Program-made: the position numbers and the translations under genes | Shown: piece after piece, positions 1 to 64,000 of the stretch | Position numbering within the stretch: the first letter of the stretch is position 1 | Layout of the letters: each line of letters opens with the position of its first letter | Notes under the pieces: generated by a model | Seen by the model: only the letters and a program-made list of their open reading frames with translations | Databases searched by the model: none | Told to the model about the DNA's origin: nothing | Assembly (NCBI GenBank): GCA_965112735.1 | Contig: OZ218963.1 | Location: 930,001 to 994,000, forward strand | DNA: 64,000 nt | From: Phaeosaccion multiseriatum | Taxonomy: Eukaryota; Protista; Ochrophyta, other classes | Reading direction: 5' to 3'

Positions 1-1188
1 TGAGCTGCGTATACTTGAGCTCCAGCAGGGATCACCCTCTGCATTTGTGGGATGCCTTTACCGGGTCACTACGGGCCAGCTACAGGGCCTATGACCACAT
101 GGACGAGATTGCAACAGCCACTGCAGTGGCCTTCAACTGCACCGGGACCAAGATATACGCCGGTCAGTGCGTGCTGTAGAGGGGAGAGGGGATTTCGCAA
201 GGCGCTGAACAGATTTGTCACACATAACGTAACTCTTGTCATCCCAAACAGGCTACGACCGCATGATCCGTGTGTTCGATACCGACCAGCCCGGTCGAGC
301 CTTCGAATCTCGCCCCACGTGCAAGACGCGAAGGAGCAGAGACGGACAAAAGGGGCTCGTGTCGGCGTTGGCGTTCTCCCCCGACGGCTCCGGCCTCTTC
401 GCAGCGGGGTCGTACGCGGGCAGCATCTTTCTGTACGACGAGCGGAGGTGAGGGTGAGGGAGGGCAGAGCGGGGGGGCAGAGCGGGAAGAGTTGAGACTT
501 GCAATGCTCACATGGCATCATATCCCCTTCTTCCCCCCCCCCCCCCCATATCTGCTTGCAGCTCTGCAGCTCACATGGTATCATATCCCCTTCTTCCCCC
601 CCCCCCAGTCCAAGGAGGGCTGTGGCAGAGCTGCAAGCAGATATGGGGGGCACGACGCACTTGAAGTTCCACCCGTCGGGCGGTCACCTCTTTAGCGGAG
701 CGAGGAGGGATGGGGGCATTTTGTGCTGGGACGTGCGTCAGACGGCTGAAGCAGCGGACAGGTACTGCAGACCGGGGAATACCAATCAGAGAATCACCTT
801 CGACGTTGATCCCAGCGGAAGGCACCTGGCCACTGGGTCGAGTGAAGGACGCGCGGCCGTCTTTGATCTGCAGGCCCACTTCGAGCGCAGCAGCAACAAG
901 AGCGAGCAGCGCCATGACGGGAACGGCGTTGGTAGCGCAGAAGCCAGTCCACAGGCCGGGGTGTGGCTGCGTGGCTTTCCCGACGCCGTCAACGGGACCG
1001 CCTTCCACCCCCACCAGCCGCGCCTCGCCTTTAGCACGGGGCAGCGCCACTTCTCGCTGGAGGAGCAAGAACAACAACGTGATGATGTGTTGGACGCTGA
1101 CTTTGGCCAAGTAGATGTGTCCGCCGCGTTCCCCCACGGAATGAAGCAACAGAACGTCATTGCACTCTTCGACCTTGGCGTCTCCTGA
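1..1188 (+). CDS. WRAP53: Telomerase Cajal body protein 1 (WD40), 5' part outside window; exons ~<1-162, 252-447, 609-1188
   Basis: Spliced translation SSRDHPLHLWDAFTGSLRASYRAYDHMDE...YAG|YDRMIRVFDTDQPGR...GLVSALAFSPDG...GGTTHLKFHPSGGHLFSGARRDGGILCWDVR...NTNQRITFDVD...FHPHQPRLAFSTGQRHF matches TCAB1/WDR79 motifs; GT-AG introns keep frame. Confidence 0.92.
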
Positions 1189-1321
1189 AAACCGCTGTCT
1201 CTATTTCGACTTTTGAACAGTGTCCGAAAGTGACGACGACACTGACCCCCCCACGGCGCTACCCACACTTGCACACCTTCCTACGGGGTGGGAGGTCTGC
1301 TCAGCTTCCGAGGGTTTGTCA

Positions 1322-1398
1322 GACCGACCGACCGACCGACCGACCGACCGACCGACCGACCGACCGACCGACCGACCGACCGACCGACCGACACCGAC
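1322..1398. repeat. (GACC)n tetranucleotide microsatellite
   Basis: About 17 perfect GACC units visible directly. Confidence 0.95.
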
Positions 1399-2008
1399 GG
1401 ATTCTTGAGGGCTGCTGCTGTCCCTCGTCACACGGGCTGCTACGAGGGAGCGTGCCCAGCGACCGGAGCCTCCTTCCTTGATGCGGACGATCCTCGAGCG
1501 GTTGGGTGTACGGTCCAAGCTCCCAGTCTCTTTCTCCAATGGTATCAAACATGTACCTCTGACGTGAAGTCATGTACCGCCCCCGCTGGTGTGATGGGAT
1601 CCTCTACTGGGGTTGGAGAGAACAGGCAGCGACCACTTCAGCACCTCATGGAGGAGGCCCCAATCGATAGCCGAGGCGGCGCGGAGGCGGCGCAGAGGAG
1701 GAGCGCCGTTGGCCCGGGGGGGCAGCTGCGAGCGATGATAAGAATAAGAGGGACTCGCGGCGTGGGGCTGCTAAAAAGGAATGCATGCATGTCTCTTTTA
1801 TATTGCTTATATTAAGATGCTTCCTGTTTTAATCAATTAATTAAAATAAAAGACTGGAAAGAAAGTTCAAGTTGAAAAATGTGATGTGCGAACAAGCGGA
1901 ATGTGCGTAAATCAAAGGGGGGCTAATGGGGCAACCCTTTCGTAAATAAATAAATGACTCCAAAAGAAATTCTAAACCTCTCTCTCTTACGGTAAATAAT
2001 ATAAGCCA

Positions 2009-4630
2009 TCACCTCGTAGACTCCAGCTTGGCCTGTGCCTGCGCGGCGGCTCTGGAAGCGGCCTCCTGTGCCTTGGCGGCCTTGGCGATGTCTTCAGCTT
2101 GGGCCCTGAGGGACTTCTCCAAAGCGGCCTGCTCCTTGTCCAGCTGCAAGTACGTACCAAGAGTCAAGAGCAGGGAGGAGAACAAACGAAGGAAGGAAAG
2201 GCATCAACACACACACCCTTCTTGCCTTCTTGCCTTCTGCTGCTCCACCCCCGTGCCCACTCAGACGGGACACTAACCTGCGCTTGCAGCTGGGCGGCCT
2301 TCTTTTCTGCCTCCACTCGAGCCTTCTCGCTCATTTCCTTGCTCAGTTTCTCCCCCTGCAGCTGCTTCTGTTGGGCCTTGCGCTTGGCCAGAGCTTGTTC
2401 CTCGCTTTTCCGGGCCTCGAGCTGCTTGCTGGCGAGCAGCTTGTCGGCCTTCGCCTTTTCAGCTTTGGCCACCTGCCAAGCAAGCAAGCAAAAGCAAGAC
2501 ACACCCAAGAGACAAAGGGGAGAGAACGGTCAGAGAACGGTCAGAGAACGGTCAGTTGTTCTGTTTGTGCCTTCCACGCCCTCTTGGCTCCAAAGAAGGA
2601 AATCCTCACCGCCGCCTTCTCTGCCGCTGCCTTGTTGGCGGCCGCTCGCTCTGCCTCCTTCCTCTTCTTGCTGTCGTTCAAAGCCTTGGTCTTGGTCTCG
2701 TCGAGCCGTCTTCGCTCGCTGGACTTCCTCTCTGCCTCCAGTTTTGTCCTCTTGGCTACCTTCTCCTTGACTTCGATCTCCTTCTTGCCAATGTCCTTGG
2801 TCAAGCCTAAGGGACCAGGCAGACAGGAGGCCGGCAAGCAGTAAATAACCAACCCGAACAGGATACAGTACCACAATGGAGAAGCACTTCTGGCACCCAT
2901 ACCCGCCCCCCACCACCTCAAATCACCCACCCTTGAGCGTCTTGCTCTTGCTCTTGATTTGCTTCTCGGCCTCGGCTTGTGCCCTCTCCTGTTTCTTCAT
3001 CTCCTTGGTCGCGTTCTCCAAGTCTGCCCGGGCGTCATTCCTCTTCATCTTCTGCTCCACCACCTGGTCTCTGGACTTGTCCGTTCGGCTGCGGCTCGCT
3101 GCCTTGATGCCTCTCTCCGCCTCCTTCAATCTCTTCTCGGCTTTGGAAATCTGGCCTTTAGCGGTGTTCAACCGCGACACAGCGGTGTCTCGCTGCTTCT
3201 CCAGAGCCTTCAGACTGGAGAGTTTCAGGCAGCAGAATTATTTACTCGGTTAGTCCTTGGTCACAGCCGGCACAGTCCTCCTCCCTCCTCCACATCAACA
3301 CCTGCACTCACCTGTTCTTCACAAGGACCCTGTCCTTCTGCAGAGATTCCACCTCCACTGCCTCCCTCAGCTTCGCCGTGCCTGCTGCCATGTTACCATG
3401 AACGAACACAGAGGACGATGGGGTGAGATTGAAAAAAAAAAGCGATCCAGAGGAGAAGAGAGAAGAGAGGAGCACGGAGGGAGCAAAGCGTGTACGTACC
3501 TAGCGGGGAGCTCTTGGGTGCGCTGCTCACTGCCTTGTTGACGGCTGTGGCGGGGTTGCTCAGGCGGGCGTTATCGATTGACTGCATGAGTGCCGCTTTC
3601 TCCGCTCTCTTGGCCTGCGCGACGGGGGAGAGGGAGGGTATTGGGTTGGAGGGGGTGTGTGTCTGGTGTGGTGGCTGACCTTCGGTGCTGGGGGGGGGGG
3701 GAGGCGGGCGCGTGCGTGCGTGCGTGCGTGCTCACCTCTGCCTGAGCAGCGATCTTTGCAGCGTCGTCAGCAGCCTTCTTCTCCGCTGCCGCCTTTTGGA
3801 CCTTCGCAGCTTCCTTGGCCTTGCGAGCATTCTCATCGGCCTGGCGCTTCGCAGCCTGTACCACGGCAACGATAGCGGAGGGGAATGGGTATTGACTCAT
3901 CGATACCTTGCTTTACCAGCCTGGGCTACCAGCAGAGCCGGCCCTTCACGCACCTTCTTCGCATTCGCCTCGCTAGGAGCCCTGGGAGCAGGGGCCGGCC
4001 TGGGAGCAGGGGCCGGCCTGGGAGCAGGAGCAGGCCGGGGGGCGGGGGCTGGCTGAGCAGCGCGCGGGGCCGGGGCGGCCTTGGTTGGTGCCGCAGAAGG
4101 AGGTTTGTCAAAGTTGCTTGGCAGCATTGACTGAAATGAGCGAAGGAGGAGGAAGCATTAGTGACCACCGTTCCCACAACCCCCCCCCCAACAAAGTTAG
4201 TACCTTTAAATCATCGTCAGCGTGAGCAACGATGGAGACAGATGGCGTCATCCCCATTGAGGAGACGTCGAAAGTAGGATCTACAATGAGCATTGCGCCC
4301 ATGAGCCCCCCGATGAGGGTCCCCTGGAGCTGTCGCTGCCAGTGCTTGGGACCCAAGCTGCGGACGTCCTCTCCCCCGTCGTCTCCATTGGGGCTCGCGG
4401 GGGGTACTGCCATGCAGATAGTGGTCGCCGAAGGCATGCTCTCGCGGCTCTGCCCTAAGCATCCTCGTGGAGCTCCTGCGCAGAGGGAACGAGTGAGCAT
4501 CGCAAGGGGGGAGGGGAGGGAAGTATGGGCTGCGCAACTCACCTCGTCGGTGTGCCAAGGTGGGTCCAGTGAACGCCATGCTCATCCCCAAGAGGAGGAG
4601 AAGGCATAAGAGCGCCAGAAGCGCCGCCAT
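2009..4630 (-). CDS. Multi-exon plastid (probably thylakoid-lumen) protein with Pro/Ala linker and long Lys/Ala/Glu coiled coil
   Basis: Signal peptide MAALLALLCLLLLLGMSMA|F (ASAF-like), intron ~4476-4542, transit-like region, hydrophobic stretch ending A-H-A, then (PAPAPR)n and AKAEKAKADK-type exons; stop TGA at 2011-2009. Confidence 0.72.
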
Positions 4631-4777
4631 TTTCTCTATTTATATATCTATGGTGGTGTGTGCGGATTCGGGAAGGGGTGCGGTGTGATGATGATTCATC
4701 ACCAACATGTGAATTTCAGCTCGCCCCCCCCTGTTATCGCTTTAATGCTTTTTTATCGCGCCAATGAGGAGGGCACG

Positions 4778-7700
4778 ATGAGTGTGGGGATGAGGGGCAG
4801 CAGGAGTGTGGATGCCATCTGCACCAAGCTTCCGGGGGAGGACGTGGAGCTAGGGGGTGGACGGTACCTCAATCACGGGGCCATAAGGGAGATCCGCAAG
4901 GAGTGGGTTAGTCAAAGTCTCCGGGCCCAGGAGAGTCGCTTCGCGACCTTCCGGAAGACCTGCGTTGTCTGTGGCACCTTTAACGTCAATGGGAAGAAGG
5001 TCAGCACAGGGAACGGTGTATCTGCCACTTGTTGCCTCTTGTTGTAAACTTTTTGGTGTCTTTTCCTCCCTGGGGGGGGTTAGGTGGACGAGGATGCCGA
5101 CTTGTCCGAGTGGCTCGGGCAGGAGGTGGACTCGGAGCACCCGGACATGTTCGTACTAGGCTTCCAGGAAATTGTCGACCTCACGGCCATGAACATTGCC
5201 GCTGGGGATGGCAAGAAGACCAAGGAGAGGGCGTACATGTGGAGGCAGCGCGTGGAGGCGTTCTTGAGGAGCACGCGCTGCCCATACGTTTGTGTCGTGG
5301 AGCGGGCGCTGGTGGGGGTCCTGCTGCTCGTGTTTGTAAGGCAATGCCATGGCCCGCACCTGGTGGATGTGCAAAACACCACAACGAGCACGGGCTTCGC
5401 AGGGGTTTTGGGGAACAAGGGGGGCGTCTGCGCAAGGCTGCAGCTGTACGATACAACTTTTTGCTTCGTATGCTCGCATTTGGCAGCGCACCGGGGGAAT
5501 GTGGAGGGGCGAAACTCGGACTACCGCTCCATCATGGCCAAGACGGTAAGGCAAAAGGTCAAAGCAGCGGTGAAAGATGATGGACCACCAGACAGGAAGC
5601 GTGGAGAGGGGACAAAAGGACAGGCATCATCGGCGTCCTTTTATCTTTCTTTTTTTTAACTTTTGTTGTTGTGCACGGACACCAACAGGCTTTCGATGGG
5701 GACCCGGAGACAGCTTGGGAGCTGCGGGGCTTGAGCAAGAGCGGCGAGTTCAGCAGCGTCAGGGCACCAAACGCCATCGGCATTGCTCACCACGACGTGG
5801 TGTTTTGGGTGGGGGATTTGAACTACCGTATCGCCGAGAATGTCACGATGGAGGAAGTCTTTGCTCGTCTGGAACAGTCCAGGGGCTTGGCGATACTGCG
5901 GGAACATGACCAGCTCAATCTAGAGAGAAAACGGGGGCGCTGGGGCCCGGATGGGCTAGAGGCAGGGGCCTTCCAGGACTTTGAAGAGGGCGAGCTCAAC
6001 TTCAGACCAACGTACAAGTATGAGCCGGGCACGGACCGTTACGAGCAGAGACCGGACAAGAAGCAGAGGGCGCCCGCCTGGTGCGATCGAGTGCTGTGGA
6101 GGTCCAGGTGTGTTGTGGTGTGAAGAGGCACACGAGTTTTCCTTTGTGTGTGTGTGTGTCTTGTTCTTCCCTTGCCGCTCATCCCTTCCCCTGTGACTGT
6201 CACGGGAACACTCTTGCTGACTGGTCCTCCTCAGAGATGAGGAGCATGTGCACATCATGTCGTACCGCCGTGCCGAGAGGCCCAACTTATCAGACCACAA
6301 GGCTGTGGTGGCCCGGATGGCAGTCAAAGTCCGGGTGCTGACTTGGCCCGCGAGGCGCGAGGTCTTCGACGGGGTAAGTGTGTGCGTCGTAAAGGGAGGG
6401 GGGTGGGGGGGAGGGCGGACCCCGGGGGGCTCCTTCGCGAAAGAGGGACGGCTGCTGCTGTTGCTGCTGCTCATCATGGACTCTGCTCTTTCCCCCCCTC
6501 CCGTGCTCTCTCTCTCCTCAGCTCATGGACAGACTGTCCCGCTTTCAGAGGGACGGGGGCGAAAGTCCAGCCGTGGCCTGGGATCGGACAGAAATAGACT
6601 TTGGTAAGGGCCCCCAAGGACCCCTTTCTTTCCGCTTTCCTCCCCCTCCCTTGGTCTGTCTGATGAATCATCTCGGTCTGTCATCGTACTCTTCTTCCCC
6701 AACACGTGCACCGCATCACCTCCCCCCTCCCTCCTAGGCGAGGTGGGTTTTGGGCCGAACATGACTGCTTCAGGCTGTCTGCGCGCCCGCAACGAGGGCA
6801 GGACGATTGCGTACGTGCGTTTTGCGCCCAAAGCAGCGGATGTGTGGCCGTGGCGGAGGTGGTGGAAGGTGGAGCCGCCTTTCGCCCTCCTGGCCCCGGG
6901 GCAGACGCAGGACTTTGTTGTAACTGCCACGGTGGACCGCTCCACCGCCCGGCAGCTGGACAAGAAGCGCGAGGTCCTGGAGGACGTGTTGGTGATACGT
7001 GTGGAGGGCAATGCGGATGCTTTCGTGGGTATCCGAGCCCGCATGGCGCACACCAACTTTGGCGTGGCTTTGGAGGAACTGGCTCAGCGGGAAGCCAAGG
7101 CGCTGGCAGCGAGTCAACAGTTGCAGGAGGCGGACCCCCAGTGGGGCGTACCGTTTGCCCTGTGGCGTGTCGTGGACGGAGCGATCAAGGCGGGGCTTCT
7201 CAGTGACCCGGGCATTGCCAGGGACGCCTTTTCCTTTTCAGGTTAGCGCGCTCACTCGCTTTGCCTGTTGTGAGTATGTATGTGCGTCATTTGTATGTGC
7301 GTCATTTCTCCTCCTGGTGCAAGGGTACAGCCGTCTTCCGCGTTGCGGCTCCTCACATGAACACCACCCACCCCCCTGCTTCGCTCTGCAGGCTCCCCTT
7401 CGGAGGTGGATAGCATCTGCGCCTGCGTGGACAAGGGCTCGGCCTTCCCCTCCGGGCTCGGTGCGCACTCCTTCTTGGACGCCTTTGCTTCCTTTCTCTC
7501 TGCTCTGCCCGAAGCCGTGGTACCGGTGCAGGTGTTGCTGCGCGTCAATAAGGTTTTGAGCCAACGAAGCGCCAACAGCAGCAGCACGCCGTGGACTGTC
7601 ATCTTTCTTGACGCCCTGGCCCCTGCGCATCACAACACGTTCTTGTACATTGTCTGCTTCCTTCGGACTCTGCTCAAGACAGGCGGGCCGGCGGGTCTCA

Positions 7701-7843
7701 CATCCAAGGGCTTGTCGGGGCCTCTTGTCAAGCTGCTGTGCTTTGACGGGGAGGCGGAGGCGGAGGCAGGGGAGGGTGAGAGGTTGGGAGAAGCCCGAGG
7801 GATCTTCGCAGGCGTTCTGGAACACTTCTTGACCGCGTCTTGA
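4778..7843 (+). CDS. OCRL/INPP5B-like inositol polyphosphate 5-phosphatase with ASH and RhoGAP-like C-terminus
   Basis: Exons encode GTFNVNG, FVLGFQEIVDL, GNKGGV, FCFVCSHLAAH, VFWVGDLNYRI, FRPTYKY, PAWCDRVLW, SDHK, then ASH-like (LEDVLVIRVEGNADAFV) and RhoGAP-like (HHNTFLYIVCFLR) segments. Confidence 0.9.
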
Positions 7844-8040
7844 TTCGGGGGTTTTTGTAGCACCCCCTCTTGATGAAGGAACCCCCCCCCCCCCCGGACT
7901 TGTACTGTACATGAACTTATGTTAGAAAAAGGAAGCCCGGGGGAGGCCCGCGGCTTTCAGATATGGGAAGCGCCCTCTGAATGGCTAAATAGACAAAAGG
8001 GATTTATATGTATAAATATATATAAATGGTAACGTATCTA

Positions 8041-9485
8041 TCATGAGTCCATATCCTCCTCTGCGAAAGGGTCAGTGCTTCGTGCAGGAGCCACCAGGAC
8101 ACCGTCGCTCGGCACTCCTGCTGCAGGGATGAAGGTGGGGAAAGGGGGGTCGGAGGGGAACTCGGGTTTGGTTCCATCGTGCACCCACACGAAAGAGCCC
8201 TTGTTTCCGGCAACATGCCCCTTGACAAAGAGCAAGTCTCTCTGAGTGTCGATCTTCATGATCTGAGTGAGTTGAGTCGTTGAGTATGGCGATGCATCGG
8301 ACAGACACAAGGGAGGGAGGCGAGTCAGCACGGCCAAGGGGGGGGGGGTGGAAGGAACGGGGAGACGCAGAGATGGTAAAGCAAGCAAGGAACTAACCCG
8401 CACCTTCAGATTGTAGTTCCAACTCTTGTCACCCCCCATACGCCCGGGCATTTTCTTGCCTTTGAACACCTTGCCTGGGTCCTGATGAATGGAAACACAG
8501 CGACCTTCCCGCGTTAGAGGAGGGGGAGGAGTGGTGGTTTGGTAGCTATCATCCCAGTACACACCTGGCACTGCCCCGTAGACCCTATATGTCTGTGCGT
8601 CTTGCTGTTTCCGTGCGAAGCTCGCTGTCCCTTGAAGCCGTGCCTCTTCATTCCGCCCTGAAAGCCCTTCCCTTTCGTGATACCCTTTTGGTTCATGGAG
8701 AGAGTCCGTCAGCGTGAATGGGAGCTAGAACATGCACCCTTCTTCTCGGCGCAGCCAGTGAGCCTTGTCCACTCACCTGCACATTCACCCTTTGCCCCGC
8801 GAGGAAATGCTGTGCGCGTATTCTGGTTCCCACAGGTAGCAAACCTTCCGGGCTGACGCGGAACTCGCTCAAGATGTTCTTGCAGGGCACACCCGCCCGC
8901 TCATAGAGGCTCACCTGACAAGCGACGCAGCACGGGGGTTGGGAGGTTAGGGCATTTGCTGGAACTGCGCAAGTAAGTCACCCCTGAAGGCATACCTTCG
9001 CATAGGGCATATTCTTTGACTTCGCCAGACCTGCCCCCAGCTGCAAACTGGTGTAGCCGTGCTTGTCCATTGTCTTTTCCCCCACTACATGACATTCCTC
9101 CACCTGCAGAACCGTCACTGCGTGTCGCTCTCCCCAGGAGTCGAAGTAGGGCAGCATGCCAATCTAGTTGGTGAAGGGGACGCGGGGGAGGGGTTGGGGG
9201 CGTTCATTGATCATGAATGTGTCTAGGCGGGTTTGGGCGGGGGGAAACGTGGGATACCTTCAAGGCCAAGGCTCCTGTACGCTTATAGCTCTTGTCCCAT
9301 GGCACGGGAGCCAGTCCTTCTGCGCGTGAGACCTCCTTGTCCTGGTGCTGCTGCTGGGATACTGCGGCAGTGGACATTTCCCTCAGCCCCACACAGCTCT
9401 CTCTACTCCTGCAGACGGCAGAGCTCTCGAGACAAGCCATCGGCAGCCGGCGCCTGCAACCTGCGGCTGCTGCTGCCACCCACAT
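8041..9485 (-). CDS. MRPL3: Mitochondrial ribosomal protein uL3m
   Basis: Arg/Ala-rich presequence; exons give RTGALALK|[31 protein letters not shown]|[37 protein letters not shown]|[26 protein letters not shown]. Confidence 0.93.
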
Positions 9486-9614
9486 GGCCTCCCTCTGCGT
9501 GTGCCGTCGGGGGACGGGGGAGGATTTGTAACCTTAAAGTGCCATCTAGCGATGGTTTGCCTAAAAGTAAAGCCATTCGATGGAATCGAATGGAAGTGGA
9601 GACAGGCTGCCATC

Positions 9615-9736
9615 CGGCGTGCTATCTGCTACCGCCGGCGCCAGCCGCGTGCTATCTACTATCGGACCCTCAGGCTCCGATAGCACATAGCATGCTATCG
9701 AGAATGTGGTCGATAGCACGTCAGGGTCGACCATTC
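9615..9736. repeat. Dispersed GCTATC/GATAGC-rich intergenic element, copy 1 (internal CTATCGGA..TCCGATAG hairpin)
   Basis: Shares GGCGTGCTATC..GCTA..CAGCCG..GCTATC..GCTATCGAGAATGTGG.CGA.AGC.CGTCAGGG.TCGA with 52905-52993. Confidence 0.7.
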
Positions 9737-9876
9737 GGGGGATGGAGCGCAATGACGCAAACAGCTCGTGCATAAGCCCTCATGTGACATACATCGCTTC
9801 GAAGATACATCGCTGAGCTAAACAAAAAAGTCTTTTTGCGGGTACATGTAGGGGTGTCCGAGTCGGGGCAAAGAAA

Positions 9877-11032
9877 TCATTTTTTTGGTTGAGCTCCGCT
9901 GGTCATCTCCTCCACCTCTCCCTGCACTCTACTAATCAAGTTCTGCACATCCACCACCCCTTCCGAGTCCACTTCTCTCTCAGGGGAAGACTTCCGCCTC
10001 CTCATGTCCTGAGGAGTGGCGTTCATGTCAAGCTCTCCGCTTGCCACTCCTTTCAGCACCTTTGCACCCAGTAAGAAGATGCCCAGAGCCGTCACGCCGA
10101 ACATGCCTGCGCCGAGCGACCCGAATCCGACCAGCACCTGACACACACACACACACACAAATGATGGATACAGAAAGGCGGGAAGCAAAGGCGGGAGGTT
10201 ATACACGCCTATACACGTCGGCTCTCTTGCACACGGCCAGAAGCGTTGCAGCTTGTTCAGCCCCACGCACCTGCTTGAAGATACCGGAGAGTCTGTTCAC
10301 GATGTACACGTCACTATGCGACAGCGCCTCTTGCGCCATGTAACGCTCTGTGAGGAACGCGGTAGCCTTCCACGCAGCTACGGACATGGCTGCCGCTAAG
10401 CCCGCCCCCACAAAGGCCCAGTACGGATTGATGCCGTTGTAGTCCACCTGTGTGCGTCGCGGGGGGGAAGAAGGGTGCCTTAATAGCAAAACCTCAGGAC
10501 GAATACGACAAATCGAACAAACACGTACCTCTTCTTTCTCGATATTCGCAAGGCTGGGCCGAAACTGACTGGTGCCCTGCTCGATTTCTGCATTGACTTC
10601 TGCCATGAGCCTCTCGTTGATGGTCTGCAGCCGCGCTGAGCGTTGCGGCGCGGACGCCGACACCCTCTTAGCGCTTGCCTCCTCCCCCCCATGCGGCGCG
10701 GACGCCGACACCCTCTTAGCGCTTGCCTCCTCCCCCCCATTTGGCAGCGGTAATGTGTCTAGCTGCTGTTGCAGAAGGGCCTCAACTGCTGCCGCATCTA
10801 CTGTGCCTCCCTCTGCCTTCAACCGCGTCCAAGCCCTTCTCCGTCTCCGAGCTGCTGAGCAGCCCCCAGTAGCCCAGTCGCGTGGGCTCGCGCTGTGAGA
10901 AGACCCCAGCTGATGCTGAGGGCGCCCTGCAAACGACCCCAAATGAGGCTGGAAAGACTCCAAGCTGAACAACGTAAAGCCACAGAAGCAGAGCACGAGT
11001 AGAGCACTTCCCATGGGCGAGGTGCAGGCCAT
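9877..11032 (-). CDS. DUF3082-like membrane protein with N-terminal signal and transit-like peptide (plastid-targeted)
   Basis: Signal-like N-terminus; C-terminal INPYWAFVGAGLAAAMSVAAWKAT...RLSGIFKQ|VLVGFGSLGAGMFGVTALGIFLLG fits the two-helix DUF3082 pattern; contains a 48-bp internal tandem duplication (GGEEASAKRVSASAP x2). Confidence 0.68.
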
Positions 11033-11257
11033 GATTTACCACTCTTTTCACCCCTCTCCCTTTGGAGAAAGACTCTCAGACTATTCAAGGAGTACAAGAA
11101 ACAACAAAGGGAGAGAGACACAGCCCTCTTAGGGCACAAACGTAAGAGAAAGAAAAGGGGGGAAGGTCGGAGAGGATGAGGAGATTCAGTTTCAGTTTCA
11201 GTTCCGATTAATTCATACTTTTTCACACTCAGCCAGACGCCCTCCCAAACCAAAATC

Positions 11258-12384
11258 ATGGGGGAGGAAGGAGGGGTAGCCGTAGGAGCGGCATTAGGAG
11301 CCGATGCGGGTCCTGATGGGGCTACTTCTCATGGTGGGCTAATGATGCAACTGGTGGGATATGCAATTCCTTCACTTGGGGAACGCGAGCTGGATGTCCT
11401 CAGCGTCACTTGCTTTGTGGCGGGCACGCTGCTCACCCTCTTCGCCTACAAGTGAGTGCCCCGGCTCACGTCACCGCACCGATCAGTCTCCTTCTATAGC
11501 TCGTCCTCTTGCTGTGTGGCTTGTGTTGACACGTTCCCACCCTCCCAAGTTTTATGACCCATCTCCTCCCTCGTACCCCTTCTGCCACTACCACCCCTCT
11601 GCTCTACAGGATACCGCGGACACTCCTCGTCGTGATTGGTGGCTTACTCTTCGGGACTTTCTGCTGGAATGAAGTGGTGCCGCACTTCGGTGAGGCAGAT
11701 GTGTTCAGGGCTCCATAACAAACTGCCCCCCCCCCCCCCCTCTCTTCAAGGAAGAACCGTCTCCTTGGTTTTTTCTTCTCACACCCTTCGAAAGTCTCTT
11801 GGTCGAACCTTACCTTACACCCTCGAATCTCGCCGCCGTCTCTTTCTCTTCCACAACCCAAACCCAGAGAATGATTTTTGGCTGTGCTTTTACGCGGGGT
11901 GCGTCCTGTCCGTCATCGGCGCCGTGGTGGGCGGGGTGGTGGCCCTGCTCGTTGACTGGATCAGCGCAGCGGCGTGCCTCGGTGTCATGGTTGGTAAGTA
12001 GGCGACGAGAGAGAGCCTTCCTTCATGCACCCAGCGAGTGTCCTACCTTGACGGCTGCCCTTGTCATCCCCTCGCAACGCATGCATGCATGATTCATCGC
12101 AGCTTTGATGGCAGTCATCGCGGACGGCGGCACCCTCGTCACATCCCCTGTTCTGGTGAACGTGGTGTTTGGGGCCGCTGTGCTGGGGTCTCTCTTAGTG
12201 TCTTCCAAGTGCAAGGAAGGCGCCATGGTGGTAATGACGAGTATGGTCGGCGCGCTGCTGGTTACGTACGGCGCTGACTGCCTGCTGGACGGCGGGCTGC
12301 TGCTCAACACGGGAGTTATCCTGCAGGTGCGCCTCATGTCTATGTGAAGGTAGTATAGTATGCATCTTACCGCGCCCTTCTGTG

Positions 12385-12422
<38 letters not shown>

Positions 12423-15400
12423 TGTATGTTGGGGTATCCCCTTTCTTGCCAACGCGCGCTCCCGCCTACTCTGCCCCTCCCCTCCTCGCTTTGGTTCAGG
12501 GGCACTGGCCAGCCGAAATGCACTGCTACGGCGATTGCATGATTGCGCAGCTGCTGACGCTGTGGCTGTGCGTGGCGGTGGCGGGCGTGGTCGTGCAGGG
12601 GCAGCTCAGCGGAGCCCTGTCCGTGTGGGGAGTCGTGACACGGTGCCAAGGCGGCTATCAGCAGGTATACGGGTGGGGGGCAGTCTGTTCTCGCACGTGT
12701 GTGTCTCCCCCTCCCCTCCCTCCTGTCCGTCTAGAGAAAGCCAAACACAAAGCGAAGGCACTCACTCACTCTTATTATCCCCCTGTCCATCTCTCGGCCG
12801 CGGCTGTCGGTGGCTCTGTCGGTGGCACGTACGCAAAGGTCCCCAGCGGACGAGACGCCCCTCCGGCCGCCTACAGGAGCGACGCCTTCCAGAGGACCTT
12901 CCACTACCCGGACAATCAGGTAGGGACATCTCTGCTTGAGGCTCACCTCGCCTAGGCCAAACAGCACAGCTTACATAGATAGATGCCTTACCCCCCCCCC
13001 CTCGCTTCTCTTGTCTTTTTGTTTGTTTGCAGGGCTTCAACTACTTCAACCCTGCCAAGCTGCCGCCGCTGCTGGACATGTACAGCGAGCTTGTGTACGC
13101 CACGTCCGAGACGCTTGCCAACTTCTTCGGTTTCCAGGTGCGTGCTTGAGGCTTAGCCGTCGTGCTTGACAAACAGAGCCGACGGGCAGCTGCTTGGCGC
13201 TGGGCGGAATATAACCACCGACCCTCTCAATTGGTGTGACGTTCGTTGCTCCTCACCACCCCCTTTCTGTTGTTGCTCTCTCTTGTTTCTCTTTGGCAGG
13301 ACGACAATGTGCGCAATCAGGCAGAGCACGTCATGGCCATGATCGCCAACCATCGCCGCTTCGCAGAGTCCTGGCCACTCGCAGAGTGAGTGTGGTGTTG
13401 GTGTTGACACAGGAGCAGAGCTGAGCTCGCTGGTATCTCCTGTCCTGACACTCCCCCTCCCCTCCCTTCCTTTGTTTGCTCCCTTCCTTCCCTTCCTTCC
13501 CTTCCTTCCTCCCCCCGCAGCTCCACGCCACCCCCGGCCACAGGTGTGCACTCTCTGCACGCCAAGCTCTTCGACAACTACATCAGTTGGTGCGACAACC
13601 TGCACGTCACACCGCAGTTCTACCCTGCGGCGGCCGACGACAGTGCCGACGCGAGGCCCCCCCCGGGTGGCAGTGGAGGCATACGGGTGTCGAGGCAGCA
13701 GGAGGGGCTCGAGGTGGACGCGCGCGTCGTGGACATTATGCTGCTCATGTGCATTTGGGGGGAGGGGGCCAACCTACGACACCTGCCCGGTGAGTCGTGA
13801 GGGAGGCTCTAGGCTCTTGCTTCCTCTTGGTGGTAGTGAGGGTAGTGAGGCTCTTGCTTCCTCTTGGTGGTAGTGAGGGTAGTGAGGCTCTTGCTTCCTC
13901 TTGGTGGTAGTGAGGGTAGTGAGGCTCTTGCTTCCTCTTGGTGGTAGTGAGGGTAGTGAGGCTCTTGCTTCCTCTTGGTGGTAGTGAGGGTAGTGAGGCT
14001 CTTGCTTCCTCTTGGTGGCGGTGTGCTGTGCTCTTGTTTCAGTAGTTCGGGCGAAGGGTCTGTTCTGTTTTGTCTTGTCGCTCAGCTCAGCTCAGCTCAA
14101 GCTCACGGTGGTGTCATCATCCGCGCACGTCCTCTGTCTCCTGTCTCCTCATCCTCTTGCTTGGCTCCTGTCTCCTGTCCTTCTCAGAGAGTCTGTGTTT
14201 CCTTTACCACAAGATGATGCAGGAGTACGTGGTGCACAGGGGCAGCAGTGCGGACCAGCACTCGCTCTACGCCGGCTACTTTCTGGACCACGTCATCACG
14301 CCCATCTGGCACGTCGTTGTGCGCAGTCACAAGGTAACGGTCACAGGGGAAGAGGAGAGGAGGGAAGCGCCGGATGGATCATAGAAGGAGGGAAGACCGA
14401 ATGGATGGATGGAAGCCTGCCCCTCGCCCGCTCTAAGCAACGTCGCCACCGTACCCCCATGCATCATGCTGTATATATATATATACCTCCCCCCCTTCAG
14501 GGCTCCAAGGGTGACCACATCAAGGCTCGTAACTACGATGACCTCAACGAGTTCTTCTGGAGCGCCTCTTGCCTTGCCTACAGTTACAGGGACGTGGCCA
14601 CCGAGGAGGAGGAGGAGGGGAAGGCAGTCGATGACACGGTACGACTTGCTTGACTTGGAAGACAACAAAATGCGAAAGAAACACACACATACACACACAT
14701 ACACACACACACTCACACACACATACACACTCACACACACACACACACACACGCGCGTGCTCCGTTCTGTCCCGCAGCTGCCCATCCCTGTGGCCAAGGC
14801 TTTGGAGCACGTACCCAAGACCTTCCTGGAGAAGAGGTCCATCCTTAGCACCCTGGTATGTACGATGAATATAGGAACGTTAGCCCCTGCACATGGAGAG
14901 GACGTACGTGTTCGCGTGGTTGGTCGGTGTTCGTTCACTGATTCCTTCCCACTGCTTTCTGCTGCCTTCCCCCCCCCCCCTGCCCGCCCCCAAAGCTGAC
15001 CTTCAACCGCATCTTCGAGTTCCACGCTTTGGCCATCTATGTGTGCGTCACCGTCTCCTTCGGTGAGTATCGAGACTCGAAAGGGAGTGCGGCATGTTAG
15101 AGGCATATAGAGAGAGGGTAGATAGAGGCATATGGGGTGTCGAGAGGATTGCTTGTGCTTGCTTGGCCAGGAAGAAGCAGAGAGGATTGCATTGCTGTTT
15201 TCCTTGGCAACTCCCCACTCACGTTTGTTTTGTTTGTTTTTCCTCTCGGCCTGGCCTGGTGGGGTTTCCGCAGGCGAGATGCTCGTGTGGGACAAGGCGT
15301 ATCTGGTGCAGATCACCAGCAGCGTGTTCCTGCTGTCCAACTCTCTGGGGTTGTTCTGGTGCTTGCTGGAGGTTTGGCAGGTACGTCGTATCGTCTGTGC

Positions 15401-17142
15401 GGCGCAGCTGACACAGCTGCAGAGCACAGCCCAAGGGCAGCGCCCCCGGGGGGTGTGGGGGGTGTGGGGGGGTGCTCCCATGCCGCTCGCGCTCCTCTCA
15501 TCATAATACCTCGTACCTCCCTACCTATGCTGTACCACGTACCAACCTCCCTACGGATGCTCTCCACAGGCGTTCCCTGGTATCAACATCACGGGCACGG
15601 CCCGCTGCGGCTTCCTGGTGCGTCTTTGCACGCGCTTCCTTCTGCTCGTGTACCAAACGCTCTACTTCATGTGGTCACTGGACAGGGCCGGCAAGAAGCA
15701 CGGCATGCAGGTGCGTGCGTGGGGTGTCGCTGTGGGGTGTCGTGTCGGTGGTGCTATCGCATCGCTCCTCGTCTTCTTTTTCCCCCCCTGAGCACCCTCT
15801 GACTGATGCTCGTGCTCGAACACGTCCACGCCACTCTCTCGTTTCTCTCGTTGTGTGTGTCTCTCTCTCGTTTCTCTCGTTGTGTGTGTGTGTGTGTCTC
15901 CCTCTCTCTTCTCTCGCTTCCTCTCTTCTCCCACAGGCCCAGGGGTCTCCCCAGTTCTGGTGGTGGCAGTACCTCTGGGTGTCGCTGGTGTCTCTGTCCG
16001 TGTACATGGTAGAGGCCGTGCTGCAGCTGCTGCCCCCGGTCATGAGCTTCTTCTACACAAGGGACAACGACTTCTTCAACGCCTTCATGAACATTTGCTA
16101 CCCCCTCAGGTTGGTCGAACTTGCTCCCCTCTCTCTGCTGCCGCCCGCCCCCCCCCCCCTCATCACGTTTCTGTTCGTGCGCCCCTCTCTTGTTGACATC
16201 TTTCCACCCTCTCCCCCTCTCCCTCTCTTTCGCCCCCTCCCCTCCCCTCCACAGCCGTCTGTACGTTGGCAAGAAGGTGCACGTACCTGTGAAAGAGGCC
16301 CTTGGCTACAGCTTGTTTTGGGCGTCGCTGCTCATGTGGAAGCTGTACTTCTCGTACCAATACGAGATCAAGGTAAAAGCTCCAGAGGGAGAGAGTGAGT
16401 CACGGTCTCACTTCTCGTTTCAGTTGACTGTCCCCTAAGAGCAACATCTACCGGGCCGGCACAGCACGCCAAAGAGAAGAATGGACTGCCCTAACGAAAC
16501 GTATGTGTGTATGTGTCTTTGCTGTTTGTTTTTGCTCCGTCTCCTTCCCCTCCGCAGATCCTGGTGCTGCCCTCACTGGAGCTGTTCGACGACTTCATCA
16601 ACTACCCCGATCAGTCCCTCGTCAAGACGGCCCTTCTCATCATCCTGCGCTTCGTGCCTCAGGTCGGTCAAGCACCCCTCCCTCACCCCCTCACCCCCTC
16701 CCCCCCTCACCCCCTCACCCACTTGCCCGGGGGGTACCTCTTGGTGCAGTGTGTACCCCTCTGACCTCTTTCAGCTGAAGGAATCGAATTTGACACCTCC
16801 CTCCTCCCTCCTCCCGCCTCCCCCCTCTTTCAGCTGATGATCTTCCTCATCGACACGTCAATCTGGTACGCTGCATGGAGCTCTGTGGCGGGGTCTCTCG
16901 TGGGCTTCCAGGTACTTCTGAGTGAATGAGTGAATGAATGAATGTGTGAATAACTGAATGGGAAGCGATCACTCCCACACCACCTGCCTGCCCATATGCC
17001 TGCCCATATGCCTGCCCATATGCCTGCCCATATGCCTGCCTACCTGCCTGCCCATATGCCTGCCTGCCCATATGCCTGCCTGCCCATATGCCTGCCTGCC
17101 TGCCTGCCTGCCCATATGCCTGCCTGCCTGCCTGCCCATATG

Positions 17143-17181
<39 letters not shown>

Positions 17182-20100
17182 ACCTACCTACCTAAGCCAC
17201 ACCCCGTTCCTGCCCGCGCGTCCTGCTCTCTCTGGGGGCTCTCGTCCTCTCTCTCATCGTCCTTACTCCGCCTACTTGTCAAAGCTGCGTCTGGGCGAAG
17301 TGCGTGACTTCCCCACCATCCGCCAGTACTTCATGCGGCTGCCCGAGGAGTTCTGTAGCAAAGTCATTTGCCCCGGCGTCAGCAGCCGAGACCCGTCGTT
17401 TGTGGACGCCCAAGCGGCTGTGGCGGCGGCGGCAGGCGCCTCTGGCGATCCCTCCGAGAGGTCTGCGCTGCTTGCAGGTACACAGAGGAGAGGGAGAGAG
17501 AGATAGAGAGACGGGCATGCAGACAGAAAGACAGACAGACAGACAGACAGAGAGAAGGTATCCTGCCGGGGGGGGGGGGGGGCGGGAGGGGCTCAGCTGC
17601 CTCTTACACCTGAAACACACACACGCTCGCTCATTCACTCACTCACGCACTCACGCACCGACGTACCGACTCTCTCTCTCTAGGAGGGCAAGGCCCCAAC
17701 ATGCGCAGCGCAAGGGGGTACGTGGCGGAGTTCCTCGACGTGCGTACGCAAAAGTGGGCAGCCTTCGCGGCGGTGTGGAACGAGATCATCAACCAGGTAA
17801 GTCAGCTGCTGCAGTGTCTGTCTTCTCCCCCTGTCAACTGTGATCCCTTCCCTCCCCTTCCGCCGACGAACCAACTGCTTGACTGCTTGACTGCTTGACT
17901 GCTTGACTGCTTGACTGCTTGACTGCTTGACTGCTTCCCTTCCATTGCTTGACTGCTTGACTGCTTGACTGCTTGACTGCTTCCCTTCCTTTGCTTGACT
18001 GCTTGACTGCTTGACTGCTTGACTGCTTCCCTTCCTTTGCTTGACTGCTTGACTGCTTGACTGCTTGACTGCTTCCCTTCCATTGCTTTGCTTGGCCAGA
18101 TGAGGCACAGCGACATCCTGTCCAACAGCGAGCGGGACATGCTCAAGTTCCACTCCTTCCGAGGCTTCAGCAAGCCCGTGTACCTGCCCATCTTCCAGAC
18201 GGCAGGTGCGGCGCGGTGCAGTGATGGCAGGAGGGCCAAGAGGGTGATGAAGATGAAGTTGTGGTTGTGTTGTGTTGTGTTGTGTGATGCCTTCCATGCA
18301 TGTGCAGGACACTCCGGGAGCGCCGTTGCCGTCTTGTTTACACTCACCCATCCACCCTGCACGCGATAGGATACATCCGCTCACTCACTCACTCACTCAC
18401 TCATTCATTCCGTCATTCTTCATTCCGTCATACGTTCCGTCTTTCGTCCATGCGCACGTGCAGGGAGCGTGGAGAAGGCGCAGTCCATCATTGCGTCGTC
18501 TGCCGATGCCTTCATGCTGGAGGAGGACAGGGAGAAGGCGTCGCGCATTGAGAGCACCATGCGCAGCCGCCTCGAGGAGGATGTGACGGTTTCAGAAGCC
18601 ATTCAGGAGGTGTGGGAGTTGGGCATGTGGCTCTTGCGTCAACTGCTCGGCCCCATTCACGACACTGACTTGTCGCGCTTCAGCGCAATTATGGGGGGCT
18701 ACATTGGTCAGGGAGGCGAGGCCCTCACACACCTCAATCTCAACAAGGTAAGTGAGTGGAGGGGGGGGGGGGGGAGGGGGGGGATCGAGAGAGGGCCGGG
18801 GGTGGGTGAGTGAGTGTGTGGGTGGGCGGCTCCCACCCAGTACCCCAACGTCTGTCTGTCTCGGCTGTTGTTGTGCTGTATGTATTCCGTGGTGTATGAT
18901 GTGATGTGTTGCGCAGTTCAACTTGGTGGTGTCGGACGTGTCCGCTATGGTGGCAATCCTCAACGTGGGGTTGGGCAAGAGGAGCCACACCAAGGCCAAG
19001 ACAGGCACAGGCGGGGAGAGGACGGCCGCCAACGGAGCCACGTAAGTCCAACCAGCACCAGCAGCAGTTGGTGATACAGCAGCACCAGCAGCACGCTCTC
19101 CTTCTCCCTCCTTGTTTGTTTCCCTCTCTGCTCTCTTGCAAGTGAAGGCCGTGGTCAACCAGTCTCACACCCCCCCCCCCCCCTCCGTCCTCCTCACACT
19201 CTTGCAGCAAGAGCGCTGGCAGCAGCAGCTCAAACTCCATGAAGAAGAGCCTCAGCACCTCCGGCCTCGCGGTGAGGAAATGTGCCCTCTCTCTCCTCTT
19301 GTGTCTCCCTCTCTCCCTTTTTTGTGGGGCTTTTCTTTGACCCTTGTCCCAAAAACTTGACACTTTTTTCCCAACACTTTTGTTTGTAATCCTTCTAAGT
19401 CCTTCTGTCCCGCCCGCTTGACCTGCCCGCTCTTTACTGCGCTCCTCAGGAACTGGGGATCCAGTCAATGGGGTCAGCGGCAGCAAATAGCGCGGGGGGG
19501 GCGAACGCCAACGCCAATGCCAATACCATCAACGGAGGCACCCGACGATCCATGCTGCAGCCGCGGCGCAACGCCTCCAAGGACACGGTGGACAGGTGTA
19601 GGGATGATGTGAGGGAGAAGCTGCGGCCCCTCATGAACAATGTCAAGGGGATGGTCAAGGTCCTCGACGACCGCGGCAGGGAGGTCATGGACAGGCTCAC
19701 CTTCATCTCCAGTCTGGAGCAGGTCAGTCCAGGAGGGAGAGAAGGGCAGGCAGACAGGCAGGCAGACAGGCAGGCAGACAGGCAGACAGGCAGACAGACA
19801 GGCAGGCAGGCTAGGAAGGCAAGAAGGGCTGGGAAGGCCGTTGTCGGGGGCTTTTGGGGCATCATGTTTGTTTTCTCCTCTCTCTCCCCCCGGGGCTCCT
19901 CTTCTTAAGTCTCTTGGACACTCTCCTCGTCTTCCTTCCTTCCTTCCTTCCTTCCTCCCCCCCCCCCTCCTGAAGGGCTTCATGTGGGACGATCAGTACG
20001 CGAGCAACAGACTCGACAGCATGGCAAAGGACCCCAAGGTGAGTGAGTTATGTTATGTTATATTATGTTATGTTATGTTATATGTGAGTTAGCTGCACAA

Positions 20101-20822
20101 GGCTTTGACGCAATCAGTCAGTAGAGTAAGAGGAGAGGAGAGGCCCTAGGGAGAGGCATAGCACATACATGAACAACCCCGTCTGACTGACTGACTGACC
20201 AGTCGTGTCGTATCGTGGCACATTTTGCCTGTGTCTGTGCCTGTGTCTGTGCCTGTGTGTGTGCCTGTGTGTGGGAACGAACGGACAGGTGCTATCTATC
20301 CTGGGCAAGCTCTACGGGCTTCTGTGCGTGCAGCTCAACGACGCTGAGCCGTCCAGTCCTGAGGCGAGGCGGGTAAGACCGCAGTGGAAGAAGAAGAAGA
20401 AGAAGAAGAAGAAGAAGAAGAAGAAGAAGAAGAAGAGGAAGAGGAGGAGCTAGGTGGCAAAGGCAGTCTGCCTTCCCGTGCAGCTGCTACGCCTGCTGCG
20501 GATACCTACTCATCACACTCTTTCTTCCTGCCTCTCTCTCTCTCTCTCCCTCTCTCCTCCAGCGCCTGGCCTTCTTCGTGAATTCGCTCTTCATGGACAT
20601 GCCTCGCGCACCCCCCCTCGGAGAGATGATGTCGTGGACGGTCATGACGCCCTTTTACAGGTAGAGGACAGAGCAGGCCAGGGCAGATGTACTCCCTACT
20701 CCTGTCTCCTCTCCCTCCCCCCTCAGTCTCCAGAGTCCGATGCTCATATATGTTTCGTGCGTGTAATCTCCATCTCTCTGTCTGACTGTCTGTCTGTCTG
20801 TCTGTCTGTGTATCTGTATATC

Positions 20823-20856
<34 letters not shown>

Positions 20857-22079
20857 GCGGCCCCCCGCCCTTCAGTGAGGACGTGCTCCTGAGCCGAGCG
20901 GACCTGGAGAGGCGTAACGAGGACGGCCTGACCACGCTCCTGTACCAGCAAGCCCTGCACAAGAACGAGTGGCGCAACTTCGTAGAGAGGCACGGGCTGC
21001 AGGACGAACAGCTCATTTGGTCCAAGGTGGGTGATGGGTGTCAGGACAGTGGGTGGGTGATGGGTGTCAGGACAGTGGGTGGGTGATGGATGTCAGGACA
21101 GTGGGTGGGTGGTGTCAGGACAGTGGGTGGGTGGTGTCAGGACAGTGGGTGGGTGGTGTCAGGACAGTGGGTGGGTGGGGGGGCTTGGGAAGCAGTTTTA
21201 TACGTACAGTTTGGCTTTGCGTGTCCATCCTGCCCCCTCTCCAGAAAAGATAAGAGCTAATGAAGTCAGCTAATGAAGCCCGCTGTCCCCTCTTTGTTTT
21301 GTGTCCCCACTGCCCCCCCCCCCCCTCCCTTCGCTTGTAGGACCTTGCTGAGGAGACCCGGCGGTGGGCCTCGCTGAGAGCGCAGACGCTGTCTCGCACC
21401 GTGGAGGGCATGATGTACTACGAGGCCGCGCTGAGGCTGCTGGCGCACCTGGAGAAGATCAAGCACGATCAGGTGGAAGACCTCGTCAAGCAGAAGTTCC
21501 AGTACGTCGTGGCGTGCCAGGTGAGAAGGAGAGAGGCAAGGCCGGGGAGGGGGGGGGGGGGCGGGGGAGAACACCAGTACACTGGGGGCGTGGGTGGGGT
21601 ATACTCACTCACTCACTCACTCACTCACTCACTCACTTACTCACTCACTCACTGACTGACTCACTGACATGCTCACTCACCTACTTTGAAACGCCTTCTG
21701 TCTACAATGGTGATGTGTTATGTGTATGACACATGACACAGGTGTACGGCCGCATGAAGAAGAATGGCGACTCCAAAGCCAACGACATCGACGGACTCCT
21801 TGTGCGCTTCCCCAACCTTCGCGTGGCGTACATCGACGAGGTATGTCCTTCTCAAGCCCGTTTTGTGTTTTTGTGTTCATTTACATTGGGGTGTGGCCCT
21901 CCTTCCTTTCCTTCCCCCTTTCGTCCCTCCCGTCTTTTCCCCATCTGGCGACTCATGCCGCCCCCACCCTGGACTTTTGTGTGTGTTTCTGTTTTCTTAG
22001 GTGCGGCAGACACGCGAAGGGCAGACCGAGTTCTTCTCCGTGCTCATCAAGGCCAACCAAGACACCCGCGAGATCGAGG

Positions 22080-22122
<43 letters not shown>

Positions 22123-25057
22123 GGTGTGTGGGTGTTTGTATGGGTGGGTGGGTGGGGCACAATGAAAGACAAGTTTTGGAAGAGGATGTAGCACCTACCT
22201 CAGGCTCAGGAAGGCCCCTACTCCCGCTCTGCTCTCTCTGCTCGTGCTCTCTCTCTCTCTCTTCACAGGTGTACCGCGTCAAGCTGCCCGGCAACCCTGT
22301 CGTGGGAGAGGGAAAGCCCGAGAATCAGAACCACGGTACGTACGTTGTGCTCTGCTCTGCTCTGCTCTGAGTCTGGAATGCCGCTGCTCTCTGCCTCACA
22401 CTGTCTCGTACTCGTTCAAATCACCCCCCCTCCCCTCCCCTCCCCCGCAGCTCTCATCTTCAGCCGCGGGGAGCACGTGCAGGCCATAGACATGAATCAG
22501 GTGAGCGCAGCAGTTGGTGGTGAGCGCAGCAGTTGGTGATATAGTAAGCGTTACCGAACTGACTCAGAAAGGCGCGCTCTCTCTGTATCTCTCTTTCCCC
22601 TCTCTCCCTCTCCCCCCCTCTCACTCTCTCCCTCCCCCTCTCCCTACCCCTCTCCCCCTCTCCCTACCCCTCTCCCCCTCTCCCCCCCTCCCTCTCTCCC
22701 TTCCCCCTCTCCCCCCCTCTCCTCCCTCCCCCTCTCCCCCCCTCTCCTCCCTCCCCCTCTCCCCCCCTCTCCCTCTCTTCCTCCCCCCTCTCCCCCCTCT
22801 CCCTCTCTTCCTCCCCCTTTCCCCCCCTCTCCCTCTCTCCCCCTCTCCCCCCCTCTCCCTCTCTCCCTCCCCCTCTCCCCCCCTCTCTCTCCCTCCCTCC
22901 CCCCTCTCCCCCCCTCTCCCTCTCTCTCCCCCTCTCCCCCCCCTCCCCCCTCCCCCTCCCCCCCTCCCCCTCCCCCTCTCCCCCTCTCCCTCCCCCTCTC
23001 CCTCTCCCCCCCTCTCTCCCTTCCCCCTCTCCCCCCCTCTCCTCCCTCCCCCTCTCCCCCCCTCTCCCTCTCTTCCTCCCCCCTCTCCCCCCTCTCCCCC
23101 CTCTCCCTCTCTTCCTCCCCCTTTCCCCCCCTCTCCCTCTCTCTCTCCCCCTCTCCCCCCCTCTCCCTCTCTCCCTCCCTCCCCCCTCTCCCCCCCTCCC
23201 CCCCTCCCCCTCCCCCTCTCCCCCTCTCCCTCCCCCTCTCCCTCTCCCCCCCTCTCTCCCTTCCCCCTCTCCCCCCCTCTCCTCCCTCCCCCTCTCCCCC
23301 CCTCTCCCTCTCTTCCTCCCCCCTCTCCCCCCTCTCCCTCTCTTCCTCCCCCCTCTCCCCCCTCTCCCTCTCTTCCTCCCCCTTTCCCCCCCTCTCCCTC
23401 TCTCTCTCCCCCTCTCCCCCCCTCTCCCTCTCTCCCTCCCTCCCCCCTCTCCCCCCCTCTCCCTCTCCCTCCCCCCTCTCCCCCCCTCCCCCCCTCCCTC
23501 CCCCTCTCCCCCGCTCCCTCCCCCTCTCCCTCTCTTCCTCCCCCCTCTCCCCCCCCCCCTCTCCCTCTCTCCCTCCCCCTCTCCCTCTCTCCCTCCCCCC
23601 TCTCCGCCCCTCTCCCTCTCTTTCTCCCCCCCTCCCCCTCTCTCCCTCCCTCTCTTCCTCCCCCCTCTCCCCCCCTCTCCCTCTCTCCCTCCCCCATCTC
23701 CCCCCCTCTCCCTCTGAGCAGGACGGCTACTTCGAGGAGGCGCTGAAGATGAGGAACTTGCTGCAGGAGTTCCGCATCGCGCCCAAGAGCCCCCCCGTCA
23801 CCATCGTGGGTTTCCGAGAGCACATCTTCACCGGGGCAGTGAGCTCCCTCGCCAACTACATGGCTCTCCAGGCAAGCAAGCAATGGAAGGGAGCAAGTGC
23901 GCGCGTGAATGTGTCCCCTGTGGGAAGTCGGCGTGTGTTCCGTAACACGCCGTCTCGACCTTCTCATTTTCAAAAACCTTTCTCTTCTCCCTGTTGGTGG
24001 CACCGTCTGCCCCGTCCTCTCCCACCTCCCCCCGCAGGAGCTGTCCTTTGTGACTCTTGGCCAGCGCGTGCTCTCCAGGCCTCTCAGGGTGCGAATGCAC
24101 TACGGCCACCCCGACTTGTTCGACAAGGTACGATCGATCGTACTGGATGGTGCTGGATGGTACTGGATGGCACTGGATGGCATTGGATGGGTTGAAAGGT
24201 GTCAGATGGGACGAGCTTGGTGGGTCGGGGCGGACGCAGCTGGGAGCACTTGAAGTGACGTCAGCTGATGAAACACGTGTGTTATGGGTGCACCTGCCGC
24301 CCGCTGAGTCTCATACCCATACACCTCCAGGTGTTCTTCATGACCCGAGGGGGCATGTCGAAGGCTTCTAAGGGCATTAACTTGTCGGAGGACATCTTTG
24401 CGGGCTACAACAACTGCATCCGAGGGGGGCAGGTGGACATGAAGGAGTACACTCAGGTACAGTTTCAGTTTTCAATTTCAGTGGTTGACCTCGACGGTAT
24501 TGAGGCGTTCGCAGAGCTCTCACAAACGCTCCAACACGTTCGTGGGGCTTAGTGTCCCCTCCTCTCGCGCTTGCATGCACATGGTGATGGTCATGGTATA
24601 TACTCCTCCGCACATTAGAAGGCCACACTCCTAGCTAGCGCACACTCATACTTTGTTGTCTGCAATTTGCTTTTATTTCCTCGTCTCCTCTACACACAAG
24701 GTGGGCAAGGGTCGCGACGTGGGCATGCAGCAGATCTACAAGTTCGAGGCCAAGCTGTCGCAGGGGGCCGCGGAGCAGAGCCTCAGCAGAGACGTGAACC
24801 GCATCGGTAGCAGGCTTGACTTCTTCCGCCTCATGAGCTTCTACTTTGGCGGGCTGGGCTACTACCTGGGCAACTTCCTGACCGTCATCACCATCACTTT
24901 TGTGGTGTACTTTATGCTTGGCCTGGCCGTGTTTCAGTGCGAGAAGATTGGCCAGCGCAAGATCACTCCGGAGGGCAATTTGCAGGCACGTCACGGCAGG
25001 CACCCGTGCGCTTAGGGGGGGAGGGGGTGGCGTTTGCTGAAGGGACGCTGACGATTC

Positions 25058-25139
<82 letters not shown>

Positions 25140-28010
25140 TTATCTTTCCCCTCAACCCACAGATCATGCTGGCAGGTATGGGTGTGCTCAACACCCTCCC
25201 CATGCTTGCCACCATCATGGTAGAGAAGGGCGTGCGGTCTGCACTGAGTCAGGTGGGACACGTATTCATCAGCGGAGGACCGCTGTACTTCATGTTCCAC
25301 ATCCAGACCCGGGCACACTACTTCTACCAGACGCTGCTGGCGGGCGGCGCTCAGTACCGAGCCACGGGTCGAGGCTTCGTGACGCACCACAGCTCCTTCG
25401 ATGACTTGTACCGCTTCTTTGCCAACTCGCACTTCTACCTTGGCTTCGAGCTCATGGTGGCGCTTATTCTCATGGGCATCTACAGCCACGCACACCAGTA
25501 CATAGGCCGCACGTGGTCGCTGTGGCTGGCGGCCGTGAGCTTCGTCTTTGCGCCCTTCTGGTTCAACCCGCTGAGCTTTGAGTGGGGCAAGGTCACAGAA
25601 GACTACCACAAGTGGCTGCGGTGGATCAACGGCAACGGGGGCAGCGCAAGCAACTCGTGGGAGGTGAGGGAGGCGTCTGCCATCCACCCTTCGACCACCA
25701 CCACCCACTATCCACCTATCTACCTGTCAACCACCACCACCCACTAGCTGGATGTGTTCGCACTTCTGACGGCCCCTATGTTTGTGTGTTGTCTATTGTA
25801 TTGTGTGTGTGTTGTGTTTGTTAAGGTGTGGTGGCACGAAGAGAACATGTACCTCTCCAAGTTCGGCCTCGGCCAGAAGTTGCAGTGCCTCGTAAAGCCC
25901 CTGATGCACATGATCATCGGCTTGGGCATCGGCGCTCCCAAGTTCTTCAAGCTCAAGCACAGCGCCCTCAAGGCCATCTCGAAGCTCGGTGTGCTTGTCT
26001 TCGCCCTCATCCTTGTGAGTGCTGTGGTCCTGTGCAGCTCCTGACCGTCTCTTGGTCCGCTCTTTTCGCTCATTGGTGTTGTGTTTCTCCATTGTCTCCC
26101 TTGTCACTCCCTCTCCCTCCCTCTCCCTCCCTCTCCCTCCCTCTCACTCCCTCTCACTCCCTCTCACTCCCTCTCACTCCCTCTCCCTCGCGCCCTTTCT
26201 CTGTGCGTTACCTCTGTGTCCTCCCTTCCGCCAGACGTGGTGGATCGTGGACAGGTTCGAGCGCCACGTGGCCCCGTGGGTACGGCGCAGCTTCAAGCTC
26301 ATCGCCACCACCACCGTCGTGTTCCTTTCCGTCATGCTCATTTGCGTGCATCCGAGGTACGATGGGGCTGATGTTACAAGCACAAGCACAAAGGATCAAG
26401 AAGAAGAGAGACCGCCGTTTCCTCAGCTCAGCCGTGCGCTCCTCCCCCTCCTCCTCCCCCTGACTCCCCTCGACTCTTGGCTTGTTCTCTGTTAACTGTG
26501 AACTGTTATACTGTTGACTGCAGCTACGTCAAGCTCGTGATGGGTGTATACTACGTGACGGCCGCGCTCTGTTCTGTGAGCGTGCTGCTGGGATTCCGCT
26601 TCGTCCGGCACCTGTACATGGTGAGAGGGGGGCGCACTGCACTTCCATTGGGCACCTCCCTCCATTACTTTTATGCACGCACGCCCTTCCTTGACTTACT
26701 ACAGAGGAGGTGGCCTCTATCAATTGCACATGAAGTTTGTGGGCCGGTGGCGAGTTTTACCAAGCCCTGAACGAGCCGGGCACACATGAGTCCCATTCCT
26801 TCCAGTCTCGTTCCTGGCCTTACCATGTCCTCCGTCCGCCGACCTAATATATATATATATATATATATCTGACGCGCTGTGTCTGCCGCTCTCCCCCCCC
26901 TTTCCCTCACCAGGTGCATGACATTATCCTCGGACACCTCATGTTCCTGGCGCTGTTCTTCATTGCAGCTCTGCAGGTAAAGTAAAGGGTAAAGGGTGTA
27001 CGTGCCCCTACACACACCGCACGGATCATCATCGTTAGGGGAGCCTCCCTCCCGCACACACAGCGTATCCGTATCGTATCCTTGTCTCAATTGTCTTCGT
27101 CTGCTGCTCTCCTTCGTCTGCGACTCTCTCCTTAGGTGCCGAGCTCAGTGCAGACGTGGCTGCTGTTCCACAACGCCCTAAGCCAGGGAGTCGTTGTGGA
27201 GGACATCCTCAAGTACGCCCGTACCTCACAGGTGTGTGTACATTTCATATCATATCGTATGTGGGTGGCTGTGTGGCTTTGCTGTGGTGGTAACTCTTCC
27301 TGTCCTCCAATCAACCCCTTCCCAACCCCTTCCGCGGCGAGTGAACTTGTTGACTGACGGAACTGCCCTGCCCTGCCCTCCTCTTGCACCCACTTTCACT
27401 CACCTCCCCTTTTCGCCGTCGCTTCGCAGGAATCGACAAAGGGCGCCAACAACGACGGTGGCGAGGACATTGATAGCTTGAAAGTGAGGTTGCGCCAAAC
27501 GGAGATGCTGCTGCAGACGCTCATGAATGGAGGCTTGCACAGTTTCCCAGCAGGCGATGGCGTCGAAGGGGAGGTGGGGGGGAGCAGCAGCGTTGGCAAC
27601 CCCCTGGGGGCGCAGGAGTATCTTGTGCCGCTCGGGGGAGAGGGACAAGGGTCTAGGGGGGGAGGGGAGGACGACAACACGCAGTCCGGGGCACCCATGA
27701 TGCAGGTAGGCTAACGGTGGCGGGTGGCGGGTGCTGGTTGTTTGTATTGTTGTCATTGTCCTTGTTATTGTACTACAGGGCTTGTTGGCCTTTGTCCTCG
27801 TGCTCCTCCACACGATCGCCTTGTCCTCGTCCTCGTCCTCTGTCTCACCCCTCTTCACCGCCCCTTGTCCTCCCTCTGCAGGCAAGCCACAGTACGCTGA
27901 ACCTTTCCGCCATGGCTACAGGCGGCAGCTTGAACACGCCCACTGCGGGCGAGCAGAGCGGGCAACCGTGGGCCTTCAGTGCACCGACGAACTTCCCACC
28001 ACGGGGATAG
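11258..28010 (+). CDS. 1,3-beta-glucan (callose/chrysolaminarin) synthase, GT48, with N-terminal TMEM198/TM7S3(DUF4203)-like multi-TM module; >40 exons
   Basis: FGFQ|[47 protein letters not shown]|[49 protein letters not shown]|[57 protein letters not shown]; upstream exons from 11258 splice in frame into it. Confidence 0.93.
13812..14018. repeat. Intronic 37-bp minisatellite (~5.5 copies)
   Basis: Unit GCTCTTGCTTCCTCTTGGTGGTAGTGAGGGTAGTGAG recurring at 13813, 13850, 13887, 13924, 13961, 13998. Confidence 0.93.
16983..17193. repeat. Intronic compound microsatellite (GCCT)n/(GCCCATAT)
   Basis: Direct reading. Confidence 0.9.
17875..18089. repeat. Intronic (TTGACTGC)n octamer array with higher-order unit
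   Basis: Runs of TTGACTGC punctuated three to four times by TTCCCTTCC(A/T)TTGC. Confidence 0.92.
20387..20448. repeat. Intronic (GAA)n microsatellite
   Basis: About 16 GAA units; source of the spurious polyK/polyE ORFs. Confidence 0.93.
21028..21180. repeat. Intronic 22-26-bp minisatellite (GTGGGTGGGTG[ATGG]GTGTCAGGACA)
   Basis: About 6 copies immediately after the splice donor. Confidence 0.9.
22577..23715. repeat. ~1.1-kb almost pure C/T intronic tract
   Basis: Only a handful of A/G in ~1.1 kb; internal ~240-bp duplication. Confidence 0.95.
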
Positions 28011-28130
28011 ATTAGTGCACCGACTAACTTGCCACCACGGGGATAGATTAGTGCACCGACTAACTTGCCACCACGGGGATAGATTAGTGCACCGACGAAC
28101 TTGCCACCACGGGGAGGGGATACATTAGTG
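27978..28130. repeat. 36-bp tandem repeat spanning the glucan synthase stop codon
   Basis: AGTGCACCGAC(G/T)AACTT(C/G)CCACCACGGGGATAGATT at 27978, 28014, 28050, and degenerate at 28086. Confidence 0.92.
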
Positions 28131-28999
28131 CGCAGTGCACAGGAGAGAGACGGCAGGGAGGGGAGGGGAGGGGAGGGGAGGGGAGGGACAGCACCTGTGT
28201 GTGGGAAAGACCAGGCCTCACTCGTGGGCAGTGGGGGGGATGGTTGCGGACGGTCAGTCGGACGGACGGACGGGCGGGAGCGGAGGGGAGGGGAGGGGAG
28301 GGGAGGAGAGGGGAGGGTATAGGAGAAGAGAAGAGAGGGGAGGGGGGAGGCGCCTCAGTAATAATGAGCTTTTACCGCGCCACGCATATTAGGGAGTCGT
28401 CCCAAGAAGTACAGGGGGGATTGTCCCAGAGAAGATATATATTGTATTGCAATTATTAGAAAAAATAATACTGAAGTAGTAGTAATTAACAACAGTTTAG
28501 CCCTTTCATAAGCTCCTCTTGTCGAGCCTTCTCGCCTTGCGACAGTGTATCCTTGTCAGCCGAGAGCAGCCGTTACATTTCACCCTCCTCCTACACGTAA
28601 CGGCAAAGGTCCCTCTTTCACAGGGAGGAGGAGAGTAGAGGCCTTGTGTGAGTGAGGCTTGTACAGGGACGCGAGACACAGCTGCTGCTGTATCACCAAC
28701 AGCTCCTGCTGCTTCTTCCCCCCCCTTGGCCATGGTCTTGCTGGTAGGGGTACGTACCCCTGCTGGGAGCTGCTGGGAGGGGAAATGCTGATGGGGAGCT
28801 GCCGCCTGGCTCTCTGGGACTTCCGATGCTCTGGTCTGGTTGCGTTTGAGGCTTGCGTAAAGTTGCCCGGACCCCGCAACTGCTGCTGTATCACCAACAG
28901 CTGAAGCACATGCCCCTGCTGCTGCTCCTGCCCCGCTGCAGCTGCTGCTCCTGCCCCTGCTGCATCAAGTGCTGAAGGATCTGTCCCTGCTATGCCATC

Positions 29000-30163
29000 A
29001 TTCGCTACATGAGCTGACCGTTTTGCTGCTGCCCCCTATTGATGTAGGATGGTTCGCATCTGACCATGTTGTCGCGGTCATCGCTGTCAACATTGCCTTC
29101 TTGGAGTAGCAGCACGAGCACGACGCCCACGAGGCAGAACACGTACAACTGGAGTTTGCCGGTTGGTGTTCTTCTTGCGGGGGATGGGGCGCCGCTACCA
29201 CCACCACCACCACCACCACCACCACCACCACCACCACCACCACCACCACCATCATCATCATCATCCTCATGATCATGATCATGATCATCACCATCATCAT
29301 CGTCATCGTCTCCATCGCCCTCATCGCCTCCGCCCGCGGGAACTCTGCAACCCTGTGTTGCACACCATGTTTTGTCAGCGTCCTGGCTGCTGCTGCTCTT
29401 CGTCGGCCAGCAGGTCGCCCTCAGGTGTCGTGGCCAAGCTGGCGATCTTATCCCTGTCAGCCTGGGTCAAGCTATCACCGAAATAGCCTTGCATAAGTCC
29501 AACCGCTTGCCCCACAGAGTAGTGCTTGTCATCCCTCCTCATGTTCTCCGTAATCCTTTCGAACAATCTTCTCAAACGGTTCATGAAGGCCATTGACTGC
29601 TCGGCGGTGACCCCGGACAGTAAGGCAATCGCTTCAGAGTTCACTCTAGCAAGCTTCACTGTAGAGAGCGTCGCGACGAAGCACATGCCGTTCTGCAGCT
29701 TTGTGACGATCCCATCGCTGCGCATCGTGCATGCGTAGACAAAGTAGTCAACACGCACGCACCACCGCACTGTGTAGCAACAACAACAACACAGTCATGC
29801 CTACCTTAGTCTTCTCACCGATTGTGGCATTGCCCCACGCACGGAGTCGACCGCACCGAGGATCAAGCCCTTGAGTGACTTGAGCAAGTTTCAGTTTCCA
29901 CCGAAGAGGTCTTCAATCATGTCGTTCAGCTTGTCAGACGGCCCAGTTGACACATCAACGGTATTTTCCGACTGCATCTTGATGATCGTGTCGACTGGTA
30001 TTGTCCTGTCGGCCGTGTTCGGAGTGATGAGCTTCGCCTTGAACTGTTCCTCCTTGGCATCCAACATGACGGACATCTGTGCGAGATCAGCTTTCATCTC
30101 CTTTTCCGCTGCCAGCTGCGCGTCTTGAAGCTCCTTTGCCTTCGCGGATACCGTTTGTCCCAT
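29000..30163 (-). pseudogene. Intronless pseudogene of an MGQTVS-starting (myristoylation-type) protein with acidic/Gly linker and C-terminal TM segment
   Basis: MGQTVSAKAKELQ...IEDLFGGN*NLLKSLKGLILGAVDSV/GNATIGEKTK...SAVV/RVDYFVYACTMRSDGIV... is continuous only after removing an in-frame TGA and at least three frameshifts. Confidence 0.68.
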
Positions 30164-31277
30164 TGTTTTCTGCGTAGATCTGTCGGTGTTTGGTCTACTC
30201 TCCCTGTGCCCTTTCACCACATTTTCGTCTTCGTACCAGCTCAAACGGAAGCTCCAGCATGTCTTTCGCGTCCTGCACGGACATATCACCACTGGCATAT
30301 CCAAAATCCTTCGTTGACCTTTCATCCGTGTGCAGCCCTCTCTTTCTCGTGGTGCCGTTCTGTTGAAGAGTTATCATCTGAACCTGCTTCTTCTCCACTA
30401 CATCGTACATCTGCTCCCTTGCGTGCTTAAGAGCTGAGTTGAAGTTAAGAACGTCTTAGACTTGTATGCCTTGTCGAAGAGGCACAGCCGGGTTATCTCG
30501 CATGATGTGTCTCGTGTACACTACTCTCCCTCACCCTCACTCCACCCTCGACGCCTGCTTCGCCCGCTACATCTCTCCCCCTTCCCTCCTTTGAGTGAGT
30601 GAGATTTGAACCCTCCGCCGCATGCGCACACGCACACCCTTCATCGCTCGGCGAGTTGACCCACTCCCTAACACACAGTCACTCACTCACTCACTCACTC
30701 ACCAGGTGAGTCGTGAAACGACCCTGAGGTCGCTAGTGTAAAGTGCTGTTGCGCCTCCGTTCTCGACCTTCCATCCTCGCCTACCTCGCCTGCCCCTTTT
30801 CCCCATTTCCGCGGTCTTTTCCGGTTTCGCGGCCCCCCATACATGAGCATGAGGCTCCCTCGGCGTGGGCCGTATTTTCCTTGGGTCTGGTTCTACTCTC
30901 GCAGACTGTCGTACTCCTGCGCACCGCCTCGTGATATTGGCGCTTCGGTCCAACGCCGCGCTCCTCCAAGGTATCGGGTCCGGCTGATGTCTCCATTCGA
31001 GAGGGGAAAAGATGGGGATGAAGTCGATGCCATCGGCGTCGAAACTGATCTCCTGGGCGCCATCATCTCCCACAGGTGATATTGCTGCTTTGCTTAAGCC
31101 GTCCCTCACTCCTCTGGCTGCGAACCCCCCGGGACTTCCTTTGCCCTTCTTCGTCGAGGTCCTGGCGGATCCGAGACAGGCCGATGACTAATTCTGTGAG
31201 TATTGAAACGGCAGATTACAACGTGTTCAGCAGTCGGGGTAAGAAGCAGGATCAAACAAGTTTACCTTTAAAAAACC

Positions 31278-32002
31278 ATGTCGCTCCTTGAGAGAGGGCT
31301 TGCGGCCCTTTGCGTTCTCTCTGTTGCCAGGCTTTCGGGCGCGCAGAGCAACACGATCTACTGGGACACTGGAACTGGGGAGCAAAGGCAGCTGGAGCTG
31401 TATCCTGGTGACGATGTGTCAGCGAAGATAGCGACTTTTTGCCACGACGCGCAGGTGGGAAGCGATGCGGAGGAATGCGTTGTGGAGGTGACAAAGGGCT
31501 ACCGTGCACACGTTAGCATGAGTCAGCAGACGGAAGCGATGCACGAGGTGGGGGGAAGCTCGCCCATGGATGTAGATTTGGCACTGGCGATGGAGGCATG
31601 GACGGTGGAGGTTGAGGTGAGAGAAGGAGAGAGATGGTGGTATGAGGGACGAGAGTATCCTAAGCGCTCGCCTCGGAGGAGAAGGAGAGAGATGGTGGTA
31701 TGAGGGACCAGAGTATCCTAAGCGCTCGCCTCGGAGGAGAATCTCATCATCGCGTTATCGTGAATACTCGTTTTCCACGCACCCACAGGGCATGGAGACC
31801 ACGGCCAAGCTCTTGCGGAGTGGATTAGCCGTGGGTCGCGCCAAACTGCTTAGGTATGACCGGCCAGAGCGAGCACACCACGTACTTTACCTCTCTGAGT
31901 TTTTCATATGCTCCTTCCCTCCCTCGCTCCAATGTACACGTTGCTGGAAGTGAAGCTTGCAGCTCGAGATCGATCGTTTGAAGGAGGAGAACCTGCTGCT
32001 AA

Positions 32003-32049
<47 letters not shown>
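31278..32049 (+). CDS. Small secreted protein with C-terminal coiled coil and polyQ (3 exons)
   Basis: Signal peptide MSLLERGLAALCVLSVARLSGA; LYPGDD..AKIATFC...C motif; introns ~31617-31788 and ~31854-31955; ends LEIDRLKEENLLLR(Q)n*. Confidence 0.6.
31621..31740. repeat. Intronic ~59-bp tandem duplication
   Basis: GAAGGAGAGAGATGGTGGTATGAGGGAC.AGAGTATCCTAAGCGCTCGCCTCGGAGGA occurs twice. Confidence 0.9.
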
Positions 32050-32096
32050 CGACAGCGAGATGAGGCAAACGGAAGTACTCGCGAAGATTCCCGCTA

Positions 32097-33723
32097 CTAT
32101 TTGTTCGATAGGATGGAAGGTCTACTCTCTCCCGGCATTCTCGCTCGCAGTTCGATTGTTCTCTCCACGTGGTCCAGTGCCATGCGCATCTTTTCAGCGA
32201 GCTTTGTAAGCTTATCCCCGGCGAGTCTGTCCAGTCTCCGGCCTCGCATGAACTGGTTGTCCTCTCGGACCTCCTTCAGCTCGGCGAAGATCCGCTTCCT
32301 GCCTCGCTCCTCCCTGACGAGTGCAATGCTCTGGCGGTAATGGCTGCGACAAGACAGCAGCCAGCCGACGGATGCGGTAAGGAACCGTGCGATGATGGCG
32401 AGAGACCACAGCTGGGCGACGAGCCGAGGTGGGGGCGGAGCGGAGCACCAGGGGGAGGGGGCGGGATTAAAATGTGTACGCGGGATGAGCTTCATTCAGA
32501 GGCCTTTGCGACGGCGGCGAGCGGCAGGTGGAAAGGGCCTACCTACGACCTACCTGCATCTTCGTCCCCAGCCCGGGATCTTCTTCCAGGGCATCAGCGT
32601 ACCATTTCTTGCCTGCATCGGCCCAACCTGCATCAAGGAGAAGAAGGTGGGCTTGCTGAGGCACGAACGAGGGAGGGCACCACCCATGTCACTCACACAC
32701 TCACCATTCTTGTTGGCAATCGCGCTGTCGGCGATGCTGCACGCCTGGGTGGCGATGACATTACACGTGTATATGAGTACCGTGATGCGCAGCTCGTTCT
32801 TGGTGGTGCGTGAATGGCGACGCCATCGGTCCTTGTCCATCTTGGCCTGCAGCAGGTTTGGGGGGTGTGTGGGGGTGGGGGGTTGATTTCGCAACAAAAG
32901 GAATTGAGGAGGAGCTGGGGGAGGCATGACAAGCAACCGTCACACAAACCTGCCAGTACCTGCCAGTAGCTGTCCAGCGCGCCCACGAGGCTGCAGGTGC
33001 CAAACACAAAGGCAAGCTTGCTGAGGAAAGGCGCCTCCACCACGTAGTCAGAATTTGCCACCGACTCGGCTGATTCATTCGTAAGCGCCTGAGCAATGAA
33101 GCAAAACAGGGAGAAACTCTCAATACGAAGCAGATGTAGAGTGTGTTGTTGTTCGTTCCACCACCCGAAAAGGAAGAAAAAATGTGCCTCTGTTCACTTT
33201 GTTTACTACGTACCACCATCAACGTGTAGGCTGCCGCTGCGAAGGCCATCCAATTTGTAATGACATAGAAGGTCATGAGGACTTTCTCCAGTCTGAGCAG
33301 CACCAGCTCCCCCTTTGTAATCCCAAGCTCTGTGGCCAGAGAGTCGTCGCTCTTGGCTTCTTGGGCGTTCGCCCCCCCACGAACCCCACCGCCAGCCTTT
33401 CCGCCCTTCGGCTGGTCCCCTTCAGCTCGGAAGAACTGCCCAGTGGTCGTGCTCTCCACGTACACCAGGTTGGCGTTCGCACGTCCCCCATTTCGGTGGC
33501 GCCCGTCGCTGCCGTGATGGCTCTGTCGCTCGCGCTCAGCCTCGCGATGAGCACCCGCAAACGCTGAGGTGAGTTCGGTGGGCTGGAGGTTGGACAGCCC
33601 AGTCCCATCGCTGAATTTCACATCGAGATAGTGGCACACCTGGTCTGCACGCTGCATGGGGTAGACATCCGACACATCGTCGCTGTCCACCACGAGCTGA
33701 TAGCTGGAGGCCACATTCGCCAT
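32097..33723 (-). CDS. Uncharacterised ~4-TM membrane protein with Cys-rich loop and C-terminal coiled coil
   Basis: ATG at 33723 (MANVASSY...); hydrophobic helices VLMTFYVITNWMAFAAAAYTLM, LAFVFGTCSLVGAL, ITVLIYTCNVIAT, LWSLAIIARFLTASVGWLL joined by GT-AG introns. Confidence 0.62.
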
Positions 33724-33858
33724 CTTTTTACAACGAGCACGGGGGGGGGCATGGTGTAACCGAAAAAACCTCGCCATCCCCCCTCGGGGGATCTTGGAGC
33801 TTGTTTTCACCCATAAAGCGATTGGAGTGCCTTGGGTACAGAGTGGGGCAGAGAGGAG

Positions 33859-36800
33859 ATGCAGCCCTCCGCGCGGGACAGCGCCGGCGCGGCGGAAGGG
33901 GCAGCAGAGGGTGCGTGGAAAGAAGAGGCTGGAGGAGCCGTCGGGGCGAGAGCGGCGAAGCGGGTGGGAGGTCGACAGCGGAAGCGAAGCAGCAAGTACA
34001 AGGAGTTCGCTGCCGAGCAGCAAAATGCGAGGCTCGCGAAGCTCCTCAATGGCGGCGGGGGCGTCGATTGGGAGGACGATGAGCAGCAGGTACAGTATCA
34101 ACAGCAGCCGCGCCGCAGGGCGCCCAGAAGCGATGGCCTCGACGGCGGCGCCGAGCGGCGAGGGCAGCAAGAGGCGCGGGGGGGTGCGCGTGGCAGGGGA
34201 GGGATGGCGCTGCAGGAGGGCAGTGGAAGTTCCTTGAGAGGGGGGCGAGGGAAGAAGGGGGCGAATAGTGCGCAGGGAGGGGGGGCTGGTGGGGCAGGGG
34301 CGCCTCTTTTTCACCAGCAGCATTTCATTCAGCTTCATCAGCAGCAACAGCAGCAACAACAGCAGCAGCAGATCTGGTTGCACGAGTTGGCGAGTAGAAG
34401 AAGAGGGACCATTGTGCTCGCTCGCAATCCACGTAAGGGCCACATTCTGTGGCCGGCGAGAATTTGCTGTGAGGACGAAGTTATTCAGCAGCTCCTCGCA
34501 CAGCAGCAGCAGCGGAAGCACCAGGACGCCGACATTGCGGCGCAGCAGCATGCGCGGGTCTTGGGTGGCTTGTGCCTCGTGTCTTTTTTGGTGGAGAAAG
34601 GGCACCACATCTTGGACTGGGTGAGCTCCGACGACATTTTTGCCTACGTGCCTCCGATGCTGGAGGCGACCGACCATGTTCAGGTCCTCGCTGCTGCTCC
34701 CTCCCCCACGAGTGCCGCAGTTGTCGCTCCAAGTGGCTCGGCGGTGGGTGCTGGTGTGGATGCGGCTGTGATCACGACGGCCTTCGCGAGGTCTCGACAG
34801 CAAAGAGCGCTTACACGATTGCAGCCCGACTTCAAAGCGGCCTGTCTGTGGGCCCAGGGGTTGGAGCACGTAAAAACTGCCATGCAAGAGGCCGTGCGGA
34901 AAGTAGAAAAGAGCAGGAGGGCGGGATTTTCGCACGTTGATGACGACAGCAGGGCGACTGGAGAAGATTTGTTCTTATTTGACCTCGCCATGGGCACCCA
35001 CAAGAGCCGAGTTACTGCCGCAGCGGCTGCTCCCACAGCGGCAACAAAGACAGGGCAGGAGGGCGAGAGGGGCGAGCGTGAAAGTGTCGTCGGAGGCACG
35101 GGTAGGAAGAGGGCTGTTCCTGCCCCACGCGCCAGCTCCGCCAGCTCCACTAGTGCGGTCCCGTCAAGATCCACACACGCGCCTGCAGCTCCCAGCGCTA
35201 CTGAAGATGAGCGTCTTGAGGAACCGTCACAAAAGATTGCGAGGACTGATGAACAAAGAGAGAGGAATCGCCCGGCGACAGAAGTCAGTACTGCCAAGAG
35301 AGACGAGGGGGCAGGGCGCAGCAGGGCTGCTCGGTCCAAGGCCGGTATCCGAGGCCCGTTGCCCAACACATATGGGGCCCCTTTATGTGGAGTTACCGCG
35401 GAGGAGCGAGCAGTCATGCAGGGCTACTTTCGGCATCTCCGCGTCAGGGCCCTTGGGGAGGCGGCTATGTTCCCCTCTTCCTCTACGACGGACTTGTTCA
35501 GATGGGTCAGCAGCGCAGAGCTGGCAGTGCCACTCGAGCCCGAAGCAGCCCCTGTAGCAGCTCCTGCATCAGCACCTGTATCAGCGGCTGCTGGCACGAC
35601 GGGGGGCACGAGCGCAGGGGCTGAAGCTGAGACACTGGGAAGCACATGTCGGCGTGAGCGGCAACTAGTGCCCTTTTATCCTTCGGGGAGCACTCGGACA
35701 GCCCCGCCGTTGTGGAGGAAAGGGCGAAGTAAGCTCCTGTGTAGGAGTCTGCATCCTCCCACTCCGACTGCAGGGAATGTGGCGCGGAGAGAGGGAGGCG
35801 CTGCGCAGGCGCTGCTGACGAGCCTCTCCTCACCAGACACATCGGTACGTCGGACAGAGGCAGAGGACGGGGGGGAGTGTGTGCAAGAGGGTTGCACGAG
35901 GGCGGCCGTATATGGCTTTCAGCTTCCGCGCACATGCGAGGCTCATAGAATGCAAGGAATGGTGCGCTGCATTGGCAAGGAGGAGGACGAAGAGACACAG
36001 CAGACCAGCGCCAGCGCCACGGCTCATCTCGGGCGAGAGGGTGGAGGAGGAGCAAGACCACGACGAGGAGGAGGAGGAGGGGGAGCTAGAGGAGGAGCAG
36101 GCATGGGATTTGTGGTTACTCCGAGTGCAGTCTTGCCACGCAGGGGCTGCGGGACGTGTGCAGCGTGTCTTACAAAGATCGACTGTGGGCGCTGTGAGGT
36201 TTGCGTGGACGGCATCCCTGGCGCAGAGGTGTGCACGCAACGGCGGTGCGGCTGGGCTGCGAAGGCGGGAGGGGCCAGCGGGGTGGACAGCCTGAAGGAG
36301 GGCCGAGCAGCCGGAGACACTTCTTCACTGAGCGATATGAGGTGAGAATGGGGCTGAGTGGGAGCCACTTGGCGCAGGAGGGGCTGCTTTTCGTGCCCAG
36401 CGGATGTACCCTCCAACTCTCTGCGAGCATTTACACTCACCTCCCTATCATCCTACCCTTTCATGTGAACTTTCTTCGAACGACTTTGCGATAACAGGCG
36501 GCCGCGAGGAGCTCTTTGGAAGGGCAGCATGGGGGGATGGTACAGAGCGAAGGCGAAAGGGCCGAAGCAGGGGCCAAGCACGCGAAGGGGGTCGGAGGAG
36601 AGTAGTAGTAGCAGCGATGACAGCGCCACCGACAGTGACTGGGATACAGAAAGTGGTGACAGCGAAGGGGACGAAGAAGGGAGGAATTGCACGTCACCAC
36701 TGGTTTCTAGGAAACGGCAGCGGCCGAAGTGGATGGAGGTGAATGGACCTGGCCGCAAGCAACCGAGTGCGTGGCCCTTCGAGGTGCACAATCTCAATCG

Positions 36801-39800
36801 GAAGGCCTTCCGCTTTCCGAGGGCGGTACTGCAGTGTCCTTGGAGGTGCCCCGACTGCGAAGAGTTTACCGAGGCGTGTGCTTGTGCAGGAGGCTTCTCC
36901 ACATGGTATATCACCCGCACTCCGCAAAAGTCTCGCCAAGGGTCGGAGGGAAGCACGGACAGCAGGAAAATATCGCAGCAGGTTGTTTTTTGTCCGATGG
37001 AGGTGAGCGGGGGCGGAGACGCACATCGCGCTGGCAGAGTCATGAAGTGTCCTTGGTGCGCACGTGGGCTTGGATCCATGATGGGCGTACCGCTTTGGGC
37101 CAAGGAAGCAAGCGACCGCCGCCTCGAGCTTGGGAAATCGGCGACGTCGGAGGGAAGTCTCTCAGCGAGGGGCGGCGACAGTGTCGGAGGTGTGGAAAAG
37201 GGGGGGGGAGTACGCAGAGACTCATTGGCAGATGCTGATGATGAGGAAGGAGGCGATGCTGATGATGATGACAAGGATGAGGAGGCAGAGAGCGGAACCG
37301 GGGATGGCAATGCGGCTTCTGATTCAGACGAGGGCGAAGCGGCGGGAGACGAGAGTTTGTTTAATATCCACTACGGCTCTACGTCGAAGGAGCGCTCTGA
37401 CCGAGCCTGTATGGAAGCGGATAGCGAAGGCTTCAGCGAGGACAGTAGTGACGACGAGGAGAAAGACGAGGAGGACATGGGAGAAGAGGGGGGGCTCGGA
37501 GGGAGTGAGGAAGAAGAGCTGGTGCGGAGCGAGGGGGAGCTTATAGGGAGCGAGGAAGAGGACAGCAGCGACGGTGATTTCCTTTCATTGCAGAGCACCA
37601 AGTATTCCTCTCGAGGACGGGGCAGGTGGGGGCGAGACTTCAGCGGTCCAACGGCGTACAGCACGGCAGTGGATGTGGCACTGAATGCAACGGGAAAAGA
37701 CTCCCTGAGGCTTGACCCCCATGGGCAGCAGCGGCACCCCGCCCTAGGCGAGAGGAATCCTCCCATTCCTTTTAGGGAAGCATACTTTCCCGGGAAGGAC
37801 AGGCTCACGGACCTCGGTAAAAGAATCATCCCCTCCAAGCAGGAGGAGAAACGGCCGCCGGCAGCAGCAATTGTTGGGCCACAGCTTCTGGCTCAGGTTC
37901 GAGAGGAACTGATGGACAAGGTGCAGCCTGGAAGAAGTCCAGGGCAGGAGAATGGTCGCGATGGTGATTTAGACGGGGAGGGGAAGAAAGACGAGCGGTA
38001 TCAGCGGACTCTGTCCAATGGGCGACATCCTGCAGGAGACGCCAAGTTGACGCAGCAGCAGAGTGGGAAAGTTCTCGAAGTGGTGCGCTTTCTTTTCGAG
38101 AATGTCGACTATCTGGTTGGTACACGGCGAAGCAGGGGCGAAGCAGAAGAGGACGATGGTGATTTCCACTTTGAAAACGACTGCGACGTCGAAGACCAAG
38201 AGGAAGGAGGAGGAGGAGGAGGAGGAGGAGGAGGAGGAGGAGGAGGAGGAGGAGGCGGAGAAGGAGAAGACATGGAAGTAGAAGAGGAAGAGGACGAGGA
38301 AGACGAAGAAGTAACTGACGATACCGGTAGCGGCGAGGGGGGGAACGCTGAAGATGCAGCAGAAGGGGAGGAAGGGGGATACCACGGTGAAGAAGTAGGG
38401 CGAACGGACGACAGAGAAAGAAGGCGTGACAATGTTGTTAGTGACGACGCTGAAGGTGACAGTGACCACGTGGTCAGCGTTGGGGAGAATGACGACAGCG
38501 ATGGTGCTTCTCTCTCCGAGCATCAAGAGAAGGATGGGGACAGCGAGAGTGGCAGGGGGAACGGCGTTGGTGATGATGAGAATAGAGACGCTCGAACAGG
38601 GAAGAGGCCAGCTGGGGGAGACAGCGTGCTGGCTGAGGCATGGACGGCAGCCCATGGCGCAGCGGTCGCGGAGGAAGGAGCAGAGGATGAACAAGGCGGG
38701 TCTCGAATGGGATTGCATGTGGCGCGGCACCGGCGCCTCCATTTGGCGGAAAAGCTGCGCGTGCTCTTCTCAGGGCTACCTCAGGACCTTGTGCTTGCAG
38801 GACCGGTCCGAACTGCACAGCAAGCCAACGAGGGGGAGGGCTCATCTCCGAACGCGGCCTCGTCTTCGGGGGCTGGTGTATTTCTTGCTTCCGCTGGGCA
38901 GCGAGTTCAGTACCTGGCTCTCCTGGAGGAAGTGCAGAATGAAGTGGAGGTTTTGCTGAGCAGGCGCTACGATGTGCTGCGGAGGTCGTACCATCGAGAG
39001 GTGGCGAAGAATTTCGCGCGGGTCAATGCCAAGGTGGATGCGTTCTCCAACCAACTGGCGGGTCTAGGCTTGGACGTGGATCTGTTGCAGCAGAGGGCGA
39101 GCACAAAGGCGCTGAGACTGCAGGAGATACACGATATGGTGGAAGAGGTGAGTAGTTTGGGGGTCAGTCAGTCGCTGGGAGAGGCATTGGATCGTGCTTG
39201 CTTATTGTTACTCACCCCCCTTGTCGGGCGATTTCTTACGTGCTGCCCAGGCGAGCTCGGAGCACGTCCCCTCTCTGGGGCGGGCCACTGTGGTGCAGAT
39301 GGAGGTGCTCCTGCGCAGTGAGAAAGCCTATCTCGGACGACTGAGGTGAGCAAACAGGCCATGACGGCTCGCGACGGCTTCTGAGGCACAGTCCTATGCT
39401 CTCCCTGGGTACTCTCCAAATGCGGCCCGATGATTGAATCGTCGACACGTATCTATCTCAACGCGCTCTTTGCTTTGTTTCGTTTCCTGTGTTTCGTCCG
39501 TCCGATGCTTTTCAGAGCGAAAGTGAAGGAGCACCTGTCCAAGATGGCCATCGTGGAGTCCGCTCTGGACTACTGGAAAGAAGAGCGAGCAAAGCAGGAG
39601 AAGCAGGCGATCGCTCGTGATGCGACCTACGGCGGAGAGGCAGGAGGAGGTGAGGGGAGTGTGGATACACCGCCCTTGTCTTCACTTCCCCTGCAGGAGC
39701 TGGAGGCGGTGGTGCAGCAGTGGGGTGTCCTGCGGAGAGAGCTGCGACGGCTTGGTCTCGGAACAAGGGTGGCGGCGTTGGCACCAGGAACAGAGGAAGG

Positions 39801-41322
39801 AGAGGGAGGAAGGAGAGAAAGGAATACGTCAGATCCGCTTAGCATCTTCCTGCTTCTACAGAAGGGGGAGTCTGGTGCGAATAGGCTAGTTTCGCGGGCC
39901 TTGGAGAAAGGAAGTGTTGCCAACGTGACAGTCGTCTACACGCGGGAGAGGAAGGAGAGCAGCGCCGTCGCGGAAATACGGCAGCAGGCGAAGCAAGCGG
40001 AGCCGAAATCGCAATCGTTTAGCGTCCCGGATGACAGGTTGCTGCGTCTGCTGGAGCGAGTGCACACCCGAGAGTACATTGATGGCTTGCGAAGAGGAAG
40101 CCTTCCCCTCCGCGCGGAGAGCTGGAGTTCAGCTACGCAAAGCTGCGAGCATGTGATGGAGGCTGTGGACAGGCTTCTCAGCGGGGAGTGTCGCTCCTGC
40201 TTTGTCGCGTGTGACTCACCTAGCCACAACGCGGGGCCGGGGACCACAGTCGGCGGGTCATCCCTGTTGGTCAAAGGGGAGAGCCCATGTGGATTCGGAT
40301 CAGCCGTGTTCAATGCCGTAGCTCTTGGAGCCAAGTATGCGCTTCGGGGTATGCGCGACAAAGTTGGTCATGGAGAAGGGGGCGCAAGGGTCCAGCAGTG
40401 CGCCGTGCGTCGCGTGGCTGTGGTGGACTTGGACGGCCATCATGGGAATGGAACACAAGAGGCGTTGTGCCGCACCTTTGATCCTGCATTCTTGTATGCA
40501 TCAGTGCATGCCTTCCAGGCAGAAAAAGAAATGTGGGGGCAGGACAGCAGTGGGAGAGGAAGCGCAGATTCAGCAGCACCATCGGATGTGGGAGGAGGAG
40601 GCGGTGGTGGGGGTTTGGAACGCTCGGCAGGAGATGATGATGACTCGAGCTTGCTCTTGAACTCCCACCCTCCGCTCTTCCCCGGCACGGGCGGACCGGA
40701 TGACCGTCCCCACCGACACGTGATAAACGTCGCCATCACCACGAAGATTGCCCCTGAGCAATGGCGAAAGGCGGTACACAAGGTCACGGATGCCCTTGAG
40801 TCCTTCCGACCTGACGTGCTCTTCCTGTCCATGGGCTTTAGTGCTGCGGCAGGCCATCGCTGCGGCTTGGGCAAGCTGACCGCAGAAGACTACGGCTGGG
40901 CCACGGCTCAGCTCGTGCAAGTGGCGGAGGAGCATTGCGGCGGCAGGATCCTGTCTGTGCTGGAGGAAGGCGGCTGCGAGTGCGGCGCGGAGCTTGAGGC
41001 TGGTGAGGAGGGGTGGGCTTTCTGGGGAGAGCAGGTTTCCCAAGCGCAGCATGGGCTCAATGGGGGTGTGCTCGGAGGAGAGGCTGTTGCCCCAGGAGCA
41101 GGAGGAGGCGAGCGAGACCACACGCCTGCGGACGGCGCGGACAAGAGGACAGAGGGGAAGGGACTAACCACGGAACCACTCGGGGGGGGAGCGCAAAGAA
41201 GAAGCGACTGCAATAGGGCGTTGAGGGAGCAGCATCAGCGAGATGGGGAAGGGGGAGCTGAAGAGTCGTGCGCAGCCTGTCTGAGAGCGCACGTGCAGGC
41301 GTTGGCAGGAAGTGCCGAGTAG
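33859..41322 (+). CDS. ~2300-aa chromatin protein: PWWP, EsV-1-7-like Cys/His motif, CXXC zinc finger, acidic region, coiled coil, degenerate class II HDAC domain (4 exons)
   Basis: Exons ~33859-36341, 36498-39147, 39251-39345, 39516-41322 splice in frame. Motifs: VLARNPRKGHILWPARI (PWWP), CVQEGCTRAAVYG..RTCEAH..GMV, RRGCGTCAAC..DCGRCEVC...CTQRRC, VVDLDGHHGNGTQE, LFPGTG, FRPDVLFLSMGF. Confidence 0.8.
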
Positions 41323-41662
41323 CTCCACGTATATTGTAGCAGTTATTTGCAGTTGTTTATCCCCCTGATAGCATCTGATTGTCAACTGGCCAATTAAACT
41401 CATTTTCCTTCCTTTTTCCTCCTCGTTGAACTACGTACATGGCCTCTATGGGCTTCCTAAAATTGCTTAGAGGCTGCCAACGTAACACAGATATCACACT
41501 CGCAAGGCCCACCATACCCGGGGTGGTGGAAGGCTTTGCCATAAAGCCTTTGCCGCAAACAACTGGGCATTCGAGGGCATCAATTTGAAACTTTAATTCT
41601 GTAACGTCGACAATCCCTTCCTCATTATTCCCCAGCTCACTCCATGGTTTTGTAAGCAAAGG

Positions 41663-44600
41663 ATGCCGGCCGGGGCGCGACGCGAGGTGGCCGAGGTGAT
41701 CCATGCCTTTGGGACCTGTCCGGTGGTGCGGCACCATGTGTGCGCGCTCAGCAAGGCAAGGATTGCCTACACCATTGGTGCCCGCGTGGCGCTCACAAGG
41801 GAGGGCGGCAATGCTACGAATCTCATGTTTCTCAGCTCTGCAGCCAAGGTGCAGACAGTAACCTCGCTGGTGGTGGACACAAGGAAGCGGTTTCTGGCCG
41901 TAAGCTATATTGCCTTTGGCAAGCTGGGTCTGTCCTTCACGACCATCCACAGTCTTGCCCAGCCGCGACCGACGCGGGCCAAGACTTTGGTCTATGAGGC
42001 GCCCTCGGCGGAGCACAGCTGTGTGGTGATGAACTCGTGCTTTAGTATCGACAGTGGCACCCTTCTCCTTCAGATGGACAAGCCGGACTACACCATGATT
42101 GGATACGACTGGAAGTCCGGGAGAAAGCTTTTCTCGATCGAGCTGCGTGGAGGGCTCGCGGTGACCAGGTTGGCGTTCAGTCCCCAGGACAATCGAATTA
42201 TGGCAACCTGCGGCAGCGCGGGCCACTTTCTCCTATGGCGCCTCAATGGCGGGGAGGTGCACCTTCTAAAAGGAGGGGGGGTGGACGGCCTTCCCGGGGA
42301 GGATGAGGATTTCACAGACATGATTTGGTTGTCAGGGGATCGAATTGTACTCACTTCGCGGCAGGGACGGGTGTTTCTCATCAGTCCTGCGGAAATGCTG
42401 GAGAGCTGGGACTTGTCCACGGATCTGTCGCTTGTTGGCGGCGGTGAGGGGGGGGCTGAGACCGGCAATGACCTCGGCACCGGAGCCGCTTTGTATGCAG
42501 TGTGTTCCGCAGCTCGCGTCGCGGAGAGGGGGGCTGGATTTATAGTAGGGGGCGCGGGCGGTTATGTCACGGCGTTCGTGCTCCGGAATAGGCGGTATGA
42601 GATTGTCTCGAGAACGCGGCCATGTTCGGATGACATTGTTGAGCTGCAGGAGTTCGGTGAGGACAGAGAGAGTGGAAAGGAAGGTCAGACCCCCGGCCTC
42701 TTGCTTGCTGCGACGGATTGTGGGGATTTGGGGTGTTTGCAGGCCGCGGCACTCTTTCTTCCCTCCGGCGGCAGCAGAGATGCGGCTGGATCGACTCCGC
42801 GCCTGTTGTCGTCTCCGGAAAAACCTCGCGGCTTCCGCCCTGCCTTGGAGGCTTTCCAGTCCTCACTGGGCAATGGAAGCGTGAACAACAGTGGAGACTC
42901 TTCGGTTACTACCCTTCCGACCTCTGCGTCAACTCCGGACGATACCCATCCCCCTGCTTTCTGTCCAATCGTGCGCGGCTTCGGGGTCGTTGGGGAATCT
43001 GTCCGCTGTCTCGCAGGTGAGTTTTGAGGTGGGAGCATGAATGTCCAAGCCTGGGTATCTATCGTAATACGTGGTGGTGGGGTTTTCCCCCAAGCTTGCG
43101 AAAGCGAGTGAACTCTCACCCCCGCTTCTTTTCTCTTTTGCAGTGTGCTCCCGCAGGCGGTTGCTGGCGTGTCTCGTGTACCCCAGACCAGCGGCGACAT
43201 GTTGCAAAGGGAAGGCTGCTGAATGCGCTGGCCGACCATCGCTCAAGCCCCCAGAGCTAAGAATATGGAACTACCGCACCAGGAGCCTCCTTCTGAGGCA
43301 CCCCTTCCTCGATGCGCTGCCCGAGGCGGCCGACAGTGGACCCCAACTCGGCTCTGTAGAAGGGTACGTGGAGGGAGCCTGTCCACAAGCACTCGACTTC
43401 CACCCCTCGGGATACACCTTGGCCGTGGGATTTGAGGGCTTTGTGAGCATTGTCAGTCTTACCAGTGCAGACGGTGCCATCACGACGGATCAAGACGTAA
43501 TCACGAAAGGCATCTTCCGATGCTCGCAGGAGTCGGAGAGCGTCCTGAACCACGACCCAGTGACATCCCTGCGCTTCTCGTCTGGGGGCCACTTGCTGGC
43601 TGTGGCCACAGGCAAGATTGTGCAAATACTCGCCTTGTATTCTGCGGAGAATGGCGGGAAACTTGGGCGTGTACAGAACCTCTCTGGGCACACCAGTTGC
43701 ATTTCCTCTATCCACTGGGCGACGGATGATCAGCGCTTGAGGACCAGCGCCACTTGTGGAGAGGTGTACGAGTGGGAAGTGGGTGGCAACGTGGACCCCA
43801 AGACCATGCGGCAAAGAGAGTTTATCAGCAAGACCACATCCTTCCAAGGAGTCGCGGCAGGGAGCGGCAGAGAGGGGGGAGTTGTGGCTGTGGGAGCTTC
43901 GTCCACCAAGAGAGGTGGTGGGATATCCTCATCCACTGCGTCCGTCCCTTCCCCATCTTCAGTACGTTCAGATAGGCGCTCCGATTCGACATGCACGAGC
44001 ACACCGAAGGCGTTGGAGGTGCCCAGAGTAAGGTCCAAGCTCTTCGTGTTCCCGAAGACCCTCAATGCGTCAGGGGAAGTGTTTTCAGCAGAGCTTCCCA
44101 TTCAGGCTTCACAAGTCGAAGTCACTACTCGGGGAAGTCGCTTTCAAGGAGGTGTCAAGAATCTGCTGCTGATGGGCAGTCGCGAGGGATTGGTACACTT
44201 GTACGATTGGAACTCGGTCATGAGGGCGGCAGACGGTCTGGACAGCTCCTCTTGTGGTACGAAAGTCGCGTCTTCCGTCAACCCTTCCGCTGAGCTGTCT
44301 CTTCACGGCCAGGCCATCACCTCGCTGCGATTGACCGCTGACTGCTCTGCCTTCTTCACGGCCTCTGAGGACGGCTCCATCTTTATGACTTCTCTCTCGC
44401 CTGCCAGGAGTAGTAGCAACAACAGCAGCGATGGACCGGCTGATGAACAAGAGTACACGAGTGGCGAGGGGGGCGAAAGAGAGATGGCCAAGCAGGCGAT
44501 GGAGGAGCGCTTGGTGCTGATAGATGTTGGAGAGATGGAGGTGGTGAGAACGGAGGTCAAGAATGCTGCATCGGCGTTGACGCAGCAGGAGCACAGCTTC

Positions 44601-46529
44601 AGCTTCAAATTAGATCGGGCGCGGCTCATCATGGACAAGGAAGTATCGACCATCCGAGACCAAAACGCAGCGGCTGTGGCTGGCGTCAAGGCCAGAGCGG
44701 CGTTTCTCGAAGAGCACGTCCAAACAGAGGAGAAGGCGCACAAGAATGCCCTCGCCGTCTTGAAGGAGCAGCAGGAGAAGGCGCTGTCTTCCATGTCGGC
44801 TATGTACGAGCAGAAGCTCGGCCAGCAGGCGGAGGCATATCTGCGGCTCAAGATGGCATTTGAAGACTTGGGTAAGTAAGATTAAGTAAGATTAGATAAG
44901 CGTGAGGTTGGGGGGCGGTGTGTGTATATTGTACAGAAATAGGCCCTGATTCATTCAACCGACTCATGCTTTTTGTGAATGTGTGCGCAGGCACCGCGGC
45001 CAGGCAGGACGCCGAGTACGAGCGAGAGGAGAAGGACCATATGAAAGAGACCTTTTCCGAGACGAAGCGCGTTGAGGTAGAGGGCTATATCCGTGAGCAG
45101 GCCACTCTGAGGGAGTACGTGGACTTCCTGAAGAGGCAGTACACGGCCATGCTCAAGAAGGAAGAGGCGGGCTTCGAGAAGGAACTGCAGGCCATGCGAG
45201 CGAGAGCTCACATCGCCAGTATCAATCAGGAGAAGGAGAATGCCGACTCCAAGAGCAAGACGCTTTTGCTTAGAAAGCAGCTCAAGGTGTGTGTGTGTGT
45301 GTGTGTGCTTTGCCTTGTGGGGGGGGGGTAGCACGGCAACTTATTGTAGAGGGACTTGAGGGCTCTCTGCACACTCAACAAGGAAAGAGGGGGGGGGGGG
45401 GGGTAGTGTTGAAGCCAGCTGTAACAGCTCCATGGCTTCTTTTTTGTTGTCACGTCCTGCACTACAGGTGATCCAAGAACGCATGCAGGATCAAGCAGCG
45501 CGCGAGGTTGAGGCGGATTTGGCTCTTGAGGTGTCAAAGGTGCAAGTCAAAAAGCTCGAGCTTGTGGTGCAAAACTTGGAGGGGGAGCTGCTGGCGAAGA
45601 ACCAACGGCTCAGCGAGTGGGAGCACATGGCGAGCAAGCAGAAGAACGACATGAAGGGCCTCGACAAGCTCAAGTCCGCCCTGAGCATTGAGGTGCACAC
45701 GCAGAGGGAGTACTTGCAGCAAACCGAAGCAGAGGTCGCTCGCCTTCGGGAGAAGGTCCGGAAGGATGATGCCCTGATTGACCAGGGGGCCACCGAGGCA
45801 CAGTCCTTGGAGAAAACCGTCGCGGAGAGAAATCGTCAGATACGGGTTATGAAGAAGCAAATCGTGGCCAAGGATGGGAAGCTCAGGCACCGGGAAGCAT
45901 CTTTGCTCAGTCTCTGCTCGCAGATGATGGATTTGATGGGCCGAGTCACGGACGGCTCTGGCTGGCTGGGGGCCAAGGCCCAGTGCCAGAGACTCATTGC
46001 GCCGTTCGTGGACAAGGGGTTGTTGGACGATGTGGACCCCGATGCCTCGGCCAAGGAGCAGATGAGGCAGCGAGCCAAGATGGTCGAAGGCATGAATGTC
46101 ATGAAGCGGAGTATGAGCCTGGAGCAGCAGAACCATGCGCAGCAAAACGCCATGCGCCTCAAGGAGAACCTTCAGCTCACGGAGGAGATGAACGAGCTGC
46201 GGCGGCAAAACAAGAAGCTCATCGAAGCGGTGGCGCTTCGGGGCCTCGGGCTACAGCAAAAGAAGCGGAGAAAAGGGCTCACAGACACTGCCCTGAGCGC
46301 CAGCCTTAGACCACGACGACCTGTCACGCCACTCCCAAAAAAAGAAGCGATCCGTCAAAGTCCGGGACTTTTGTCTATTACAAAGACGCTGAGAAAGGAG
46401 AGAGAGGCCGTGCTCGGTGATAGGCTCGCCGACGCAGAGGCCAAGCTGGAGGCTGCCGCTGCGGAGAAAGAACAGCTCAAAGCCGATCGGGATGCGCTCC
46501 TTTCCGAGCAAGGATGGCATCAAAGCTAA
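41663..46529 (+). CDS. CFAP57: CFAP57/WDR65-like WD40 plus coiled-coil ciliary protein
   Basis: WD repeats (ALDFHPSGYTLAVGF, LRFSSGGHLLAVA, LSGHTSCISSIHWATDDQRL, HGQAITSLRLT..FFTASEDGSIF) followed by a long coiled coil ending KENLQLTEEMNELRR, typical of CFAP57; divergent, so possibly a paralog. Confidence 0.75.
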
Positions 46530-46577
46530 ATGCTAAAACAAACAAACAAACAAACAAAAAGACAAGTAAAGTGCGTC

Positions 46578-47575
46578 TTAAACCGCCCCCAGGGCCGCGT
46601 ACAGAGCAAAGGCCACCTGGGATCCGAAGCCAGCCGCAAAGCGAATGGCAAACTTGGCCTGCGTTGTGCCCCCCTCGCTGAGATTGAGAGCACCCAAGTT
46701 CTCGTCTACCTCCTTGTAATTTGCGGTGGGAGGCATGACTCCCGAAGTCAGTACCTCCACCGCGCACACGTCTTCAAAGCTCACTCCCATCGGATGTCCC
46801 GTGAAACCCTTGGTGTTGATAATAGGGAGGAGAGCGAGAGCCTCGCCAAAGCACTCCCGCAATGCAAAAACCTCATTGAACGCGCAAGAGGCCGTGGGAG
46901 TGGCGTGTGTGCATGTCTCGTGGCTGAAGTATACCCCGTTCTTCGCCAGAGTCTCCCTACGGTCGTGTTAATTAAGAAGGGTAGGTAGGAATTAAGCGGA
47001 TGGGATGTAAGTAAGAGCCTTTTGCATCCCTTCCTTTTTTTTGCTTACCTGTCAAGGTCCCAATTCTTTTGGATGGTTTGCAGGAAGCGCTCAAGCTCGG
47101 TAGCAATGTGGTTCTTGTCCATGCTCGCCCCGTGGAAGGCTGAATTGGATATTTGTGTCTCCAGAAGATGGGCCTTCATGAGAGGGCCCCTCGCGAGAGG
47201 AAAGGAAGAGTTGGTCCGCGTGAAACTAGACTCCTCCGTTTCCAGGACCATTCCAATCGCCCCTGCTCCCAGAATCATCCCATTTCGTCGGCGGTCGAAG
47301 GGCAAGGCTGCCTCCTCTGCCGAGGCGCTAATCGAAGCAGCACCAAGGGCACAGAAGCCGTTGCCCACCCACGGAAGAAGCGCTTCCCCAGAAGCATCAT
47401 CTCCTGCAATGACCACCACCCTGTCGCACCTCCCGACCTGGAAACAGACCAAGCAACACGACAAGAGAGAGTGAGACAAGAGCCGACAAGCAGCACGATG
47501 GATGGATGGACTCGGCACAGGGTACGGGCCATTGAAGGGGCTGGTGGAGCAGAGTGCTAGAGGACAAACCCATCT

Positions 47576-47616
<41 letters not shown>

Positions 47617-50130
47617 GAATCATGTCTTGGGCCATGGCGACTGCTTGTGTGGATCCCGCGCACGCCGCGTTTGTCTGCATATTCGGCCCCCTGGCACCCA
47701 CAATTTGGGCGAGCTGAGCATTTCCCAGCACCAGTACTCGAAACAGGAACTTCCTGTCGAATTCGTAGTCTGATGTCATCTGTTGCTCAGGCCGCGCCTC
47801 CGCCTCTTCCGCCAGCTCTGACAGGTTCATCGTGCTCTTGGTTATCATTGCGTCCTCCAGGGACTGCAGGGCCTGAGTGTCTCGCAGGCTCAGATGCCCA
47901 TTGGCCGAGCTCTCTGCCAAGCTCTTCTTCAGCGCCAACAGGAGCTGTGACTTCTTGGCTCTGGTGATGCAGCGGCTGCGTAGGAAACGCATAACCTCTG
48001 CTATAGCCGCATCCATCCCAGGGAATGAAGATGCATACACCACGCCAGTTCCATCTCGCAAATGCTCGGGCAACTTCCAATCTGCAGCAGTGGGTCCACC
48101 CTTGACCAGACCCGCGTCTTTCATGGCCTCCAGGCCTGCCGCTACCGCCACCTGCACCGCCTTGTCCATGGTGGCTGCGATACTCGGGCTCACCCCATAC
48201 TTGCTCATGTCTAGCGTACCCAGCCGGGCAGCGAGCTGGATGGTCTCGTGCAGCTCTTTGATGGGCACCTTGTCCGGATCCCCCCCGTCCTTCCTCTTTC
48301 GCACCTGCACCACATTTTTCTCCACCATGGACGCTTTGGTTCGGTCACACAGCGCGAAGATACTGTTCTCTCCCTTCACAAGCTTTTCCAAATTGTCCTC
48401 TTCGAAGACGTGAGACTGTCCAGGTAGTCCTGCCGCCACCCCCGTGACCAGCACTACGGATGCCCTCCCAATCTTCATTGACTCTCCCCCGTCACTCGAT
48501 GAGGTACCGTCTGTTTGCGCCGTGTCCATCTCCACCTGGGAAGGCGACAGAGCGGGCGCGTAGTGCCGCTGGCCGTTCTCGTCCCCCTTATATCGCACCG
48601 CGTCCAGGGGGACCCTGGCATACCGCCTGGAGAAGTCTGCGTTAACCCCCTCTAGGTAGTACGTCCCGGGAAACAGTCTGTCGATTGGGTAAACCGGGGT
48701 GTACGGAGCAGCCGCGTGTGCGACAGCCCGGCAGTCCATAGCCGCGGCCAGCTCTACAGGGTTCAGCTTTTCCCTCTCCGCCAAGCGCCCCGCCAGGGAT
48801 ATCTTCTCGGCGAGAGCCCCGAGGCTGAATCGCGAGGAAGCCTCTGTGGAAGGCGCGCGACCAACAATCTCATACATGGTTGCCACGGAGCCGCTACCAT
48901 ACGAATACACAAAGATGCGCTTGCCCTCCAGCGACTCCTTGGCCACGTCCACGAGGCATGCGAGGCCCGCAAAGACTGAAGCCGTGTAGGTGTTACCGAT
49001 TTGCCTGCTGAGCTCGCAATTCGGTTCCACCTTCTTCTCGTAGTCTGCTACAGAAATCTTCCGCAACGCGTCATGCAAGCCCCGGTCTGTGTACGTCTCC
49101 TCCAGGGGTGTCTCCATCCAAGGCAGCAAACTCTCTAAATGGCTTGGCAAAGGCTTTCCCGCTCGCACAAGACTCCGAGCGTCATTGAAAAGGAGTCGTG
49201 CGAAGCCCTTTTGCACCAGCTTATTGTACGGCGAATGAAACACAAACCAGTCCACGTCGTTGGCAGAGAAGTGCCCAACGGCGGCCTCCTTCTTGGCAAT
49301 CAAGCGGTTGTAGCAGTCGTCCAAAGAGCGGAAGTAGCAGGCCTGGCTCAGCGCTCCGTCTACGAGAGGATACTCGCTCTCCATCTGCGGCTTGAAGAAA
49401 TCGTAGACATTGGCAGCATGCGTCGCCCTGAACTTCATACTCAGGGGCAGAGGTGCGTCCGGCCCGATGAGAATCGCCGCCGCCCCGCAGCCGCCTGCCG
49501 GCCTCGCGGGGCCCTCTGCATACACGGCAATGTCCGCAGCCACCACAATGGCGTACCTCCCATCCCAGCCGCTGCTCTCTACCCAAGCCACCGAATTCAG
49601 CAACGCAGCAGTCCCTCCGTAGCAAGCATTGACGGTGGTGACCCCTTCGATATCCGTGTTGCCTTCAAACAGGTCCATCAATACCGTCTTCGTGGACTTG
49701 GCCTTGTCCACCAGCGTCTCGGTGCCCACCTCCAACCGGCCAACGTCCTCTTTGCGTATCCCATACTTGTCCAGCAGGTTGGCCACAACCGTCAAGCAAA
49801 CGCTGTTCACGTCTTCGGTATCTCCGACAAAAGCCATGGCCTTCTGGCCCAGCCCGACCGTGTACTTGCCCGCTGAGACACCATTCTCCACCTCCAGATC
49901 ACTCTGGCACAGGAAGGGGGATTGCACAATCAAGGAGGGACGTCAACACAAGGGAAAGGGGAGGACAGGCGGGAAACAGAGAGGGAAAAGGGCAGCGATC
50001 GGTCATCGAAAACAACCAAAAGCGTTGATTTTTTGCCTCTCTCCCGATTCAAACTTACTTGCGATACATAAGTGGACGGGAAGTACACGTCTAGCGCAAG
50101 TATGCCCACATGCTCAGGGCGCGTGGCCAT
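46578..50130 (-). CDS. HMGS: HMG-CoA synthase fused to a C-terminal beta-ketoacyl synthase (KS) domain; 4 exons
   Basis: VGILALDVYFP, GKYTVGLGQ, LEVGTET, NACYGGT, FHSPY, IGNTYTAS, YSYGSG; the same exon continues into VLVTGVAAGLPG, NAACAGSTQA, ALPFDRRRNGMILG, YFSHETCT, NTKGFTGH, AAGFGSQ. Confidence 0.92.
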
Positions 50131-50272
50131 TGCAAGTCGGAAATTGTGTTCTCACAGTCAGCCCTCGAGAGGGGGGGGAAGCCCCGGGGGGTACGTCGCT
50201 CATTCCCGCCCGAAAAATCAAATCACAGAGAGAGAACCACGACCCTAACAGACGCTCCTCGCGCGGTGATGC

Positions 50273-52675
50273 ATGCACTATTTTATGGCCGGCACATGCA
50301 TCGGCATCCTCGTTTCGCAGTTCCTGCCTCAGGCGCAAGGCCTTGTTCCAATGTGCATCCAGCAACTGCGGCTGCAGCAGAGGCAGCCACAGCAGCGGCG
50401 CAGCCCTCTCGTCCTGAGTGGGAGACGGCCTGTATCGCCTGGAAGAAAGCGCTTTGCTCGACCAGCAACTTCAAGTGATGATGTTGTCGCAAACGTTGAG
50501 GAAGAAGGCCCAGACGCTGAAGATGAGGAGGGGGAAAGTGCTGCCATACGGGAGGGAGAGGAGGAGGAGGAGGAGGAGAGAGAAGGGAAGCGGACGCGCA
50601 CCGTGAGGAGGCTTGCCTTGCTGCAGGGGGTAGTGGAGGATCGGAGAGATGCAGTGCGAGAGGTTGCGAAGGACATTGTGGGTACGAAAGTGCCCGAGGT
50701 GGCCAAGGAGGTGGGCGAGAGGATGCCGGACGTTGTCAAGAGCGTGGCGAAGGACGTGGGAGAGCTCGTTCCGAATATTGTAAAGAAGCAAGGAAAGAGG
50801 CGCTGGAACTATGCCTGGAACAAGATCAAGGACAGGCCGTTGGAGGCGCTGTCTATTCCGTTCACAGCGGCCTTTGTGGGGTGGATAACGAACAAGATTG
50901 CCGTGGAAATGATCTTTTTCCCTGTGGAGTGGCGAGGAATACCGATTGCCGTCGTATCTGGGCGCCCCTTTGGCATTTTGGGCTGGCAGGGGATAGTGCC
51001 TGCCAAGGCAGGAACCATGTCCGCTCGTATCGTGGACATGGTCACCACTCAGGTGAGTTGTTGGTGGGCCGGGCAGAGTCCACTGCTGCTGCTGCTGCTG
51101 ATTGTGCTTGACGCGGGTGCTCGACTAATTCTGTGTAAGACTAAGCATAGGTCTGCTTCCGCTCTCGTTTGCCGCCTTTATCGCTTGGTTCGCTGCTGTT
51201 CTGCTGCTGGTGTGATAGCTTCTCAATGTAGACGATGTCTTTCGGAGGCTGAGTCCCCGGCGAATTGCTCGCCTTCTTGCGCCTGAGATTGCTGAGATTA
51301 CCTCGTCAATAGCGGATAGCGTGGTGCCCAATGGAAACCTGCTGGTGGACGCGGCAGGCAAGGGCCTCAGTCTGGAGGCACTGGACACCATCAGGGCCCT
51401 CCGGCATCAGATGATTGTGGGTCTCACCAAGGATATGCAGAAAGGCATACAGAAATATCTGGACCTCAAGGAGCTTGTGGTGGGAGAGATGCTCGCAGAC
51501 AGGCGCCTGCTCATTGAACTGTTCCAGAGGTGCGGCAAGAAAGAGTTTAGCTTCCTGGTCAACTCGGGCTTCTACTTTGGCTTCATCTTGGGCATCATCC
51601 AAATGGGGATTTGGCTGCTGTGCGACAAGGCGTGGACACTGCCAGTGGGTGGCGCTGTGGTGGGCTATTTGACCAACTGGATTGCCCTCAAACTTATATT
51701 TGAGCCTGTCAATCCTCGGAGAATCGGCCCCTTCGTGCTGCAGGGCCTGTTTTTGAAGGTTGGTTGTTGTGGTCTTTGAGTGTTAACAGCGGGGAAACCA
51801 TCAAAAGCTATACTCCGTCTTCCGTCCTCCTGAAAAGAAATACGCCGCGCCTCCCTTGCCCACCACCACCCACACCCTCTGTTCGAGCAGAGGCAGTTTG
51901 AGGTATCTGCGGAGTTCGCGGACTTTTTCGCCACACAAATACTGCGGAGCAAAAAGATGTGGGGCACCATTTTGGCGGGATCGCACGCCCCACAGTTTTA
52001 CTCTCTGCTGGAGAAGCACACCAAGCCTTTCCTCAGGCAGGCGGCCATGACGGTCGGCACTCCGATCGATGATGCCCTAGTGGGCTCTCTGTCTCAAAAG
52101 GTGGCAGAGAGGCTTCCGGACCACATCGGCGTGCTGCACGAATACACAGACGCCACGTTGGCGCTGCAGCCCACCATTCGCAAGGCCATGGAGAAGGTAT
52201 AAAAAAGTACCCTGCTGCTACCGCCGCCACCAAGAGAGTCAATGAATGCCTCACGAACGCTTCTTTCCTCGGTTTCTTTCTTGTGTGCCCCTCCAAACAG
52301 ATGTCTCCTTCTGACTTCGAGAGCGTGCTTCACCCCATCTTTCAAGAGGACGAGTTAACGCTCGTGTTGGCGGGGGCTGTCCTTGGAGCAGCCGCCGGTT
52401 TTGTTCAAATGCTCTTCTCTACCAGGTCCAAGGACGACCTGCCAAAGTCGCCCCCAAAGTCGCCGCCCTCGGCCCCCGCTGGAGAAGAGGGAACCGCGAC
52501 AGACAGCCATGTTTCTCCTCGTCCTTCGTCCATCACAGCCGCAGCGACAGCCGTGAGGGGCCTCCTGCGCTCAGCAAGATGCTTCTTTTCCCCAATCAAA
52601 GCTGGTGCTGCGTTTCTCTCTCGCACTCAGCGCATCGCTGCCGTTGGTATTGGGTTGTTCCGCAGGCTCTCTTGA
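50273..52675 (+). CDS. DUF445 (UPF0754-like) membrane protein with signal/transit-like N-terminus
   Basis: IPFTAAFVGWITNKIAVEMIFFP, GWQGIVPAKA, NSGFYFGFILG, GAVVGYLTNWIALKLIFEP, QGLFLK|RQ, FESVLHPIFQEDELTLVLAGAVLG. Confidence 0.82.
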
Positions 52676-52764
52676 GTTGCTTAGCTCTCACCCACTGGTA
52701 ACAGCAGTAGTAGCAGCATGCTTTGGCGTGGACCGCCCATTAACAGCGTACGCCATCCCCCCAT

Positions 52765-53135
52765 TCACTATCCATCTCGCTTCCGTCCCTGCGAGGGCTC
52801 TCTCTGTGGTCACAGACAACGCCATAAAGCTTCCCACGGCCGTGACTCAACAAAACCAATAGACCAATTCGACCCCTGCTATCGCCAGCGTTTGGGGGGG
52901 GGGGGGCGTGCTATCCGCTATCGCCCAGCCGGCGCGCTATCTGTTTTAGCGTGCTATCGAGAATGTGGGCGACAGCGCGTCAGGGGTCGAACCACTGCCC
53001 ACCCCATAGGAAGTATACATGCACACACCGCTTCAACGATCCACATCGCTTCCGTGCCTGGGAGGGCCTCTTCTTGGGCAAAGTCAGCGCGATAAAGTTG
53101 CCCACGGCCGTGACGAAGAATACCAATACCCGCCG
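52765..53135 (-). pseudogene. Two degenerate copies of the DPM2 3' coding end (~52765-52860 and ~53035-53135)
   Basis: Both align with 53160-53255 (CCATCTCGCTTCCGT...GCGATAAAG.TGCCCACGGCCGTGAC) with many substitutions. Confidence 0.82.
52905..52993. repeat. Dispersed GCTATC-rich element, copy 2
   Basis: Similar to 9615-9736. Confidence 0.7.
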
Positions 53136-53162
53136 CGTAGAAAGTATGCCTCCACACATTCA

Positions 53163-53558
53163 CTATCCATCTCGCTTCCGTGCCTGGGAGGGCCGCTTCT
53201 TCGTCATGGTCAACGCGATAAAGCTGCCCACGGCCGTGACTAAGAAGACCAACAGGAGGGCCGGTATGGCCACCGCGTAGTGCCGACTGGGAAAGTACGC
53301 CTGCACAGGATTGGACTCGTCCACGAAGGGCTGCCCAGCCAAGCCCGAGGGTTAAAAAGAAAGTGGGGTTCGAGGCTGAACTCACTTTGGGAGGAAGGTT
53401 TAAGGTTTAAGGCACAGCCACCTACCAGCACAATTACCCACAGCGTGTAGTAGAAGAAGAAGGTGCCACTACCATAGAGCAGGAGTAGTCCCGCTCCCCT
53501 GACGGTATTCTGAGCAACAAGACGATACAGCAAAGAGGGTGGTCAGAGGACTGCTGCT

Positions 53559-53606
<48 letters not shown>

Positions 53607-53669
53607 GCTACTGCTACTGCTGTTACTGCTGCTGGTGCTGGTGCTGGTGCTGGTGCTTGCTCTTACCAT
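53163..53669 (-). CDS. DPM2: Dolichol-phosphate mannose synthase regulatory subunit 2
   Basis: ATG|intron|NTVRGAGLLLLYGSGTFFFYYTLWVIVL|PFVDESNPVQAYFPSRHYAVAIPALLLVFLVTAVGSFIALTM matches the DPM2 signature YYT.WV..LPF.D...YF..R.YAVAIP. Confidence 0.9.
53549..53661. repeat. (CTG)n-type trinucleotide repeat in DPM2 intron 1
   Basis: Direct reading. Confidence 0.9.
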
Positions 53670-53771
53670 GTTTTATACATAACAGGAGAGGGGTCTAGGG
53701 GGGAGGGAAGAAGAAAAAGTAAAAGTAAAGTTTCAGGTCAGAGGAAGTGAAGATGGCACCAGAGGGTGTTT

Positions 53772-53889
53772 GGCCTGATTACTGATTATGACCGGCACCA
53801 GCCGGGTCTGGTTACTGATTAGCTGCCGGCGCCAGCCGGCCTGATTACTGATTATGACCGGCGCTAGCCGGCCTGATTACTAATTATAA
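53772..53889. repeat. ~32-bp tandem repeat (~3.6 copies) upstream of DPM2
   Basis: GGCCTGATTACTGATTATGACCGGC(A/G)C(C/T)AGCC-like units. Confidence 0.85.
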
Positions 53890-54058
53890 CTGTAACCTTG
53901 TCCAGGGTCGATTCTGAGGCGACCCAGGCCAGAACCTGGAACCTGGCCCTCATTATCCCAGTACCTGGAACCTGGGTCGCTCAGAACTCAGGGGCCGACC
54001 ATTTTCGGTCTTTATAATACTGAACTGACTCCTGACAGGGTAGCAGCAAGCAGCAGGT

Positions 54059-54997
54059 TTAGGCTCTTCGACGTCTTCTCTCTCTACTTCTACTCCTACT
54101 CCTGCTTCTACGGGAGCGGTCGCGTCTGTCGTCCCCTCGTCTGTCGTCCCCTCGGTACTCTCTGTCGTCCCCCTTCCTGCTGTCCCTGTCCCTGTCCCTG
54201 TCCCTGTCTCTGTCCCTGTCCCTGTCCCTGTCCCTTTCCCTGTCTCGGTCGCGACGATGTCTGTCATCTTTATCTCTATTCCTCGTCGAAGTCTGGTCAG
54301 GGGGGGGGTTGCTGTCCTCATCCGCCTCTTCTTCAGGAGCGTCTTCGAACTGTGCCTCGTCCATCCCGTAAGAGGCTCTCAGGCGCGAAAGTGCGGCCAG
54401 CTCCTTCGCCTTCTTATTCGACCTTGAGGGAGCGGCACACGCAGGGTTGGATTTCAGGGCGGGGAGGGGTTGGGTTGTGTTCGGCACACTCAATTCGTCG
54501 AGAAGCAGCCCCAGCCGCCAAAGACAGCGGGCGAGAAAACGTATAAAAGCATGGCAAAAAGAAACATACCTGTCACGCTCCCTCCTCCTGCCGAAATCGT
54601 CATATCCGTCTGCGCCCGTTTCTATTCCCAACGTCGCGCTCGCCCTGGCCTGCCTCTCGTTGAACCCACCGCCCAATCCATCTCTCACGGCATCTGCTCC
54701 CTGGAGAACGTCAGGCTTCGGTGCCTGACAAGTATTACACGACGTCCGCCATTCGAAGTTCACGTTACCGCAGTGACACGCCCAGTCGCCTGCCTTGGAC
54801 CCCGGCATCATGCCCCGTCCTCGTCCTCCTCCTCCCCTCCCCCCCCCTCTTCCTCGGCCCATACCCCCTCCCCGCCCCAACCCAGACTCCGCTGGCGGTG
54901 CGCTCTCCACACTCGGCATACCCGCAAGAAGCGGTGTCCCCCCTCCTCGACCTCGCCCTCTGCCTGCAGGCGGCGGTGGAGAGCCTGCATCGGGCAT
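54059..54997 (-). CDS. RanBP2-type zinc finger RNA-binding protein with RGG and RD/RS domains (ZRANB2-like)
   Basis: RGG boxes, GDWACHCGNVNFEWRTSCNTCQAPKP, DDFGR, (RD)n and RSRSRS tail; one intron ~54424-54569 is read through in the ORF track. Confidence 0.82.
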   Translation of the reverse strand: MPDAGSPPPPAGRGRGRGGGTPLLAGMPSVESAPPAESGLGRGGGMGRGRGGGRGGGGRGRGMMPGSKAGDWACHCGNVNFEWRTSCNTCQAPKPDVLQGADAVRDGLGGGFNERQARASATLGIETGADGYDDFGRRRERDRYVSFCHAFIRFLARCLWRLGLLLDELSVPNTTQPLPALKSNPACAAPSRSNKKAKELAALSRLRASYGMDEAQFEDAPEEEADEDSNPPPDQTSTRNRDKDDRHRRDRDRERDRDRDRDRDRDRDRDRDSRKGDDREYRGDDRRGDDRRDRSRRSRSRSRSRERRRRRA

Positions 54998-55189
54998 ATC
55001 TTGTTTGGAAGGATGGCGGCTCTGGGGCCGATCGAGAAAACAATTCCCAATTTCGGGACATGGGGCCATGTAACGGGCAGGACTGAACTGAACAAAAACG
55101 CGGCATTACTCGAAGCGAAAACAAGGAAGTACGACAACACGGGGGGGGGAGCCGGGCAGCAGTAGTAAGAGGGGGACCCATCGCTAAAG

Positions 55190-57983
55190 ATGAGTTCCAA
55201 GAAGAGGGCGTCGAAGGCGAAATTGGCCTCTGCCCCAGCGGTGCACATGGCGGTCGAGGACGAGGACATGTACCAGGAGCCCATCAAGAAGGTGGTGCGA
55301 CCAGCCGAGCAGCTGCAGCTCAGCGAGGCGGAGCTTAAGGAAGAGCACACACGTGTACTAACTGCGAATGACCCCAACGGTAGGACAGAGGGATATTCAC
55401 AGCCCCGCCTTGGGCGTAACACTACTTGTACTGGAAACGCATGCCAATCCCCGCAGGGGCGGACATAGGGTGTTATCACTGCTCACCCCGGGCTTCTCCT
55501 TCTCCTGTCCCTTCCTGCCGTATGGCTTGCAGTGCCGAATAACATCACCAAGTACAACTTTAAGGATCGCATGTACAAGATTGATCCTCCCGGACCTGGA
55601 GATCACCTTGCGATGCATCTCAGTATCGATGGTTGCGCATTACACATAGAGAGCAATGAGGCGAAGCTGCAGGCCACGTACAAGGAGAAGAAGAAGGAAG
55701 AGGCGGAGGAGGTCCAGAAGGCTGCAGCACAGGCTGCCGCGGACGCGGGGGACGAGGACCTCGATATGGTTGAGGAAAGCGGCAAGAATCAGTTCAACTA
55801 CTCGGGTGCGTTAGATACTTGCTGAGATGGAATGGCTGGTTCTGGAGTGTTAGCTGCTAACATCTCCTTCGTTTTGGTGCTTCGCTGTTTACTTGTAGAG
55901 CGCGCGGCGCAGACGTTCAACAACCCTTTGAAGCTGCGAGGCGTGGCGACGGAGCCACCACCTATGCTGAACTTTAGCAGCACAGTAGCTCAATGGGAGA
56001 TTTACGATTTCTACATGACAGAATTTGCCAAGCAAGCGGCGGAGGCAGAGGCGGAGGCGAATAAGGGACGTTCGCGTGAAAAGGGCACCGATGAATGCAT
56101 CATGGGGCCGGGAGGAAGAGAGGACGGGGACATGGTACACAGCGCCAAGATGGGCGGTGCGCTAAAGATCTTGGAGAGAATGGTCAGCCAAAATGCGGAA
56201 GACGAAATCTTCCAGGACTTCAAATACTGGGAGGATGCCTCCGACCAGTTCAGGGATGGAGAGGGGTCGCTCCTCCCCCTTTGGCGCTTCAGCACAGAGA
56301 GGACCAAGAGGAAGCAGGTAGAGTTCATTCTCCTGGTACCCGCCCGTCTTTGGCGGGCGGGCAGTTCTGAAGACTAGGTTACCCACACACACGTATGTTG
56401 GAAACGCCTTCCATTGACCCCTTAGGTGACTGCTTTAGCTTGGAACCCCGACTACCCAGACCTGTTCGCCGTGGCGTACGGGAGCTACGACTTCATGCGG
56501 CAAGGCAGCGGAATGGTGTGCTGCTTTTCCCTGAAGAATACTGGCCACCCAGAGTACGCGTTTGGTACGGAGAGCGGCGTAATGTGTATCAACTTCCACC
56601 CCGCGCACAACAGCCTGCTTGCCGTGGGCTGCTATGACGGGACGGTCATGGTGAGTGACATCGGGTCGAAGCTGAGGCACTAGTGTCTTTCCCAGAGCTC
56701 AAATGTGTTTTCCACACTTGCTTGGCCTGCGCCCACGACTCAGGTTTTCGACGTCCGCAACAAGCTCAAAAAGCCCATCTACCAGTCTTCCATCAAGATG
56801 GGCAAGCACACCGATCCGGTGTGGCAGGTTTACTGGCAAAGCGACGATCAGGTAATAAGGCTTTTCATTCTCGCATTGTAATCGAATCGTGCCCTCCCCT
56901 TGAAGCAAGCCCCAACTAAGACCAACAAAATCGCCGCCTTTTGGGCCTGCCTCCTCTCGCTGCACACACAAAACAGCCCAAGGAGCTAAACTTCTTCACC
57001 ATCTCGTCCGACGGTCGAGTGGCCAACTGGATCATGAGCAAGAACGAGCTCAAGATGGAGCCCGTTATGCAGCTCAAACTCGTCAGCGGCGTCAAGGATG
57101 ATCCAGACGAGACCAGTCTGTCAGGCCTAGCAGGTCCGTGCTACTTGTCGGGAGCTCAATGTCCTCCCCCCCTGCACAAACACACACCTTCTACAACCTT
57201 AGCCCTTCCCTCCACCCCCCTCCCCTACCACAACCACTACGAAACACGCTTAGGTGGTTGCTGCTTTGACTTCAATAGCCACAGCGAGCACTTGTTCATC
57301 GTTGGGACTGAAGAGGGCAAGATCCACAAATGCAGCAAGGCCTACAGTGGGCAGTACCTCAAGACGTACAAGGGCCACAACATGGCTGTGTACACGCTCA
57401 AGTGGAATCCCTTCCACCCTCGGGTCTTCATCTCGTGCAGTGCGGATTGGACCGTCAAGCTCTGGGACCACAACCTGCCCTACCCAATCATGTCCTTCGA
57501 TCTGGGCAATGCGGTGGGAGACGTGGCGTGGAGCCCTTTCTCGAGCACAGTTTTCGCCGCAGTCACCAGCGACGGCAAGGTAAGCGCGAACCCAAGGAAT
57601 GTCGGGCACCATTCAGTCCAATAGTGAGTCTTGCACTAAACTGCCCCGCGTCTCCCCTTCCCTCCCTCCCTTCATCCCTTCCATTGTACGCTCCAAAGGT
57701 CCATGTATTCGACCTCGCAGAGAACAAGCACGAGCCATTGTGCGAGCAGAAGGTCGTGAAGCGCAGCAAGCTCACACACGTGTGCTTCAATCAAAGGTAT
57801 CCCATTGTCATTGTGGGCGACGACCGCGGGGGGGTGAATTCTCTCAAGCTGAGCCCCAATCTTCGAAAAGTGCACGAGCCGAGAGACGAAGAAGGAAAGC
57901 TCATCGAGCATGACCCCATCCAGCTGCAGATCGACAAGATGGAGCGGCTCTTGACCGTGGCGGACACCAAGCCCATGAACTGA
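55190..57983 (+). CDS. DNAI1: Outer-arm dynein intermediate chain 1 (IC78-type)
   Basis: LKEEHTRVLTANDPN, NQFNYS|ERAAQTFNNP, KILERMVSQN, LLPLWRF, TALAWNPDYPDLFAVAYGSYDF, KHTDPVWQVYW, GTEEGKIHKCSKAYS, SLKLSPNLRK. Confidence 0.92.
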
Positions 57984-58006
57984 TGATATGATAAAAACGC
58001 TGCACA

Positions 58007-59292
58007 TTAAGACACAGCCCGGTCTTGTTTGGCCCTCTTCCTTGCAGCAGCTCTCTCCTTTGCAGCAAGAATCGTCGCTTCAGTCTTTGCCTTGTCCCTC
58101 TGAGTATCCCTCTCGAGCTCACCAGTCGCTCTCTGTTCATTTCGAACGGTATCTTCAGCAGGGTGGTCGTCCCCGCCCGCCGCTCCGCCCCCATCTTCCT
58201 CTCTCGCGCGCTTATTTTGGCTGACATGTCCCTCTCCCTCTTGACCTGGGGACGTTGTCGAGGGCAAATTGTCGCCAGTTGCTCCTTTCTCCCCGACTCC
58301 ATACTCGAGCGTCGCTGTATTCCTGTCAGACCCTACAGTGAAGGCACTTGTGGCGTTGGAAACGCTTGCCCCAGTCGCAATGTTCCTATTAAAGTTCAAG
58401 TAGAAGCTATCCATGCCGGCCTAGAGAGGCAGGGTATGGATATGGGGAGGGAACAGCAGGTACGTAGAGCCAGGGCGACAGAGGGTGAGAAAGACATGTC
58501 ATCTTTGGACAGAGGGGAGGTCGCGAGGGGCAGAGGGGATGAAGGACGGCTAGATCAGCCGTTGAGTCCCGAGCGTCAGCCCCTATTTCCCTTCTTAATT
58601 CCCGCTCTCCCCTTTCCTTCACCTGGTCGACTGACGTCCTCTCCTCCTCCTTTTCTTGGTTCTTCTCTTGCAGGTCCCACTTGCGCATTTCTTTCAGCTT
58701 CTTCTTGTACGACTCGGTAACGTACACTTCGCTAGAGGCGCCGATCTCCTCATCTTGAGCCTCCCTCTCCTTCAACAGCTTTCGCTCGTAAGCCTTTTCG
58801 TTCTGCACCTCCCGCATTTTGGCCTGTGGAGAGGAAAAGCGAGGATTCATCTTTGAGTGTCGCAGTTGAAAAAGCTGCCAGCGTGTTTCGAAGAGTACCA
58901 ACCTGTTTCAGTAAGCTGCCAATATACTTGGACTGCTTCCTCTCCTCCTTGGCTGCCTCCGCAGAGGCCTCCTGCTTCTCCGCCCTCTTGCCCTGCATCT
59001 CGTCGTAAACCTCGTCATAATCGTAGATCCCCCCACCCCCCCCCTCGGCAGCAGGGTGCGCCTCTCGATGCTTCTCCTTGGCCTCTCTGCGCGCGTTCGC
59101 CTCCCGAAGTCTTTTGTTGACAGCGGCAACAGACGAATGGTCTTCCTCATCATCATCATCATCGTCACTTCCGCCACCAAAGGCTGAGGCCGAAGGGCGC
59201 GAGCGGGCTGGGAGTGGCTTCTTTTGCCCCAACCTCCGCTGCGTGGAGCTCCCGACCAGCCCATACACCTTCCCTGGCTTATTGCCAACCAT
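58007..59292 (-). CDS. NSRP1: Nuclear speckle splicing regulatory protein 1 / CCDC55 (DUF2040)
   Basis: YGL, SAFG.SDDDD, IYDYDEVYDEM, SKYIGSLLKQ|A, ERKLLKERE, VYVTESYKKKL, MDSFYLNF, AAKERAAARK. Confidence 0.85.
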
Positions 59293-60691
59293 TCCTCCCG
59301 TTGTTCGAGACAAATTGGGATGGAAGATTGGAAGAATGGAGAACCAATGCAACAACGTCGTCGACAACCACATCGAATCTCAATCTCCGCTCCTTTTCTC
59401 TCCTTCTTCTAAATCTCTTTACTCTCCAAGCTGTCGCCGCACCAGCGGGCACGCTATCAGCTATCACCCTGCGCACTACCAGCTATTGCCCGCTAATAGC
59501 TATGCCCCGCCCCTCCCCCCGGCCCGGCAAGAAGGAAGAGGGAAGAGGGAGGAAAATACCAGGCATATGGGCAGCGTATAAAAGGCCTCGCGCCAGCCGC
59601 CACGCTGTCAGCTCACCACGCCCTCGCGCATTCACTCACTCACTCACTCACAGGAAGTCTGGGCCCGCCCAGTCGCACTGAGAGGGCAGAGAATCACCGC
59701 GGGCACTTAGCTAGTATCTCGGAACAGAAAGAGGGGGAGAGGAGGGAGGGAAAAGGAAGGATTAAGAGGCGCACTCATGGCTCACGTGAAGGGCCACATC
59801 AAGAGCCTGATTCAGCAGCACCTCTAGCATGTAAGTAATTTGAGTGGGAAGTCGAGGGCGGGAAGTCGATGAGGAGGCCGAGGTCGAGCGACATGCATGC
59901 GAAGGGGACCAAAGAGGCCCAGGGGGGGAGTAGCAAGGGGTGAGTGTGCGTGTAAGAAAAACGATATTGGTTCATGTGGTTGACGGCGAGGTGTGGCGAG
60001 GTGGGGAGCGAGAGAGGAGGCAGGGAGGCAGGGCGGGGTTGACGTCTACGGGGCCGGTACAACGTTGGCTGGAACAAGCACAGGATAGGCAGCTACTGGT
60101 GCAAGGGGGTCAGGAGGACACGGGTATGCCGAGAGGTCGTGTGGGTATTAGTAACGTTTTAAGACACACATCTACATCTGAACTAGCTACTATTTCCTTC
60201 TTTGTGAGGAGCTTGGAGTAAACATCGAGTAGCAAAAGAGGAGGAAACAGCCACCAGCTAAGAGTGGAGTTGAGAAGGCAGGGGCGCCACTGCCCTGGCT
60301 GGCTCACTCGCTAACATCTCCATCAGTCTACGGCGGGCACGCTCGAGGAGGGAGATTCCGTACGGCTCCCTGCTCCGGGGCACCATGCCTGCCAATGAAG
60401 CAGCGACCAGCCAGCCAGGCAGCCACGCTGGACTGGGAACTCAGCCATGGCTGGGGAGTGCTTCTCACGGACGAAGCAAGTACACGGAGCTGCGCTCACC
60501 AACTTCGATGTGTATGGCAAATGGCACTGCTGATAGCACTTTTCGGCCGACACTTTAGTCCTTGCTAGCTAAATATGGACGGAGGAGAAGAGAAGGAGGA
60601 AGAAGAGGAGGGGGCTGATAAAGCTCTAAAAAAGTCAGTAGCAAACGACTTAAGCAACTAGTCTACAGAGCCAGTTCGCTCCATCATACAA

Positions 60692-63600
60692 CTCACTCAC
60701 ACACTCACGTACTGGCTGATCCTCACACTCCTCACTCACTCACTCACTCACTCACTCACTCACTCACACACTCACTCACACACTCACTCACAATCACTCA
60801 CTCACTCACACACTCACGTACTGGCTGATCCTCACACTCCTCACTCACTCACTCACTCACTCACTCACTCACTCACTCACTCACACACTCACTCACTCAC
60901 TCACTCACTCACACACTCACGTACTGGCTGATCCTCACACTCCTCACTCACTCACTCACTCACACACTCACTCACTCACTCACTCACTCACTCATCGGCC
61001 CCACCAGGCGAGGTTTCTCCGACTTGTAGGCCCCTCCTGGCTTCTGGCCGCAGGTCAGCGCTGGCTTCTCGGCTTTCGGCCGTAGGCCGCCTATCGTGGC
61101 TTCCGGCTTGTCACCCTTTCCCGCTGGCGACTGGCTTCTGCTGGTCGCAGCCCAGCCCCTGGCTTCTCGGCTTTCGGTCTCAGGCCGCCTCTGGCTTCTG
61201 CTTCTTATCGGGGGCCAGAGAAACCTCGCCTGGGGCCGATCACTCACTCTCACTCACTCCCTCACTCACTTACTCACTCCTTCCCTCACTCACACACACT
61301 CACTCACTCACTCACTCACTCACTCACTCACTCCCCCGCTCCCCAACTCACTCACGCAGTCACTAAGTCAGTAACTCCCTTGCTCACTCACTCACTAAAT
61401 CACTCCCTCGTAGTCATAAGCAACCGATCTAAGTACCATCCTCCACTCACTTACTCACTCACTCACGCACACAATACCCCCCCGCTATCACTTACTCACT
61501 CACTCACCAGCCAGTCACTCACTCACTCATTCACTCCCTCCCTCCCTCCCTGGCTCACTCACTCACTCACTCACTCACTCACTCACTCACCCACTCACTC
61601 ACTCACTCACTCACCCACCCACTCACTCACTCACTCACTCACTCACTCACTCCCTCACTTACTCACTCACTCACTTTCTCAATCACTCACTCACTCGCTC
61701 GCTCACTCTATCCCACACTCACTCACACACTCACTCACTCACGCACTCAATTAATCCCTCACTCACACACTCACTCACTCGCTCACTCCCTCACACACTC
61801 ACTCACTCGCCCAGTAACTCCCTCTCTCACACACTCACTAAATCACTCTCTCATAGTCATAAGCAACCGCTCTAAGTACCGTCCTACACTCACTTACTCA
61901 CTCACTAACCAGTCACTCACTCACACACACACTCACTCACACACTCACTCACTCACTCACTCTCTCACTCACTCACTCACTCCCACCCTCACTCACTCAC
62001 GCATTCACTCACTCACTCACAAACGCACTCACTCACTCACTCACTCACTCACTCACTCACTCACTCACTCACTCACTCACTCACTCACTCACTCACTCAC
62101 TCACTCACTCAGCCCCTCACTCACTCACTCACTCACTCACTCACTCACTCACTCACCCACTCACTCACTCACTCACTCACTCACTCACTCACTCACTCAC
62201 TCACTCAGCCCCTCACTCAATAGCTCAATCCCTCAGGGAAAAGAAGAAAATCAAACACTCCCTCTCTCCCTTCCTCACTCACTCACACACTCACTCACTC
62301 ACTCACACACTCACTCACCCACTCACTCACTTACTCACTCACTAGCTCACTCACTCACTCACTCGCTCGCTCACTCTATCCCACACTCACTTACACATTC
62401 ACTCCCTCCCTCGCTCCCTCACTCACTCCCTCCCTCCCTCCCTCACTCACTCACTCACTCACGCACTCACTCACTCACTCACTCCCTCCCTCACTCGGCC
62501 CCTCACTCATTAGCTCAATACCCACTACTAGTCACTCACTCACTCCCTCACTCACTCCCTCACTCGCTCCCTCCCTCCATCCCCCCTCAATCACACACTC
62601 ACTCACACACTCCCTCCCTCCCTCCCTCACTCACTCACTCACTCACTCACTCACACACTCACTCACTTACTCCCTCACTCAGCCCCTCGCTCACTTTCTC
62701 AATCACTCACTCACTCGCTCACTCACTCTATCCCACACTCACTCACACACTCACTCACTCACGCACTCACTCACACACTCAATTAATCCCTCACTCACAC
62801 ACTCGCTCACTCGCTCACTCCCTCACGCGCTCCCTCACTCCCCCCCCTCTCTCACACACTCACTAAATCACTCCATCATAGTCATACGCAACCGATCTAA
62901 GTACCGTCCTACACTCACTCTTACTCAGCCCCTCACTCACTAGATCAATCACTCACTCATTAGCTCGCTCACTCTCTCCATCCCACACACACTCACACAC
63001 TCACTCACTCACTCCCTCACTCACTAAAATAATCCCTCACTCACTCACTCACTCACTCAGGCACTCACTCACACACTCACTCACTCACTCACTAAGTCAG
63101 TCACTCACGCGCTCGCTCACTCACTCCCTCACTCACTCACTCACTCACTCCCTCACTCACTCACTCACTCACTCACTCACTCACTCACTCACTCACAAAA
63201 AAAAAGAACAATTACTCAGTCACTGGCTCGCTCACACTCTCCATCCCATACACACTCACTTACTCACTCACTCACCCACTCACTCACTCAATTATTCCCT
63301 CACTCACTCACTCACTCACTCACTCACTCACTCAATCACTCACTCACACACTCACTCACCCACTCACCCACTCACTCCGTCACTCCCTTACTCACTCACC
63401 CACTCACTTACTCCCTCCCTTCCTCCCTCCCTCCCTCACTCGATCACTCACTCACTCACTCCCTCCCTCCCTCCCTCACTCACTCACTCACTTACTCACT
63501 CACTCACTCACTCAATCACTCACTCACTCACTAATTCACTCACTCATTCACTCACTCACTCACTCACTCACCCACTCACTCACTCACCCACTCCCTCACT

Positions 63601-64000
63601 CACTCACTCACTCACTCACTCACTCACTCACTCCCTCACTCGGCCCCTCACTCATTAGCTCAATACCCACTACTAGTCACTCACTCACTCCCTCACTCAC
63701 TCCCTCACTCGCTCCCTCCCTCCATCCCCCCTCAATCACACACTCACTCACACACTCCCTCCCTCCCTCACTCACTCACTCACTCACTCACTCACACACT
63801 CACTCACTTACTCCCTCACTCAGCCCCTCGCTCACTTTCTCAATCACTCACTCACTCGCTCGCTCACTCTATCCCACACTCACTCACACACTCACTCACT
63901 CACGCACTCACTCACACACTCAATTAATCCCTCACTCACACACTCGCTCACTCGCTCACTCCCTCACGCGCTCCCTCACTCCCCCCCCTCTCTCACACAC
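60692..64000. repeat. Large degenerate (CACT)n satellite with higher-order duplications, running off the window
   Basis: More than 3 kb of CACT/CCCT units; unique punctuations repeated, e.g. CACGTACTGGCTGATCCTCAC x3 and GCAACCG(A)TCTAAGTACC x3; ~62480-62860 closely matches ~63630-64000. Confidence 0.95.
60996..61238. mobile_element. 243-bp MITE-like non-autonomous DNA transposon
   Basis: Terminal inverted repeats CGGCCCC(ACC)AGGCGAGGTTTCTC ... GAGAAACCTCGCCTGGGGCCG, flanked by AT on both sides, with internal GGCTTCT subrepeats, interrupting a (CACT)n array. Confidence 0.8.

Follow-up and report, generated by a model that had tools for sequence, protein, structure and literature searches.

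Does the locus encode one protein in which candidate chromatin-reading modules are joined to a histone deacetylase (HDAC) domain with a dismantled active site, and, if so, is that domain maintained or decaying? In the window (the whole stretch of 64,000 nucleotides that was analysed), the explanation that we consider best, with a probability of about 0.6, is that of one gene, a non-catalytic member of a three-gene family of HDAC fusions, the dead domain of which would serve as a chromatin-bound, non-enzymatic surface.

Three long ORFs were found on the plus strand of the locus (33832-36345, 36529-39321 and 39430-41322), with a chance of staying open of 1e-10 to 1e-16 per ORF. A sequence-only reading had joined them in frame, together with a 95-bp exon, through three GTGAG...AG introns, and this predicted structure is borne out at the sequence level: the frame is kept across all three predicted introns (Table 1), each of which starts with GTGAG and ends with AG, a consensus also present in the introns of other HDAC genes from the same genome. 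The in-frame TGA that ends the first ORF falls within the GTGAGA donor following position 36341. The least certain part of the predicted gene model is exon 3, for which the comparison with the paralogous loci revealed no homology support. GC content by codon position did not clearly separate exons from introns, and the four sequencing runs found for the locus, from one sample, all gave genomic contigs with the introns present. Two candidate "joints" (36084-40591 and 36085-38358) were ruled out as splices; their 18-22-nt sides lie in GAG-type repeats. All searches were run exon by exon. In the same region, a 724-aa antisense ORF (32761-34935) and an upstream plus-strand ORF (33184-33567) are without a Pfam match.

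Table 1. Predicted features of the locus, in positions of the window
Feature	Position	Strand	Description or evidence
Exon 1	33859..36341	+	CDS from the first ATG of ORF 33832-36345; start codon predicted
PWWP-like module, motif ...KGHILWPARI...	34405..34650	+	Pfam, C4 match, diatom module
EsV-1-7 cysteine-rich motif, single, C-x4-C-x13-C-x2-H	35878..35964	+	Pfam PF19114
CXXC zinc finger, eight Cys, divergent CpG-contact loop	36136..36249	+	Pfam, structure alignments
Predicted intron 1	36342..36497	+	156 nt, GTGAGA...AACAG
Exon 2	36498..39147	+	Cys-rich module, then ~560 aa rich in Gly/Glu/Asp, then helical stretch
Undescribed zinc-type module, H-x15-C-x3-C-x2-C-x6-C-x-C ... C ... C-x2-C	36763..37110	+	Paralogue and Choristocarpus matches
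Predicted intron 2	39148..39250	+	103 nt, GTGAGT...CCCAG
Predicted exon 3	39251..39345	+	95 bp, required to keep exons 2 and 4 in frame
Predicted intron 3	39346..39515	+	170 nt, GTGAGC...TTTTCAG with pyrimidine tract
Exon 4	39516..41322	+	Including stop codon; ORF 39430-41322
HDAC (arginase/deacetylase-fold) domain, degenerate active site	40045..40977	+	Pfam, PDB alignments, 87 relatives
C-terminal helix motif, C-x-x-A-H-V-x-A-L type	41260..41319	+	tblastn; common to the active paralogues and P0019

The gene is not an orphan: sequence comparison identifies two paralogues elsewhere in the genome (G000:C4:5583744-5592620 and G000:C9:1928946-1936173; hereafter C4 and C9), which match it in layout but have intact HDACs, split over exons. 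Like the window gene, both are collinear on one strand, and each combines a class-II-type HDAC with an 8-Cys module, a long linker of low complexity and the C-terminal helix motif; C4 also has the PWWP-like exon and a CXXC finger, and its HDAC is up to 42% identical to the window copy. Unlike the latter, C4 and C9 keep all of RPPGHHA, GFC, DFDxHHG, GFDxH and EGGY, and the EsV-1-7 motif is absent from both loci (six-frame Pfam search). No AP2 domain was detected at the C4 locus. The order of modules differs as well: in C4 the Cys module is followed by a canonical, KFGG-like CXXC, whereas in the window gene a degenerate CXXC is followed by the Cys module.

The 8-Cys module belongs to exon 2, for which no match in Pfam was found. 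All 8 Cys and the His are conserved, and the module matches the C4 paralogue at E 7e-12. A profile search of the genome with the module identified exactly three loci, every one upstream of an HDAC, and at C14, C4 and C9 alike the module lies 4-6.5 kb 5' of the HDAC on the same strand. The module gave no match in Pfam, in the PDB (including a profile search against the PDB) or in the ESM Atlas. It is a new, undescribed module of putative zinc-binding type, common to all three genes of the family.

In the phylogenetic tree, the window HDAC, the C4 paralogue and the PWWP-like HDACs belong to one clade (support 99/97). At 1.6 changes per column, the end branch of the window copy is long (that of the C4 paralogue is 0.51), and a sister placement with the C4 paralogue was not rejected (p-AU 0.38). 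According to the clade, the xWPAR module and the C-terminal helix motif, the predicted window HDAC domain is a member of the ochrophyte PWWP-like HDAC clade. The [FLWM]WPAR module occurs in 12 diatom-type HDAC relatives. In every long relative of the clade that was checked, among them diatom sequences derived from transcriptomes, one protein contains both the HDAC and the PWWP-like module; a BLAST search with exons 1-3 had no match among the HDAC relatives, and the shared module was seen via the motif scan only. The diatom proteins (Entomoneis, Attheya, Odontella; UniRef A0A7S4IKF4 is annotated as "histone deacetylase") resemble the window gene in the N-terminal position of the module, 450-950 aa before the C-terminal HDAC, and fall in the same 99/97 clade. 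They differ from it in the intact active site and, according to the motif scan, in having neither CXXC nor the Cys module; in the eight that were scanned, Pfam shows the HDAC domain only. This occurrence of a PWWP-like module upstream of intact diatom HDACs, identified by motif, is new here. A partial protein from the brown alga Choristocarpus tenellus (P0166) contains a CXXC finger, an acidic stretch and the 8-Cys module, in the order of exons 1-2 of the window gene; the 8-Cys module adjoining a CXXC finger in this alga is also new, as judged from the sequence match. The CXXC of P0166 is of the canonical KYGG...RQ type, unlike that of the window gene, its Cys module is equally far from the window gene and from C4 (38-40% identity), and no HDAC was found on its 11-kb contig.

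These comparisons bear on the possibility that the locus comprises two or three separate genes, i.e. a PWWP/EsV-1-7/CXXC protein, with or without the ORF of the Cys module and acidic stretch, and a stand-alone degenerate HDAC, the in-frame splicing being coincidental. ATG codons are available at 36529 and 39430, the exon junctions are predicted, with exon 3 lacking support from homology, and local packing is tight, the downstream neighbour gene beginning ~340 nt past the stop; short gaps between genes are by themselves insufficient to exclude separate genes. Nonetheless, the layout is identical and collinear at two other loci, the long relatives of the clade, diatom transcripts included, carry the PWWP-like module in the HDAC protein itself, the CXXC and the Cys module are found within one brown-alga protein, and the stop codon of the first ORF lies inside a consensus donor. 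We consider separate genes unlikely. Based on the two collinear paralogous loci and the diatom mRNAs that combine PWWP-like module and HDAC, the reader modules and the HDAC very probably belong, as had been proposed, to one predicted gene, with four exons and ~2,345 codons and presumably expressed as a single transcript, in a stramenopile alga with affinity to the brown algae. The same earlier reading did not recognise the domain combination from any described protein. This has to be qualified: similar fusions in which the HDAC is active are encoded at two further loci of the genome, and a brown alga and diatoms carry some of the parts. Our literature search found no published description of the HDAC fusion family.

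The C-terminal domain is confidently identified by Pfam as Hist_deacetyl (PF00850; 118.9 bits, curated cut-off 27.9). The structure model that had been suggested as a check is confident (AF2: pLDDT 79.8, pTM 0.80), with low confidence past residue 322, and HDAC-like, with HDAH, HDAC4 and HDAC6 as Foldseek matches (prob 1.0, TM ~0.6). We checked the active-site substitutions by alignment to HDACs from the PDB and to 87 relatives. As had been read from the letters, RPPGHHA is replaced by DSPSHNA (His237/Asn238 at 40225-40230), GFC by GSA (40297-40305; the tunnel Phe is lost) and GFDA by GFSA (Ser442 at 40840-40842), and DxDxHHGNG is kept as DLDGHHGNG (40426-40452), with the Zn ligands Asp306 and His308 present. 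The catalytic Tyr is absent, EGGY having become EEGGC; HMMER places Cys487 (40975-40977) at its position, MAFFT Gly486. The tandem catalytic His pair of RPPGHH is thus His-Asn here, the second His being present in 133 of the 135 listed relatives that align there, and the third Zn ligand, Ser442 in this copy, is Asp in 153 of 157 listed proteins. The alignment of the 87 relatives revealed further losses, namely of the substrate-binding rim Asp-Thr (Ser-Leu here) and of the His and Asp of GFDAHxxD. No listed relative shows this active-site pattern. With the general-base His, one Zn ligand, the Tyr and the substrate-binding Asp lost and the fold intact, the assignment as a pseudo-deacetylase is upheld, and both the alignments and the model indicate that the domain is very probably dead for canonical deacetylation.

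Such losses could also be the early degeneration of a duplicate in neutral decay, affecting the HDAC part or the whole gene. The long end branch is consistent with this, as are the CXXC contact loop, degenerate relative to that of the paralogue, and the failure of our searches to detect an orthologue: one with the same substitutions was found neither by HMMER among 1.84 billion representatives (best match 114 bits, active site intact), nor in two scans of metagenome contigs, nor by word searches with exon 4 and with the Cys-module region of exon 2. On the other hand, among the columns of the HDAC domain that are at least 85% conserved in the 87 relatives, 26 of 27 are kept outside the catalytic motifs versus 11 of 26 inside (Fisher p = 1.5e-5; the windows are textbook HDAC motifs, but were chosen after the changes had been seen), which is the pattern of a maintained pseudoenzyme and not of decay. 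Moreover, the frame is open over ~2,300 codons, with no stop and no frameshift, which despite such divergence is not explicable by neutral drift. All Cys ligands of the CXXC finger and of the 8-Cys module are retained, as is the C-terminal family motif, and the fold model is confident. Neutral decay therefore appears improbable, and we infer that the dead HDAC domain is kept by selection. The window copy is a real paralogue, very probably non-catalytic and probably a single gene, and according to these conservation patterns it most likely acts without catalysis, in a predicted role.

Of the domain types named by the sequence-only reading, Pfam detects CXXC and HDAC above the cut-off; PWWP and EsV-1-7 score on either side of theirs, depending on the search. 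The PWWP call is borderline (PF00855: 23.4 bits in hmmscan, 26.9 bits in a six-frame search, cut-off 25.6). The module is similar to the PWWP exon of C4 (E 5e-5), but is weakly modelled (pLDDT 58.6); Foldseek reported no significant match for the model, with PWWP, Tudor and chromo domains making up most of the weak list, and no PDB match was obtained by sequence or profile. The first position of the aromatic cage looks like His rather than Tyr/Phe, as read from the motif and not from an alignment with solved PWWP structures. The EsV_1_7_cys motif (PF19114: 21.5 bits on the exon, 26.7 bits in the six-frame search, cut-off 25), with its C-x4-C...C-x2-H pattern visible in the sequence, is present in one copy; most members of the EsV-1-7 family contain repeats. 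For the CXXC finger (PF02008: 29.2 bits, cut-off 26.5; 28.7 bits in the six-frame search), all eight Cys align with the structures of MBD1, TET3 and CXXC5, and the TET1 CXXC structure was also aligned. The CpG-contact loop reads DGIPGAEV, which corresponds neither to the KFGG...Q nor to the TGHQ motif. Genome-wide, only two CXXC matches were found, the window copy and that of the C4 locus.

It had been proposed that the protein, as a scaffold or acyl-lysine reader, couples histone methylation with DNA methylation state. A reader of this kind would integrate H3K36 methylation (via PWWP) and unmethylated CpG (via CXXC) with acyl-lysine binding. In its favour, domains of these types occur in the protein, the HDAC pocket still has two Zn ligands and the first His, and vertebrate class IIa HDACs, which have His in place of the catalytic Tyr, are seen as weak enzymes, scaffolds or acetyl-lysine binders. 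However, the pocket lacks the Phe, the Tyr, one Zn ligand and the rim Asp, and such changes in the pocket itself make binding of acyl-lysine doubtful. Coupling to histone methylation is undermined by the borderline PWWP and its apparently non-aromatic first cage position, and reading of unmethylated CpG by the loss of both known CpG-contact motifs, the C4 paralogue having kept the canonical type; besides, the genome contains a single match to C5 DNA-methyltransferases. Taken as a whole, this reading is quite unlikely. It is very improbable that the domain has kept catalysis through a rearranged centre (e.g. with Cys487 or Ser442 in metal binding or catalysis) and acts on a different amide: Asp306, His308 and His237 are kept, a Cys stands beside the former Tyr position, and HDAC-fold enzymes hydrolyse varied amides (propanil and dimethoate hydrolases are among the fold matches), but several independent catalytic elements are gone together, the pattern recurs in none of the listed relatives, and the model has low confidence past residue 322.

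The preferred reading, a maintained non-catalytic paralogue, could be envisaged as follows. The family would join a class-II-type HDAC to an N-terminal PWWP-like module, a CXXC finger and the 8-Cys module, all candidates for chromatin or DNA binding. The window copy would have arisen by duplication, possibly in its own lineage, and evolved about three times faster, losing the general-base His, the third Zn ligand, the transition-state Tyr, the substrate-binding Asp and the tunnel Phe, gaining the EsV-1-7 motif, and retaining nearly all fold-determining residues, the C-terminal helix and the metal ligands of the zinc modules. Its N-terminal modules and the long acidic linker may seat it on chromatin, where the dead HDAC domain, with no deacetylation of its own, might serve as a protein-interaction or occupancy surface. 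It could compete with the active paralogues for shared sites or partners, which would protect acetylation, or it could tether partners in the manner of class IIa HDACs.

We speculate further that the genes form an enzyme/anti-enzyme pair, in which the dead copy, targeted by its modules, either shields acetylated nucleosomes from the two active paralogues as a competitive inhibitor or is their obligatory regulatory partner, and that the whole family, the 8-Cys module included, represents lineage-specific address labels for HDACs that replace co-repressor complexes; we regard this as tentative, and possible rather than likely. It is usually partner proteins that recruit HDACs to chromatin in animals, fungi and plants. 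Here, in the lineage of brown algae and diatoms, candidate targeting modules appear to be fused directly onto the HDAC, and one genome encodes active versions alongside one whose active site alone is dismantled. Such a natural active/dead pair could offer a direct route to the role of the deacetylase fold on chromatin without catalysis, and the family a handle on an undescribed zinc-type module, adding to the little-studied chromatin regulation of a group in which multicellularity evolved independently; its practical value will stay limited until the gene is shown to be expressed and orthologues are demonstrated.

Among known dead or weak deacetylases, the class IIa enzymes (HDAC4/5/7/9) share with the window copy the HDAC fold and an impaired centre, and HDAC4 structures are among its best sequence and fold matches. 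In them, both His and the three Zn ligands are all present and some weak activity remains, whereas the window copy has also lost the second His and one of the Zn ligands, together with the rim Asp and the tunnel Phe; their N-terminal regions are unrelated to those of the window gene. The C-terminal pseudo-deacetylase domain of HDAC10 has the HDAC fold without catalytic residues and is kept as a structural partner. There, the dead domain resides in one chain with the active domain, whereas here the dead and active domains are encoded by separate paralogous genes.

The gene predicted at 33859-41322 of the forward strand lies in a eukaryotic assembly of 67 Mb in 22 contigs, where the window occupies positions 930001-994000 of contig C14. 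Pfam, run exon by exon, identified Hist_deacetyl in exon 4 (118.9 bits) and three modules in exon 1, which were rescored by six-frame genome searches with the same models: zf-CXXC (Pfam: 29.2 bits, exceeding the cut-off; six-frame: 28.7), PWWP (Pfam: 23.4; six-frame: 26.9; cut-off 25.6) and EsV_1_7_cys (Pfam: 21.5; six-frame: 26.7; cut-off 25). Of the domain composition proposed earlier, the HDAC and CXXC assignments are therefore solid, while those of PWWP and EsV-1-7 are borderline. The CXXC domain keeps 8/8 Cys residues in the alignment to the MBD1, TET3, CXXC5 and TET1 structures, but its loop, DGIPGAEV, matches neither of the CpG-contact motifs, KFGG...Q and TGHQ.

Alignment to solved HDACs and to 87 relatives (alignment A1) bears out the prediction of a dismantled active site: RPPGHHA is replaced by DSPSHNA, GFC by GSA and GFDA by GFSA, each exactly where the sequence-only reading had placed it, the DxDxHHGNG motif is retained, and the catalytic Tyr is gone (EGGY has become EEGGC, with Cys at this position according to HMMER and Gly according to MAFFT). 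In addition, Ser-Leu stands in place of the rim Asp-Thr, and neither the His nor the Asp of GFDAHxxD remains. What is left is an HDAC fold that lacks both the general-base His and the Tyr, the third of its Zn ligands, and also the rim Asp and the tunnel Phe; any one of these changes is enough to cripple an HDAC. Class IIa HDACs are very poor enzymes with the Tyr-to-His substitution alone, and the domain analyzed here likewise has no Tyr. AlphaFold modelling from A1 gave a confident structure for it (pLDDT 79.8, pTM 0.80), except in two loops and one Gly-rich insert. Foldseek matched the model to HDAC-superfamily structures with probability 1.0, among them H143A/H144A and Y313F, mutants made inactive on purpose at the positions that are also altered in the window gene.

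These losses could reflect neutral decay or maintenance of a non-catalytic protein. Of the columns that reach at least 85% conservation across the 87 relatives, the domain keeps 26 of 27 outside the canonical catalytic motifs versus 11 of 26 inside them (Fisher p = 1.5e-5, with motif windows that are textbook ones but were chosen after the changes had been seen). In the maximum-likelihood tree its end branch measures 1.6 changes per column versus a median of 0.46, and we would argue that neutral drift at such divergence could not have left ~2,300 codons free of stops and frameshifts. Since the fold columns are kept, the catalytic ones lost and the frame still open, the pattern appears to be the signature of a maintained pseudoenzyme. 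A Zn-ligand His or Asp is likewise missing from a few of the database relatives, of metagenomic or transcriptomic origin (P0095, P0125, P0127, P0147 and P0150), of which P0095 and P0125 are sisters in the tree; it seems that pseudo-HDACs have emerged on several occasions in the wider group.

We predict, with a probability of roughly 0.75-0.8, that the three long ORFs and the 95-bp exon constitute one gene. The frame arithmetic of the four-exon join proposed from sequence holds, the predicted introns are all GTGAG...AG, the third has a clear pyrimidine tract, and the stop codon of ORF 1 falls within the predicted donor site. Introns of other HDAC genes in the same genome, located from gaps in Pfam coordinates, are GTGAG/GTAAG...CAG and of similar length. 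The chance of each ORF staying open, calculated from local base composition, is 1e-10 to 1e-16. The one-gene prediction is based on the collinearity of three independent loci, on the co-occurrence of PWWP-like module and HDAC throughout the clade, transcriptome-derived diatom sequences included, on a brown-alga protein that joins CXXC with the Cys module described below, and on strong splice signals in phase; the model is least secure at exon 3 and at the start codon. On their own, the short gaps between the ORFs carry little weight, since a beta-propeller ORF (41663-43027, forward strand; EML/WDR36-like by weak Pfam matches), the next gene, starts ~340 nt past the stop, and intergenic spacing here is therefore very tight. 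Four sequencing runs of one sample contain the locus, all as genomic contigs identical to the window; 'joints' seen in these runs were rejected as splices, being repeat artefacts. A GAG/GAGGAAGAGGAG trinucleotide array (38200-38303) codes for the poly-Glu/Gly part of the linker, and since the assembled contigs of 4/4 runs break within 38177-38315, the repeat length may be uncertain.

A genome profile search with the Cys-rich segment encoded downstream of the CXXC domain returned exactly three loci, the window gene and one each on contigs C4 and C9, each upstream of an HDAC. The segment has 8 invariant Cys and one invariant His and no match in Pfam, PDB or Atlas, and we propose that it is an undescribed zinc-type module. 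It is also found in P0166, a partial protein from the brown alga Choristocarpus tenellus, where it directly follows an acidic stretch that is itself preceded by a CXXC of canonical type. The order equals that across exons 1 and 2 of the window gene, whose own CXXC loop is, in contrast, degenerate. The C4 locus has the Cys module before the CXXC (L019:7058-8365, in the segment fetched from C4), whereas the window gene (36136-37110) and P0166 have the CXXC first, and this difference suggests a rearrangement in one paralogue.

The C4 paralogue was recognised because the sole other CXXC of the genome sits 6 kb upstream of the HDAC closest to that of the window gene. The tblastn matches of the window gene's exons to C4:5578001-5596000 are collinear and on a single strand. 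A search for an AP2 domain in the C4 gene gave no match. On C9 the HDAC is intact, has three exons and carries the C-terminal motif of the family; the 18 kb covered there yielded neither a PWWP-like nor a CXXC motif.

Features of the window gene and of related loci (G000, the Phaeosaccion multiseriatum assembly; L019, segment of C4; L022 and L023, segments of C9)
Feature	Location	Strand	Details
Long ORFs	33832-36345, 36529-39321, 39430-41322	+	ORF scan
Predicted four-exon model	33859-36341, 36498-39147, 39251-39345, 39516-41322	+	joined in frame
Cys module, window gene	36763-37110		H-x15-C-x3-C-x2-C-x6-C-x-C ... C ... C-x2-C
Cys module, C4	L019:7052-7414		
Cys module, C9	L022 about 7946-8100 = C9:1928946-1929101		profile search
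Cys module, Choristocarpus tenellus	P0166 residues 205-310		
C4 PWWP-like exon			tblastn, E 5e-5
C4 Cys-rich segment			matches exon 2 residues 94-184; tblastn, E 7e-12
C4 CXXC	C4:5585706-5585834		47.5 bits; in collinear set
C4 HDAC			intact (RPPGHHAG, GFC, DFDVHHGNG, GFDAH, EGGY); tblastn, E 2e-41
C4 C-terminal helix motif			matches that of window gene; tblastn
C9 family member	G000:C9:1928946-1936173 (L022+L023)		Cys module ~5.7 kb upstream of intact HDAC

No orthologue of the window gene was found among the 1.84 billion representatives covered by a full HMMER search, in which the best match scored 114 bits (43% identity). The top relatives of its HDAC are catalytically intact, and the named ones are from the diatoms Entomoneis, Attheya and Odontella. 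A motif scan found a [FLWM]WPAR module, alignable to the PWWP-like segment of the window gene, 450-950 aa N-terminal of the HDAC in 12 long relatives, and these form a clade with the window gene's HDAC and the C4 paralogue in the maximum-likelihood tree (support 99/97). The C4 paralogue is the nearest row (42% identity). The unconstrained tree places the window gene basal in the clade, and forcing it and the C4 paralogue to be sisters costs just 0.16 log-likelihood units (p-AU 0.38), so that the data are compatible with a gene duplication in the lineage of this alga and faster evolution of the copy afterwards. The genome holds at least 67 EsV-1-7 motif matches, which fits the expansion reported in brown algae and sister taxa (10.1101/2024.02.19.579948); among the three family loci the motif occurs in the dead copy only. 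In full-text literature searches, neither an EsV-1-7/HDAC protein nor a diatom PWWP-HDAC nor an Ectocarpus CXXC-HDAC was found described, and a wide-ranging survey of how chromatin genes evolved treats variable reader-domain architectures in general, the present combination being absent from it. The ochrophyte family with HDAC fused to chromatin- or DNA-binding modules is apparently undescribed, and the window gene would encode its pseudo-deacetylase.

We infer that the product is a chromatin-associated, non-catalytic paralogue, which would work through occupancy or protein-protein contacts, possibly by competing or partnering with the two paralogues that are active and self-targeted. The sequence-only reading had gone further, to a scaffold or acyl-lysine reader coupling histone methylation with DNA methylation; its non-catalytic HDAC is supported, and the acyl-lysine reader with the proposed integration is not. 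CpG-methylation reading is disfavoured by the degenerate CXXC contact loop and by a single C5 DNA-methyltransferase (PF00145) match in the genome (G000:C3:5535870-5536184, 40.6 bits); the CpG observed/expected ratio of the window (0.70, versus 0.96 for GpC) is indecisive on this point. Reading of H3K36me by the PWWP is disfavoured by the borderline assignment and by a first cage position that is non-aromatic by our own reading of the motif, and acyl-lysine reading by the change of the pocket itself.

A 724-aa ORF on the reverse strand (32761-34935), with no match in Pfam, overlaps exon 1 in antisense over the exon's first kilobase and reaches 1.1 kb upstream of it; the upstream portion may represent a small gene with divergent transcription, or the entire ORF may be an antisense shadow. 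Elsewhere in the window, positions 22001-24000 and 61001-64000 exhibit extreme GC skew (-0.45 to -0.9) and strong AT skew, indicating stretches of strand-biased simple or satellite sequence.

What the first reader, a model, noticed from the sequence alone, without database searches (positions are those of the whole stretch)
46578..50130. HMG-CoA synthase fused to an intact ketosynthase: possible one-protein entry to the mevalonate or beta-branching pathway
Seen: a eukaryotic-type HMGS with its catalytic Glu (VGTET), Cys (NACYGG) and His (FHSPY) continues, within one exon, through a short Ser/Gly linker into a KS domain. The KS keeps a Cys-His-His triad (NAAC*AG, SH*ETCT, TKGFTGH*), with an unusual SHET in place of the usual HGTGT. 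There is no targeting peptide and no ACP domain. Known: PKS beta-branching cassettes pair an HMGS-like enzyme with a Cys-less KS, and archaeal thiolase/HMGS complexes channel acetoacetyl-CoA. Inference: because the Cys is retained, the KS could condense malonyl- and acetyl-CoA to acetoacetyl-CoA (NphT7-like chemistry) and channel it to HMGS, bypassing the unfavourable thiolase step. Alternatively it could act in beta-branched lipid synthesis. I recall similar architectures in other stramenopiles, so the fusion may not be new, but I know of no established function for the KS half.
Basis: partly seen in the sequence, partly recalled or inferred. Interest (0 to 1): 0.85.

Follow-up and report, generated by a model that had tools for sequence, protein, structure and literature searches.

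The report
HMG-CoA synthase fused to ketosynthase
This alga's mevalonate-pathway enzyme HMG-CoA synthase really is fused to an intact, unusual ketosynthase; diatoms, brown algae and oomycetes share the fusion and a 2009 paper listed it, but the role of the ketosynthase half, most likely making acetoacetyl-CoA from malonyl-CoA, has never been tested.

Summary
A 4-exon minus-strand gene (50130..46578) encodes a 1042-aa protein. It starts with a eukaryote-type HMG-CoA synthase (TIGR01833, 521 bits). This continues, within exon 2, through a 43-aa Ser/Gly-rich linker into a 540-aa ketosynthase that keeps Cys772, His929, Lys966 and His971.

The fusion is not new. Over 100 orthologues exist in diatoms, brown algae and oomycetes, some as complete transcripts. 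Morris et al. 2009 listed it for Phytophthora sojae and two diatoms. The Phaeodactylum entry, 16649, is the HMGS gene cited in two diatom mevalonate-pathway papers.

What is new here is the identity of the KS half. It is not a FabF orthologue or a beta-branching KS0. It belongs to an unnamed clade, here called KS* (motifs SFPG + helical insert, FDRKFLFR, H-E-T-x-T). Its nearest relatives are:
- stand-alone, ACP-less proteins of haptophytes, glaucophytes and a red alga;
- the second KS of prokaryotic KS-AT-KS*-ACP-KR-DH megasynthases.

No eukaryotic KS* examined showed an ACP; those checked are mostly the HMGS fusions. All eukaryotic KS* lack four basic residues conserved in the ACP-linked forms. 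All KS* carry Phe at the FabF Ile108 position.

The NphT7-like acetoacetyl-CoA synthase idea is therefore plausible (about 0.5) but untested. Oomycetes that carry the fusion still have annotated thiolases. No RNA data exist for this organism.

The parts
50059..50130 (-). Exon 1. ATG at 50130; 24 codons (MATRPEHVGILALDVYFPSTYVSQ) forming the N-terminus of the HMGS core. No presequence.
   Evidence: Donor GTAAGT at 50058. Corresponds to the first 21 positions of PF01154, whose match in exon 2 starts at profile position 22.
49904..50058 (-). Intron 1 (155 nt, GTAAGT...CAG).
47615..49903 (-). Exon 2 (763 codons). Holds the rest of HMGS, the linker and the N-terminal half of the KS including the catalytic Cys, in one open frame.
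48596..50130 (-). HMG-CoA synthase domain (aa 1-460, interrupted by intron 1). Glu86 at 49720-49718, Cys118 at 49624-49622, His247 at 49237-49235, GNTYTAS at 48997-48977.
   Evidence: TIGR01833 at 521 bits against a cutoff of 286; PF01154 and PF08540. Motif conservation in 42 homologues. Codon positions.
48467..48595 (-). Inter-domain linker (aa 461-503, Ser/Gly/Asp-rich, poorly conserved).
46581..48466 (-). KS* ketosynthase domain (aa 504-1042, interrupted by introns 2 and 3). SSFPG with Phe651 at 48025-48023; helical insert at about aa 654-738; FDRKFLFR at 47761-47738; Cys772 at 47662-47660; His929-Glu930 at 46922-46917; Lys966 at 46811-46809; His971 at 46796-46794; AGFGSQ at 46634-46617.
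   Evidence: 891 bits to the orthologue KS profile. Best PDB matches are FabF. AF2 model of the Scytosiphon orthologue has pLDDT 93 and TM 0.89 to FabF. Residue mapping.
47438..47614 (-). Intron 2 (177 nt, GT...AG) beginning with a (GT)n microsatellite.
   Evidence: Short-read contigs break at 47568-47622.
47049..47437 (-). Exon 3 (389 nt; KS central part, aa 788-916 plus 2 nt of codon 917).
46957..47048 (-). Intron 3 (92 nt, GTAAGC...TAG), phase 2.
   Evidence: The junction restores the frame and aligns to homologues without a gap.
46578..46956 (-). Exon 4 (KS C-terminal part with both His and Lys; stop TAA at 46580-46578).

Best explanation
The gene encodes one cytosolic, probably homodimeric, bifunctional enzyme.

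Shown:
- The N-terminal half is an intact eukaryote-type mevalonate-pathway HMG-CoA synthase. Whether it is this organism's only one could not be checked, since only this window was available.
- The C-terminal half is a catalytically intact, decarboxylating-type ketosynthase with Cys772, His929, His971, Lys966 and the GFG loop.
- That KS belongs to a distinct, unnamed clade, here called KS*.
- The fusion is ancient and shared by ochrophyte algae and oomycetes.

Inferred: the KS* half loads acetyl from acetyl-CoA onto Cys772. It then decarboxylates malonyl-CoA and condenses the two to acetoacetyl-CoA. The fused HMGS half (acetyl on Cys118, Glu86 as base) converts this to HMG-CoA. The net reaction would be 2 acetyl-CoA + malonyl-CoA -> HMG-CoA + CO2 + 2 CoA. 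This entry to the mevalonate pathway is driven by decarboxylation and avoids the unfavourable thiolase equilibrium. It works like NphT7 but uses a KAS II-type fold, not a KAS III-type fold.

The confidence of 0.5 refers to this inferred mechanism. That the gene is a real fusion with two intact active sites I hold at about 0.9.
For: - Real fused gene: gene model and motifs. DNA reads are identical across the junction.
- One mRNA in relatives: complete MMETSP transcripts P0047, P0070 and P0178 span both domains.
- Both active sites are under selection. Cys, His, Glu and Thr were counted directly and are invariant in 116 fused sequences. Lys and the second His are invariant in the reduced set of 21 fused sequences.
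- The HMGS half is of the mevalonate type: TIGR01833 at 521 bits. Phaeodactylum 16649 is listed as this fusion and is the HMGS gene cited in diatom MVA papers.
- Carrier: no eukaryotic KS* examined showed an ACP, and those checked are mostly the HMGS fusions. Arg/Lys conserved at 75-98% in ACP-linked prokaryotic KS* are absent from all eukaryotic KS*; four of these map to window-protein positions 557, 892, 936 and 984.
- Short primer: Phe651 aligns with FabF Ile108 and is aromatic in all KS*. I108F limits FabF to short chains (my own knowledge).
- The fold is KAS II-like with a clade-specific helical insert.
- Rosetta-stone logic: the fused partner consumes exactly the C4 beta-ketoacyl thioester that a KS primed with acetyl would make.
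Against: - There is no biochemical or genetic test of any member, and no paper with a function was found.
- The nearest prokaryotic relatives sit beside ACPs inside megasynthases, so the ancestral extender is malonyl-ACP.
- KAS I/II enzymes generally use malonyl-CoA poorly (my own knowledge).
- Saprolegnia and Phytophthora, which carry the fusion, also have annotated acetyl-CoA C-acetyltransferases assigned to the pathway's first step. KS* is therefore not an obvious replacement for a missing thiolase.
- Pocket and carrier arguments rest on sequence alignment to FabF at about 20% identity. I could not inspect model coordinates.
- No RNA data exist for this organism.
Confidence: 0.5

Rival explanations
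1. KS* is an active condensing enzyme for another pathway, for example a malonyl-CoA-dependent or trans-ACP-dependent lipid or polyketide step at the ER or in the cytosol. Its fusion to HMGS would then serve co-regulation or co-localisation, not substrate hand-over.
For: The closest prokaryotic relatives are embedded in fatty-acid or polyketide-like megasynthases. Stand-alone eukaryotic KS* exist without HMGS. Some have an N-terminal hydrophobic anchor or a methyltransferase-like region, so KS* can work independently of HMGS. Thiolases are present in oomycetes with the fusion.
Against: The fusion partner is specifically the enzyme that consumes a C4 beta-ketoacyl-CoA, and the fusion has been kept across ochrophytes and oomycetes. 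No ACP was detected in the gene. Aromatic residue at the FabF Ile108 position argues for a very short primer.
Confidence: 0.25
2. KS* acts mainly as a malonyl-CoA decarboxylase that delivers the acetyl donor to HMGS. This is the role of the Cys-less KS0 in PKS beta-branching cassettes. Acetoacetyl-CoA would come from a separate thiolase.
For: His-His-Lys decarboxylation machinery is intact. There is a precedent for HMGS working with a decarboxylating KS (my own knowledge). Thiolases are annotated in oomycetes.
Against: The nucleophilic Cys is invariant in 116 of 116 fused sequences, whereas decarboxylase-only KSs replace it with Ser or Gln. Free acetyl-CoA is already the normal HMGS donor, so a decarboxylase would give no obvious benefit.
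Confidence: 0.1
3. The KS* half is a non-catalytic scaffold or regulatory module, for example for oligomerisation or for tethering near HMG-CoA reductase.
For: Both parent folds are obligate dimers. Fused mevalonate-pathway enzymes and enzyme complexes have precedents (my own knowledge).
Against: Every catalytic residue and the H-E-T-x-T, TKGFTGH and GFGSQ motifs are invariant across hundreds of millions of years of divergence. A pure scaffold would not be expected to keep them.
Confidence: 0.05
4. The two halves are separate genes or transcripts in this organism, and the continuous frame is coincidental or an annotation artefact.
For: No RNA run is available for this organism. The pelagophyte Aureoumbra appears to have KS* as a separate protein.
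Against: A 763-codon open frame spans HMGS, linker and KS with no stop or splice signal needed. Four runs show identical DNA. More than 40 full-length orthologues, including complete transcripts, have the same architecture.
Confidence: 0.03

Closest known systems
Stramenopile HMGS-ketoacyl synthase fusion proteins: P. sojae Ps128154, T. pseudonana Tp260768 and P. tricornutum 16649 (Morris et al. 2009, PMC2705460); database entries from Fragilaria, Ectocarpus, Scytosiphon, Aphanomyces and Albugo
   Same: Same domain order and similar length (about 960-1200 aa). HMGS half 51-63% identical and KS half about 54-70% identical to the window protein. Same motifs. One clade in the KS tree (support 0.98).
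   Different: Nothing essential; this is an orthologue in another ochrophyte. None of these proteins has a tested function for the KS half.
NphT7 acetoacetyl-CoA synthase of Streptomyces (own knowledge: Okamura et al. 2010)
   Same: The proposed chemistry, acetyl-CoA + malonyl-CoA -> acetoacetyl-CoA + CO2 feeding HMGS in a mevalonate pathway. Acts on CoA thioesters without an ACP.
   Different: NphT7 is a KAS III/FabH-type enzyme with Cys-His-Asn and stands alone in an operon. This domain is KAS II-like with Cys-His-His plus Lys, carries a roughly 90-aa insert and is fused to HMGS. It is not a family member.
FabF / KAS II
   Same: Best sequence and structure match (E 3e-41 with the clade profile; TM 0.89 normalised to FabF). 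Cys163, His303, Lys335 and His340 equivalents, Thr305, Thr307 and the GFG loop are conserved.
   Different: About 20% identity, far below the fabF equivalog cutoff (107 against 494 bits). H-E-T-x-T replaces H-G-T-x-T. Phe replaces Ile108. A helical insert follows the SFPG loop. No ACP partner is present in cis.
Second KS (KS*) of prokaryotic (ER)-KS-AT-KS*-ACPn-KR-DH-(PPTase) megasynthases in Actinomycetota, Myxococcota, Gammaproteobacteria and Heimdall/Asgard-labelled MAGs
   Same: 38-49% identity over the whole 540-aa domain including the insert. Same FDRKFLFR, SFPG, H-E-T-x-T and GFGSQ motifs and the same triad.
   Different: Embedded next to ACPs in a multidomain synthase. Keeps four conserved Arg/Lys that eukaryotic KS* lack. 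Uncharacterised; no paper found.
PKS beta-branching cassette (HMGS-like PksG type + KS0 + donor ACP + ECH1/ECH2)
   Same: Pairs an HMGS with a KS-fold protein.
   Different: The cassette KS lacks the Cys, and the HMGS acts on ACP-bound substrates. Here the Cys is kept, the HMGS is the mevalonate type, and no ACP or ECH was detected in the gene or in the three neighbouring ORFs scanned.
Archaeal thiolase/HMGS/DUF35 complex and Enterococcus MvaE thiolase-HMGR fusion (own knowledge)
   Same: The logic of physically coupling the unfavourable first mevalonate-pathway step to the next enzyme.
   Different: Those use a true thiolase (non-decarboxylative). Parts and architecture differ.
FabY (PA5174) of Pseudomonas aeruginosa (own knowledge)
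   Same: A long KAS I/II-type enzyme that primes with acetyl-CoA. It is a precedent for a Cys-His-His KS taking over a FabH-like initiating role.
   Different: Uses malonyl-ACP. Homology to KS* could not be tested here because no FabF-independent FabY sequence was obtainable.

Membership tests
Eukaryotic HMG-CoA synthase (TIGR01833; PF01154 + PF08540) | Score above the curated equivalog cutoff over the full length | tested here: met
   521 bits against a cutoff of 286, covering profile positions 23-456 of 457 in exon 2 alone. PF01154 at 230 bits and PF08540 at 253 bits.
Eukaryotic HMG-CoA synthase (TIGR01833; PF01154 + PF08540) | Catalytic Glu, Cys and His (and the GNTYTAS Asn) | tested here: met
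   Glu86, Cys118, His247 and GNTYTAS327 are present and conserved in 42 homologues.
Eukaryotic HMG-CoA synthase (TIGR01833; PF01154 + PF08540) | Acetoacetyl-CoA + acetyl-CoA -> HMG-CoA activity | not testable with these tools
   Needs an enzyme assay or erg13 complementation.
Stramenopile HMGS-KS fusion (Morris et al. [quoted passage not shown] | HMGS followed by KS in one polypeptide, orthologous to the diatom and oomycete proteins | tested here: met
   Aligns end to end with 42 full-length fusions. Falls in the fused clade of the KS tree with support 0.98. Paper table read.
KAS I/II-type decarboxylating ketosynthase (thiolase superfamily) | KAS fold | tested here: met
   AF2 model of the 68%-identical Scytosiphon orthologue KS has pLDDT 93. 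Foldseek top hits are FabF, TM 0.85-0.89 by target. The window's own spliced protein was not folded.
KAS I/II-type decarboxylating ketosynthase (thiolase superfamily) | Cys-His-His triad plus Lys335 equivalent | tested here: met
   Cys772, His929, His971 and Lys966 align with FabF C163, H303, H340 and K335. They are invariant in all KS* groups, apart from one megasynthase sequence with Trp in place of the Cys.
FabF orthologue (TIGR03150 equivalog) | Score above the equivalog cutoff | tested here: not met
   23-43 bits for the window exons and 107 bits for a full orthologue domain, against a cutoff of 494.
FabF orthologue (TIGR03150 equivalog) | Works with an ACP | tested here: inconclusive
   No PP-binding domain in the protein. 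A trans ACP cannot be excluded.
KS* clade (unnamed; defined here) | SFPG loop + helical insert, FDRKFLFR, H-E-T-x-T, TKGFTGH, GFGSQ | tested here: met
   All motifs are present. 891 bits to the clade profile. The motifs are conserved in the fused, other-eukaryote and megasynthase groups.
NphT7-type acetoacetyl-CoA synthase | KAS III (FabH-like) fold with Cys-His-Asn | tested here: not met
   Cys-His-His and a KAS II-like fold. FabH models score only 18-21 bits on a short stretch.
NphT7-type acetoacetyl-CoA synthase | Malonyl-CoA + acetyl-CoA -> acetoacetyl-CoA activity | not testable with these tools
   Needs an in vitro assay. This bears on 'works like', not on membership.
PKS beta-branching cassette | KS0 with the active-site Cys replaced | tested here: not met
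   Cys772 is present and is invariant in 116 fused sequences.
PKS beta-branching cassette | Donor ACP and ECH1/ECH2 partners in the gene or adjacent | tested here: not met
   No PP-binding or ECH domain in the gene. The neighbouring ORFs have no such domains. The rest of the genome was not searched.

The most novel reading that the evidence does not exclude
KS* is a eukaryotic, KAS II-derived acetoacetyl-CoA synthase. On this reading, diatoms, brown algae, oomycetes and their relatives enter the mevalonate pathway through a fused, malonyl-CoA-driven two-step enzyme and not, or not only, through thiolase. The stand-alone ACP-less KS* of haptophytes, glaucophytes and some red algae would do the same job. 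That would be a second, independently evolved solution to the NphT7 problem. It would also be a lineage-specific step, absent from plants and animals, in major phytoplankton and in oomycete pathogens.
Probability: 0.45. Interest if true: 0.8.

Novelty: new member of a known kind. Interest (0 to 1): 0.6.

Why it matters
Published pathway descriptions for diatoms and oomycetes (Phaeodactylum, Saprolegnia, Phytophthora) treat this gene as a plain HMG-CoA synthase. They ignore its 540-residue second active site.

If the KS half supplies acetoacetyl-CoA from malonyl-CoA, three things follow. First, the first committed carbon flux into sterols and other cytosolic isoprenoids in these groups would be tied to acetyl-CoA carboxylase and ATP, not to the thiolase equilibrium. 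Second, this would change metabolic-engineering strategies in diatoms. Third, it would define a step absent from plant and animal hosts of oomycetes.

Independently of function, the KS half defines a large unnamed ketosynthase clade. That clade also occurs as the second KS of uncharacterised FAS-like megasynthases in bacteria and Asgard-labelled archaeal MAGs.

The hypothesis can be tested directly with existing genetics in yeast and Phaeodactylum.

Tried and rejected
- RNA evidence for this organism. The look-up of sequencing runs returned only four DNA runs of one sample. Laying them confirmed the DNA but gave no splicing or transcript information.
- 'Stand-alone' KS hits of about 560-680 aa looked like unfused relatives. 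The two I examined (P0055, P0048) turned out to be prokaryote-style gene calls on eukaryotic contigs, with HMGS immediately upstream. I did not count hits of this kind as unfused.
- The first AF2 run, with a 15-sequence alignment, failed (pLDDT 53). A 103-sequence alignment of the whole clade gave pLDDT 93. Model coordinates cannot be inspected, so pocket geometry and the orientation of Glu930 could not be checked.
- NCBIfam has no specific model for the clade.
- Fungal FAS KS and FabY were suggested as relatives by the atlas embedding hits. PDB sequence and fold searches gave only FabF-type hits. I could not obtain a FabY sequence, so that link is untested.
- The beta-branching reading is rejected: Cys is kept, the HMGS is the mevalonate type, and no ACP or ECH was detected.
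- A strict 'thiolase replaced' reading is rejected, because oomycetes with the fusion have annotated thiolases.
- Nine literature searches found no functional study. Only the 2009 table row mentions the fusion.
- Monophyly of all eukaryotic KS* is only weakly supported (0.53-0.69) and the root is uncertain. I make no claim about the direction of transfer between prokaryotes and eukaryotes.


Full report
**1. What is in the sequence**

The feature lies on the minus strand. Six-frame translation and inspection of the DNA give a four-exon gene:
- exon 1, 50130-50059, starting with ATG
- exon 2, 49903-47615
- exon 3, 47437-47049
- exon 4, 46956-46578, ending in TAA

The three introns are of the GT..AG type: GTAAGT..CAG, GT(GT)n..CAG and GTAAGC..TAG. 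The spliced CDS is 3129 nt and encodes 1042 aa with no internal stop. It aligns without gaps at the exon junctions to 42 full-length homologues.

- HMGS half: VGTET (Glu86), NACYGG (Cys118), FHSPY (His247)
- KS half: NAACAG (Cys772), SHETCT (His929), TKGFTGH (Lys966, His971)

The HMGS-to-KS transition is a 43-residue Ser/Gly/Asp-rich linker (aa 461-503). It lies inside the 763-codon exon 2. Pfam finds no ACP. Exon 1's 24 residues correspond to the first 21 positions of the HMGS_N profile, whose match in exon 2 begins at position 22, so there is no presequence. The C-terminus (...LGAV) is not PTS1-like.

Four DNA runs from one sample carry the whole region with zero differences. Their contigs break only at the (GT)n run in intron 2. 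The junction is therefore not an assembly artefact. No RNA run exists for this organism.

**2. Identity of the two halves**

The N-terminal half scores 521 bits on TIGR01833, the eukaryotic HMG-CoA synthase equivalog (cutoff 286). It scores far below cutoff on the bacterial and archaeal HMGS models.

The C-terminal half matches generic ketoacyl-synthase models only weakly. The best solved relatives are FabF/KAS II enzymes: E 1e-14 with a single sequence and 3e-41 with a clade profile.

I built an AlphaFold model of the 68%-identical Scytosiphon orthologue KS from a 103-sequence alignment. It has pLDDT 93 and pTM 0.92. It superposes on FabF with TM 0.85-0.89 normalised to FabF. About 90-100 extra residues form a helical insert directly after an SFPG loop.

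Alignment with E. coli FabF, fetched, maps the following:

| Window protein | FabF equivalent |
|---|---|
| Cys772 | C163 |
| His929 | H303 |
| Thr931 / Thr933 | T305 / T307 |
| Lys966 | K335 |
| His971 | H340 |
| Phe651 | I108 |

**3. The fusion is widespread and already listed**

A search with the KS part returned more than 100 proteins with HMGS_N + HMGS_C + ketoacyl-synt. They come from brown algae (Scytosiphon, Ectocarpus, Ascophyllum), Phaeothamnion and many diatoms, and include MMETSP ORFs marked complete. A search with the HMGS part added oomycetes: Aphanomyces, Lagenidium, Pythium. A later search added Albugo, Globisporangium and the dictyochophyte Pteridomonas.

Some apparent stand-alone hits of about 560-680 aa appeared. 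The two I examined are prokaryote-style gene calls on eukaryotic contigs with HMGS immediately upstream.

Morris et al. [quoted passage not shown] They place it among fusions that predate the diatom-oomycete split. Phatr3_J16649 is the gene two diatom papers cite as the mevalonate-pathway HMGS. PITG_12495 and SPRG_03968 play that role in oomycete work. None of these papers mentions the KS half.

I found no functional study in nine full-text searches. The window's gene is thus an orthologue of a known but uncharacterised architecture.

**4. What the KS half is related to (new here)**

I searched a profile of 15 fused KS domains against 1.8 billion representatives. It gave 620 hits below 1e-30. 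After the fusions themselves, the best hits score 430-540 bits and cover the whole domain including the insert. They lie inside proteins of 1,500-3,900 aa.

Pfam shows these large proteins to be (NMO-type ER)-KS-AT-[this KS]-ACPn-KR-DH-(PPTase) megasynthases. Their sources label them as Heimdallarchaeota or Asgard MAGs.

A genome scan found the same domain at 38-49% identity in MAGs of Actinomycetota, Myxococcota and a gammaproteobacterium. In the two loci examined (L009 Myxococcales, L010 Austwickia) the synthase lies directly downstream of an acyl-CoA dehydrogenase gene. In L009 a PPTase gene follows. I call this domain KS*.

Other eukaryotes have KS* without HMGS:
- haptophytes: Prymnesium, Haptolina, Chrysochromulina
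- glaucophytes: Cyanophora, Gloeochaete
- the red alga Rhodosorus
- the ciliate Euplotes
- the pelagophyte Aureoumbra

Some of these start with a hydrophobic N-terminal anchor. Some have a weak methyltransferase-like N-terminal region. No ACP was detected in those scanned with Pfam or carrying precomputed Pfam hits.

Cys, the first His and the H-E-T-x-T motif are conserved in all groups. So KS* is an active KS everywhere, not a chain-length-factor-like partner.

In a FastTree of 143 non-redundant domains rooted on the megasynthases' canonical KS:
- the fused proteins form one clade (support 0.98) containing both oomycetes and ochrophytes;
- a second eukaryotic clade (0.90) holds the unfused forms;
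- the prokaryotic megasynthase domains form a third group (0.85).

Monophyly of all eukaryotic KS* is weak (0.53-0.69), so I infer no donor.

**5. Function**

Shown: both active sites are intact and under strong constraint. The HMGS is of the mevalonate type.

Inferred: KS* supplies the acetoacetyl thioester. The arguments for this are:
- The fused partner consumes exactly what an acetyl-primed KS would make, and the fusion has been retained across a very deep divergence.
- No eukaryotic KS* examined showed an ACP. All lack conserved basic residues present in 75-98% of the ACP-adjacent prokaryotic KS*. Four of these map to window-protein positions 557, 892, 936 and 984. Two of them align beside FabF M269/T270 and G310, near the pantetheine channel. 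The fused clade has gained other basic residues, for example Arg at position 816 in most members, although the window protein itself has Cys there. This pattern fits a change of carrier from ACP to CoA.
- Every KS* has an aromatic residue where FabF has Ile108. From my own knowledge, I108F restricts FabF to short chains. This fits an acetyl primer, and fits KS* being the priming KS of the megasynthases, whose other KS would elongate.

The arguments against are:
- The ancestral context is ACP-dependent.
- KAS II-type enzymes usually use malonyl-CoA poorly.
- Saprolegnia and Phytophthora also have annotated acetyl-CoA C-acetyltransferases.
- The residue arguments rest on an alignment at about 20% identity, without access to model coordinates.

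I put the acetoacetyl-CoA synthase reading at about 0.5. The rivals are:
- an unrelated condensing role, with fusion for co-localisation (0.25);
- malonyl-CoA decarboxylase feeding the acetyl donor (0.1, disfavoured by the invariant Cys);
- a scaffold (0.05);
- separate transcripts (0.03).

Earlier unverified notes of this scan report separate in-cis beta-branching HMGS domains in this genome's giant PKSs. That would make a branching role for this gene unnecessary. I did not test those notes.

**6. Comparison and novelty**

The protein is a member of the stramenopile HMGS-KS fusion family. It may work like NphT7, but it is not an NphT7 family member, because its fold subtype and triad differ. 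It is FabF-like in fold but is not a FabF orthologue.

The finding is real but is a new member of a known kind. Its value lies in an open question that can be tested directly, and in the definition of the KS* clade and its unexpected relatives.

Noticed in passing
P0240, P0244, P0238, P0242: Proteins from MAGs labelled Heimdallarchaeota or Asgard. They carry a near-complete FAS-like domain set in one chain: NMO-type ER, KS, AT, KS*, ACP, KR, DH, PPTase. They are the highest-scoring non-eukaryotic relatives of the algal KS half. The one kept in the tree (P0238) is not sister to the eukaryotes. No paper found.
   Followed up: partly
L009:5165-16440 and L010:5245-16804: Two bacterial MAG loci (Myxococcales, Austwickia) with an acyl-CoA dehydrogenase-like gene directly upstream of a 2,900-3,270-aa KS-AT-KS*-ACPn-KR-DH synthase. 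In L009 a PPTase gene follows. The product is unknown.
   Followed up: partly
P0246, P0397, P0387, P0446, P0454: Stand-alone eukaryotic KS* proteins of haptophytes, the pelagophyte Aureoumbra and two unidentified eukaryotes begin with one or two hydrophobic segments. They look membrane-anchored. The Aureoumbra KS* sits inside the HMGS-fused clade, so it may be a secondary fission.
   Followed up: no
P0250, P0343, P0259: A eukaryotic KS* subgroup that includes Euplotes. It has a 300-650-aa N-terminal extension. Two of the three members (P0250, P0343) give weak SAM-methyltransferase matches there. This is another KS* fusion of unknown meaning.
   Followed up: no
window 47568-47622: A (GT)n microsatellite at the 5' end of intron 2. 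All four short-read assemblies break there.
   Followed up: yes
window 45432-46529 (+) and 50273-51780 (+): Tightly packed neighbours. A convergent 365-aa coiled-coil-like ORF with no Pfam match ends 49 bp from this gene's stop codon. A divergent gene starts 143 bp upstream of the ATG. Its later part has a weak, below-cutoff DUF445 match.
   Followed up: partly
P0121-P0126: Proteins of about 920-1010 aa with only the two HMGS families recorded, roughly twice the usual HMGS length, so they look like tandem HMGS-HMGS proteins. They come from several mosquito genomes, a Solanaceae plant and a metagenome. They may be true tandem fusions or merged gene models.
   Followed up: no
P0163, P0154 and other 450-464-aa hits: Unfused, normal-length HMGS at 54-57% identity. 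P0163 is from the chrysophyte Spumella. The fusion may therefore not be universal in ochrophytes, or these may be partial transcripts.
   Followed up: no
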